The notes under the pieces were generated by a model that was given only the letters and a program-made list of their open reading frames with translations, made no database searches and was not told the origin of the DNA. A stretch of 61,292 bases of DNA from Asterionella formosa (lineage: Eukaryota): contig NKIB01013250.1 in NCBI GenBank assembly GCA_002256025.1, positions 1 through 61,292 on the forward strand. Direction: 5' to 3'. A program made the translations under genes and the position numbers. This document shows, piece by piece, positions 1 to 61,292 of the stretch (within the stretch, counting starts at the first letter, position 1; the number at the start of each line of letters is the position of its first letter).

Positions 1-3000
1 CTCGTGATCTATTTCATGCCTTGGGTACACCATCAATTAATGATTTCAAGGCAATAATTCGTATGAATACGATCAACAATAATCCAGTGACTACCGATGA
101 TATCAAAATTGCAGAGAAAATTTTTGGACCTGCCATCGGAACACTAAAAGGCAAGACAACTCGTCGCAAGCCGCTGCCAGTCGTGAACGACTACATCGAG
201 ATTCCTAAGGAGCTTATCCAAGCTCAACGCGAAGTGACTCTTTGCATGGATGGAATGAAAGTCAATGGACAATCATTTCTCACAACAATTTCTCGAAACA
301 TTATGTATAGGACAGCGCAATGGGTCAAGAATCAGACAGCTGAAGTCTATCGAGATGCTTTGATTCAAGTATTCCGTGTTTATAATACCGGAGGATTTAA
401 AATTACAACAATCCACTGTGACAACGAGTTTCGACCTTTGATGGAACAAATTTCCAATGAATTTCAAGTCACTATGAACTACGCAAACCCACAAGAACAT
501 GTTCCCGAAGCGGAGCGAAATAATCGAGTGATTAAAGAATGCGTGCGCGCAGCTTATCATCGATTACCTTTCAAACATTTGCCACGACTGATGATTAAGA
601 TTCTAGTGACAGAATCTGCAAGGAAACTGAATTTCTTTCCGGCAAAGAACGGGATATCCCCATATTACAGTCCTTGTATGATTTTACATCAACGAAACCT
701 GGACTATGCTCGACATTGCCAGTATACATTTGGCACTTATGTCCAAGCACATGAAGAACCTGTGTTTTCAAACACTAATGCACCTCGCAGCCTAGATTGC
801 ATTTATCTACGCTACAATGACAACGTGCAAGGAGGTCATGAATTGTTACACCTACCTACAAATTCATTGATCACTAGACGAACAATTACTCCTCTACCAC
901 TTACCCCAGCAATCATGAATCAAGTACACGCCCTTGCTGTGCAGGAAAATATGACAGATGGTCTCAAGAAATCAAATCGAACGGGACAACTATTTTATGA
1001 TAGTGCTTGGATTGCAGGAGTGGACTATGATAATGAAGCATTTGAAGATGCACAAGATGACGATTATGAAGATCAAGACGCTAGTGATGAAGAAAGCAAT
1101 GATGAAATTCTCAGAGAAGAAGACTATGATGAAATGACTCCAGATGAAATATATGAAGCAGAACAGCTTGAATTAAATTACAATACTCAAGAGGATGACC
1201 CTGAACCTGACGAGGGCAACAATGAGAATAATATTGAAATGAATGCAGATGAAATCCAAGATAAGGATGAAGAGCCAGCAAATGAGACTGAAAATGAAGA
1301 GGCAATGTTAGAAGTCAATCCAAGCACTGAGGATGACACAGACCCAAATGTTAGAACTACAAGGTCTGGAAGAGTCTCAAGACCACCGTCAAAACTAACC
1401 ATGGTCCAAAATCATTTGCATACCCAAGCACACTGTCAAGAAGAATACACGACTGATAAAGCGAAAGTGATCGCAATGATAATGTGTTATATGAATGAGA
1501 TGTGTATCGATAAAGAAGCATTTCACTTTGTTCAGTCATACAGCTTAAGAAAAGGCCTCAAGAAATTTGGCCCGAAAGGAAGAGACGCTACATATAAAGA
1601 AATGAAACAACTACATTATAGAGTTGTATTTGAACCGATTAGGATTGAAGACCTAACTGATATCAAAAAGCGACGTGCAATGGAAAGTCTAATTTTTTTT
1701 GGTTGAAAAGAGAGACAAGAGCATTAAAGGCAGAGCATGTGCCAATGGCAGTTCGCAACGTGAATACATGGAAAGAGATGAAGCAGCTAGTCCAACTACC
1801 ATGACTGAATCTGTTATGATAACAGCAACAATTGATGCGACGCAAAATCGCGATGTTATGACTGTGGATATACCCAATGCATTTGTGCAAGTGGATATCG
1901 ATGAGAAAGAAAAAGGGGAACGAATCATTATGAAGATTAGAGGTTTACTTGTCAATATGTTGACAGAACTCAGCCCCGAGACTTATGAAAAATATGTTGT
2001 TTATGAAGGGAACAACAAGGTCCTATATGTTAGGATGATCAGGGCATTATATGGCATGTTACAGTCATCATTATCATATTACAAGAAATTTCGGAAAGAT
2101 ATTGAGTCAATTGGATTCAAGGTCAATCCATATGATCCATGCGTTGCAAATCGCATTGTTAATGGCAAACAGCACACAGTTACTTGGCATGGAGACGATT
2201 TGAAATCAAGTCACGTGGACAGGAAAGTGAATGATCAATTTTTGGAATGGCTCAAAAAGAAATACGCTTCTGACGAAATTGGTGAAGTCAAGGTCATGCG
2301 TGGCAGCCAAGAAGCATGATTATTTGTCGATGACACTAGATTAGTCTCATCCAGGAGTGTTAAGGGTGGACATGACCAAATATGTGAAGTCAATGATTGA
2401 TGATTTTCCAGTGAAACTTGAAAGTATTGGAAAATTCCCATCGACAGATAAATTGTTCACAGTTGATACAAAATCAAAGAAGCTTGAATATGAAAAAGCA
2501 AAAATGTTTCATACTTTTGTTATGAAAGGAATGTTCCTATGTAAGCCAGGAAGACAGTACATTCAACCAGGAATTGCATTTCTGGCAACCCGAACTACCA
2601 AACCAAATGAAGGCGATTGGGCAAAATTAGTCAAGATCATGAATTTCTTGAAAGCAACTCAGAACGAGGTTGCATCTATGAGTGCTGATGACACTCAGAG
2701 CATTAAATGGTACGTTGATGCGGCGTCTGCAGTACACAAAGATTTTAAAAGTCACACTGGAGCTACATTGTCACTTGGAAACGGAATGTTTTGTTCAATG
2801 TCTACAAAACAGAAAGTGAACACGAGAAGTTCGACTGAAGCAGAATTGGTTGGTGTCGATGACATTATATCAAAGGTGTTGTGGACGAAATTATTTATTG
2901 AAGCACAAGGACACAAGGTGACTACAAATGTCATTTATCGTGACAACACTAGCGCAATGAAGCTAGAAGCAAATGGAAAAGCAAGTTCATGAAAACGCAC

Positions 3001-3166
3001 GCAACATTTCAACATCAAGTATTTTTATATTACTCATCTTATTGAAAGAAAGGAAGTACAAATTAAGTACTGTCCAACGGATGCAATGATTGCAGACTAC
3101 ATGACGAAACCACTGGTTGGAACGAAATTTATTCATTTTTGTCAGAAAATTATGAATTCAAAGTGA
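1..3166 (+). mobile_element. Ty1/copia LTR retrotransposon, degenerate pol (integrase-RT-RNase H); 5' part lies outside the window
   Basis: Copia domain order: integrase (HCDNEF...AERNNR), RT (KGRACANGS, DIPNAF, LYGMLQS, WHGDD), RNase H (YVDA, TEAE, RDN, ADYMTKPL). Frameshifts near the T8 run at 1693-1700 and near 2310; premature TGA at 2990. Purine tract CAGGAG then TG at ~3187 marks the likely start of a 3' LTR whose end I could not fix. Confidence 0.93.
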
Positions 3167-3853
3167 GCATCCGAGTCCAGCAGGAGTGTGATTATTTTAG
3201 GAAAGAAAATCCCGGTATAAATTACCTAATACATATTGAATCGAATGAATCAAGAAAGAATATGGTACCAGAGAATTCGAAAACAATCTACGCCAACAGT
3301 AAAACCCATAATTCTATTAAAACTCTTAGGAACAATTACAATCGATTACGGAGACATCGTTGTTCATATCTACCGCCTATTTGGTCCCTGACGTGTCCTT
3401 ACAGGATACAAGAAAGCATAGAGTGCTTCGGGACGCAATTTCAACAGAAATCTGCACCGCCAGCACCAAGAAACCTCCGCTATCAAGCTGTTGCTCCTCC
3501 AACACCTCCGCAACCACAAGTCCAAATCAATCTAGAAACCAGCACTGCCTCTTAATCCATTCAGGCATCAGTTTCTGCTCCTCCAGGCCCGACTTGAAAA
3601 ATTTGAAATTTCGTTGAAACAACAAAAAAGTGTGAGTTGACAAATGTTAATGAATATACGCTGACAAAATTTCACACGATTTTTTCGCTCACCCATTTTC
3701 TTTTTCACTTTTTATTCTACTCCCTGCTTTTCATTTTCACGTCTTACCTTTCAATTTCCGTTTCATACTTTGGTTGCTTAACAACATCGTGTCGAATTTT
3801 CGATGCTTGTTACAATCATTCTTGTGTGACTATTTTTCATGCATATACTGGTA

Positions 3854-6800
3854 CCAGTAAAAAACTGCCATGACCCATTGAGAATATTTTTGAACTGCCG
3901 TGACCCATTGAACGCAGAATAACACGTTTTGCTGTCAAAACTTTAGTAAATGTAAGTTCTGATAGTTCTGGCTCCTTCTCGAGCATGTAGGCTAGTCAGC
4001 TATGTATTTTGTTTGAGATTTGGAGTCAATTGTTCATCTCAATAGATTGCCGGAAATAGTGAATTGACCAAAAAAACATAGAGAACACGGATAAGGGTAA
4101 GTTTGGAGTTCTCATTGTCATATAATATACAACGATATATACAAATATTTCGACATTGATTTAATTAGTGTCTGAACGTTAACCACATTTATCGCAATAA
4201 AGATTTTGTTTTGGTATTGAATTGTACAGAGATGGCAAATGATATGGGCGCGCCTATACCTGATTGAGGATTTTGATATATACGTATCTGTCAGTCCACA
4301 AAACCTGAAAAACAGTAAACAGCTATCACGCAAACCAGCACCACCATGCCGAAGTTAAGAAAAAGTCGATCTTCCAGCATCAAGAAGGAGACAGAAGCAC
4401 TTCATTATGCTCAGGTCGTTATTCAACGCATTATGCTTGGCATTGTTACAGAACTTGAAGCAATCAAGGCGAACAATTATGGAAAGCTCCCATACGGAGC
4501 CATCACCAACATGGTGAAGGCTCAGAAGGTATACTTGCCTTGGTTTACCAAAAAAAAGTCGACTACTGGTTACGAAAGGCAGGTGCTAGTGCTGTCCCCA
4601 ACATGGGTATACTATCAGGAGATTCTCAGGCAGATATGCGCTCATTTTACTATTCAAGTAGTAGAACATCTACTTTGACAAGAGAAGAGGATGACAACAT
4701 GACAAGAGAAGATGATAATATCAATGCTATTAATAGTATTGAATTATTTTCTACAACTATGACTACTGCTGCAGTTAGTGTTCCTGCAGTCATTGACCCC
4801 ATGACCACCATACTTACTGGAGGCTGGCCAAAGGGAACCACTCAAATGGCATCAGCATCGATGCAAAGAAATATCGAAGAATGCATTGTCCAGTTGGCCA
4901 CAGAATACATGAGGGTTAGAGAAGAACTGCAGCATAAGAACAAGAAAGCAAGTAGATTCACACTTGCCTTCATAATTGGGGGGAGAAAAGAGGCGCTTGG
5001 TATTCCTCCTGGAGTTGAAATAAATATAGAAACAGTGAGATCTCAGGCAAAACGCAAAAAAACCAGGGAAAAAACGAAGCTTCAACGTCACCAATGCTCG
5101 AAGTTGAGCCATACATTATTGTGCTGATTGAACAACTCTCCAAAATGCGAGTCCCAATTACATGTCGGCAGGGACTGGAACTTGCTAACTCACTTGTGTC
5201 TGGTAAATCCATCATGAATATTATTGTGCTGTGGAGGCAGAAACATTGCATTTCATTCAGAGAGAATCCAACATTGTCTAAACCACTGGGATCAGGGTAC
5301 TGGAGGGGATATTTCGCAATTGGCTTCATGTCAAGGCAAAGAAAGGTGTCAAATTCGATGGGAAGCGTGGTGACTGGTGCACATTAAGGAACTTTGAGCA
5401 GATGTATAGAGATGTGTATGCAGAAATGGCCAAGATGGGTATTGCGGAAAAGCTAGATGAAGAAGTGTGGTTGAATAAATCAGGAGATGTTGTTGCAAAT
5501 GAGGAAGGAGCCCTGGGAATGAAAACAAAGTACATTTTGAAGCATCCCGACAAACTCATATTTGTTGAGGATGTCGGAAGTAACACCAGTCAGGCAAAAG
5601 ATGGACAGAAGGGGGGTGAGAAAGTGTTATGTATTGGAACAGCAGCAAGACCACAACAACGAAGTGCTATGAAGGATGCGCATTTTACAGTCTTGGGATT
5701 TACAGCTGCCGAAGGAACTCCAGTGATGTGTGCTATAATATTCGCTGCCAAAGAGCTTGAACTTAGTTGGGTACAGGGGCTTAACCCATTTGTGGAATGG
5801 CATGGCAATGAGGACGACTTCAACCTAAACACTGGCAAAGGAAAGCGATATCCCCAGGGACCTGTGTGTGTGTGAAATGGAAGGCATGTGCCCACTTTCT
5901 GTAGTTGTTCGGAATCAGGAAGCATTACTGCAGAACTGTTAGTGAGAATGTTGGCCCAAATGGATTCTTTGGAATTGTTTGACCGCAGTGATGGAATAAA
6001 CCCTTTCCTCATCCTAGATGGACATGGCTCCAGATTCAATTGCTCCTTTCTCGAATATATCAACAGCCCTTTGACCCCATGGAGTGTGTGTATAGGTGTC
6101 CCTTTTGGAACCTCCTACTGGCAAGTCGGAGATTCGTCGGAGCAGAATGGACGTTTCAAAATGGAACTGACAGTTGCAAAGCGAGACCTACTTACCAAAC
6201 AGACTGAACATGATTTGCCTTTTGCTATTGAGAAATCTGACATTGTTGCCCTTGTTTCAACTGCCTGGGAAAAAAGCTTTGCAAATAAAAGAACAAACAG
6301 AAAAGCAGTCTCAGAATGAGGATGGGGGCCTCTCAACTATAACCTTCTGCTCACTGCGGAAATACAGAATACAAGCACTCAACTCAATTCATCACTTGCT
6401 GGAACCACAACCAACTCGAATGTAACTCCTGAAATGCTGACTCTGACAGACGAATATTCTGGGTCATTGACAGAAAAAATTGTTGCCTTTCGCAAGAGAG
6501 AAGATGCAAGGAATGGAATAGATGCTGATGATCATGCAAGGAAATAAAAGGAAACAGCACAGGCTGCAATAGATCAACACAAAAGGATTACTGCTGGACT
6601 ACACTTTGCTGCTGGTAACTGTCGACTTGGTCCAGAACTTTGGTATCATGCAAAAGAAGTTATGAAAATACAACAGCTTGCACAAGACAAAAAGGAAAAG
6701 CGAGCAAATATTCGATTTCAAAAAGTGGTGGACAAGGTTGATGCTGTGAGAGCAACTGGAAAGCTGATTGAATCATACAATGTGACTGAACTCAGAACTC

Positions 6801-7384
6801 TTGTAATTTGGTATAAACGTGAGGGTGATGCACTAGTACCAAATACAAGGCAACAGCTGCTTCAAAGGTACATCGACACTTGCCATCGAGGGGAGCAGAT
6901 TCCACGAAATGCACTTGCTGCAGCACAGCTTCCTGATCCTCAGCATGCTGCTGAAGATGCAGGTGATGCTGTGGCCAATGGCATCGCAATGATCTGACCA
7001 TTGGACTTGAAAGTTGGAGGAGCATCATGACGGTGGAAGGTGTGGCATCTTGAATATATGTTTTTAGTAAAAAGGTATAATGAAATAAAAGTGCGTTAAC
7101 ACATGACCTAATCCGTCCTCGAAAATGTATATAAATTTATATACATTTATTAAGAAAAAAGTATATGCTGCCATGACCCATTGAAATCACTTCTTAGCTG
7201 TTTTATTATCATCGTATCTTCTGATGTAATTGTTCAATTAGAATTTCAACACGACAGCTTGATTGATCGATGCTGTTCTTACACTATCGAACAGATGGGT
7301 CCGAAATTCGATAGAATTTACCTTTAGTCGGAGAAGTCAAACAAACACCCTAACTCAATGGGTCATGGAAGTTTTTTTTACTGG
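3854..7384 (+). mobile_element. pogo-like (Tc1/mariner superfamily) DNA transposon with TIRs and TA TSD
   Basis: TIR CCAGTAAAAAACTGCCATGACCCATTGAG (3854-3882) matches the reverse complement of 7354-7384; TA on both sides; subterminal CTGCCRTGACCCATTGA copies at ~3895 and ~7168. The ends could be 6 nt further out (3848/7390). Confidence 0.9.
4346..6997 (+). pseudogene. DDE_1/pogo-type transposase, frameshifted
   Basis: Overlapping ORF pieces with IFVEDVG, LILDGHGSR and WQVGD motifs (37 aa between the 2nd and 3rd Asp). Frameshifts at A-runs and TGA stops (5873, 6317). Confidence 0.88.
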
Positions 7385-7786
7385 TACCAGTATATTCTGT
7401 GGTCCATGCATTTTTGATGTGTCTAAACTTTTTCCCATGAAAATTCTACTCCTGACGTTGTTCGATGGTCCCTGCTGCTCAAACCTAAACTTGGACTGCC
7501 GAAAAATCCAATGTGCCCCATATTGCCCCTAAATAAAAAAAATACTTAAAGAAACCAAAATTTACTTAGACACCCACAGTTCTCATCGAAAAGCAAGACG
7601 ATAGCTAGGGTGAGGATTGCTTCTACATTACGAGCGCTTTGTCATAAAAATATTTCCAGATTTTCATGTCCCTGCATGTACATAAATAGAAAATTTAACT
7701 CTCCCAGGTTCAAGTTGGGATATTCTTTCTTTCCTACACAATTATTAAAAACCTACATTTATGTTTGTATCAGGGCCATTAAACCT

Positions 7787-10700
7787 CTAAAAGGGAAAGG
7801 TTCCTGGTGGAAAATACTTCTTGCGCCAACGACTGCGTCTCAACGAACTTGTGTGGTCTGGATGAACCCGCGTGAGGCGCTCGCCAATTTTCAGCTTAAC
7901 ATTCAGAAGGGTACCACATTCTGGTGGCTCCTCCCAAGTTGATTCATCATCATTCTCTGTATACATACTCTGACTATATGAATTCCCTTCGTCATCATCA
8001 CTGCGAGTAACAGTGTCATCACCACGAGTGTTCCGAGTGCATTGAGAGTATGATTCAGATCCAGAGTCAAAAGATGAGTCGGAGAAACTACTGGAGGGGC
8101 TTTCGTGGTTTTTAGAAGTGTTCCGTGTTTGCCATGTTGTGTACCACTCCTCGACCCACTCACCAGCATCTGGGAGATTCTCTGTCGGCATTTCCATTGA
8201 TTTTGGGCGGGCAACTGGAAGTTTCACACGATCATTGCCACGAGTCCGATTCAAGTCGCCAAACCAATTTCTGCTGAATGATATGCTCTTCTCGTGAAGA
8301 AAGTTTTGGAGTACTTCACGATCTTCCCAGGGTTCGTCATCAAGGTCATGCCATTCCGAGTTGACCATTGCAGCATTGTACAGCGAGAACACGTGGACAT
8401 TGAAATAGCCTTGATGATTCTGGGTTCTGTCCTTGTACGTTGATTGCCATTGTTGTCTGATGGGAATTGCTCGCTCCCTAACCTCGCGCCTTTTGAAGAT
8501 GGTCGATGCAGCAGCCACTCCACTGATCCTGCATCTTTCATCAAGGTCCATCAAAAGGTTGATAGGACGAGAATCTTTTTCATGGTATTCGAGACACCAT
8601 CGCTTCTCCCACGGATTCCGCCATTTAGAGGCATGCCTGCGAGACAATAGAGTCGCACGATCCCCTGGAGAAAGAAAGCCACTGAACATATTTAACATGA
8701 GATCAGATGGTGAAGCCAACTGAAAACCATTGTAGGCAACCAACGCCTGATTCTCGTTGGTGTCACATTTGCCGTTTTCTGATTCTTTCATTGCATCTCG
8801 CCGCTTGTTGCCCTTGATAGAAACAATGCTGCCAGCACTGATATCTGTGACCATCTTTTTCCGAGCTGACCTGGCCATTTCAATTGCTGCAGTTATTTCC
8901 TCCATGCTCTTCTCCTTTGGATTCTTTTTATGTAGTGAAAATTCCGATTCCTTGACGCTGAGGCTGAGGCTGTTGTCCAGCTCAAGACTGAAGGTAGAAT
9001 CAATAGTTTTGAGGTAGCGACCATCTTCGTTGCCTGATTCCACGGCAACGACAACGGCCTGATCCACTGTTGTCTTAATATTTCTTGATTTTAAAGTCTT
9101 TTTCCCCTCCTCTTCTGTCCACCAGTCCCCTTCTTCTGGTTCACGCTCCAGGCATATATTAACAAATCCATGTTGTGCGTCGATTTCGACGCCGACTTCC
9201 TCAGCCACTTTTTCTGTGCCCTTTGGTACTTCGCCATTTTCATTGAAGTGACCACCCTCTTTTAAAGCCTCCATTCGTGATAAAAAGGCAGTGATGTTAT
9301 CATTTTCATCGATATCCTCAATTTGTTCAAATTTCATGTCGTTGAGAACCTTGACAGCAACATCTTCACTATCTACTGACGAGCAACCGGAGAGCGTCGA
9401 AGCAACTCTTTGTAAATATTCTGTTTCGTCCAGAAGTCCATCAATGACTTTAGCAGAGATTCCAACACGTGTCGCTGCAATGCGCAACTCAGCTTCTTGC
9501 ACCAATGAAAGCTGAGTAAGTTGCAGCAACGGACTGGCATGCTTAATGAACTCATTTAGCTTCGTAATTTCCTCAGTAGAAGCGCCTTCTGGAGGTGTCA
9601 GCTTGGAGAAGAAATCGTCGATGATAGCCTGTTTTGCGCCATGGACGTTATGTTCCTTTGACGTGTCCAAATCTTTTGGGAAGAAGCCCTCAACTATTTC
9701 ATGCACAACATTTTCAGGCAAGCCACTTTGCCTCATGCTGCTCACAAAGCTAGCTCGCTGCTCCTCTAGTGTTCCGCTTCTACTACGCTCCATTGCTTTC
9801 TTAATGTAATAATTGATTCGGTCACTGTCTTCTTCGTAGTCCGGACACCCTGATTGATCTAACTTGGACAGAAATTTCTTGATATTCTCGTCTTGATCGA
9901 TTGACTCCATGGTGCTGTAGCTTTTCAGAGTAATTTGGTCCGGGCTTGCTGGTAAACTGTGCTTGTTGAGTGAAAGAGAACCCTGAAGAAATGCTGCAAC
10001 TAGATCACCCTCGTCTTCGTCAAGTGAATTATCCGGAATCTCGATATCTTTCAAGGTGGGATGCCTTGGCTTATTGCCTTCAGCCAGTTCTTTCTTGATC
10101 TTGGCAATAGTTGCAACACCAATGTCATCGTCATTAAGAAGAGATTTATGTTCAAGGAGCCCATCGTTTCGCTTGGTATTGTTCTCAAACGATTGCAGTG
10201 CACGAAGCTGCTCCAATTCGTCAACTTCGGGCTGCTCTATCTCCACTGTCTTGTCAATATCTGGTTCTGTTTCCCATGGAGTTTCGTCGTTAGATTCAAT
10301 AGAATGGTCTCCCACTAGAAAATGCTCAATATGCTCGCCAGCGAGTCGACTTTGAGGGCGTTCGTGTGACTCTTGGAGCGAACTGATCTTGATTTCGTGA
10401 ATTGAGTCAAAAAATAACGTCTCTGCTTCATCAGAATCAGAGGATGCCTGAATAAATGAGTCATGGTGAAGTAGATCGGATGCGGACATATTCGCTTTCT
10501 CGGAGGAAACCATTGGGCTTTGTTCTTCTGCCAAGCTCGATGTCACTGTCTCCACGACAAGGGTTTCTACACACTGGTGGGTTTTGTCCTCATCGACACT
10601 CGATAGCTTTTCTGGGGCATATCCCAAACGCATGACTTCATCAACATCACTACCGCATTCACCCAAAGCCTTTTGCGCAGTCGCGATGAATGTATTGAGT

Positions 10701-12448
10701 TCGTCGTCAGTCTCTGGGATCACAGATTCATAATCATCAAGATACATCAAACTATCATCATCACTGCTCGAGACATTAAGGGTGCTTTCTTGCAGTGACA
10801 TCACATTGCTACTCTGCGGAGAACGCAGACACTCAGTTTGAAGTGCAAGAAAGTTGCTTCCTGGAGAATGTGCGGTGGATATTGGAGTATTGCTCTTTTT
10901 CTGCAATGCGTCAATGAATGCTCCAATGCCAGCCCTGGTAGACATAGGAATGCTATCTTCGTCTGAATCGCTGTCAGCTTCAGGCAATTGAGGTACCAAA
11001 TGTTGAGTTGTCGCGAGCTTATAATCAACAAACGAAGAATCTCCAGACGAATCTGAAGGAACCTGAGCCGGTTTTGATGTTGTAACACACGATTTGGACT
11101 TTGGTTTGGCAATGGCGTCAATGATGTGCCCAATCTCTTCGATAGTTTCAGAATTGACCAGAAACGAGTCAGTGGATGAATCAGAAGGTACCTGCGAAAT
11201 TGCAGTTGGAGTAGGCACAGAAACGGCAGACTCAGCCTTGGGTTTGGCAATGGCATCAATGAATTTCCCAATTTCATCCATTTTCTCGGGGCTGATAGGA
11301 GCTAGGGTATCGACCTTCGGCATGGAAATGGCGTCGATAAAGTTCCCAATCACTTCGATGGTTTCCGGGTTCAGTGGCAACGAGTCGTCCGACGAACCCG
11401 ACGTCGCTCGCTGGAACTCTGGCCTTTCACTCTTAGGTGAAGTGTCGCTGTCTTGTTTAGGGAGTCTTTCAATGAATTGAATACTAGCTTTCGAATTTTC
11501 TTGATCAACAGAAGACTCATCACCTTCCACAACTCCACCATTTTGTTTATGCAGGGCATCAATGAAGCGACTGACGTCGGCCAAAGTCTCTGGATCGACA
11601 TAACACTCATCACTGTCCACAGAATGTAGGACAGAATTCCGAACTGGGACGTTGTCCATAGGCATATCTCCGGATGCTATTTTGCGTGTTGGGGTTCGAG
11701 GATTCCCCATCTGAGCGGCTGCAAAGCGACTCCGACCGCGCGAGACGTCTCCGTGACCGATAAATCCATTTGGGCTACCACTTGTCTTGCTGCGAGGTGT
11801 GTTCTCTTGATCAACCAGCGGCTCGTCCCCAGAACGTGGAGACAAAGTCAATGGTGGTAGATTCTGTGTTATGGCTGCCGCTCGGGACGCAAAGTTGCTG
11901 GCAATGAATAATCTATTTGGAGATTGCAAATTTGTACTGTTGTTGTCAGTGGTTTGGGTTAGGGGTGAAGTATTGCTTCCAGCCTGTGCGGTCTTCGTCG
12001 AAGACTCCATAATTATTCTAGGTGACCCCGCTTGCTGTGACGACTGCACTAGTGGCTTTGGGGTCAGTGGAGATCGAGATGGGGATTTACCTCGAGAAAT
12101 GGCACCGATTGGAACGCCAGCACTAGCGGTGAAGGAGGATGCTGTCGTTTGAGGAGCAACTGGAATTGAGACCCCGGAAACGATGGATCCTGTTGGACTT
12201 GCTGCTTTTTTCATGGAAGACCTCTTCACTGCTGCTTGTCGTGCACGCACCAATGCAATAGCCGCCGATACCCTCTCACGAGAAGGCGGAGTCTTCTTCT
12301 GCAGCAACGTTTGTATCGTGGCAGTCCTATGGGAGGCGGCATCCAATGGGGAGGGTGATGGCATGAGGTTCGACGCTGATGCTGCATGGACAGTGTTATT
12401 TGGACTCTTCACAACAGTAGGCAGCTCCCTTCTGGAAACTGCCGGCAT
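7787..12448 (-). CDS. Large (1553 aa) Ser/acidic low-complexity protein of unknown function with a Trp-rich C-terminal domain
   Basis: Uninterrupted 4.7-kb ORF, first ATG at 12448 (MPAVSRR); internal FIDA(I/L) repeats; no transposon motifs. Confidence 0.85.
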   Translation of the reverse strand: MPAVSRRELPTVVKSPNNTVHAASASNLMPSPSPLDAASHRTATIQTLLQKKTPPSRERVSAAIALVRARQAAVKRSSMKKAASPTGSIVSGVSIPVAPQTTASSFTASAGVPIGAISRGKSPSRSPLTPKPLVQSSQQAGSPRIIMESSTKTAQAGSNTSPLTQTTDNNSTNLQSPNRLFIASNFASRAAAITQNLPPLTLSPRSGDEPLVDQENTPRSKTSGSPNGFIGHGDVSRGRSRFAAAQMGNPRTPTRKIASGDMPMDNVPVRNSVLHSVDSDECYVDPETLADVSRFIDALHKQNGGVVEGDESSVDQENSKASIQFIERLPKQDSDTSPKSERPEFQRATSGSSDDSLPLNPETIEVIGNFIDAISMPKVDTLAPISPEKMDEIGKFIDAIAKPKAESAVSVPTPTAISQVPSDSSTDSFLVNSETIEEIGHIIDAIAKPKSKSCVTTSKPAQVPSDSSGDSSFVDYKLATTQHLVPQLPEADSDSDEDSIPMSTRAGIGAFIDALQKKSNTPISTAHSPGSNFLALQTECLRSPQSSNVMSLQESTLNVSSSDDDSLMYLDDYESVIPETDDELNTFIATAQKALGECGSDVDEVMRLGYAPEKLSSVDEDKTHQCVETLVVETVTSSLAEEQSPMVSSEKANMSASDLLHHDSFIQASSDSDEAETLFFDSIHEIKISSLQESHERPQSRLAGEHIEHFLVGDHSIESNDETPWETEPDIDKTVEIEQPEVDELEQLRALQSFENNTKRNDGLLEHKSLLNDDDIGVATIAKIKKELAEGNKPRHPTLKDIEIPDNSLDEDEGDLVAAFLQGSLSLNKHSLPASPDQITLKSYSTMESIDQDENIKKFLSKLDQSGCPDYEEDSDRINYYIKKAMERSRSGTLEEQRASFVSSMRQSGLPENVVHEIVEGFFPKDLDTSKEHNVHGAKQAIIDDFFSKLTPPEGASTEEITKLNEFIKHASPLLQLTQLSLVQEAELRIAATRVGISAKVIDGLLDETEYLQRVASTLSGCSSVDSEDVAVKVLNDMKFEQIEDIDENDNITAFLSRMEALKEGGHFNENGEVPKGTEKVAEEVGVEIDAQHGFVNICLEREPEEGDWWTEEEGKKTLKSRNIKTTVDQAVVVAVESGNEDGRYLKTIDSTFSLELDNSLSLSVKESEFSLHKKNPKEKSMEEITAAIEMARSARKKMVTDISAGSIVSIKGNKRRDAMKESENGKCDTNENQALVAYNGFQLASPSDLMLNMFSGFLSPGDRATLLSRRHASKWRNPWEKRWCLEYHEKDSRPINLLMDLDERCRISGVAAASTIFKRREVRERAIPIRQQWQSTYKDRTQNHQGYFNVHVFSLYNAAMVNSEWHDLDDEPWEDREVLQNFLHEKSISFSRNWFGDLNRTRGNDRVKLPVARPKSMEMPTENLPDAGEWVEEWYTTWQTRNTSKNHESPSSSFSDSSFDSGSESYSQCTRNTRGDDTVTRSDDDEGNSYSQSMYTENDDESTWEEPPECGTLLNVKLKIGERLTRVHPDHTSSLRRSRWRKKYFPPGTFPF

Positions 12449-13644
12449 GGTGGAAACTATTATTACTTGATGGTTCAAGATAGCAGGATTGCAAGAAGAT
12501 GGCTGTATTGTTCGAGATGGGCAATTCCAAACACCCGGGAGGGTTGCGCATTTGTTAAATTGATTCTTGGGAATAATATTTTGGCGATTTAGCGCGAATT
12601 TTCCAGTAGCATTTGATTTGGAACGTTTTATCGATCAGTTTCTATATACAATGTATATAGCATTGAGATATCCTTTAAGTAAATGTAGTGTCCTGAACCG
12701 TGCACCACATGCAACCATGTTGGAAGATGGAAATATGTTCGTTAAGCATTGATGATACTAAGAAATTCCGGAACCTAAGTCAGCATCACTGGTTTTGAGC
12801 ATGGCGCGTTTGGCTGGCGACAAACTCCCGGCAGGAGCACCATCAAGAGAGAGTCCCCGGAAAGCTTGATTTGAGAAAATATGCCTGTACTATTGTGGAA
12901 GTAGAACGCTATGTATTCTAGATACACCAATGCATGAGCTGTACGAATACTCAGTAATACTGTACATACGTAGTCGCAGAATGACGTTTATTACCGGTAA
13001 CACACCAGTGCAACGACATAGCAAAGTATCGTATTATTACTGGTAAAACTCAACCCAATTTGTATTTTTCTGTAGTAGACCCCTGGTATTGTCCAACTCG
13101 GGACATCATGGTGCCAGTTATAAATGGCTTTGAGCCACGTTATGATATCGTTTTCCGACTAATTCTAGAATTATGCTAAAATCGGTCCCCTCTTTCGTCC
13201 TTTGGCACGATATTAGTTACCGGTAGTTCATTAAGCTACATGAGAATTAAATAATTTTTTTTATTTGAACACATATTTACTGACGAGATCTATCCACATT
13301 AAAAGTGACAAAAACGGCCGAAGTGGCTCAAAGCCATAGATGAAAAGATTTATCATACATGAAGGTTTTTTAATGGACGACAGTCAGAAAATATTATATC
13401 GTTTGCATGTTTTTTTCGCAGCCAGAAGCTGTTGGTTCCCACAAAGACTCCTCACATTTTTTCGCTGCAGTTGTTGCATCGCTCATTCTTAGACTCCCAT
13501 CGTATCTTGTCATGTAGGGTGAGGAAGTGGTGCCATTGCAGTTGCAACTGGTACTGCAGCATCACCACACATCATAGTGTCGTGGTATCTGGTAAGTAGA
13601 AGTTGCTTCATTGTTGGGAATGGAAGATTGCCTGCTTGCTTGTA

Positions 13645-14032
13645 TGTAAGATGTGTGATAGGTTTCCGGGTTATGATTTGAATTCGATTTGTAACTTGCC
13701 GCTGATTGACGTTCTTGGTGTTCGTTATGGACATTTGAGGTTCATCTGTGGGTCTCCTTCAGGGTGTTCTGATGGCGATTGGACTATTGTCTGTAATGGG
13801 CCTTTTGTGCGATGTATGTAATCATCATTCCTGCATGTCTGAAGGCTTATGGGTCTTCGTTTTTCGCCGTTGTATTGGCGAGCATTTGCCTGGCTTGGGT
13901 TATTCTAGATAAGGCAAAATACTTGTTACAATCATATACCGGTAATTAAAATTAGACTTATTCACCTGTGTCTACTGTCTTACTGAATATAGCAAACTAC
14001 GTTTATTTACGAATATTCGTCGGTTTCCCTCA
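13645..14032 (+). repeat. 5' LTR
   Basis: TG...CA, 388 bp; 9 mismatches to the 3' LTR by manual alignment. Confidence 0.96.
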
Positions 14033-14046
14033 CGCTTCCCCTGCGC
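14033..14046 (+). promoter_or_regulatory. Putative non-canonical primer-binding site
   Basis: CGCTTCCCCTGCGC immediately follows the 5' LTR and is the reverse complement of GCGCAGNGGAAGCG, the D-arm of eukaryotic tRNA-iMet. Confidence 0.65.
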
Positions 14047-14124
14047 AAAACGACAATTGTCATAAGAAGACTTCCGTCTAACATTCTCCATCGATCCAAT
14101 CGACTTCGTGGACTTGATCCCAAC

Positions 14125-15403
14125 ATGGCTCAAGCAATCAATGCCCCCGCGGTTTTTGTTTTCGCCCTTACACCTGCTCTTGCAAACCCAGACCCTGTCG
14201 ATTACAACACCAGTGAGGGAATGAAACTCTACAAGTCTGCCATGGAGAAACTTCATCAAACCTTCGATGGTGAGACAGGCAGTCTCCGCCTCTTCCTTCA
14301 AGCCTTGCAGCAGAGAGCGGATGCATTCGGATGGGAGTCCATCCTCACTGTTCCAGATGACCAGAACATTGGACGCAACTTGATTACAGAGTATGGTCGT
14401 GTATCCATGGCAAATGTAATTGCTCACGCAACCACCCATGTGCATACTCAGACGCGTGACGCACAGAACAGCGCCCAGCTGTTCACGTGCATCTATGACT
14501 CTTTGTCCCTTGATGCATTCTTGCTCAAGGTGTCTACGGACTCATCTACATATCGACTTGCATCTCCCAACGCCCCTACATATGTGGTTGCCAGCGGAGC
14601 CGCCTTCCTCAAGCTACTCATCACAAGAAGGTGTACGGTTGATACCCGATCTACTGTCGCAACTATTCGCCGCACTCTAAGTGCGCTTAACCAGTACATC
14701 TTGTCCGTAAATTGCGACATTGAAAAATTCAACCTACATGTGCGCGTATAGCGCGATGCCTTGTTGTCTCGTGGTGAAATGTCGTCTGACCTCTTGACCA
14801 ATCTATTTACGGCATATGAGGCCGTGGAAGACAAGTTTTTCCATGACTATATGGTTGGACAGCAGGACCAGTATCATGATGGGCGAGTGGATTTTGATGC
14901 TGACTCCCTAATTGACCTTGCACTCAATAAATTTAAGATGCTTGTGGCTGGAATCTAAGAGGTGGAATCTACCTTCTGCTCAGGATGTCAGATTGGAGGC
15001 TCAAATCGTTGCACTCACGGCCAAATTGGAATATTTCAAGGCCAACCGAAATGTCACTCCTAACAGCAAGAAAGAAAAGGAGAAAGCTAGAAAGGCTAAG
15101 CTCGCCAAGAAATGGGCCTGGAAATTGGTTCCCCCTAAGGAAAATGACCCCAAAACGAAGACTGTGGACACCAAGGAATATCATTGGTGTCTCCACCATG
15201 CTTCATGGACAATGCATACAGCAAAGGAGTGTAATCTAAATTCCAATGCAACACCTGCAACCAATAAACCAGTGAAGAAACCCGTCAAGGACAAAACGGC
15301 TGATGCGATTACCCTCTCCAACGCTTTGGCCAGTATCATGGAGACGCAGAATGATGATGACGATTCGAACCAGGGGGAGGACGATGTTTCAGTCACGGGC
15401 TAG
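14125..15403 (+). pseudogene. gag with C-H-H-C zinc knuckle
   Basis: ATG at 14125; premature TAG at 14749; frameshift near 14955; YHWCLHHASWTMHTAKEC knuckle; terminal TAG at 15401-15403. Confidence 0.85.
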
Positions 15404-15865
15404 GAAATGGGCCGGAGAATGATGACCATTTTAAGTAACTTATTTAGCTATGGGTTATATCAATTCATTCTCTGTGGGCCGGTTTTTGTGACTCTCATGT
15501 CGGATTACCTTTCTATGTCATCGGAAGCATGCCTATGGTGCATATGGTTTCTTGTGATCTTTGTTAGCACCCCCTTTATGCGCTCTGCATCATATAGTCA
15601 GTACATACCAAAGCGAAAACGTTCCAATATTCCTCTATATGCTTGCGCTGGGTTATAATATGGTATAGGCATTTGCAAAGCCATGCTACGAAATTGCAAA
15701 GCCATGCTACGAAAGATGGAATTCTCTCTGGCCCGATCATCAAAACGATGCCAACCTTGCCATGGGCAATCATGGGTTTTTGTGTGGGCGAAAAATGGAA
15801 GGTCCCTCATAAAATGCGCCCAACCATGATGCGGGCCTACATAGCAACGTCACACCCTGCCTCCT

Positions 15866-18800
15866 ATGGGATACAGTATGTCTACCACCTATCAAGGTTG
15901 CTCAGTCACACCACGACCTTTTGACTCTGACAGTTATCTACTAATGATTGACAATTGCTGTTCTAAAGGCGTCACCAATTGTCGCACCGACTTTGTAGGT
16001 ACCCCTACTCCAGTAAGAGCCCAAATAAGTGGTGTGGGAGGCCCCATACCGGTTCTACTGAAGGGAATGGTTAAGTGGAAGATAGAAGATGATACGGGAC
16101 GTGTTCACATTTTTCGTATTCCTGGGACATTTTATGCGCCCAAGGCCCCATTTAGGATGTTATCACCCCAACACTGGAGCAAAGAAATTAACCGTGGTCG
16201 GATTGGAACTAAGGGAGCATGGTGCACTACCTATGAAGATAGGGTGACCCTGTGCTGGGAAAATAATCGCTACGTTCGAAATGTCAAGCTGGATCCAGCT
16301 AAAAATGTAGCTACGTTGCTAACTGCCCCAGGGACTAACCGATATCAAATATATGAGGCGATACTCAAAACGCAAGCAGAGTTCAAAACAGAGCTTAGGT
16401 GTTTTAAACTAAACACTGTTCCTGACAATAAGTGCATCTGGTCTGATGGTCAGGCAACGGAGCAAGACTCAACACTCCCTTATGACTTTGATGAAAATGC
16501 GGAACTCATGTGGAAAGACCAAAAGCCCAGAGCAGTTCCTAAGTTTCCGATGTCCACGGCTGAGAAACAGCAGAGAAGTCTCGCAACTACTACTGACCAG
16601 CCCGGATTCGATCTTTTCCATGATACCGATGCCCGGCCCATCGAGATTGAAGAACAGGATGCCATGACTTCTATTGCCCAACTTTTGCGAGTCCATTACC
16701 AGCTGGGACATCTTCCTTTCAAGCAGATTCGCTGCATGGCGGGAACTGGTTTTGTGCCGAAGAGCCTCCTTCAGGGACGAATCCCAAAATGCGCTGCTTG
16801 CATGTATGGCAAGGCCACTCGCAGAGCGTGGCGATCCAAGGCCCTACCGGGCAAAGTGGGAGGAGACCGGCCCGCATTCCCCGGAAAATGCGTGTCAGTC
16901 GATCAAATGCAGTCGCCCGCACCCGGCCTTATTGCGCAACTGAAGGGAGTTCCGACTACTCAAAGGTATACTGCGGCGACGAGTTTTGTGGATCACTTCA
17001 GCAGTTTGTCATATGTCCACCTGCAGAGGTCCCTGACATCGGACGATACGGTCCGAGCGAAGAGGGCGTTCGAGCGCTATTGCGCATCGCATGGTGTGAG
17101 GGTATTGCACTATCATGCCGACAATGGCCGATTTGCGGATACCCTCTTCCTTCGCGACATTGATGAGCAACGACAGGAGATTTCGTATTGTGGGGTGAAT
17201 GCCCACTTCCAAAATGGAGTGGCGGAGAAGAGAATCCGTGATCTGCAAGATATGACTTGTACTGCCCTCCTACATGCCTCGGCGAGGTGGCCAAGCGCCA
17301 TGTCAAATTGTCTGTGGCCATATGCGCTGCATATGGCCAATGACGCCCTGATCAGCTCCCCAAGGCGTTTGGATGGGCGATCTGCTGTGAGTGTATTCTC
17401 ACTTGCCGACGTGTCCCCAAAACTCAGTACATTTCACCCATTCGGATGCCCCGTATATGCGCTATCAAACGAGCTGGCCGCGGGGCAAGGCTTGCCTAAG
17501 TGGGACAAGTGGGCACTCGTTGGCATCTATCTTGGGCAGTCTCCCAAGCATGCACGTTTGGTTGCTCTCGTACTGAATATCAAAATGGGTTTGGTGTCAC
17601 CGCAATTTCACATTGTGTTCGACGACATGTTTGAGACAGTGGGTGAAAAGGGGATTCTTATGAGCTTGGCTGGCTGATGGCTACTCCCTTTTCAGCCAAA
17701 ACTAGCTGGCGCCCTGCCGCGCCTTCGCCCGACAGGAACATCCAGCACACGACCACCACAGCCAGCAATATCCCGATCCAACAGCCGATGACTGTGGTAT
17801 CCACGAACCCAGGTGCATCCCCTCTTGCAGAAGATATATCACTCGATGTTCTCCAGGAGTTGTCCGAGCCAGTTGTGCCTGACCTGCGGGACACAAGGCA
17901 ACTGCCTGAGAGTAATCGCGACTCCGTGGGTTTGGTTTGGTGGTCTCAGCAACACAAGCCCTCCAGAAGGCTTCAAGAAAGCATGGAACAGGGTTTCCTC
18001 TGCAAGTCTTCAGTACTGGAGGATATTGAAGGGGACGAGGAATATCACATACAACTGATAATGGATGATCCTATCGCTTTTGTGGCCAAGACGTCCAATC
18101 CTGATACGTTGCGAGCCGACCAGGCCCTGCAGGAACCCGATCGAAAACAGTTTATTGAGGCTATGGAGGCCGAGGTGATGGCTCACCACAACAATCATCA
18201 CTGGAAGGTGGTGCCTAAGTCTGCGGTTCCCTATGGGAGCAAGATACTACCATGTGTGTGGGCTATGAAGCACAAATGTCACATAGCCTCAAGGGAGGTT
18301 TATAAATGGAAGGCTAGGCTAAACTTACATGGTGGTAAGCAGGAATATGGCGAGAACTATTGGGAAACTTATGCGGCAACCCTGTCGTGGCCACCCATCC
18401 GCTTTATGCTGATCTTGTCCCTCATGCATGGGTGGAGTACACGCCAGATAGACTTTACACTTGCTTATCCACAACCAGATGTGGAATGTGATTTGTACAT
18501 GGAAATTCCTCATGGTTTCAATATGCCTGAGGGGGGTAGATCTGATCATTGTTTGAAGATATTAAAAAACATTTATGGACAAAAACAGGCTGGGCGAACA
18601 TGGTCTAAGCACTTGACAAAACAAGGCTTATTGTCTATTGGATTTGTTCAAAGTGAGGCTGATGAATGCATCTACTATAGGGGTATGACTGTATTTATGG
18701 TATATGTGGATGACGGTATCTTCATAAGTCCGGATGCCTGCCTAATCGATGAGTGTATTGAACTTATGCAGGCTATTTTTAACTTGACGGATGAAGGGGA

Positions 18801-19704
18801 CATTTCGGACTACCTGGGGATCAAGGTATCCAGATCTGAGGATGCTACTACTATCTCCTTGACTCAACCCCATCTCATTGCTTCTATAGCCAATGATATT
18901 GTCTTTACCAACAAGACCAAATCTAAGGGAGTTCCGGCATCACTCTCCGTTATTTTGCAGCGGGATCTCACAGGGGAAGATTTTGCTGAACACTGGTCAT
19001 ATCGATCCATCATTGGAAAGCTCAATTTTCTGGAGAAATCCACTCGTCCTGACATAGCATACGCTGTGCACCAATGCGCCCGTTTTTCGGCTAATCCAAA
19101 GGCATCCCATGCTGCAGCGGTCCGTAACATTGTTCGCTACTTGATAGAGACGCCTGAGCAAGGAATCGTGCTGCAGCCCAATGAGCACTCTTTTGTGGTG
19201 TGGGCAGATGCTGATTTTTGCGGAAATTGGAAAAGAGACACGAGTGTGAGTGATACGATGACAGCCAAGTCTCAATCCGGATATGCGATTACTTATGCAT
19301 CCTGTCCGGTGTTATGGGCATCAAAGTTGCAGACCGAGGTGGCGCTGTCCACCACTGAGGCGGAGTATGTGTGCCTCAGCCAATCTCTACGGGACACCAT
19401 TCCGCTTATGAATTTGCTGGCTGAGGTCAGGGACAAGCTTGATAAATATGTGATATCGTTTCCAGCTGTCCGCTGCACCTTGTTTGAGGATAATTCCGGG
19501 GCATTGGAGTTAGCCCGCACTCCCAAGATGCGCCCCTGCACCAAACACATCAACATTAAATACCATCACTTTCGTGATCATGTGCGGCGCAAACTCATCA
19601 GCATTGAGCACGTTGCAACTGAAGACCAGGTGGCTGATATTTTTACCAAGCCACTCTCTGTGGTGGCATTCTTGCGTCATCGCAAGTCATTGCAATGCTG
19701 GTGA
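15866..19704 (+). pseudogene. pol: protease-integrase-RT-RNase H
   Basis: LMIDNCCS protease, HYQLGH...CAAC zinc finger, SVDQ/HADNG/GVAEKR integrase, KARL...YVDD RT, WADAD/EDN/ADIFTKPL RNase H; frameshift at ~17677. Confidence 0.95.
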
Positions 19705-19743
19705 TCTGTGAATCTGTGAAAGTTGTCTGCTCGAATAAGGGAG

Positions 19744-20131
19744 TGTGAGATGTGTGATGGGTTTCCGGGTTATGATTTGAATTCGATTTGTAACTTGCCA
19801 CCGATTTACGTTCTTGGTGTTCATTATGGACATTTGAGGTTCATCTGTGGGTCTCCTTCAGGGTGTTCTGATGGCGATTGGACTATTGTCTGTAATGGGC
19901 CTTTTGTGCGATGTATGTAATCATCATTCCTGCATGTCTGAAGGCTTATGGGTCTTCGTTTTTCGCCGTTGTATTGGCGAGCATTTGCCTGGCTTGGGTT
20001 ATTCTAGATAAGGCAAAATACTTGTTACAATCATATACCGGTAATTAAAATTAGACTTATTCACCTGTGTCTACTGTCTTACTGAATATAGCAAACTACG
20101 TTTATTTGCGGATATTTGTCGGTTTCCCTCA
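19744..20131 (+). repeat. 3' LTR
   Basis: Direct repeat of 13645-14032, preceded by the PPT and followed by the TSD. Confidence 0.96.
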
Positions 20132-20755
20132 TTGTAATGCTTTGTTGTTGGTAATGGAAGATTGCCTGCTTGCTTGTAACATATTGCCATTGTTTTCGTT
20201 TGCGCCACTGTCCACTCTGTTGACTGTTTGTTTAGAGTTCTGATTGTATCAACCTTGTTTGCAAGCGCTGTGTGTGAATCTATTTTCTTATACTCTTGCT
20301 CACTCTGCACTTCTTCCGCACGCCTCTTCCTTTTCAGCTCTTCATCAACCACTTCAAAAGTTGAAGTACCTGCCTGCAGCGACATGAAGACCGGCTGTGT
20401 ATTGTCTATTGCTTGCAATGGCCCTTCGTGCTGTTTCTTTTCATTGGTCCGCATGATTGCGATACTGTACTAACCTGATCAACAAGGGTTCCAGTGATGC
20501 CTTGGCTCAAGTTTAGTCTGGATAGGGGAATGGAAGAGACTGGTTGATTATTGTTTGCTTCTGTTTGCAGATTCGGGGTTTTTCAGTTGAATTTCTGGAT
20601 GGAACAAGAAGTTGTAGTTCAATGAAACCCAACCTCATTCAGCAACAGCTTTTTGGTTTGTAGCGAAATTGGCAAAGTATTCATCCCATGATTTCGACAC
20701 CAGATCAACAATGCATATCATCCTTTCCAACAGCAAATTCAGCATGGCGCCTTTT

Positions 20756-20882
20756 CTTTGGGGTGAGTAAGTCTCTCTTGCATTTCGTGAGTTGGATGTA
20801 TAAACTTGGATTTGTTGTCTTTGGGGTGAGTAAGTCTCTCTTGCATTTCGTGAGTTGGATGTATAAACTTGGATTTGTTGTC
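20756..20882 (+). repeat. 63-bp perfect tandem duplication
   Basis: TTTGGGGTGAGTAAG...GGATTTGTTGTC occurs twice; single copy in the paralogous element near 48900-48970. Confidence 0.92.
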
Positions 20883-22212
20883 AGGGGTAAAAATTGATGG
20901 GGTATGTCCTGCCAACGACTGTGAATAATTTAGTGTCATAGTTAAAGGTAATTGTACTAGTGAAAGAGTTGCATTTTCCGCCTGATTTAGCTTCTGCAAA
21001 TGGTACTGGATCATAGGTTTTGTTAGCCAAGCCAGCAGTGTAGCCGCCTTAGATGAAACAATATTCAAGACTGCACCCTATGGCTGGTAGTTTGCCATTG
21101 CTATTTTCCTTGTTTAAAGTTCCTAATTCCATAACTATATTATTTTAAATAAGTGACATGACCGTCTTATCCAAAGTATTAGGTACCACCTTGTCATTTT
21201 TGGATGATTGTGGCTGTTTTCTTGTTGTAAGTTTCAATGTTGTTAAGGAGATGATTGCGATTTGCTTCATTTTGTGGTATGTCGGAAGCAATTTCTGCTG
21301 TGAATTAAGGTCTCTGACATTAAATATATGGCTCGATTTTTCGGCCTTGCAGAAATATTGCATTCATTTACCAAGAGTGACTAATTGATTGATTTATTGC
21401 TATAGTGCATTTTCAATGGCGGTTAAACGTAACTAAATATATATTGGATATTAATTTTTTCCCATAAATTTATATGTGTATTTCCGGGCGATGCCGGCTC
21501 AATGGTATAATATTGTTTTTGCCACTTTCGGGCCGATCGCTACTTTCCGACACATTCATCTGATTATCTAAAGTACAAACCTTATCCGACAACTAGATAT
21601 GTTGTATCCGGCGCAACATCTGGAACAACTTTGTCATACTAAAAAAGTGATAACTGGAAAATTAGAAAAAATCTATGTATACACAGTGAATATTATATCG
21701 TTAAGTGACTCAAAGCCATTCGAAGTGGCTCAAAGCCATTTTTAACTGGTACCTGTTTCTCCCAATCCTGCAACCTTGACACTACCGGTACATAGTCCTT
21801 CATAACAATATATCGACAATATTTTGCTATGGTAAAATATGTACTGGTGACCAAGGATTTCAACCCGGTTGCGCCGCTGGGGGTTGAAATTCTCTTTTCA
21901 TGCTTTTGGTTGAAATTTCAACTCAGATTAGTCGCATATTATTCTATTCTCGACATGCAACAGTGTCAAGATTTAGTACTGCGTGCACTTCGAACTAATG
22001 AATCTTGAATTATATTCCAGCCAAAATCCTGTATTGAACTGCTGTGAGAATTTGAACAGCATTAATTGCCAAGAACTATATAAGCAAACCAAGGTAAATA
22101 TTCGAATTGGGAATGTTCTAAGTAATCAATATTTCAATGAAGGAAAGGTATATATGCAATGCAGATAGAATTGAAAATTCACAATTGTTCTACTAAGTGA
22201 GTGGAGTTGAGT

Positions 22213-23185
22213 TGTCAGTTGAGAAATGAATGTCTAGCAACACAATGAATATCTATAAACAAATTTGAGAAGAGAACCTTAATAATTGGTCATGTGATTG
22301 ATTACAAGATAGATCAAATAAGCTCACAATAAGGTGGGACTAGAACAGAAGCCTTAATACACTGAGCTTGCCTAGAAAAAGCTAGCATTGTAGTCAGACT
22401 GGAGAAGAATTTAACATGATTGAAAGCGGATCAACTTCGTTATGCAACATGACTGAAGACAAAGGTGAGACCAGCCATTCTCCTTGTGAAGTTTGATGGC
22501 AAAGACGCCAATTGACATGAGTGGAGTGTGAAGACACTTGCACTAGCCAAGACAAGAGGATTCAAGAATGCCTACATGAAGGATACTACTACCAATCCAT
22601 GCAGCGATGCTGTCTACGAAACTACAGACAAAGACGATGTCAAGAAGATCTACAAGATGAACAATCGCGCATACAAGTTCCTGGCTATGAGTTGCATAGC
22701 CTGGTATTGCGTTCGGTTTGGTTAACCAAGCCAAGACAAAGAATCATCAAGACGGCGATGCATTCCTGGCGCCTTGCTTGGACCTAACTCAAGGCTCGCT
22801 ATGTTCCTAATGCTACAAGTGACTTAATCCAACTGTCAGGACAGTTCAACAAGTGCATCTGTGAGGGGAAGACGCAAGACCCAGATGAGTGGTTCATCCA
22901 ACTCGAGTTGTTGAGGAATCGAATTGCGATGATTGATTCTGCTTATGAAAAGAAGGATCTCGAGATGATTGCCCACATACTTGACAGACTACCTAAGGAG
23001 TACTCCGAAGTGGTAACAATGGTTGATGCCATGTCCTCCCTAACTCTAGAAGAGGACCTTAAGGCCAAGATACGCACGTTCTTCAAACACAAGTTCAAGA
23101 ACAAGAAGTCGGATGGCGAACTTGCCCTTGCTGTCTTTGGAACTAAGTTCAAAGGACTCTGCCACTCTTGCGGCAAGCAAGGATC
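22213..23185 (+). mobile_element. Truncated copia: putative 5' LTR (~22213-22416) plus degenerate gag
   Basis: KFDGK...WSVKTLALAKTRGF, DPDEWFIQLE, ILDRLPKEYSEVV and a broken CHSCGKQG CCHC knuckle. LTR limits are guessed from TG...CA only. Confidence 0.72.
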
Positions 23186-24620
23186 ATTGTTGTTGACTTT
23201 CAGCTAGTAGATCAAAAGCAATGAAAGCAAACAACAATGAGGGGGGCTCTTTACAATTAAAGCAACGATGATGCCACAAATCTATTTTGTGCAAATATTA
23301 AATATATCATTATCGCATATTTTATGAAACTTTATTCCACTATTTCGAGCACCTCGTCATCAGGCCACTCTCCGGGGTATTGTTAACATCTACTAGCTAA
23401 TACATATATTCATATGGGTAGAACACAATACATGTATATATAAAATCATGCATTTCCTGTCAGCTAACATGAATCCTATGATGGTACAAAATTAAATGCT
23501 GTTTATATTTATATTTGGGGAGAAAAGTCTCCCCAAAAAGCTAGCTACTATTGACAGGGCTGCAGAAAATATACATGTTACAAGCTAGTGGGGAATAACG
23601 TCAGCATGGTAAAAGGGGAGAATTTCTCTCCAAAAATGAAGTTATGTCTCATACATTCTCCCCGTTTTCCCATGCTTCCTGCGCTCTAGCTAGGACTGAC
23701 TTGACATGACACTTGAAGCTTCCTTCTTGGCAACACTCAAGCTCCCAGCCTTACCACACTGTGATCTTTACCTTGACGCTTAGACACAAGGCAACTGTGA
23801 TTTCAAGTCATAACTTACAGCCACTCCTGACAGAGATTCAAAAATTAAAAAATGTTGCTTGGCGTAATTTTTTGTATCGCACTCATCCAGGTGATCTGTT
23901 GCACATTTGTTGTTGTTCCAAAATGTGTATCTGTGTGTATTGCTGCAGATACAGTATTACACAACACTAATCTTATAAATTTAATATATGTCATGTAATT
24001 AAAAAATCAACAAAGACAACATTTTCATCCCCAATGAAATAATATTTGGGGGGATGGATCAAAAGCAATTTTTATTGCTACTCATGTACATAATTATGCT
24101 TTTCATCAATATTGCTACATTAATGAGCTGCAAAACAGCTTACTCTTTTGCCAGTTACTGAGATATGTCTGTGAAATATTTCTCTGTAAAGATTTGTTCT
24201 TTCTGTTAAGGTACAAAAATATTTAATTGTATCTCTGTTAAGATCCCCCTTAGTCTCAAGTATTTTAGCTCTGGCAAGCTGAAATGCATAATATACACTG
24301 GTATTTTGATATTTAGCACAAGAAAACCACATTGAAATACCACCAAGCTTAAGAATAAATATTGTCAGATACAAATTGAAAAAGTAGACCATTATTTCTC
24401 TTGCTCACTTCATTTACTGCATTGCAAATTAAGGTGGACATCTTCATCAACCCTCCATATCAACTGCCAACATGACCAGTAAACCCAAACTTCTACATAA
24501 TTTCACCAGGATGGGTTGTATCCATTGTTGTTTTTCACAGATTTTGACTGCTGCATTTCAATGCTTGTAATGCTTTAGATTTGCAGTATTTAGATAGCAA
24601 CCAGAATGTTCACATATGGA

Positions 24621-27200
24621 CTAGAGATACTGATCGAACCAACGTTTGATGTTGATCCAATGATCAGCTTCGGAAACGACCTTATCAATGGCATGATCAT
24701 CACCATCATATTGTAGGAGTTTTGTTATAATCCCTTTGGCACGAATCATGTGGTAGAACTCAAGGCCTTGAGATGGTGGAACTCGTCGATCACTCATGCC
24801 AAGAACCATAAGAGTTGGTGCAACAACATGGGTAGCATGTTGGACAGGGCTAGCATCATACATAGCATTCATTTCATCCTTGTGAGCTCCTCTAAAGTTA
24901 CGCATGTTGTAAGTGCCACAACCAAGAGCCTCGACAAAGCACCAATCAGGAATGTCAGTGGCTGTCACCATGGAAGCAATGTTAGTGACAGGATTTCGCA
25001 TTGCTGCAACCTTAAATATCTCAGGGAATTGTCCCACGCAATGAGCGGCAAGGAAGCCACCATGGCTCCCTCCACATATACCGATTCGGTCAGGGTCAAC
25101 CCAGCCACTCTCAGACATGGTAGTGGCTGCGTGAACAACATCCTTGACATCGAGTGAGCCAATATGCCCAGGCAAGGCTTCTAAAGCGCGTTGACCGAAC
25201 CCAGTAGATCCTCTATAATTGACGTGCAGAATTGCGTATCCACCTTTACCACATAAATAGGCATAAGGAGGGTTAAATGTAGTTGGAGTGCAAGAGTGGG
25301 GGCCACCGTGGGGAACAATAATGAGAGGTGGTTTCTTTCCATCTTTTGTATCGTGTGGTTTCATCAAAATCCACTGCACCAGTGTTTCAACTTCGTCCTC
25401 GATCTTGGGTGACTTCATTGTAAATACGTCATAGGAAAAGTTGAGCAATTTGTTGATCTCCCCCGGTTCTGCTGGACAGAATGAGCTCGCTGTGAATGGA
25501 CTCATTTCCACGACCAATTCAGCTTGAAATGTAAAATTTCCGTCCACGTTTCTGACTTGCAAATTTTGCGGAGAAACGTATCCAATAATTGTGGGCCGGT
25601 TTGGTGCGCTTTCTGATATGATGGCCCCTCCTTCATTGGTGACACAAAGTACTTGCTGACTTGCCAAAGGCTCTGATGAAGCACCCTCTCGTCGAACAAT
25701 TTCAAAGTTGAACAAGGTCATGGAACCATCCAACAACGAGATTCGAACCACTTTTTGTATGCTTCCCCACTGCGTTGTAGTCAATAAGAACTCACCTGTG
25801 CAACAATTCAGAGGCAATTGATGAAGATATAATCCAGGAAAGCCCATCTTGGCTACTTGTACTGATTGTTCGTCGACTACTGGAGGTGGTACAAGAACAG
25901 TTGCAACTACTACACGGTGTGTTTCCAATTCTGGAATACCCATTTCGACGTCCCAGTCAATGGCATGAAGCGCCATGCCCCCATCGTGAGTGTCAAAACC
26001 GATTTTATTCGACAGGAAACACAGCTTGGAACGACCGTCGTCGGCGGGCGAGAATCGCGGTGACCTCGAGAGTCGACTCATTTCCGAGAGACAGACGCAT
26101 TCGCCATCCGTGGCGTTAGCCGATGAATTGGAATCGTCGGTTCCTGCCAAAGAGTCAACAAGGCTGGAAATGGGTGACGCATATATCTTACATGGGCGAT
26201 TCAAGCAGTATATCATCCCCAATCGTCGAGGCATTTCACCTCCTCCACCGGCATCCCAGCAAGTGTATACAACATGAGTTCCACAAGGAGAAAACATTGC
26301 TTGCCCAAGCGTCCAGCCACCTTCAGTTGTATTTTGTGATAGATCTTTTCCGGGAACATTTTCAATTTTCCCCACTCGTCCCGTCTTGGTGTGGCAGCAA
26401 AACAGATCGAGCGACCCCGCCAAATCGCCGTACTTTTCACCCCAATGTTCTGATTTTCCTACGCCAAGGGTGAATTCGCCCCCGGAAACTTTGTTTTCGG
26501 AATTCTCTTCGTCCGGTTCAAAAAACGAATTAGAATCAGGGTTCTTGCGCTCTGCAGAATACACAAATGCTGTTTCTCGCGCATTCCAAGAAATGGTCCC
26601 AAATCCGTTCGGGTCGTGAATAACCTTTCCGTGAATCGATTTGGGCAGAACAATTCTTTGCGAGAGAGATTGGCCATTGTTGGTCCAAATTTCAAATATT
26701 TGGCGCCCGGCATTCTTTGCGCTTTCCTCTTCCCTCAGAATGACAAGGTTCGATCCCGATGGAGAAGGAACACGAGCCTTTATACCAGAGTCAAGTTCAG
26801 TTGGTGGAAAGCGAATGTTTTGGCCCAATGGAATGCTGTATAGAAGCTTTCGTCTCTTCGCTTGATCGATATCTCTAACCGATCTGGTGACTTGCAAAAT
26901 GCCATTGTGCACATGAACGTCTGAAAGATCCACAGCAGCGGACACAACCATGCTGAAAGCCCGGGCGTCTTGCTGTGGCGACGATGGCTTATCAACTTGC
27001 AATTCGCCAACATCAGTCATTGACACGCTTCGTTTAGACTTTGCTTCACTCACTCTGTTGCGATCCCTAAATTTGATGGACAAGTCGACGTTGTGGAAGG
27101 CCTGTCGCTTCAGCAGATTTCGTCCCCAGAAGGCGTTGGTACAAGAGGATAGCAAAATGATGGAAAGGAGTAGAGACACCACGGGAAGGATGCGGTGCAT
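24621..27200 (-). CDS. APEH: Acylaminoacyl peptidase (peptidase S9C, APEH-like) with N-terminal targeting leader
   Basis: HGGPH, NYRGSTGFG, nucleophile GGSHGG, DRRV and DDHAI catalytic motifs; first ATG at 27200 (MHRILPVVSLLLSIILLSSCTNAFW). Confidence 0.93.
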   Translation of the reverse strand: MHRILPVVSLLLSIILLSSCTNAFWGRNLLKRQAFHNVDLSIKFRDRNRVSEAKSKRSVSMTDVGELQVDKPSSPQQDARAFSMVVSAAVDLSDVHVHNGILQVTRSVRDIDQAKRRKLLYSIPLGQNIRFPPTELDSGIKARVPSPSGSNLVILREEESAKNAGRQIFEIWTNNGQSLSQRIVLPKSIHGKVIHDPNGFGTISWNARETAFVYSAERKNPDSNSFFEPDEENSENKVSGGEFTLGVGKSEHWGEKYGDLAGSLDLFCCHTKTGRVGKIENVPGKDLSQNTTEGGWTLGQAMFSPCGTHVVYTCWDAGGGGEMPRRLGMIYCLNRPCKIYASPISSLVDSLAGTDDSNSSANATDGECVCLSEMSRLSRSPRFSPADDGRSKLCFLSNKIGFDTHDGGMALHAIDWDVEMGIPELETHRVVVATVLVPPPVVDEQSVQVAKMGFPGLYLHQLPLNCCTGEFLLTTTQWGSIQKVVRISLLDGSMTLFNFEIVRREGASSEPLASQQVLCVTNEGGAIISESAPNRPTIIGYVSPQNLQVRNVDGNFTFQAELVVEMSPFTASSFCPAEPGEINKLLNFSYDVFTMKSPKIEDEVETLVQWILMKPHDTKDGKKPPLIIVPHGGPHSCTPTTFNPPYAYLCGKGGYAILHVNYRGSTGFGQRALEALPGHIGSLDVKDVVHAATTMSESGWVDPDRIGICGGSHGGFLAAHCVGQFPEIFKVAAMRNPVTNIASMVTATDIPDWCFVEALGCGTYNMRNFRGAHKDEMNAMYDASPVQHATHVVAPTLMVLGMSDRRVPPSQGLEFYHMIRAKGIITKLLQYDGDDHAIDKVVSEADHWINIKRWFDQYL

Positions 27201-27310
27201 AGGTCCGAACACAATAATAGGACGACAGTCAGTACAGTACTATGGAGTATTGATTACAATTCGCCTGGTGTGTGCCTGTGGTCTGACATAACATTACAAC
27301 AAGACCATCA

Positions 27311-28967
27311 GGCCCCGTCTTACGGTGCCCGAATTACGAAGATTCAGTCGCCCGGATACCTGTTGGGCGTTTAATCTTCGTATTTTCGTCCATTACCGGC
27401 TAAATAACTCGCAAATCCGATTAATCTTCGTTCGCCCGAATATTGCGAGGGTCAATCCCCGATGTTCCCAATCTTCGTATTTTCTTGAACAATCTTCGTT
27501 CCTCCAAGATTAATCTTCGGGCACAAGAAGATTGTCTCCACCAATCAGAATGGCGGAAACAATACATAATGGTCAAAACATATACTGATGATATAGAATT
27601 CGATACTTCGATACTTCTATTGTAGTATTATTGTCATTATTACTACCGTAGATATCTTTAATATGATAATTCTTACTTTTAATATTTTTGTTATGATAAT
27701 AATTTGTAACATGATGACTTCGCCAATGCTATTGTCAACCTTCCTGGCACATTATCAACAGTGTGTACAGCCATGGAAGCAACAATGGTTGTCATGGCAA
27801 CTAACAGCAGCCTTGCCAGCTGCGTTGCCAAATGAGCTGGTTTCTCAGTTCCATTTGGAAGCTCAATCCGAAAGAGGGAACCAGCAATCGCTGGCAACAG
27901 CAATTACCATTCAACAACATCTGTTAAAGGAAAAAAAGAAATGACCTCTGGTGTCAAGGGAAGAGTCATTTTGGTGGAAGAAGTTCCTAACAAACAAAAC
28001 GCGCATCTTACAATTGGACATGAACACATGGGAAGCAAGACTCTTTCGCAAAAATTTTCGTCTTCCATTCGACAAATTCTTGAAACTGTATGATATGGCA
28101 ATATCAAATGGTTGGTATGATCCACACAGGAAAGATTGCGCCAATCTTCTTCTGTGCAAGGACCTTGAGTTGCTCCTCCTGGGTGTTCTCTAGACTCTAG
28201 CAACCGGTGCTTCCCATTTGTATGTGTACATTCAAACTGAAATCTCTAAAGAGGTACACAGAAATCTTTTCATTCACTGGACTTCAAAGTTTGCAGAAAA
28301 GAAGGATGAATATGTATACATACTGAGAGAGGAAGAGGAAGATGATGACCAACTGCAACACATTCTAAATGATTACAGTTCCATTGGGCTTCCAGGTTGT
28401 ATAGGCTCAGTCTATTGTGTGCACATTGGATGGAATCGATGTCCTGCCTACCAGAAGAATTTCACAACCAGCAGCAAATATAATGGCAATCTGCACACTT
28501 CGAAGCATGTGCACTTGAATGGGGCCGCCAATCCAATATCGAATATGGTTGCAAAAGTAATGCTCCTCCTCAGTTGTGTATTCTGTTGGTCCTTCAGTCG
28601 CCATTGTGATAATAAAGAGATGCTGGTGGTGAGAGCAGAGGAGAAAGGAGATAGGAAAATGTGAAGGCCAATCACCTTAAAACAAGAACAGCAATGATGA
28701 TGATGGAGCATTGAGTGTTGACAATTTTCAATATGATTAATTACTATAATATTCCTGTAAACAAGACTACTAATTTTCATGTAGGAAATAAATTTCAATT
28801 CTCGAGATCGGTCATTTGACATATGGATTGACATACTATTTAATCTTTGGGACCGTAAGGTGGCCATAAAATTTCCCGAATACGAAGATCGAAGATTTTG
28901 CCGCAATAGCTTCGCAATATTCGATCTTCGTATTTCGTGCACTGTAAGTTTCAGCCTCAGACGGGGC
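27311..28967 (+). mobile_element. PIF/Harbinger-like transposon remnant
   Basis: 27951-28460 encodes FRKNFRLP...LELLLLGVL...GLPGCIGSV(Y)CVHIGW (Harbinger DDE N-terminal half). Clustered AATCTTCGT motifs near both ends; short imperfect IR GCCCCGTCT / AGACGGGGC; no TSD found. Confidence 0.7.
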
Positions 28968-29739
28968 GGAATTTCCAATAAACTGTGGGCCGATGCTGAA
29001 TGATGCTGGAGTTTTGTTGTTGCCGTGTCCCGGTGTGTTGGGGTCACTTTGCTGAAATTGACAATAAGCCGGAGGACAGGCGCTTACATTCTTCATGCAG
29101 CACTCCTCATTAAGCAAGGCATTTTAACTCTTGTTTGCTTAGACTATAGCTTTTGCAGTAGGCCTGTTACGTCATTTCAGCTGAATTTTTTTATTCAGCT
29201 GAAATGATATCATGATCACTCAAAATCTGGCGAGATATTTTGTTCTTAAACATAAATTAGCTGTAGGTAAATAAATTTCTGACACAGGCCTCATGATTCC
29301 TTGTATCTAATTTCACCGAAAACCTCTTTTCTCTATCAAAACTTAGATTTATTTGGATAGCAGCAGGTCGAGCGAGTGATAGCAATCTCTCCTATTAAAT
29401 GCTTACCTGTAGCCATGTGTACCTACCTGCTTGCAGTGAAGCTTCAATAGAAGTAAAAGCACAACTGAATCTATTGATTGCTCACAGCCCTTCATCTTGT
29501 ACTTGCATATACCGGAAAAGCTCCTCTGATTTGAGATGAATTCGTCGAAGAAGAAGAATCGCAATCATGAAGACAGTACTGATGAAGAATATGTGGTGAG
29601 TGAATTCTCAAACCTTTCTACATCTTCATCCAATGATCATGGCAATGCCACTGTAAGTATTGGTGGTACACAGAGAATGAGAGAACCATTTCGCATGCAT
29701 TTCAACGCTGAAGCTTTTGGTTTTTCAATGAAAATGTGG

Positions 29740-30050
29740 CATCAGGCACAGCTCCAGTCGACACGGAAACCGCAGCAACGACAGCAACAAAGAATGAAAA
29801 GGCGTGCACAGGTACAACTACAGTTGATGCGGAAACCAGAACAACTGGAGCAACAAGGAATGAAAAGGCGTGCACAGGTACAACTCCAGCCGATGCCGAA
29901 ACCGGAACAACTGGAGCAACAAGGAATAAAAAGTCATGCACAGGTACAGCTCCAGCCGATGCCGATGCCGAAACCGGAACAACAACAACATCAACAAGGA
30001 ATGAAAAGATGGGCACATGTACAACTCTAGTTGGTGCAGAAACTGCGTCT
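29740..30050 (+). repeat. ~60-bp coding-like tandem repeat, block 1
   Basis: About 5 units of TGATRNEKACTGTTPADAET (Gln-rich in the other frame). Confidence 0.85.
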
Positions 30051-31177
30051 GTAAATCAAAACCTTCATATTCCTATGATGCATCATAGGATTATGATCAT
30101 CTGATCATAATTTTTCGTTATGTCATCTAATAATTTTGATAAATGCCCTCATAATTTAAATAGTAACCCTGTTGACTATGTATATTGAATTCTTATATGT
30201 ACTTTTTCTATTAGGTTCCTTTATTTAAATTTCTTGGTAGGATAATGTGGTACCAGCTAAAGTCATGTGGTTTGGTTCATCATCCTCTCCAGTTCTCACT
30301 CGTCTGATTCTTTCAACAATGACAAAACAGGCACAGCCATGTCGAGAGGAACGAGTGTTTGTGATAAAATCTTCATTTGTCACAGAGGAGCCTAATTTTT
30401 AATTTTTCTCCCCACGGATCCCATACCCTCTTGGATGTCACTTGCTTACTACAGAAAATGGAGAACAGCCGCCATGATCTGTTGATTGTTGCTGTATGGT
30501 GCCACTGACCAAATGCTCCAGAAATCTCAATGAGTTGAGTTGTTTCTTGACTTGAATGCTGCCCAAGGGGGCCTGTGTGGCCAAAGGATAAAGAAAAATC
30601 TATGACAAGGGTGGTGAGATAGTGTTTAGGAGCAAAAGTTATCATTGCTGAACGCATTCGGAAATTCGAATGGACAATAAATGATGGCATACCAAGGCTG
30701 CTCTTGGCTGACAGTGCCAAGTCAATGTACTAACACAACAAGGGTGCACAAAAGACGGTCAATTTTAATCGACTGGCTGATACATAGTTTTGAGACTCAC
30801 CATGAATTCTGCAATGGGGTGGACTTTGATCATTGCTTCGTTTGAAGCACAATCAATTCGAATGCTGTCCAATAAAACAGCCAATGAAAACAATTGTGGC
30901 GAAAAAGCGCAGAACAGATCTAGAGATTTCATAGGAATTAAAATAACGGGGCAGGGCATATATGATGCTCTGCTCCTTTTGTATATTTGATCATTTCCAT
31001 TTTTCATACTATACAGGACCATGGATGACTCCTCCCTTTCATTAGATATGCAGCCATGTGGCGATAATTCTACAAGACCTATAGAATTGGTAGTCTGGTA
31101 TTGTATATACCAGTAGGAGTCATGTATGCATGCATGCTGCGATAATAGCTTGGGGGTAATCATCTTCATGCTGTTTA

Positions 31178-31208
31178 CAGAGAGAGAGAGAGAGGGGGGG
31201 GGGGGGGG
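31178..31208 (+). repeat. (AG)n microsatellite fused to poly-G
   Basis: Read directly from the sequence. Confidence 0.9.
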
Positions 31209-33002
31209 TTGGTAAAAGTTAAGAACACAAAAAAATGTGAAAATTAGCTAAGTTTTTTATTCAATAAAGTTTGATTTGTTCATCCTATACCTTTGATCAT
31301 AACATATTGATCATATGATAAACAGTGTCATTGTTGAGAAAAAGGAATGATCAAATTTTTTTTCAGGAATTAGGATAAATTTATCTTTAAAATATGATCA
31401 AATGATCATAAACACATTAGCATATTCAGTTTTCCGCTGCACTATTGTGGTACTCCCATGATAGAAGTAATACCCAGCAAGTATACAGTACTACCGGCAG
31501 GCTATATGAATTTTTTGAATGTATATGGTCAATATGTCTATATTCATAAATGTATGGTGATTTAGACCATTTGAAAAATTGGTGATGACTCCTGTTTATT
31601 AAGGGGCTTAATTAAATCAGCCACTGACTTGTAGATACAAGAATTGACGCAAAACAAATTGAAAAAAATCAACAGGTCATGGAAAGCAATGAACTCATCA
31701 TGCGTCTTATATATATATGAATTATGTATAATCAAAATTGATGATAGTATACACAGCATGTGCCATATAATAAGCGTGTTTGAACTATAAAAATGTTCAA
31801 CTATATACACATTTAAACTTTCAAATCTTTATATATGTATACATGGGTGGCTGAAACATTTGAAATCATGTTTTCATGTTCCTTGTCATGCATACACTTT
31901 GCTCCTGAAATGAAGGATCATCACACATGATGACGCGGAAAACGAAAGTGATAATACAACACAATGATACTTTCGGCTTAGAAGGAGTGAATATGGAGAA
32001 GGGCGGAATCAATTTATGTAAGTCAAGATCAAATGCCTTTCATGTTCCTTGTCATCCATACACTTCCTGAAATGAAGGATCTCAACCAACACATGATGCG
32101 AAAAACTGAAGTGACAATTCAACACAATGATACAACATGCGGCTTAGAAGGAGTGAATATGATGGATAAGGGCGGAATCAACAAGCTGTGCATGGTACCA
32201 CATCAAGAGCAAATGCCAGGATAATCAATTGTTGGGATTACAAATACGGAAAAGAATCATCCCCTTTCAATGATTCAATAGCTCCATTTGGATTTGGTGG
32301 CCAACCATCAATGCGGACACAAGAAATCGGTAAGTGCTATCATCTTTGGATCAATCCACCACTGTTAGAAAAACTGACACATGTGTGTTGCTTCTTTCAG
32401 GATAATGGTAAACAAACAGTATTTGTAAGTTAAAAACAGCAGCTTTGGAGCCCATTTATGATCGATACTTTTTATTCAATCTTCACCTGACACATTCGTG
32501 AATGCAAACTCAGATTTGTCAGGAGTAAAAGGAAAGCATGGGAATATGGGCAAGGCAAGCGCGCAGTACAACAACATTCAGAATTGGATTGGGGGGAAGG
32601 TGGAAGTGAAAGCACCAATCATTGCAATGAGATAATTGTAGGACATTCTGTAGCCACTCAAGATATAGAAACATAGAACCATTCGTCAATTTAGTTTAAA
32701 TTTCGATCCATTTCATCCTATTTTAGACAGTGATTTCGATGAGAATTACGATCATGTAAAGATAGAAGTATGACAAAAGAATAGACATCATAGGCCCATG
32801 TTTAACTAATTATATGATGCAATGGTATTACAAATGTGATAATATCATCATACTTCAATCTTGGTAAAATTTTACTGAATGATCATAATTATATGATACA
32901 TTGATCATATTTTTGATCCAAAAACTATCATATATGTAAAATTCCTGTGCCACTTAGTATACAATACCCTTGATCCTATCTGCATGATAGTTTTCATTTG
33001 CA

Positions 33003-33430
33003 GATGCGGAACAACTGGAGCAATAAGGAACGAAAAGGCGTACACAGGCACAACTCCAGTCGATGCCGTAACCGGAACAATGAAAGCAAGAAGGAATGAA
33101 AAGGCGTGCACAGGTACAACTCCAGTCGATGCGAAAACTGGAGCAACAGCTGCAACAAGGAATGAAAAGGCAAAAGTAGCAGGAAAAAATCCAAAAGCGG
33201 AAGCCGGAACAAAGACTGCAACAAGGGCTGCAAAGAGAATCGAAAATGCTAAATTAAGAACAAAGAAAAAGACTTCAAGAATTACAGCAGGAACAAAGGA
33301 AAAGAACACGTCAGGAACAGTAAAAGCAGGGTCATGTGACATGACTGATGAGAAATACAATGATATTGCATATAACACGACAGGAACAGGAAAAACTAGA
33401 TCATGTGACATGACTGATGAGAAATACAAT
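33003..33430 (+). repeat. ~60-bp coding-like tandem repeat, block 2, plus a 69-bp-period duplication
   Basis: Same unit as 29740-30050; SCDMTDEKYN encoded twice at 33331-33432. Confidence 0.82.
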
Positions 33431-33589
33431 GAAGTTGTGTATGATAATGATAACTGGGATAATCCAGAGATACAGTGACAACATCGAATTGGTTATTCAC
33501 TTTAAAAAAGTATACAGTGAGATCAAAGAACGATTTGTAAGGCAATCTAATAAAAAGCCTCTATGTTATTAAGAGAGACAGTGTGAAAG

Positions 33590-36500
33590 AAGGAGATAAT
33601 GTGGGGAGAAAGCTTCTTCGACGCAAAGAAATGTTTGATTGCATATGATGCTCACTACAGTCTTGGTCACTTGAAATCATCTGTTACATGGAGAGAGGTT
33701 AATCATCATGTTTACAATATCACAATACAGCACGTGAATGCATGTATCAGTGTGTGTCCTGTGTGTATTCATGCGCATCCTCAAATTCCGAAATCTAAGG
33801 GAGCCGATATCCTATACATTCTGGTGAATTATGTGATCGCATGCAAATCGAATTGATTGATTATGGTGCCAATGAACAACGCAATGTGTATGGTCAGGTA
33901 ATGCGATGGATTATGGCTGTGAAGGATCAATTCACTGGCTTATGCTATTTGAGAGCTGTTCCAAACAAAAATGCAAAGTATGTCTGCTTTGAATTGATTT
34001 GATATCCGCATATCTACCACACAGATAATGGTTCTGAGTTCACAGCTGAACAAGTTGTAGGTATGTTGAAAAGATGGAATCAAACAATACTGAAAGTCAC
34101 TGGTAGTCCCCGAAAGCCCAGAAAAGAATACAATTTTAGCATAAAAGTGTCCAAAAATGCATAAACCGTCAGTAAGGGGAGTTTGTGATCATTTTCGCGA
34201 TACGACATTTTTTATTCCCGTAAAGAACAAGCAGTCTATTGTTGAATGGCTGAAAGTATGTCTAAAGTAAACTTTCAAATGACCTTATCAAGTTTCCATA
34301 GAAATATGGACCACGACAATTATTGCTTACATGAAACTCACTACAAAATTGACATAGAGGAATTTGTTACATCTTGAAATGTTGTACCCTCTCCGAGAAT
34401 ACTGTTGCTCAAGTTTTCTCATCTATTTCGAAGAAACATAGAAAACCTTTTATCTAATCAAAGTTATCAAGCTAATCACCGCGGACTCAACACTGTCTCG
34501 TTTTTGGTCATATCTTCAAAACTGAGCAAATGACGACAAAACAACTACCAGCGCTGATTTTAACTTTTTGTTGTCAATACTAGTGCAAAAAAATTTATTA
34601 TTGAATGATAATCTCGTCTATGTTAGTCTACATACACTTGCGAAACAGGAATTGTTCATTGTCAATATTCGTGAAGATATTCAAATCCATAATTTCGTCA
34701 TGGTCAAGATGGAGTTGCTGTCTCATCAACCCCATACCGCAGGCACCTGCTGTACAAACACACATGCAAATACTAGTAGTACCCAGGAGTATGTATGCCA
34801 ATCATTTATAATATATATATAGCTCTTTATACGGAATGTACAAAGTATATACAAGGTTTGTTGTATGTATGATGTGTTCCATGTCGAAAATGTAAGAACA
34901 TCTGATACATTATGCATCCGATTTCTTGACAAAAATGAACATTAGTACAAATATATTTTTATTTTTCGATTATTAATATACTAAGTAAAAAGAGTCATTG
35001 AAAATTTAGTTAGGAAAAGTTTCTATCATTGATAGAAATTAATATTGATTTGCTACAAATTTAGTGAAGAAAGTAATCCCGAGTTCCCCCGACTAACACA
35101 TTATGCATTTTCGGACACTTTTATGCAAAAAGCGTAATGGACCGAAAGCCCAGTGATCAGGGTTCAGTCGAAATCATCAACAGACTTTTGAAACGTGTAA
35201 TTAACAGTGTACTTGCAAGTGAAGTACAAAAGGGAAAACTCCATCCAAACTGGACCAAATACCTTTGAGAAGTTAATTCAATTCTTAACCGACAATGTGG
35301 TCAGGCCCAAAATGATTGTTTCTGCATAGGAAACCGTTTTTGGGATTGATTTTGATCCCATTATGCCAGACACCAGAGACAGCATCCGCAGGTGCACAAC
35401 CATCCAAGAGCGCATGGATGTGGCAGCTAGCAGTAGATTCCGTGCTGTTGTGGAATCCATGTATGACTTGACCCTTAGTGCCAGTGACCCCAATGACTCT
35501 GTCTCCATGGATTTGACATTGTCACAGGTTGACAATGTCTGCGACACCACCTTCAGCGGCTGTGACTTTTCACAATGTTTGCTGAATTTTGGAAGGACCT
35601 GATGTTAGCAACAGTGTTCAAGCTCAATCAACAAATGATTATGAGGAAACCAGTGAATAGGACAAAATTTCAATAGGTTATATCCTACTCTCAATTGCAT
35701 TTCATGTTGCTTTTCAGGATACCATTTAATCGCAGTTTGCAATGAAGCATACTACTCTAAATGTGAGAATACGAATGCCTGGAATGAAACTGATTTTATA
35801 TCAAGTTTTGCAGCACTGATTGCTTACAAGAGCCATGTTGGTTCCATTCAATTTGTTCATTGTCTGTTATCGATGGAAAAAGTAGAATCGCAAATGTGCA
35901 AGAAATTGAAGGTCAATGTAAAAGGGTTGTAAGTGTCTTTCATGGCAATGATCACTTTGCAGTGATGGAGAGCAACCTTGATTCCAATTTCATAACAATT
36001 TATGATGGCCTCAATCTAGGTCTTAACAACTGGTTCCACCATATCACCAATGTGCTGAAACGGAAGAAACTAATTGGAAGGAACTCTTTGCCGAAATTCC
36101 ATTCCAATGGTAAAACAGAATTTGAAATGGTTACTGATGAGGATAGCTGGATCATTTCAAAGTCAATCATTGTACATCAAAAAGAGGGGTATAATTGTGG
36201 CCCGATTGCTTGCCTTGTCCCGGGTTCGATTTTTGAACCAGAAATCGAAAACATATCAGCTATTTCTCCACATAACTATCGCTCCTTTGTTGTAACAATG
36301 TTCAAGGAAATGGTTAATCAATTCAATACTGAATTGATCTTAGCAAGTGACCTACATGATACTGTTTCAATGACACAGCAAGTGAATACTGAACAAGTGG
36401 ATTTTGATGATGAACTGATGCTAAATGAAATGGTAACAAGAATATTACGTCGTGGGAATGAGAACAGATGTGCAAGACATGCTATGGAAAGAGCAGTCCA

Positions 36501-36612
36501 AGAAACGCCCATGAAATCAAAGAAAAATGCAAGACAAAAACATGCACAATATGTTAGAGCACAACGACAGAAGGAACAAAGCAAATACATGAAAGGCAGA
36601 CATATGCAGTGA
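33590..36612 (+). pseudogene. Stand-alone DDE integrase (Ginger/KRBA2-like) with zinc finger, followed by a Ulp1-like cysteine protease; degenerate
   Basis: AHYSLGH...CPVC; QIELID...VKDQFTGLCYLRAVPNK; HTDNGSEF...GSPRKP|SDQGSVE (frame restored when the MITE is removed); downstream HFAV...IYDGL...QKEGYNCGPIAC. No RT nearby. Confidence 0.78.
34121..35143. mobile_element. Non-autonomous MULE-like element (MITE) with 9-bp TSD
   Basis: TSD GAAAGCCCA at 34112-34120 and 35144-35152; TIR core GCATAAAAGTGTCCRAAAATGCATAA at both ends; no ORF. Confidence 0.88.
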
Positions 36613-37469
36613 AGGCAAAAGGCAACTATTGAGTCTATAGTTACACTAAAAATGGACTACAGAGATGTAAGCAACCCACATGGAATTCCTGCCAATGTTT
36701 TCGCCCTATCTACTAATGAACTTGGATGAGGAATACAAGCAGTAAATGATCATGGCATTATATGTTATTTGTCATATAAAAATCTGGTGAAACAGCAGTG
36801 TATAGGAAACTGTGGTGAACAGAGCAATTAGTGTGTACTAGGTACTCCTGGTAATGCCTTACGCTACCATTGGTATTATTCATACTAGCTAGTACTACCA
36901 CTGTACGTACCGTAGGCATATTGGAACCACCCCTATACCAGGGATCAGGATGGTGACTTTTTAAAGTTATATTGCCTCCGAATTGCCTTGAAACTTTTAT
37001 CCGCGACTCCAAAAAGATGGTCGTGACAGTGGAGTCTATTCACAAAGCAAGCGCTTGTGTATAGATACTGCGACTTATTGCTTCAAATCTGATGAATAAA
37101 AGAACACCGGAAAACTAAATAAATAACTAGTAATTTCTGCTGATTTGGATTTTATCAGATATGACGTAACAGGCCGATCTTAATTATCGCATACTGGTAC
37201 CACTCCTTGTAGAGCGAATTAAACATGCTGGGTAGCGATATTCTTGTAGATTCAATAGCCTTATTGATCCACATGTACTGCTATTTAGCATTAAACTAGC
37301 CAAAATATTCTAATCTAACGGACACACCCATCAGCAGTATCATTGCACATAGACGATGCATATTGTTGCCACAAAGGGCTTCTATTAAGGACATGGATTG
37401 AGCCGGGCTAGTCGACATTTTGTTGGAACTATAGTTGAACAGAGGGAGTAGGGTTTACACTAACTTTCT

Positions 37470-38800
37470 TCCAAATGCGAAAACATCAAAATGTGGGCAA
37501 ATGGCTTAAAAACAGCAAATGCCAATGACCGGTAAGGGCTGCAGGGCGGACCTAAGCGAAAGAAAGCAATTAATGTTTGCTTTACTATTTCTCACCAAAC
37601 TCAAAATCGTTCTCCTTTTCCGGACAAGAAAGCAACCTATCTTAAGCTAATTAACAGTTTCAAAATTGTTGGGATAGGAAATTCTCAACTGCCAATATCA
37701 TCATAGCAACTACCTGATATGACTTTTCTAAACTACGTATATGTAGAGTAGAATACTATACATGTTAATTATAAATCGACTGTCAATTAATGAAGATAAT
37801 AGCATTCTGGTAAAATATTTTGATAACTCATCATCATGCTTCCATCATTCCCATGTCACAATGCATTCTTTGCATCATCGATAATACAAGTAATAAGTTC
37901 TCAGTTGTTTGATAGCTTTCTTCTTTTGCTTCGCTCCATTAATCATTTTATTGTTTTACTCGTTGTAGTTATTGTGCAACTACTGTGAAAGGGTCAAATC
38001 TGTTTGTATCATCATCGCCCTGAATTGCACGCCTATAAATTACATATTTAAGATGCGTCATCAGCGACTTCAATTTGCTCCGTTGTCAATATTAGTGTCA
38101 TTAAAACAACTTTTTTACGAGTGTATTATCTATATCATGCTTAATATATAGCAAAGTGTCGTTATCATTTTTCGAGGAGATATTCGTTATTTTCGTCATG
38201 GTCAAGGCTGAGATGACATGATGCAGCATTCTCCAGCCCCTCACGACGACTACACTTTACTCCGTAGTGTTATATATGTGTATATATATATAAACATTCA
38301 AAAGAATCGAAGAATTTAAGCTCAATAATTATACTATACAAGCGCCTACTAGTGCTAGCTTGGGTACCCTGGCTGAGAATATTGAATCCAGCCAGCATAC
38401 ATGCATATGATAGTTTTATAGTTCTATTCAGTATGAAATTTGGACTTGTTATGTATGATGAAGCTGGCATCAGCATATTCAAATCCTTACGTCATTAGAA
38501 CCATTTATTATTGGCTGTTGTCATCATCACTTCGGCCGGAAAGGGAGACGAGTGAGTTTGAGTTTGGAGGGAATAAAGCAAAGTAAACAAGACTTGCTTA
38601 CTTTTGCTAACTATTGCATGCTTTTGCTTACTTTCGCTTCAGGCCGCCCATACATCCCGGTCATTGTTATTTGATTTTTGTTAGACATTTTTGCTCTCAA
38701 CACTTCCGCGCTTGTAAGAAAAAATAGTATAAAACCTATGTCACTATGTCGTGATAAAGTCGATTTCGAAGTGTGAATTGACGACGTTCGCTATTGGAGA
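37470..38800 (+). repeat. Old non-coding dispersed repeat, copy A
   Basis: Colinear diverged direct copy at ~51970-54115; partial inverted copy at ~39165-39790. Confidence 0.8.
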
Positions 38801-39929
38801 ACTTGTCATCTGCAGATAGGATTCAGATGCCAGAGGGGGGGGCTGTTACATCACGGTTTGGCCTAAAGACTTGATATTTGTATGCTTATCCCCTAAATAC
38901 TCTCACAATCATCAAAACATCTAAAATATATACTGTTATAAGTAGTCTTATGTAGATATGAAGCTACCAGTATCTGGTGTTACCATTTTGCTATCATTGT
39001 TGTAACCAACAAGTTGCGGTAAGCAATTTTGCTGAAATTAATAATTTGACACAGGACAGGCGTTTGATTACATAGAAAAGTCATCAATCCACTCTTTAAA
39101 ATCGTCTTTATGCATGATCACCACCTAGTGATATACTAGATTTTATGCCAACGCCCCAATGGCCTTGACCATGTCGAAAATAACAAAGTTCTCCATGGAC
39201 AATGAAAACGACGCTAAGCTATTCAGTAAAGATACTATTTAACACAACATAGATAATATAATCGTAAAAAATACTTTTTTGGCCAAGTATAAAGGCGAGT
39301 TTAAGAAAGACTACTGCAGTACTACAGCGCTGATCACAGAATTTAGTGGTACATAGGCTACAGGAGCCTCCGGGTCCCGATAGTTAAATCCTGAAAACAA
39401 CCAATTCACCATGATGAAAGGCGCTATCCAAGCGGCAAACCAGGCAAAGAAAGAACAGTGCAGTCATAGAGAACTGAACCAATAGCAAAGCTGCCACAAT
39501 TTTCTTTTAAAAACGACTTCCACACGAGGAAGTGACTACCAACCAAACCTTTCCACCACCCCACCTTAAATGGGCCATGGAGCGCAATGACAGCAACTCT
39601 AGAAATAGAATATTAAGATTGAGCTATAAAAATGATGGATATATATATACACACAATCGTAAAAAATAATTGTAATAACACTAATATTGACAACGAAAAT
39701 TGAAGTCGCTGATGGCGCATTGCTTCACGTAGTTTAAATGATGCACATTTCAAAAAAAGAAGTTACACACAGATTTGACACTTTCACAGTACAAAGAATG
39801 CTACACTATGGTAATCTCTAGGTCGAACGACATTTTGTTTGATGCTCTATTTATGTAATGTCGATTAATAGTCCATTGACATTTTCAAAATGACTCTTTG
39901 TTTATGATTGTTGATCTACGACATGCGAA

Positions 39930-40045
39930 TAGAAATCTGCTGACGGCAACAAGAATTTGCTGACTACGACTAGAAACTGCTGACTACCACTAGAAATCGC
40001 TGACTATGACTATAAATTGCTGACTGCGACTAGAAATTATTGATT
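39930..40045 (+). repeat. 20-bp minisatellite, ~6 units
   Basis: Consensus TAGAAATTGCTGACTACGAC in tandem with no spacers. Confidence 0.88.
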
Positions 40046-41124
40046 GGTGAATTCCATTGGCAAACCGTCATCCAGTTGCTGAATACCATTACCAGTAGGA
40101 GTAGGTGAACATGATTTCCAGTATCAGAAGATGACTTGGATTAAATGAATGATAACTTAACATTGAAGAAAGTTACTTAAGAGAGTTTGGAACGAAATGC
40201 CAGTCTATCTCGTCCGGCAAGCATGAAACAATCTCTTGGGAGTGCGTCGAAACTAAAAGGTGCGCATAGAACGTGCACTACCGGACCTTCCAGTGTACAA
40301 ACATAAGGCAAACTTGTGCACACTTGTTAAACTTAAACCACCAGTATACCTGTTGGCGTTATGCTGCCAGCGCAAGCCATATTTTAAAACAATTGAAATG
40401 CACAGTGACGCATTACGACCGAAAGCTTAAATTGGCTTGGATTGATTTTTGTAGTAGTATAGTATTTGCATGCATTTGGTTTGAGATGACTTACTTAACG
40501 GTAAATAAAATCCCGTCCATACACAGTGCTGAACATATGCAGATAGTAAGTACCAGCCAGTATGTACATGCATGTGTTGAACATGATTGTCCAGTCAGGT
40601 GGCAAAAATACAGATGTGTATCAATTCTGAATGCGTAGGAACATACTGGTATCTACTAGGCATTTGTTCGCCAAAATAGCATATAAATATTCAGGTCATA
40701 AGAAGTGTATATATTTGTAATTCGTAAAATTGACTCCTGGTAGGTTTGGGAAGCAAACAAAAACAATTTTCTAATGAAAGCACTCAAATTTATTCTTGCT
40801 CTTCTTTGCTCAAATCTCGGTGCATGAGGAATCATTAAAACCGTAGCAACCTGTTTGGTCGGTCAACACAAATTGTTGTAATTGCATTGCAAGATCATTC
40901 AATAACAAGTAATATTTTAATAATTTTAGTCAATTGTACTTGCCTGCTGGTGTGCTTGTTATTACCACAATGTATGCACCTATATATGTTTTTTGCTTGT
41001 GTGTATATAGTTCCTGTTTATCTTCGTCTTCATATTCATTCATTGTGTCCATTGACGATCAATCTGTTATGATCAGGAAACCTAAACACCAGAAACACAC
41101 ATTACAAACTTAAATAGGAAATTG

Positions 41125-41234
41125 ATATAAATAATTATTGATTTGCTAGATATTTAGTCAAAAAGTCATCACAAATTCCCTGGACTAACTCATTGAGTGT
41201 TTAAGACACTTTAGTGCAAAAAGTATAATGGACT
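41125..41234. repeat. Diverged terminus of the MULE-like MITE family
   Basis: Aligns with 35040-35143, ending ...GCAAAAAGTATAATGGAC. Confidence 0.7.
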
Positions 41235-41635
41235 CCTCCCATGCCCTTAAATGAACCCCTCCCCCCCCAATTGGGAAAATGCTGTCTTAGATCATACCTT
41301 GCTTGCATGACTCTGCTGGAGGAGATGGTTCCACCTCAGAGCTTGCTAGTACATTCCTCCAGTCTTTACTATGTATCCTCTAAGAGTCAAAATGCTTTCC
41401 ATTTTGTCTTGGTGAGTTCGCCTACTGTCGCTGCCCCAGCACAACCTCAGGAACACGTTCCTATCCTTATAATACTTGGTAACAGTTTCAACGCACTTTT
41501 CTTGAGAATCAAAGGTGACATGCTTGATCCATGAGATTTATGTGGGGTAAAATATTGGAGATTTATTTGAAGGGGTTTGATGGTTTATCAAAAGCAGGGG
41601 GATGAAATATCGAAAAAGGAGATGAAATATTTTTT

Positions 41636-44060
41636 GGAAAAAGATATTTCGTCCCCCTCTTTTTATAAACCCTTAAACCCTAGCCTACATAGTCTTCATG
41701 TAAACCACCAATTATTTTTTGCTAGTACACGGAAATCAGTTGGCTTGATGACACTGCCGTGACGGCTGCTACTCATACTACACATGCACATCATTGTGTT
41801 CAAATTGACTCTGATGGCCTCAACCAAAGCAGTCAGAGCCTATTGAGGACAATACAGAGGAGGGACTGGACGGTCCTGTACAGGCGTTCTACGGCGCTGT
41901 AATTCGAAGATACAGAGCGCATTTGTGCACTTGAATGATCACCCCTCGACCCTCAGTCTACATGATGTCAAGGCGAGATAATTGTGGAGTTCGTCATCTT
42001 TGCTGGCTTCCATTAAAAGATCAACAGAGGGAAAGCGACGGTACCTCCCAACGATGTTATGTCAACTCAAGGTGAATCTTTGGGAAGCTAATGCAACAAA
42101 TGGAATCATCAATGGATCTGATGCTGCTCAGCTCGCAGTTCAGTTGGAAAAATTTTGTAGTGTGATATACAGGAATATAAAGTGCATAAACTGCAATTGT
42201 TGAAAGCACAAAATCGGTTGGACGAACATGAACTGAAATCAGCAAAGCGCAACCTTAATGACACTCTAAGTCAAATGATGAAGAACCGACGACCAGGAAA
42301 AATTGCACAGATTGTGGATGCTTTGGAAAATGAAAGTGAAGATGGAACAGAAATCAACAGCGAAGATAAGAATGACAGGAGGTATCAACCTGATTATGAC
42401 AATAATTTGAACAAGTCATTAGAAGAGGCAATTGAGGAGGTGACTGGTGGGGTCCCCTTGTGAGTGAGGTATCTGATCTTGTTCAAGTTTTCTATTGACG
42501 AATAGGAAGGGCATGAATTGCCCTCAATTCTATGTTCTCTTAACAAGTTGTGAGATGAGAAACGAAAGGAGGAGTTTGATTGTATCACAGAATCTGCTGT
42601 TTGTTGTGTTTTGTCAGAACCAGAAAATGGAGTGTTTTATGAAAGAAGTATTCATTTTTTGATGAAGGTGTGGAGGCTTATAAATTGAAGCCTTTATATC
42701 TTTTGAGGTTAGTAGGCTATTACATTTTCTTTTGGAAGGACATTGAAAAATGATGCACATGGTCATGGTTGGATTTTTGAGCTCATTGCGATGAATCGCT
42801 TTTCACTCAATGTAAATGTTGCTTTGGAGAGTTTTTGTCTTTGGACGAATACAATCTGATTGAAACCTTTCCCTCAAATGAGTTACCGAAAAAAATCATG
42901 GCAATGGATGAAATGTATGTAACGCAAAACTTCAATTTTCCTGAAATCGACATGATCTGGAAGTCTGGTCAAACAGTGTTTGGTGTTCAGGTACCTATAT
43001 CAAAATAGCACAATATGTTGGAAAAATTTACAGAAGTGTGTGACAAGGTTGGATGGCTAACAAAGCTTATGAAGGTGTATCTGCTCTGTTTAAGTCCTGA
43101 ACAAAGAATTGCTCAATATTCCTGAAATCCAGGGGCAAATCACAGTTATTGCGCTATGCATAAGCAGGATACCCTTGTAAGCTGTATAGAATTGCCATTA
43201 TTTTAAATCAAACATATGGTTCATGCTTTCAATTTTAAAGGGTCAAGTCTTAGAAAAAATTATTTTGGAGTGATCTGTCAGGCCTTCGTGGCGTGAAGTT
43301 TGGGATTAACAATTTGGCAATTAGGGTAACAGTTGATGATTGGGGATAGCTAGTTTAGACACTTCAGTACACATTTATTGCAATGATTATCATGGTAGTC
43401 TACAGATCAAAATATGGTAGTAATCATACTTAAATTTATATGTGTCATTTGCTAGAATTCATACTATGGTAAAGTTGCTAGTTGTCGCAGCAGCAGAGAG
43501 GGGACTACATCACAATATGGTACTAATAGTACCAGATAGATTGGAGAGAGTTAATACCTGACAAGCCCAAGATGCAGCTTCCAAGATTCGTTGGTCTGGT
43601 TTCTGCTCAATTGAATTTTCGGTGGACAAGGTACCGTCGCTTTCCCTCTGTTGATCTTTTAATGGAAGCCAGCAAAGATGACGAACTCCACAATTATCTC
43701 GCCTTGACATCATGTAGACTGAGGGTCGAGGGGTGATCATTCAAGTGCACAAATGCGCTCTGTATCTTCGAATTACAGCGCCGTAGAACGCCTGTACAGG
43801 ACCGTCCAGTCCCTCCTCTGTATTGTCCTCAATAGGCTCTGACTGCTTTGGTTGAGGCCATCAGAGTCAATTTGAACACAATGATGTGCATGTGTAGTAT
43901 GAGTAGCAGCCGTCACGGCAGTGTCATCAAGCCAACTGATTTCCGTGTACTAGCAAAAAATAATTGGTGGTTTATATGAAGGCTATGTAGGCTAGGGTTT
44001 AAGGGTTTATAAAAAGAGGGGGACGAAATATCGAAATAGGGGGACGAAATATCTTTTTCC
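41636..44060. mobile_element. Foldback / long-TIR element
   Basis: 404-bp inverted arms at 41643-42046 and 43629-44032 with 2 mismatches, extendable to GGAAAAAG / CTTTTTCC ends; flanked by the direct repeat TATTTTTT (41628-41635 / 44061-44068). Confidence 0.85.
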
Positions 44061-44462
44061 TATTTTTTTCTTACATATTTTTTATTTAAAGAATGGCGAA
44101 CCCCGGATGTGAAAAAAGGCCCAATATTTCTTATGGTATGGTAACGGTACAGATAGATTGGAACGAGAGGGTGACGCCTGTCATGAAAGCCGAAGTCACA
44201 ACATTTTGCCGTCTGCCAAGCAATATTACAGCACGACGGCGCGTATAATAGTTTCAGCTCCGTTTACCCCACTTCCTGGTATTGTTCCATGAGAGGCTCT
44301 GAGTTCTTCGTCGCTTTCAAGCGCTTTATGACATAAATCACAAGCAAGATTCTGCAACCACCAGAAACTATTCCTTGTTTTACATTCATTCGTACCTCAT
44401 CTATTATATTTTACACATACATATTTGATTTACATATTTTTGTGAAAGAAACAATTCAAGAA

Positions 44463-46039
44463 ATGCTGGTCGAACTACATTACTTGCCACTGATTTTGGC
44501 AGCTCTATTATCAGGATCCACACGTGCAGAAACATTTCCCGATGTAGCATCGGTGCGAGCATGGGGCGAAACTATTTCAAAGTCAATCCCCGCCTTGAAC
44601 ACAAATCGGTTTCATATGTCATGCGCTTCATCAAGTAATAGGCAACAAAAATGTGTGGAGGCGTCAGTCAAGAGCAAAACAAAAACTCACAACACTGGCT
44701 TTTACTACGGCCTTAATGAGTCAATTCTGAGGTCTCGATCTTCAAATGAACCGAAAAAGGAATCACTTAATAGCATGATGAGCGATGCCCTTTCGGAGCT
44801 AAAGAGTATGAAGCAAGAGATGGAAGCTCTTCGAAAAGAAATGCGAGCCATGAAAGGCAGACTTTCCGATGGTGACAACACTGATGAACAGCCTGAAGAC
44901 CCTGTCAGCGCCCTCTTTGCTCGACGAAAGAGACAACGAGAGTTCGATCAGATAGGTGTGGAAGTAGAGAAATGGGCAGAAAATATTCTATTCAAAGAAG
45001 GAGAGGAAGAGGATGGATGGAAAGAAGTTCCTTGCAATCAACTGGTAAGAAATAGATACAATCCCGAAGGAAACATAAAGTGCTTTTTAAAGTGGATGAA
45101 AGACTCCCGGGGAAGTTATGCGGATCCCGACGACGACAAGGAATACCCTTGCATCAAAGTTTATGCAACTATCGATGCTCCAATAGATGAAGTTTGCACA
45201 TATCTAGCAGAAGCAAAGCGACTGCCGGAATACAACGACCTCGTGGTCCAGCATCGAGATTTGGAAGAAATATCGCCACATTCCAAAATTTGTTGGGGAA
45301 AGGTGAGTAATATATCTAGCTTGTGCATTGCAGCATTCGAGTAGCTTGCACTGAACACTTGACATGGTCAAAATTGAATAAAGTGCCCTCAAATTCTCTT
45401 TATTAATCCGCGGGATTTTGTGACGTTCTGTCATCATCGATGGTTACGAGATGGGACGCAAGTCGTTGTTAACCAAGCAGTCGAACACACGGATGTACCA
45501 GCTGTCAAGGAAGACGTCAAGGGAAAAGTATGTCGGGCTCAGGCTTTGCGCGGCGCAAATTGTAGGTTAGATGGCTACTTTGTAGTGGAACGAATGTGCT
45601 ACTCCTATCGACGATCTCACACTGTCTTCCGTTTGAAGTTATTATGAAGCATCCCGACGATCCTAACAAAACAAAGTTCGCATTAGTTGCTCATGCCAAC
45701 CCTGGAGGTGATATCCCGCAGTGGGCTTGCAAAACAGCAGTAAACGCTATTGCACCAATTGAACCGTATAAACTCTTTCATAAGATAAATGACAATGTGA
45801 GACGAGCGATTCCACAACTCCAGGTTGAACGAGCTGAAATGGTAGGATCCGCATCAGGAAGAAGTTGTAAGCCTGGAGGGCTTTCACAAATGGGATATGC
45901 ATGCTTTTGGCCCAATGGGGGTGGTTTAAGAGAAGGATTGATCCACCCAGCACACGCAGATTTTATTGATCCTACCGAGACTGAACACGAGAATAGCCGT
46001 GAGCAAAACATTGAAACCCTTGATAAAGAGGGTGCTTAA
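44463..46039 (+). CDS. START (lipid-transfer) domain protein, 3 exons: 44463-45302, 45384-45561, 45639-46039
   Basis: GT-AG introns at 45303-45383 and 45562-45638 join KICWGK|CPQILFINPRDFV and GAN|FIMKHP in frame; PRDFV and HANPGGDIP START motifs; hydrophobic N-terminus and a coiled coil. Confidence 0.9.
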
Positions 46040-46282
46040 AGAAAAAAATTCATCAGAATGATTGTGGAAGTTTATCAAACACGAAACTGGCCCCATGATC
46101 CTTATCATAACTTTTCGACAGAAAATGGCTACAAAGCATGAGTTGTAGAATTGTGCCAAGCGAATCTATTGTTAACACTGACTGCAAGGGTAGCGACGAA
46201 CAGACTAAATGAGCTGAGATAAGAGAAACAACAACTCTGGAATTACTACTCATATTTCGCAATCAAGCCTATACTTCACCCT

Positions 46283-47473
46283 TCAATCGTAGTCCCTATT
46301 TGCAAATTTGGTCTCGTCATAATATGTCGCCTCCACCTTACGACCATCAAAGGTTCGCCCAGCAAGTCCTTGAATTGCCTTCGCAGCGTCACCAATAGAG
46401 CTATACTCCAAAAATATCTTTGTCGCTCCCTTTTCACCCAGTCGAGGAATTGTAACTTGCTTGAGGGTTCCAAACTGACTGCACTCATCCCTTGTATCTT
46501 CCAATATCTCAAGGTATTCGTCGTCGTCTTTCAAGTCATCCTCGGAGAGCATTTGGCGAAGTTCCACCACCCTGCTAGCAGGTGACATGGGAGTAATTCC
46601 ATGAGGAGAGCCTCCCGTTGAATCGTTCAGAACAAGCCTCAATTCGCCCGACATGTACTTGGCAAGAATGTCTTCCCAATTACCATGCTGCTCAGTCGGT
46701 CCAGTCCACTTTGACGGACGTCCCACACGAAGCTGCGCACCTAAGAATGGAATATTATTCAGGTTGAGAGCACTTGCGGCTTCTTGTGGTGAACGCAGTT
46801 CAATGAAAGCAAATTTTCCACTAACACGACAAGCCGTGATCGGGTTTCCTGGCAGAGTATTGAGGCCAACCTGCAACATGGCTTGACCCAAAAATTCTCG
46901 CAGCATGGATTCAGTCATTTCCGGCGTTGTGTTTCCAACAAATAGCTCTCTTTTAATCTTTTCTTCGGCAGAAGCATCAAGAACAGCATTGGCAGGAAGG
47001 GCTTGTCCAGTCAGCTCCTGCCAAGTCTGGTGTTGAACGATTGGGCCCGAATACTTACTCGGGCGTGAAATTTTCAGAATTGCGCCTAAGAAAGGAATCC
47101 CGTTGACGCTGAGGGCTTTGTTTGCCATCTCCGTAGATACGCATTCAATGAACGCAAATTTTTGATTGACTCTACTGTTTAGAATTGGGGTTTCATGAGG
47201 CAAACAGAGACCAACTCGACGCATGGCTGCGTTGACAAATTGCATTAAGAGCAACTCGGAAGTACCAGGAGGGGTGTTTCCAACAAAGAGCTCGCGGTGG
47301 ATCTTCTCCTGAGAAGCTTGCTGCGACGATTGCATCATCATTCCGGGGCCCCCTGAAGGAAAGTAGTTTGCAAGCGGAGGTATGTCACCGTATTGAGAGT
47401 AGGCCGTGTCTCGGGTTGGAAGACGCTCTCTGGATCTGGAACGGTCCCTTCGATGGCGATCATCGTAGCTCAT
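46283..47473 (-). CDS. U2AF large subunit (U2AF65)-like splicing factor
   Basis: Short RS region, two RRMs (ELFVGN...KFAFIE...RP) and a C-terminal UHM (EILEDTRDECSQFG...GRTFDGRKV); first ATG at 47473. Confidence 0.9.
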   Translation of the reverse strand: MSYDDRHRRDRSRSRERLPTRDTAYSQYGDIPPLANYFPSGGPGMMMQSSQQASQEKIHRELFVGNTPPGTSELLLMQFVNAAMRRVGLCLPHETPILNSRVNQKFAFIECVSTEMANKALSVNGIPFLGAILKISRPSKYSGPIVQHQTWQELTGQALPANAVLDASAEEKIKRELFVGNTTPEMTESMLREFLGQAMLQVGLNTLPGNPITACRVSGKFAFIELRSPQEAASALNLNNIPFLGAQLRVGRPSKWTGPTEQHGNWEDILAKYMSGELRLVLNDSTGGSPHGITPMSPASRVVELRQMLSEDDLKDDDEYLEILEDTRDECSQFGTLKQVTIPRLGEKGATKIFLEYSSIGDAAKAIQGLAGRTFDGRKVEATYYDETKFANRDYD

Positions 47474-47701
47474 TTTGGTGAATAAGATGCGATAGAGATC
47501 AGAAGACAATTTGCTCGAGTAAGGGGGTAGCAGACTGGTCGTGACGATAGCAATGTCGAACGAAGAGTAGGCAATTTGGAACTACGTTTTGCTTTTATTT
47601 TCCGTCCCTTTGCTTGAATCCTTTGCTTTTTTTGTAGGTGCTGTGTTACCTTGAGAGTAATCCGACCACCAGACGATGTTTTGTACTTACAGTACCAGGT
47701 A

Positions 47702-49531
47702 CCAGTTATAAATGGCTTTGAGCCACGTTACTACATCGTTTTCTGACTAATTCTAGAATTATGCTAAATTGATCCCCTCTTTCGCCCTTTGGCACGATAT
47801 CAGTTTGTTGATTAAGCTACATGAGAATTAGATCGTTTTTTACTTGAACATGCCGGTATATTAACTGAGATCTATCCATTTTAAAAGTGACAAAACCGGT
47901 CGAAGTGGCTCAAAGCCAATGATTAAAATTTTAACATACACACGTATGGCTATTTTTATAGGCGACGGTTACAAGATTTATGTCGTTTGCATGTTTTTTC
48001 GGAGCAGTTGCATCACTCTTATACCTGTGGTGCTCACATTTTATCTTGTCGGTTCCATCAAAGACAACCCCTCGCAATTTTTCGCAGTAGTCATTGCATC
48101 GCTTATTCTTAGACTGGTGGTCCTCCCATCATCTCTTGTCGTGTAATAGGAGCAACCAAAGCAGGGTGAGGAAGTGGTGCCATTGCAGTTGCAACTGGTA
48201 CTGCAGTGTCGCCATGCAGCATGGTGTCATGGTATCTGGTAAGTAAATGTTGCTTCATTGTGGGTAATGGAAGATCACCTGCTTGCTTGTACTATGTTGC
48301 CATTGCTTTTGTGTGTGCCACTGTCCACTCTGTGCACAGGCTGTTTGTTTAGAGTTCTGATTGCATAAACCTTGTTTGCAGGCACCATGTGTGCATCTAT
48401 TTTCTTATTCTCTCGCTCACTTTGCACTTCTTCTGCATGCCTCTTCCTTTTCAGCAGTTCATCGACCAATTCAGGAACCAACAAGTACCTGCCTGCAGCA
48501 ACATGTAGACCGGCTGTGTATCGTTTATTGCTTGCAATCGCCCTTACTGCTGTTTCTTTTTGTTGGTGGGCAAGTTCATCCAGATTTATTCAGTTTCTAG
48601 CATCCTCATGATTGAGATACTGTGCAACCTGATCAAAAAAGTTTTCAGTGATGACTTGGCTCAAGTTTAGTCCGGATGGGGAAATGAAAGAGACTGGTTG
48701 ATTATTGTTTCCTTCTGTTTGCAGACAAGTCGAGTTGAATTTCCGGATGAAGCTACAAGTTGTAGTTCAATGGACCCAAACCTGTTCAGCAACGACAGCT
48801 TTTTGGTTTGTTGCGATTTGGACAAAGGATTCATCCCAATTGTTTGATATCAGATCAACAATGTTATCCTTTTCAACAGGAAATGCAGCACAGCGCCTTT
48901 CCTTTTCGATGAGTAACTCCCTCTATCCTTGCATTTCGTGAGTTGGATATTTGAACTTAAATTTTTCATCAGGGCAGAAATTGATGAGGTATTTCCTGCC
49001 AACAACTTTGAATAATTTAGTTTCATAGTAGCAGGTAATTGTACTAGAGAATTAGTTGCCTTTCCCGCCTGATTCAGCTTCTGCAAATTGTACCGGACCA
49101 TAGTTTTTTTTGCCAAGCCAGTGTAGCTGCCTTCGATGCTACAATATTTGATATTGCACCATATGGTAGTTTGCCATTGTTATTTGCCTTTCAAAGTTTC
49201 TAAAATTCCATAACCATAAATTTTAAATAAGTGACACTACAGTCTTATCCAAAGAATTAGGTATCACCTTGTACTCTTTGGATGGTTGAGGCTGTTTTCT
49301 TTCTGTAGGTTTCCTCGTTGTTAATGAGATGACTGCAATTTTTTGCTTCATTTTGTGGTGTGTCAGAAGCAATTTCTGCTGTGAATTACGGTCTCTGACA
49401 TCAATATATGGCTCAATATTTTGTCCTTCAAGAAATGTTGCATTCATTCAGTAAAAGTACCTAGTTGATTCATTTACTGCTATAGTACATGGTCCATGGC
49501 GCTTAAACACAACAAAAGCCATTTTTAACTG
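47702..49531 (-). mobile_element. Second copy of the deleted pogo-like family 2 element
   Basis: TA + CCAGTTATAAATGGCTTTGAGCCAC at 47702; colinear with 13114-13644 plus 20137-21430; shortened right end AAAGCCATTTTTAACTG. Confidence 0.88.
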
Positions 49532-51969
49532 AAATCAGCCCTGCGGCATGTAGGAGTAACAATTTGGAACAGACAGAAAGGAAGGTCCAGTAAAACACGG
49601 TATTTACTTAAGAACAGATAAAGCTAAATAGACCACTGGTATGATACATCACCTGGTATGTGATGAAATTCATGACTTTGTATGTAACAGTACACAGAAA
49701 AATAGCGTCTATAATGATTGTGTTGGTCATATCCTTGTATCACATCATCATGGTTTGTTTGCCCTGCTAATCTGCCATCTGCCCTGGCAATTCCCGCTCC
49801 AGCTATTGTCTTGCCACTCAGGTACTTCCAAGTAATTTTTAAGCTCTAAGCAATTTCTTAAGTAATTTTTACTTAGGAGCAATATGGGGCTCATCGAATT
49901 TTTCGGAATTTAGATTGAAGATTTTAGCATGACAGCCAGAATGATGGTAATATGCATAGAAATGGTGAAACAAGCATCAAACACACGAGGAATGATTGTA
50001 ATATGCAAAATCAATGAAAATTGAACATGATATTTGGAGCAAGCAAAGTATGATATGTAATGTAAAAAGTGGCGTCAAATGTGAAATAGAAAAATTGTTT
50101 TGGGTTAGAAATGAGGTAAAAAACAAGAGTCTCAGCGGAGATGCATGCATTGTAGTACTTACACAGTCAACACTGACTTTCCATCACACAATCGAAGAGA
50201 GAAATAATACAGAAAAACAAAAAAGCTGAACCCAATTGAGATCTGCATCATTATGTAGTGTAGATGATCTGGTTGCTGCAGCCATTATGCTACACATAGC
50301 TGTAGCCTGACAAAAGTAGCGGACCTTCCGCCCACAGTCGTTCCTCCCACCACACAACCCTGATCATTCCATTCCATTGTGAGCAAGCGTGATCGCCAGG
50401 CTACTCCACTATCCACTTCATCTAGCTGAATATTAATACATAGCTTGCTTGTGATATATAATCTGAGTAGAAAGGTAGCACAGCGTGTTACTAGTACGAG
50501 AAAAGTATTGCTTGGCGGCAATATTGACATCATGGTCAACGACTATACAAATCAACAAACGGCACAATACATCTTCAAATAGTAGGCATTGATGCATACA
50601 TCGGCCCTAGATACAATCAAACCAAAGCGAAAGTTCAGAACAAAAAACAACTATGGAAGCGATCAAAATAGACAATGGCTGGAAGCAATCAAATCGCAAA
50701 TTCGACAAATAGTATCTATATTCCACATTCAGTGTTTCACTGTTACACTCACTGATCCGCTCTAACAAGCATAACAAACAGCAGACAATGATATCGACAA
50801 AAGTCGAAGTGTCCCAGTTCTAAGCCCGAATTGAGCAATGGCAGGCATGATAGAGTGAGAATTGTTATTGTGAGGACGAAATTGGGCATATGTAAAATCA
50901 ATGAATATGGCTGTGAACGATATAATTTAACATTCTGATCTAGTAAAGATAATACCGACTCTACAGCATAAATATTACAGCATGTTCAAACTACGCATTA
51001 AAGTTTAGCGTAAACCATGCATGTATGTAGGCTATGTGACTACAATATCTGTTAAGCTCAAAAATGACCGGCACAAAAGATTGCCGCAAACATCAGGAAT
51101 CCCACGAGAAGACGAGCAATCCAATAACCAACCACATCTGTTTGATGGCGAATCGATACAGGGTCATTAATACTTTTCAGGAGACAAACAATAACGAGGT
51201 AAATAATAGATATATTTTAATAAAATCTGTGGAGTATATAAAATTGTTTCCTTAGCTAAGTAAACCCATTTTCGATTTCGGCTATCCCAGCAGGGCTGGA
51301 AAACCGAGGGGATCTTGCCGTAAATTGTATTGCCAAAATGCGAACATATGAAATATAAAAAATATAATTTTATGATGTACAATATCTGACCGATTGCAAA
51401 TTTCGATGTGAAGATAGGAAATCTACAAAATATATTTTAAATGATGCGCTATAATAGCAAGCTAAAATCGACATTTGCACTCAATGAGTGGGCAGTAGGT
51501 AAGCGAATGGCATGACAATAGCTAGGTTGTGAATTGCTTCAACAATATCCTTCTCGTTGGCTACATGCCTTCGGACTAGTTACTCCTCCCTTCACATGTT
51601 GATGACCAGATGGCACATCTCCAAAAAGATAATTGTTCTTCACTTGCCTGCTGTTGTGGGGAATAAATATGGGTATGAATCTCATTTTATCACCCCTGAT
51701 TTGCTTCTTGCTCCGCTTGTATTGGTGCATGCAGCCACCATTGATTTTGCTCAAAACAGTGCTGGACAAAACAAGGCTGGAATTGCTTCTAGACTGTGAG
51801 TACCTGGTCCAAGTATTTGCAAGTTGCGGTCAACTTGTTTAACTTGATGACATGATGCAGGACATGCGTTTAAGTTCTTCATACTACTCCTACATAAAAA
51901 CGTCTTCAATTCTCTCATTGAAATCGACTGCATAACGCCTCAGTGGGAATAGGTTTTATGCGAATTTAT

Positions 51970-54115
51970 CATTCCAAACGCGGAAATATCAAAACGTGGG
52001 CAAATGGCTTAAAAACAACAAATTCTAATGACTGGTAAGGCCGGCCATATGCAAAAGTACACAAGTCTTGCATCTTTTTCTTTATCTCCACACTCAAAAT
52101 CGCTCTACTTTTCAGGCAGAGGTGATGAAAACAAATTATCTTAATTTAAATGTTTCAAAGTTGTTGGGATTGGAAATTCGTAACTACAAGCATCATCATA
52201 CCAACTACCCAATTTAAAGCTATGCATATACAGTATAAATGTCACTTATATACTGACTGTCAACTAATGAAGATAATAGGATACACTGGTGAAATATATT
52301 CATATATCGTCATCATGCTTCCATTGTTCTCATATTATCATGCATTCCTTAGTGGCTTCGATACAAGCAAGCAATTCTCAGTTGATTAATAGCTTTTCAC
52401 ATAGTTTATTTCAATAAATCATGATATTTTTCTAGTCATCTTCGTAGTCATGTTGCGGCTACTGTGGAAGTGTCAAATATGTTTGTATCATTGTGGTTCT
52501 GAATTGCGCATCTATAAATTGCATTTAAAAAGGCATCATCGGCGACTTCAATTTTTGTGTCCATATTAGTATTATTAAAATAGCTATTATACGATTGTAT
52601 TGTCTATATCATGCTCAATATAGATACCCAATAGCAAAGTGTCGTTCTCATTTTTCAAGGAAATATTCGTTATTTTCGTCGTGTTCATGGCTGAAACGAC
52701 TTGATGCAGCATTCTCCGCCGCTCATGATGACTACATAAACTTTACTACGTAGTATTTTACATATAACGGTATTCAAATGAATCAAAGAATCTAAGCTAA
52801 ATAATTATATACTAGCACCTACTAGCTTGCGCTTGCTTGGGTACCAGGTACCCTAAGCATGAATCCAGCATAGAAATCGTATTATAGAAGTTGCAAAGCA
52901 AATTTTAAGTACACATTATAGAGCCTCAAATATTGTGTAGTTCTGTGGGTCACACTGCAGCGCAGAGGGCCAGGATTGTAAATAAAGTACAGTGGAGCCA
53001 GACAAGAATCCCATGTGGCTCTTAGAGTTTTGGAGGAGATTCTGTAACTTTATTAGGTGTGAGTCAGGCAAGGCGCCCATGTGGCACTTAGAGTACCATG
53101 GTGGATCAACAAGTGAGAGAAAAAGAGACATTGTCATGCTGGAAAGGACGCCTGTGATTGATTTTTTCCAAGGTTCAATTAACTGGAACTGAAGTGGTGA
53201 CAGGCTTAGTAAGAAATTAATTTGGCAATTATGATGAAATGAACAATCTAATGGTAGATTCAAAGTTAAGAGAGGAGATACTGGAGATATTGATGCAGTA
53301 GAAGGAGCAGAGGAAAGTGATGCTCCTGTCATCAGCACCTGATGGTAAGATGAGTGGATGGCAGCAAAAGGGAATAGGGTTTTTTAATTCCTGAAGGATC
53401 GGGTGGTATCCCAGGTACTACAGGAGAATTGGAAGTAGGAGAGAGGTAGGGAAAGGTCGTGGGAGGAGGATCACGCCTTCGTTTGAAGAAAGCCCTGAGA
53501 GTTGTATGCATCGTTGGCGAAATGCTTTCCTCAGGATGGAAAGGGCGGACTTCTGTGGTGGTACCAGCAGGTCTAGCGGAGCAAGTGGATATGGAATAGG
53601 AGGGGAGGAGGAGGAGGAGGAGGAGCGGGGAGGAGCAGTGTCCAAAACGGAGATGGTGAAAGAGGAGAGTGTCAGCAGCAGCGCTACAGACTGCCCAGGT
53701 ACTAGGCTTTGGACTAAGGAAGGCAAATGAGAGACGGGATTCTAACCCAGAAAGTTCAATGTTGCAATGTTGAAACTTTATATAATATAATTGATATTTT
53801 TAGTGCCAGCAGTTGTTATGTATGATGAAGCTGGCAGGGGCATTTACATATCCTAGCTTCATTAGAGCTGTTCATTATTGGTCGTTTTCATCACTTCCGC
53901 CATAAAAAAGTCATTTTGAGTTTTAGAGAATAAAGCATCTTGCTTACTTTTGCTTTTGGTCACCCTTATACACTAGTGTTTTCATTTGCTGTTTGTTAGC
54001 AATTTTTGCCCTTGTTGTGATGTTTCTGTGTTTGGACAAATTAATGAGCATAGAACCTACATTACGAAGTTGAGATACAGTTAATTTTGAAGTGCAAATT
54101 GATGACATTCTCTAT
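51970..54115 (+). repeat. Old dispersed repeat, copy B, with a ~0.9-kb insert (~52870-53810)
   Basis: Matches 37470-38800 on both sides of the insert. The insert has a weak FHHLRFGH motif on the minus strand (possible retroelement fragment). Confidence 0.75.
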
Positions 54116-54592
54116 TTTGTTTGAAGAACTTAAGCACCTGTACTGCATCACATCATCAATTTCAGCAAAATGACCACAACTTCCTGGTAATTTGGTCCTC
54201 CTATAGATGCAAAACTGGACCCATTTACAGGTTGTAGCAATCTGAGGAAACAGTTAGTTCAACATTGCATTGCGTGCCACAATCCTACATATTAAATGCA
54301 TGCCTTTGAAGACTGCATGAAGTTGATGAACAAACTTCGTTTTCAAAGGATTCAACAAAAATGGGGAAAGAAACAGACACATGAGTAAGACAGCTGAACT
54401 GGTTAGCAATCTTATTTTGTTAGTTTCCCGTTAACAATGGTGATAAGGAATGCAGCATAGCCATTTTTCCTCTGTCTTCATTAGTTTTTGTCTTTACGTT
54501 CTTGATATGTCAAATAATTCATCACAAAATATGCAACGCAATAAAACCCCGACATTAACGAAGGTGAAAAAAGGAAACCATTTACTCGAAAT

Positions 54593-55138
54593 TTAATCCT
54601 CCTTACGGGAAGCGATTCGAGCCGATCGTCGCCCGGCAGGAGATAAAAATGTTCCTAGTTGCGGGCTCTTAGCAGTACGCTTTGGTGTTGAAGGTTGGAC
54701 CGCTTCTGGGTTCTTTGACTCGATTTTGCCCCCTTTCGCAAGAGGCCGAGTCGAAAGGCGTGAGAGGCCGAAAATTACTAAAAAGCAAAGGATGCCCACC
54801 TGTGAAGATTCAGTACACAAAATGCAGAGGAGGAAGGTGATTGTGCATTATGCGATTTTGTCATATTGGTGAGTTCAGCGAAAAGCGATTCATCAGAATT
54901 GTTTCCCACGTCATGTTTGCAAAATCCGATCCTCCGAGCTTGTTTTCTCATCTAGAAGCCACCATGATCGTAAGAGACCGATCGTATCCATCCAGTAAAA
55001 CAAACAAAGCTATCGGAAACCCGGGGACCCATCGCTTTCGTTGTAGCGTCATTGATCATCTTTTTCTCGTTTCCACACAAAACTCACCAGGACAACTAGG
55101 GGAAGATGAAACTCGGAGGAGATAGCGTCGAAAGCCAT
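54593..55138 (-). CDS. Predicted 85-aa single-pass membrane protein, 2 exons (55138-55088, 54799-54593)
   Basis: ATG at 55138, donor GTGAGT at 55087, pyrimidine tract and CAG acceptor at 54800. The phase-0 join rebuilds one hydrophobic helix, LPLVVL|VGILCFLVIFGL. Confidence 0.72.
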
Positions 55139-56294
55139 TGCGAAGGTGAAGAAGGAACAACAAGAAACACTATCGGCAATATGAAACAATCAGCAATCCA
55201 TTTTGTTAATTTTCCTCCTGCAGTTTTTCGCGCCAGCAATTCGAGCGACAAGGAGTCGCAGCGGCAGCTTTCAAATTTGAATTTCACAATGAGCACTTTT
55301 ACCTGGAGGTAGAGTGCGCAATAAAAATCATCGGGAAGCAAAGAGCAAAAGGAATACCGGTAAGCTATCTACCAGGGTACTGGTACATAACAAGAAACAC
55401 TGCCTACGGTATACTATGTATGAGGCAGCGGACGTCCATTTTATTATTGGGTTTTGAGCTCCAATGAAAGGTCCGTGCTCCACAAAAACAAAAATGCGAA
55501 ACTTGCATCCATCGAGGATGACATTCTGGTCGTATTAGTACCAGGAGTAAACTAGCTTGTTACTACCCAGTAGTCCATACATTAATTACTGTTGTGATAG
55601 ATTAGTGAAAGATTACCTGGGTCAAGTCTAAGTTGAGAATGACAAGTAACAGCACCAATGAGCTACAATCTACAAAGAGCACCGACAAAGTGGGGAATAA
55701 TTGGCAGTATCTTTTGAAGAAACCCCTTGCCCACAGCAATTGCATTGGTTCATAAATCCGTTGTGCAGTCCATCCTCTTGTAAGGTTCAGACCATGGGTG
55801 CAAACAAAGAAAATGATGTGCATCATTGATGATGTGTCTGATTTATAATGGACAGGCACAGTGGGATTAATGTGAATGGCCATAAGACATGCTCACGAAG
55901 TGGTGGGATCACACTAATCCAGTCAGTCTTCCTTGGTGTGGTGTCAATAATTTTTGCTTCTTGCCATTTTGACTCATGCAAAAAATTGCTGTCCAAAAGG
56001 CATTTAGAAGGCAGTGGCCTCACAGAAACCTCGCAGTTGACAGGCACCCCATAGTGATGAGATGAGCATCTCAAGCAAGTTTATTGGTTCTAGTCAGAGA
56101 TTGATTGCATATGGCCCACTACATGTTCATTGTGTTGCTCTGATAGAGCGTTATAGCAATGCAGCTGAGTCTTTGGAACAATGGCAGCAGGACCTAAGAC
56201 AATACTACTTATATCATGTATCCATTTTACATTAGCTGTGTATGCCATGCTATAGGTATTATCATTGCTTCATGACTTGGGTGTAGTCTTCTCT

Positions 56295-57736
56295 CTACAA
56301 ATCCACTACTCGTGCCAGTTTCTGGATACGGTTCAGCAATGTGTCACCTTTTTGAATCATTTCACGGTATTGTGCGTTCTTCTCATCAGGCCGGTTTGTC
56401 TCGACTACTCCTCCAAATTTGTCAATCTTGGCAGTAAGACGACCCGCAGAAATGAAGCGACTTAACTGCAGATCTAAGTACTCCGCTCCAACACCAAAGG
56501 AGGTAGCCATGGAGCTCAGGGTAACAGACTTGTACGAGTCCAAAAACTGCTTGTATCCAAGAACATGCAATTCTCGCATAATGTAACCGCAGTGCGGTTG
56601 CAAGAAGCGGTCTGCCAACAATAGGGGTTGAACATCAACCATAGCATGTAAGTAGGCCTTATAGTCGCAGTCGTGAAGGGCGTTCACGAGACGAAGCTGC
56701 AAATTGATAAAAGGGGAAGATTAGAAAGCAAGGTCCAAGCGAGACTATGCAAACCCACGCATCCTGAATTAGCCCCTTACCGCAACTGGAATTTCATTGG
56801 CTATCGACAGAATCTCAGGCCCATCAATAATCTTCTTCTTCAACTCGGGACGAGAAAGGAAAAGAATATTGGAAATAATGGTGTAAACAACAAAGTCATT
56901 GTAGGAGCAAAGTTCAGTGCAAGAAAACGTCGCGACACAGTCAATCAACAAAGAGGCAGCTTCCTTGACATCCCGGGCCAACAATTTGGACAAGGCACTG
57001 TAGACCTTCAGACGATTGCGTCTGTCCCAGTCGCCTCCGTCGTCGGCGAGTTTCGACGCCTGAGTGGGGAAGAGGGCGAGTGGAACACGTAAGAATAGGT
57101 CGGTCCAACCAAGATCGCAACATGCCAGCAACTTCGCAACTAACTTACTCTCTCAATCAAATCAGATGCCTTCCCAGTTTCCCCATGAAATGACGCCACA
57201 CGGGCGCACTCCATCAAGGCATCAATAGTCTTGCCACTACTCAGTTTTGGTAGTGACAAAACCTTCTCATAGCCTTCGAGTGCTTCATCCTTATTCAAAC
57301 TCTTAGCAGCAAATCGAGCAACTTCAAACCGCGCGTCCAGGACTTCCATATCGCCAGCTGATTCCTTGGCTTGCTCAACTTTTGCTTCAAGCTCCTCCAT
57401 TGTTTTTTTGTGCTTGGCTTCCATCGCCGTCAAATCCGTATCCGAGAGAGTCGACCACATCAAAGATTCTCTCAGCTCACGATACAAGGATGGATTCTCC
57501 ACGTCAGCTCCAGCAATTTCTGCTTCGACTTCAGCAGAAAGGTTCACAGAGGTACCGGCAGCTTCCTTGGCTTCTGCATCCATCGTGACGGTAAGTCGAT
57601 GGATCTTTTGAGCCAATTCCATATTGGGAAACTTGGACGCGTTTTCCGCCGACGCCGACGGCTGCACTGTCTTGTTCTTTTGTTCGTTGGGTTCTTCGAT
57701 CTCCATACTAGTGCTACTTTCGACTTTGGGTGCCAT
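56295..57736 (-). CDS. RPN7: 26S proteasome regulatory subunit RPN7 (PSMD6), 3 exons: 57736-57149, 57059-56781, 56696-56295
   Basis: GGDWDRRNRLKVY, FSCTEL, QFLDSYKSVTL and GDTLLNRIQKL motifs; two phase-0 GT-AG introns. Confidence 0.96.
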
Positions 57737-58134
57737 ACCGGTGCGTTGTTTCCTTCCTTTTTTGCAAAGATAAGACCAAGAGCATTAGTCGGTACCAGCT
57801 ACTCCGGAGTAGCGAGAAAGTTTAGCTCAGGGTGCAAGCAGGGTTGAATCGTCACTGTCGTGCGTGCAAGGCTGATTGCTCCCTGCCCTTCCTCTTGGAT
57901 GAGCACATTTGCCGACAGACGAGGAAGCTTTTGGAAACAACCAAGACGTGCTCCTTTTTTGTGGTCTCCTTGGGAGCGCGACACTAAAAGATGCACAGTA
58001 CATAACACATACGTACATACAGCAGATATGATAGTTATGTATCATGCATATGACAAGACGGAATCCAGAATCCAATTGTACGACTCACTTGATGGTTGGA
58101 TAGAGCATCAAAACAAAAAAATTATAATCATGCA

Positions 58135-60025
58135 TGTGTGAAATCGTACATAGTCTTTGCAAGGTTGCTTCTGCTGAAAAACCCAAGTGGAACATCCAGG
58201 CTTTCCCACCGAGCAACCCAGAACATCATCACTCCAGCAAAGCCACTTCAACTCCTGACCTTTGCTGATCGACCTCACAGGTAATTGTGCTGAACCACTC
58301 AAAAACTAATTGGTTCATCGATTTCCACAACAGTTGTTTTCTGTGTGAGTTTATTAATAGAACTAATTAATTCTTTTTGCTTTGGTGCTTGTCAGCCAAC
58401 ATGTTGACCAAAGCCGCCTTCACGGCAAACTTCCCAGCACCCACACTGACTCTCATACTAGGCACCGCCACTTCTCTGCCAACTTATCTCATGATCAAGA
58501 ATGCGCGAAAGGAACTCAATGCGAAGGCCATCTCTGTTCACCCCTATGAAGCAAGGCGGTGGCCTCAATGGCCACCTCACCCTCACTGTAACTCCTGCAG
58601 TCTATCTCACAATCGCCGGAGTCCCCTTTGTGCCCCCCCTGTCGCACCTCCATCCGATCCCGCGCTCCCCATGGCCACACCAACTGGCCCATAAATTACT
58701 GAGGCCCATCGCCTCCTGCTGGCCCAACAGAAGGCTTTCCGACTCTATCACGATGTTGACAAAGCTCTGGTGTGCCAGATCATTGCAGCCACTCCTGCTA
58801 TCCACCTCAATGCTCTCAATGACCGCCAGTCAGGGTTTTCCCATGTCATCTATCTCCAAATGCTTCAGCACTTGCCTACCCGATATGATGGTGAAGTCAC
58901 AATGGACATGGAGGATGCTAACTTGGCCCGTATGATGACAGCATGGCAGCCCCCTACACCCATTGACTCGTTATTCCAACAGCTTGATGTTGGCATCTAT
59001 TTTGCTGAAGCTGCCCAAGAGCCCCTTGTTGATTCCACAGTGGCCCGCCTAGGATACTGATTCCACAGTGGCCCGCCTAGGATACAACATTGTTCTCCAA
59101 ACCGGCCTCTTCACCAAGGCCTGCCGCGAATAGCGCCTCAAACCCACTGCCTTGCAAACATGCATACTATGCCGCCTTCCAGGAACACTTCCGTCAAATG
59201 GACAGCAATGATTGCCGGATCCATTCCATTACCTCAGCGTCAGCTGGCTACCATGGTCAACCCTCCGCCAATCAGGCTGTAAGTTTCAGACCACTGTTGG
59301 ACCCTATAAGTGTCCTTAGTGTCCTTACCAACGAGCTTGCCTCCCTTCGCGTGCAACTGCAACTGGCTGCAGCAGCTCTCATGTCTCCAACTGCCCCTAC
59401 ACCCGCCCCCCCCCCTCCCATCCAGGGGATACTGTTGGACGCATGGCAGTGGTAATAACACTGAACATAACAGTGCTTCCTGTCGAAACCCCCCAAAGGG
59501 CCTCCAGGCTGCAGCCACCAATCGCAATTGCATGCTGGGTGGCTGGCAGTACTCATCGCATCGGAGAGCGCTCCTCCACAGCAATTCCCCACCCTGCTCC
59601 CTGACCTACTAGCGGGGCGGCTGCCTTGGATCATGTTCTGGCAAACCCCTCACTGCCAATCACTACTTCTCCAGATATCGACCTTAATTCTTTAGTCTTA
59701 GCTCCCAATTGCCTACATACTAGTACTACAGTCCCCTCCCTGCCACCTTGTCCTATAGTCGCTCATCCTTGATACAGGCTGTACAAGCAAGTCACTTCAT
59801 CATGATGTCTGGGCCATACATCAACGCCTAACCTGTCTCACCTGAAATCAGTGTTCTTCTTCCCAGTGTATCCACCATCCGATTCACCCACACTGCCTGC
59901 TACAATCTATCTCCCTACCTTGCCAGCCACTTTCTGCTCGCCAATGTCATCTCTTTCCCAAGCTCACTTCCGGCTCTTTAATTTCTGTTGGTCAACTCTG
60001 CCTGCAATCACGGGTGCACTGCCAT
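58135..60025 (+). mobile_element. Truncated, degenerate copia (possible LTR ~58135-58332, gag, protease)
   Basis: KELNAKAISVH..GGGLNGHL, WQPPTPIDSLFQQL, YCWTHG...HNSASC knuckle, ILDTGCTS protease at ~59766; many frameshifts; cut by the MITE at 60026. Confidence 0.8.
59030..59085 (+). repeat. 28-bp perfect tandem duplication
   Basis: TGATTCCACAGTGGCCCGCCTAGGATAC occurs twice and breaks the gag frame. Confidence 0.92.
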
Positions 60026-60860
60026 GGTCCATTACACTTTTTGCATAAAAGTGTCCAAAAATGCATAATGAGTTAGTCGGGGAACTCGGGATTACTTTTT
60101 TTTGACTAAATTTGTAGCAAATCAATATTAATTTCTATCAATGATAGAAACTTTTCCTAACTAAATTTTCAAGGACTCTTTTTACTTAGGATATTGAAAA
60201 TAAAAAAATAAAAATAAATTTGTACTACTGTACATTTTGGTCAAGAAATCGGATGCATAATGTATCAGATGTACTTACGTTTTCGACATGGAACACATCA
60301 TACATACAACAAACCTTGTATATACTTTATACATTTTTGCATATTATATATGCTTGGCATACATAGTACTACTGGGTACTCCCAGTACTTGCATGTGTGT
60401 TTGTACAGCTGCCTGTGGTATGGGGTCCATGAGACAGCAACTCCATCTTGACCATGACAAAATTATAGATTTAAATATCTTCATGAGTATTGACAATGAA
60501 CAATTCCTTTTTCGCACGTGTATGTTAACTAACATAGACGAGATTATCGTTCAATAATAAAATTTTTTGTACTAGTATTGACAACAAAAAGCTGAAATCG
60601 GCGCTGGAAGTTGTTTTTGGTCGTCATTTGCTCAGTTTTGAAGATATGACCCAAAACGAGACAGTGTTGAGTCCGCGGTGATTAGCTAGATAACTTTGAC
60701 TAGATAAGGTTTTCTATGTTTTGAAGAAATAGATGAGAAAACTTGACTGACAGTATTCTCGGAGAGGGTACAACATTTCAAGATGCAAGAAATACCTCTA
60801 CGTCAATTTTGTAGTGACTTTCATGTGCACACTAATTGTCATGGTTCATATTTGTATGGC
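60026..60860. mobile_element. Second, inverted copy of the MULE-like MITE; far end interrupted
   Basis: Starts GGTCCATTACACTTTTTGCATAAAAGTGTCC and aligns as the reverse complement of ~34296-35143. Confidence 0.9.
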
Positions 60861-61292
60861 ATCTTGAGTAGGGGGTTAAATATAGTCATAAATGCGACAT
60901 CTATGTTTACATGGTACGTAATGCAATAGTTTATCTACCAGCGTAGTAAAAGGTACAGCAGTTTCAAAGTAGCCATGTCATGTTCCTACTGGGTATTGAA
61001 TCAAGGGGAAGAAGGGAATGCTGGTAGGAGGGCAAACCTACAGTTTCATAGTACCAGCGTAGTAATAGGTACAGTTGAACAGTGCTAGCGTAGTAAATAT
61101 ATGATAAAATGTTATGATCATATGATGTACACATGAAGAACTCCCGCCAAAAAGGGGGCTTAAATAATTTGCTACCAAAATCCTCGCGTATAAATAATGA
61201 TACAAATGGGTTATGACTTAGTACACCAATTGAATGGTCTAAATAATTAGTGCCAACGGATGTAGAAAATATTGATGCAAACAAATTTCAAA

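Follow-up and report, generated by a model that had tools for sequence, protein, structure and literature searches.

A block directly after the 5' LTR of a diatom-type copia lineage matches the D-arm of initiator tRNA-Met and is a candidate primer-binding site for a short 5' tRNA fragment

The window, by which we mean the whole 61,292-nt stretch of DNA that was analysed, carries at 13645-20131 a Ty1/copia LTR retrotransposon (Pseudoviridae), assigned to this group because its integrase is encoded ahead of its reverse transcriptase (RT). The features of the element are collected in Table 1. Its two LTRs differ at 9 of 388 positions (97.68% identity by blastn). The RT frame matches the Pfam family RVT_2 (PF07727, E = 2e-35), no Pfam family was found in the gag frame, and the integrase frame gives matches to gag_pre-integrs and SH3_retrovirus that are both weak and fall under the Pfam cut-off. 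Alignment of this frame with the integrase parts of 15 homologues gives 41 to 51% identity and invariant H/H/C/C and D/D/E-type columns, and in these homologues PF13976 lies ahead of PF07727. The copy is damaged by an in-frame stop in gag and by three or more changes of frame between the gag, protease-integrase and RT stretches, located at about 14912-14955, 15400-15845 and 17647-17677; it is defective and proves nothing about current activity. The window contains neither a second copy of the element nor a tRNA gene.

Several repeats and host genes surround the element. A 34-nt stretch, TTGTTGG[G/T]AATGGAAGATTGCCTGCTTGCTTGTA, lies at 13611-13644, ending right before the 5' LTR, and recurs with 33 of 34 letters identical at 20145-20178, 13 nt past the 3' LTR; the element seems to have inserted where two copies of a ~42-nt tandem unit meet. 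Two perfect tandem duplications were also observed, one of 63 nt x 2 shortly beyond the element (20755-20882) and one of 21 nt x 2 inside it (15673-15714). The neighbouring open frame of 1,563 aa (7787-12478, minus strand) matches no Pfam family at E <= 0.001, and two ordinary host genes are found on the minus strand, a frame resembling prolyl-oligopeptidase/acylaminoacyl-peptidase at 24621-27212 and an RRM protein at 46283-47509.

Table 1. Features of the Ty1/copia copy, with positions counted from the first letter of the window
Feature	Position	Strand	Remark
Target-site duplication TTGTA, left copy	13640..13644	+	5 bp; repeated after the 3' LTR
5' LTR	13645..14032	+	388 nt, TG...CA; direct repeat
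LTR-terminal CA	14031..14032	+	could also pair with tRNA U25-G26
Primer-binding site CGCTTCCCCTGCGC (predicted)	14033..14046	+	complement of tRNA-iMet positions 10-24 (D-arm)
AA following the block	14047..14048	+	opposite tRNA G9 and U8
gag remnant	14125..14955	+	frame map; in-frame stop at 14749-14751
Protease-integrase frame	15845..17674	+	homologue alignment; weak Pfam matches
Reverse transcriptase-RNase H frame	17647..19701	+	RVT_2; shifted relative to the integrase frame
Polypurine tract AAGGGAG	19737..19743	+	adjoins the 3' LTR
3' LTR	19744..20131	+	388 nt; pair of 13645-14032
Target-site duplication TTGTA, right copy	20132..20136	+	directly after the 3' LTR

The similarity between the LTRs stops at ...CCCTCA, and the first 14 letters past this end are CGCTTCCCCTGCGC. 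This 14-mer occurs once in the window when both strands are searched with up to two mismatches, where 0.08 occurrences are expected, and at least one match appeared in 8 of 100 shuffled controls. An earlier note on this DNA had placed a primer-binding site (PBS) complementary to the D-arm of initiator tRNA-Met (tRNA-iMet) immediately after the 5' LTR and had pointed out that no TGG follows it. Both the position and the lack of TGG were confirmed: there is none within 0 to 5 nt of the LTR end and none in 30 nt, and a canonical PBS for the 3' end of a tRNA is rejected. The anticodon-stem-loop site of the Hemivirus type is rejected as well, being absent after the LTR of the window and, searched as GGTTATG[AG]G, giving 0 matches in 79 related loci (described below).

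The note's interval, 14031-14046, is composed of the 14-nt block and the terminal CA of the LTR. This CA would pair with U25-G26 in tRNAs reading ...GCGTG, and such tRNAs exist; any pairing of the CA with the tRNA is inseparable from the requirement of integrase for the same two letters. Could a canonical PBS appear if the LTR ends were redefined? None does, and the ends are fixed by the LTR similarity, by the target-site duplication and by the 3' LTRs of two related metagenome loci. In these loci (L122 and L199), a further LTR copy stops at this CA and gives way to unrelated DNA, so the border between LTR and PBS is fixed independently of the window.

To compare the block with tRNAs, we scanned viral contigs for the exact 14-mer, which gave at least 121 loci, and predicted tRNAs in them with ARAGORN; the tRNA examples are thus ones selected by the motif itself. 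Among the matches listed, 25 of the 56 predicted tRNAs hold the reverse complement of the block, starting at tRNA position 10, and 24 of these 25 are Met(CAT) while one is Pro. The other 14-mer loci in viral contigs lie in unrelated contexts, as is expected from the chance occurrence of a 14-mer in a very large collection. The variant with T at one site is held by 43 of 57 tRNAs from 118 viral loci (40 Met(CAT), 2 Pro and 1 Ile). Taking the listed matches of both scans together, 64 of 68 motif-bearing tRNAs are Met(CAT), the others being 3 Pro and 1 Ile(GAT). The complementarity to the D-arm of tRNA-iMet that the note had described is thus seen in Met(CAT) genes over the 14 nt of the block. 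Since tRNA-Pro and tRNA-Ile(GAT) share this D-arm, the 14 nt alone do not point to a single tRNA species with certainty.

Other features of these tRNAs bear on their identity as initiators. The T-loop ATCGAAA, which we take to be a hallmark of eukaryotic cytoplasmic initiators, is present in 48 of the 65 motif-bearing Met(CAT) tRNAs listed across the two scans; of the same 65, 52 have CG and 10 have TG at positions 25-26. Several viral contigs, L028, L045, L108 and L239 among them, carry tandem arrays of 2 to 4 initiator-like tRNA-Met genes with the D-arm block. A human antisense oligonucleotide printed for tRNAMet(i) contains ...caCGCTTCCGCTGCGCca..., which is the block with one letter changed and with CA in front; a second probe sequence was also located in the literature.

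Is the block a property of this single damaged copy or of its family? The RT frame has 1,442 homologues at E <= 1e-10, and within the best 120 of these 1,442, named relatives come from two diatoms alone, Fragilaria crotonensis and Epithemia clementina. An integrase alignment built with the 15 homologues retrieved 79 related metagenome loci, 36 to 68% identical to the query; no relatives of gag, RT or this integrase alignment were found in the viral contigs searched. The expected 5' region is missing from 29 of the 79 loci, leaving 50 that are informative, and 43 of these 50 have the motif CA+CGCTTCC[C/T]CTGCGC, two mismatches being allowed, where it is expected: ~1.4 to 2.3 kb upstream of the first residue of the query, or ~4.1 to 4.4 kb downstream of it in permuted or tandem contigs. 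Conservation among relatives, on which the reading of the earlier note depended, is thus established for this set. Three of the seven loci without the block hold decayed copies of it (a 1-nt deletion, a 1-nt insertion and 3 mismatches). One block-less locus, L193, is 5'-truncated within gag, and three, L129, L156 and L189, show no D-arm block though the expected 5' region is present in the locus. In L193, positions 1-190 are G+C-rich, unlike the rest, and are joined to gag without a 5' end, as in a truncated insertion or a chimeric contig. The sequence TGGTACCGCC in L129 was considered as a canonical PBS and rejected, as it lies inside the gag reading frame.

After removal of near-duplicates, 37 distinct elements remained. 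Across them the 16-nt block carries 1.93 bits per column, compared to 0.24 in the 5' flank and 0.19 in the 3' flank; the flanks cannot be aligned, the block is the sole conserved block there, and its LTR-terminal CA is invariant. The motif is strongly biased in strand, with 46 matches on the element strand and 2 on the opposite strand in the 79 loci (421,778 nt), and no major branch of an integrase tree built from 78 loci and the window lacks it. Taken with the tRNA matches, these comparative data support the interpretation of the block as a D-arm PBS, and we hold it probable that the block is the primer-binding site for a 5' fragment of tRNA-iMet ending at G24-G26, in a copia lineage of diatom-type genomes.

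The location of the block bears directly on the alternative that it is an auxiliary contact with tRNA-iMet, acting in packaging or in the initiation complex, with priming from another primer or site. There is precedent for such a contact in the bipartite PBS of Ty1 and Ty3, where element RNA likewise pairs with the D arm of the same tRNA; the contact is auxiliary and lies elsewhere (in Ty3, according to a review, the U3 of the RNA contacts the D arm of tRNAiMet), and priming proceeds from the native 3' end. In contrast, the window element has its D-arm complement at the priming position, adjoining the LTR end where the copy of the primer must lie, and has no complement of the tRNA 3' end. Neither a TGG nor another conserved block follows within 30 nt (0.19 bits per column), and all 79 loci lack an anticodon-arm complement. 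We consider a purely auxiliary contact unlikely.

The tRNA of the host sample was approached through the sequencing run that best holds the window (X1, with 82% of the sampled words of the window, a share of 0.82), aligned on the viral locus L108, which has a motif-bearing tRNA-Met, as the reference. A 44-nt piece of X1 spans tRNA positions 8-43 and differs from the reference in 1 of 36 letters, at a place that the alignment does not give, so that 13 or 14 of the 14 site letters match; these short contig pieces are consistent with the match to the host's tRNA-iMet that the earlier note had anticipated, and are incomplete. On the D-arm reading, the host tRNA-iMet would be predicted to read GCGCAGGGGAAGCG. 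The 44-nt piece runs on into a stretch aligned with the CAT anticodon arm of the reference, and the loose ends in X1 give a self-consistent acceptor stem (TGCTGTT with AACAGCA). Several short X1 pieces that end at one place have 3 differences each and may be different variants; they were not used to place differences, and the mixed runs X3 and X6 were left out. Run X10 gave no pieces aligned to the tRNA locus of L108.

The word depth of X1 on the tRNA-iMet-like gene (L108:292-363) is very high, reaching 1,718 for the 5' piece and up to ~11,400 when summed, while other pieces have single- or double-digit depth. The leader base on the 5' piece suggests DNA. The depth could stem from a high number of gene copies, from a tRNA-derived repeat or from a mixed sample.

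The continuation of the X1 piece also bears on whether the site might be primed by the 5' fragment of a different tRNA or small RNA that shares the D-arm, for instance tRNA-Pro. The identical 14 nt in 3 tRNA-Pro and 1 tRNA-Ile(GAT) among the 68 motif-bearing tRNAs listed make this conceivable, but the other 64 are Met(CAT), the X1 piece with the D-arm leads into the CAT anticodon arm, and tRNA-iMet is the usual copia primer. A different tRNA as primer seems to us slightly less likely than an auxiliary contact.

Within the block, a single letter varies commonly. Counting the first match per locus, 35 of 43 loci have the form CACGCTTCCTCTGCGC, 4 have CACGCTTCCCCTGCGC, which is the form of the window, and 4 have the T form with its last letter changed. 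The letter in question, C or T, stands for D-loop position 16, at which real tRNA genes have G or A. The C form appears at three separate places of the tree, namely the window with L122 and L123, L134, and L190. L134 and L190 are distant C-form elements with a common contig-name prefix, and the three contig-name prefixes with two informative loci each are all concordant in the site letter. The numbers are small, and the pattern fits a site that would be copied anew from the tRNA of its host.

These details are relevant to the further possibility that the block is a cis-acting hairpin, a dimerisation site or an integrase-end signal whose likeness to a tRNA is coincidental. The fungal GalEa elements provide a parallel: they are a copia lineage without a tRNA-type PBS, and a short, strictly conserved palindromic block lies directly past the LTR. 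The block of the window can itself form a 3-bp stem. This hairpin is weak (-3.0 kcal/mol), however, and conservation is as strict in its seven loop letters as in the stem. In GalEa the block is palindromic, includes the last A of the LTR and matches no tRNA, whereas all 14 nt of the present block equal a real tRNA D-arm and its variable letter falls on the variable position of the tRNA. With a stem of only 3 bp and an exact tRNA match, a hairpin site of the GalEa type is rejected, and a cis-acting element in the wider sense appears less likely again than priming by another tRNA. Self-priming by the 5' RNA of the element itself, as in Tf1, is known in some copia and gypsy lineages, but here it is extremely improbable, as the 5' LTR holds no reverse complement of 14031-14060 longer than 7 nt (at least 10 nt being the criterion) and the 14-mer has no second match with up to two mismatches on either strand of the window.

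The 3' edge of the block is sharp. Among the 37 distinct elements, the letter at position +1, opposite G9 of the tRNA, is C in only 2 (A in 20, T in 11 and G in 4; binomial p = 0.007), and position +2, opposite U8, is A in 30 of 37 (binomial p = 6e-9). Position 9 of eukaryotic tRNAs is often m1G, a base unable to pair normally. We infer that the sharp edge reflects a pairing-blocking base at G9, and propose that C is avoided opposite G9 and A kept opposite U8 because the modified G9 stops or miscodes copying. Beyond this edge, the letters 14049-14055 (AACGACA) would pair at 5 of 7 places with the 5' acceptor strand of the tRNA piece from X1 (p ~0.03). Extended pairing to the acceptor strand as a general feature was rejected, as the same columns are without information across the 37 elements.

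How would a primer-binding site for the D-arm of tRNA-iMet work? The priming itself, the fragment, its cut site and the nuclease are what we infer from the match and its position. Because a primer has to pair with its 3'-OH at the U5-proximal end of the site, a 5' tRNA fragment would be required. The host tRNA-iMet would be cut after G24, giving a fragment of 23 nt because tRNA position 17 is absent, or after G26, giving 25 nt. The 5' fragment would then anneal to the site through its D-arm, by positions 10-24 and possibly to 26, and prime minus-strand strong-stop DNA there. At a later step the site would be restored by plus-strand strong-stop synthesis, which would run along the fragment from its 3' end as far as about G10-U8; a stop or miscoding at the modified G9 would lead to the letters observed at +1 and +2. 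More tentatively, and with somewhat less than even confidence, we suggest that a large and old copia lineage of diatom-type genomes uses a primer class absent from the reviews consulted, a 23- to 25-nt iMet fragment cut after the D-arm, that its site is bounded by the cut and by the modified G9, and that the variable letter is copied again from the tRNA of each host.

Fragments of this kind are known. The tRF-5 class consists of 5' tRNA-derived fragments of ~22 to 24 nt cut in the D-stem region, and the predicted primer would be of the same size and origin. In the open literature, we found no report of tRF-5 fragments acting as primers of reverse transcription.

Priming by a tRNA fragment has established relatives among retrotransposons. 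A survey of plant elements distinguishes three types of primer, a complete tRNA, a half tRNA cut in the anticodon stem and a self-primer, and reports half-tRNA-Met sites for Osser, Bryco and part of Gymco-II; in Hemivirus elements, according to another paper, DNA synthesis starts from about nucleotide 40. The window element resembles the half-tRNA users copia, Ty5, Osser and 1731 in belonging to Ty1/copia, in having its PBS adjoin the 5' LTR, in pairing with an internal part of tRNA-iMet and, on our reading, in a 5' fragment as the primer. It differs from them in that half-tRNA systems pair with the anticodon stem-loop, whereas the site in the window pairs with the D-arm and would end at nucleotides 24-26, with the cut one arm earlier. 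By analogy, then, the element lacks the defining feature of a Hemivirus-type site yet would work like one.

A D-arm PBS, or this block in a transposon, was not found in the open literature, to which our search was confined; subscription journals, Repbase and GyDB entries and supplements lay outside its scope, so a prior description is possible. The papers in which similar letters turned up concern unrelated primers or human tRNA probes. A word search of the accessible text of two studies of diatom copia elements, Maumus 2009 and Llorens 2009, returned no passage on tRNAs or primer binding. The D-arm site may accordingly be seen as a variant within tRNA-fragment priming that, judged by sequence, is apparently undescribed in the open literature.

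For the study of these elements, the 16-nt block is a precise and strand-specific marker of their 5' ends in genomes and metagenomes. Common annotation routes seek complements of tRNA 3' ends or discard candidates that have none; to them this lineage would seem to be without a PBS, and its elements could be lost from annotation. If the proposed mechanism is true, a cut after the D-arm would add a further type to the known tRNA-fragment primers, and retrotransposition in diatoms would be tied to the making of short 5' tRNA fragments.
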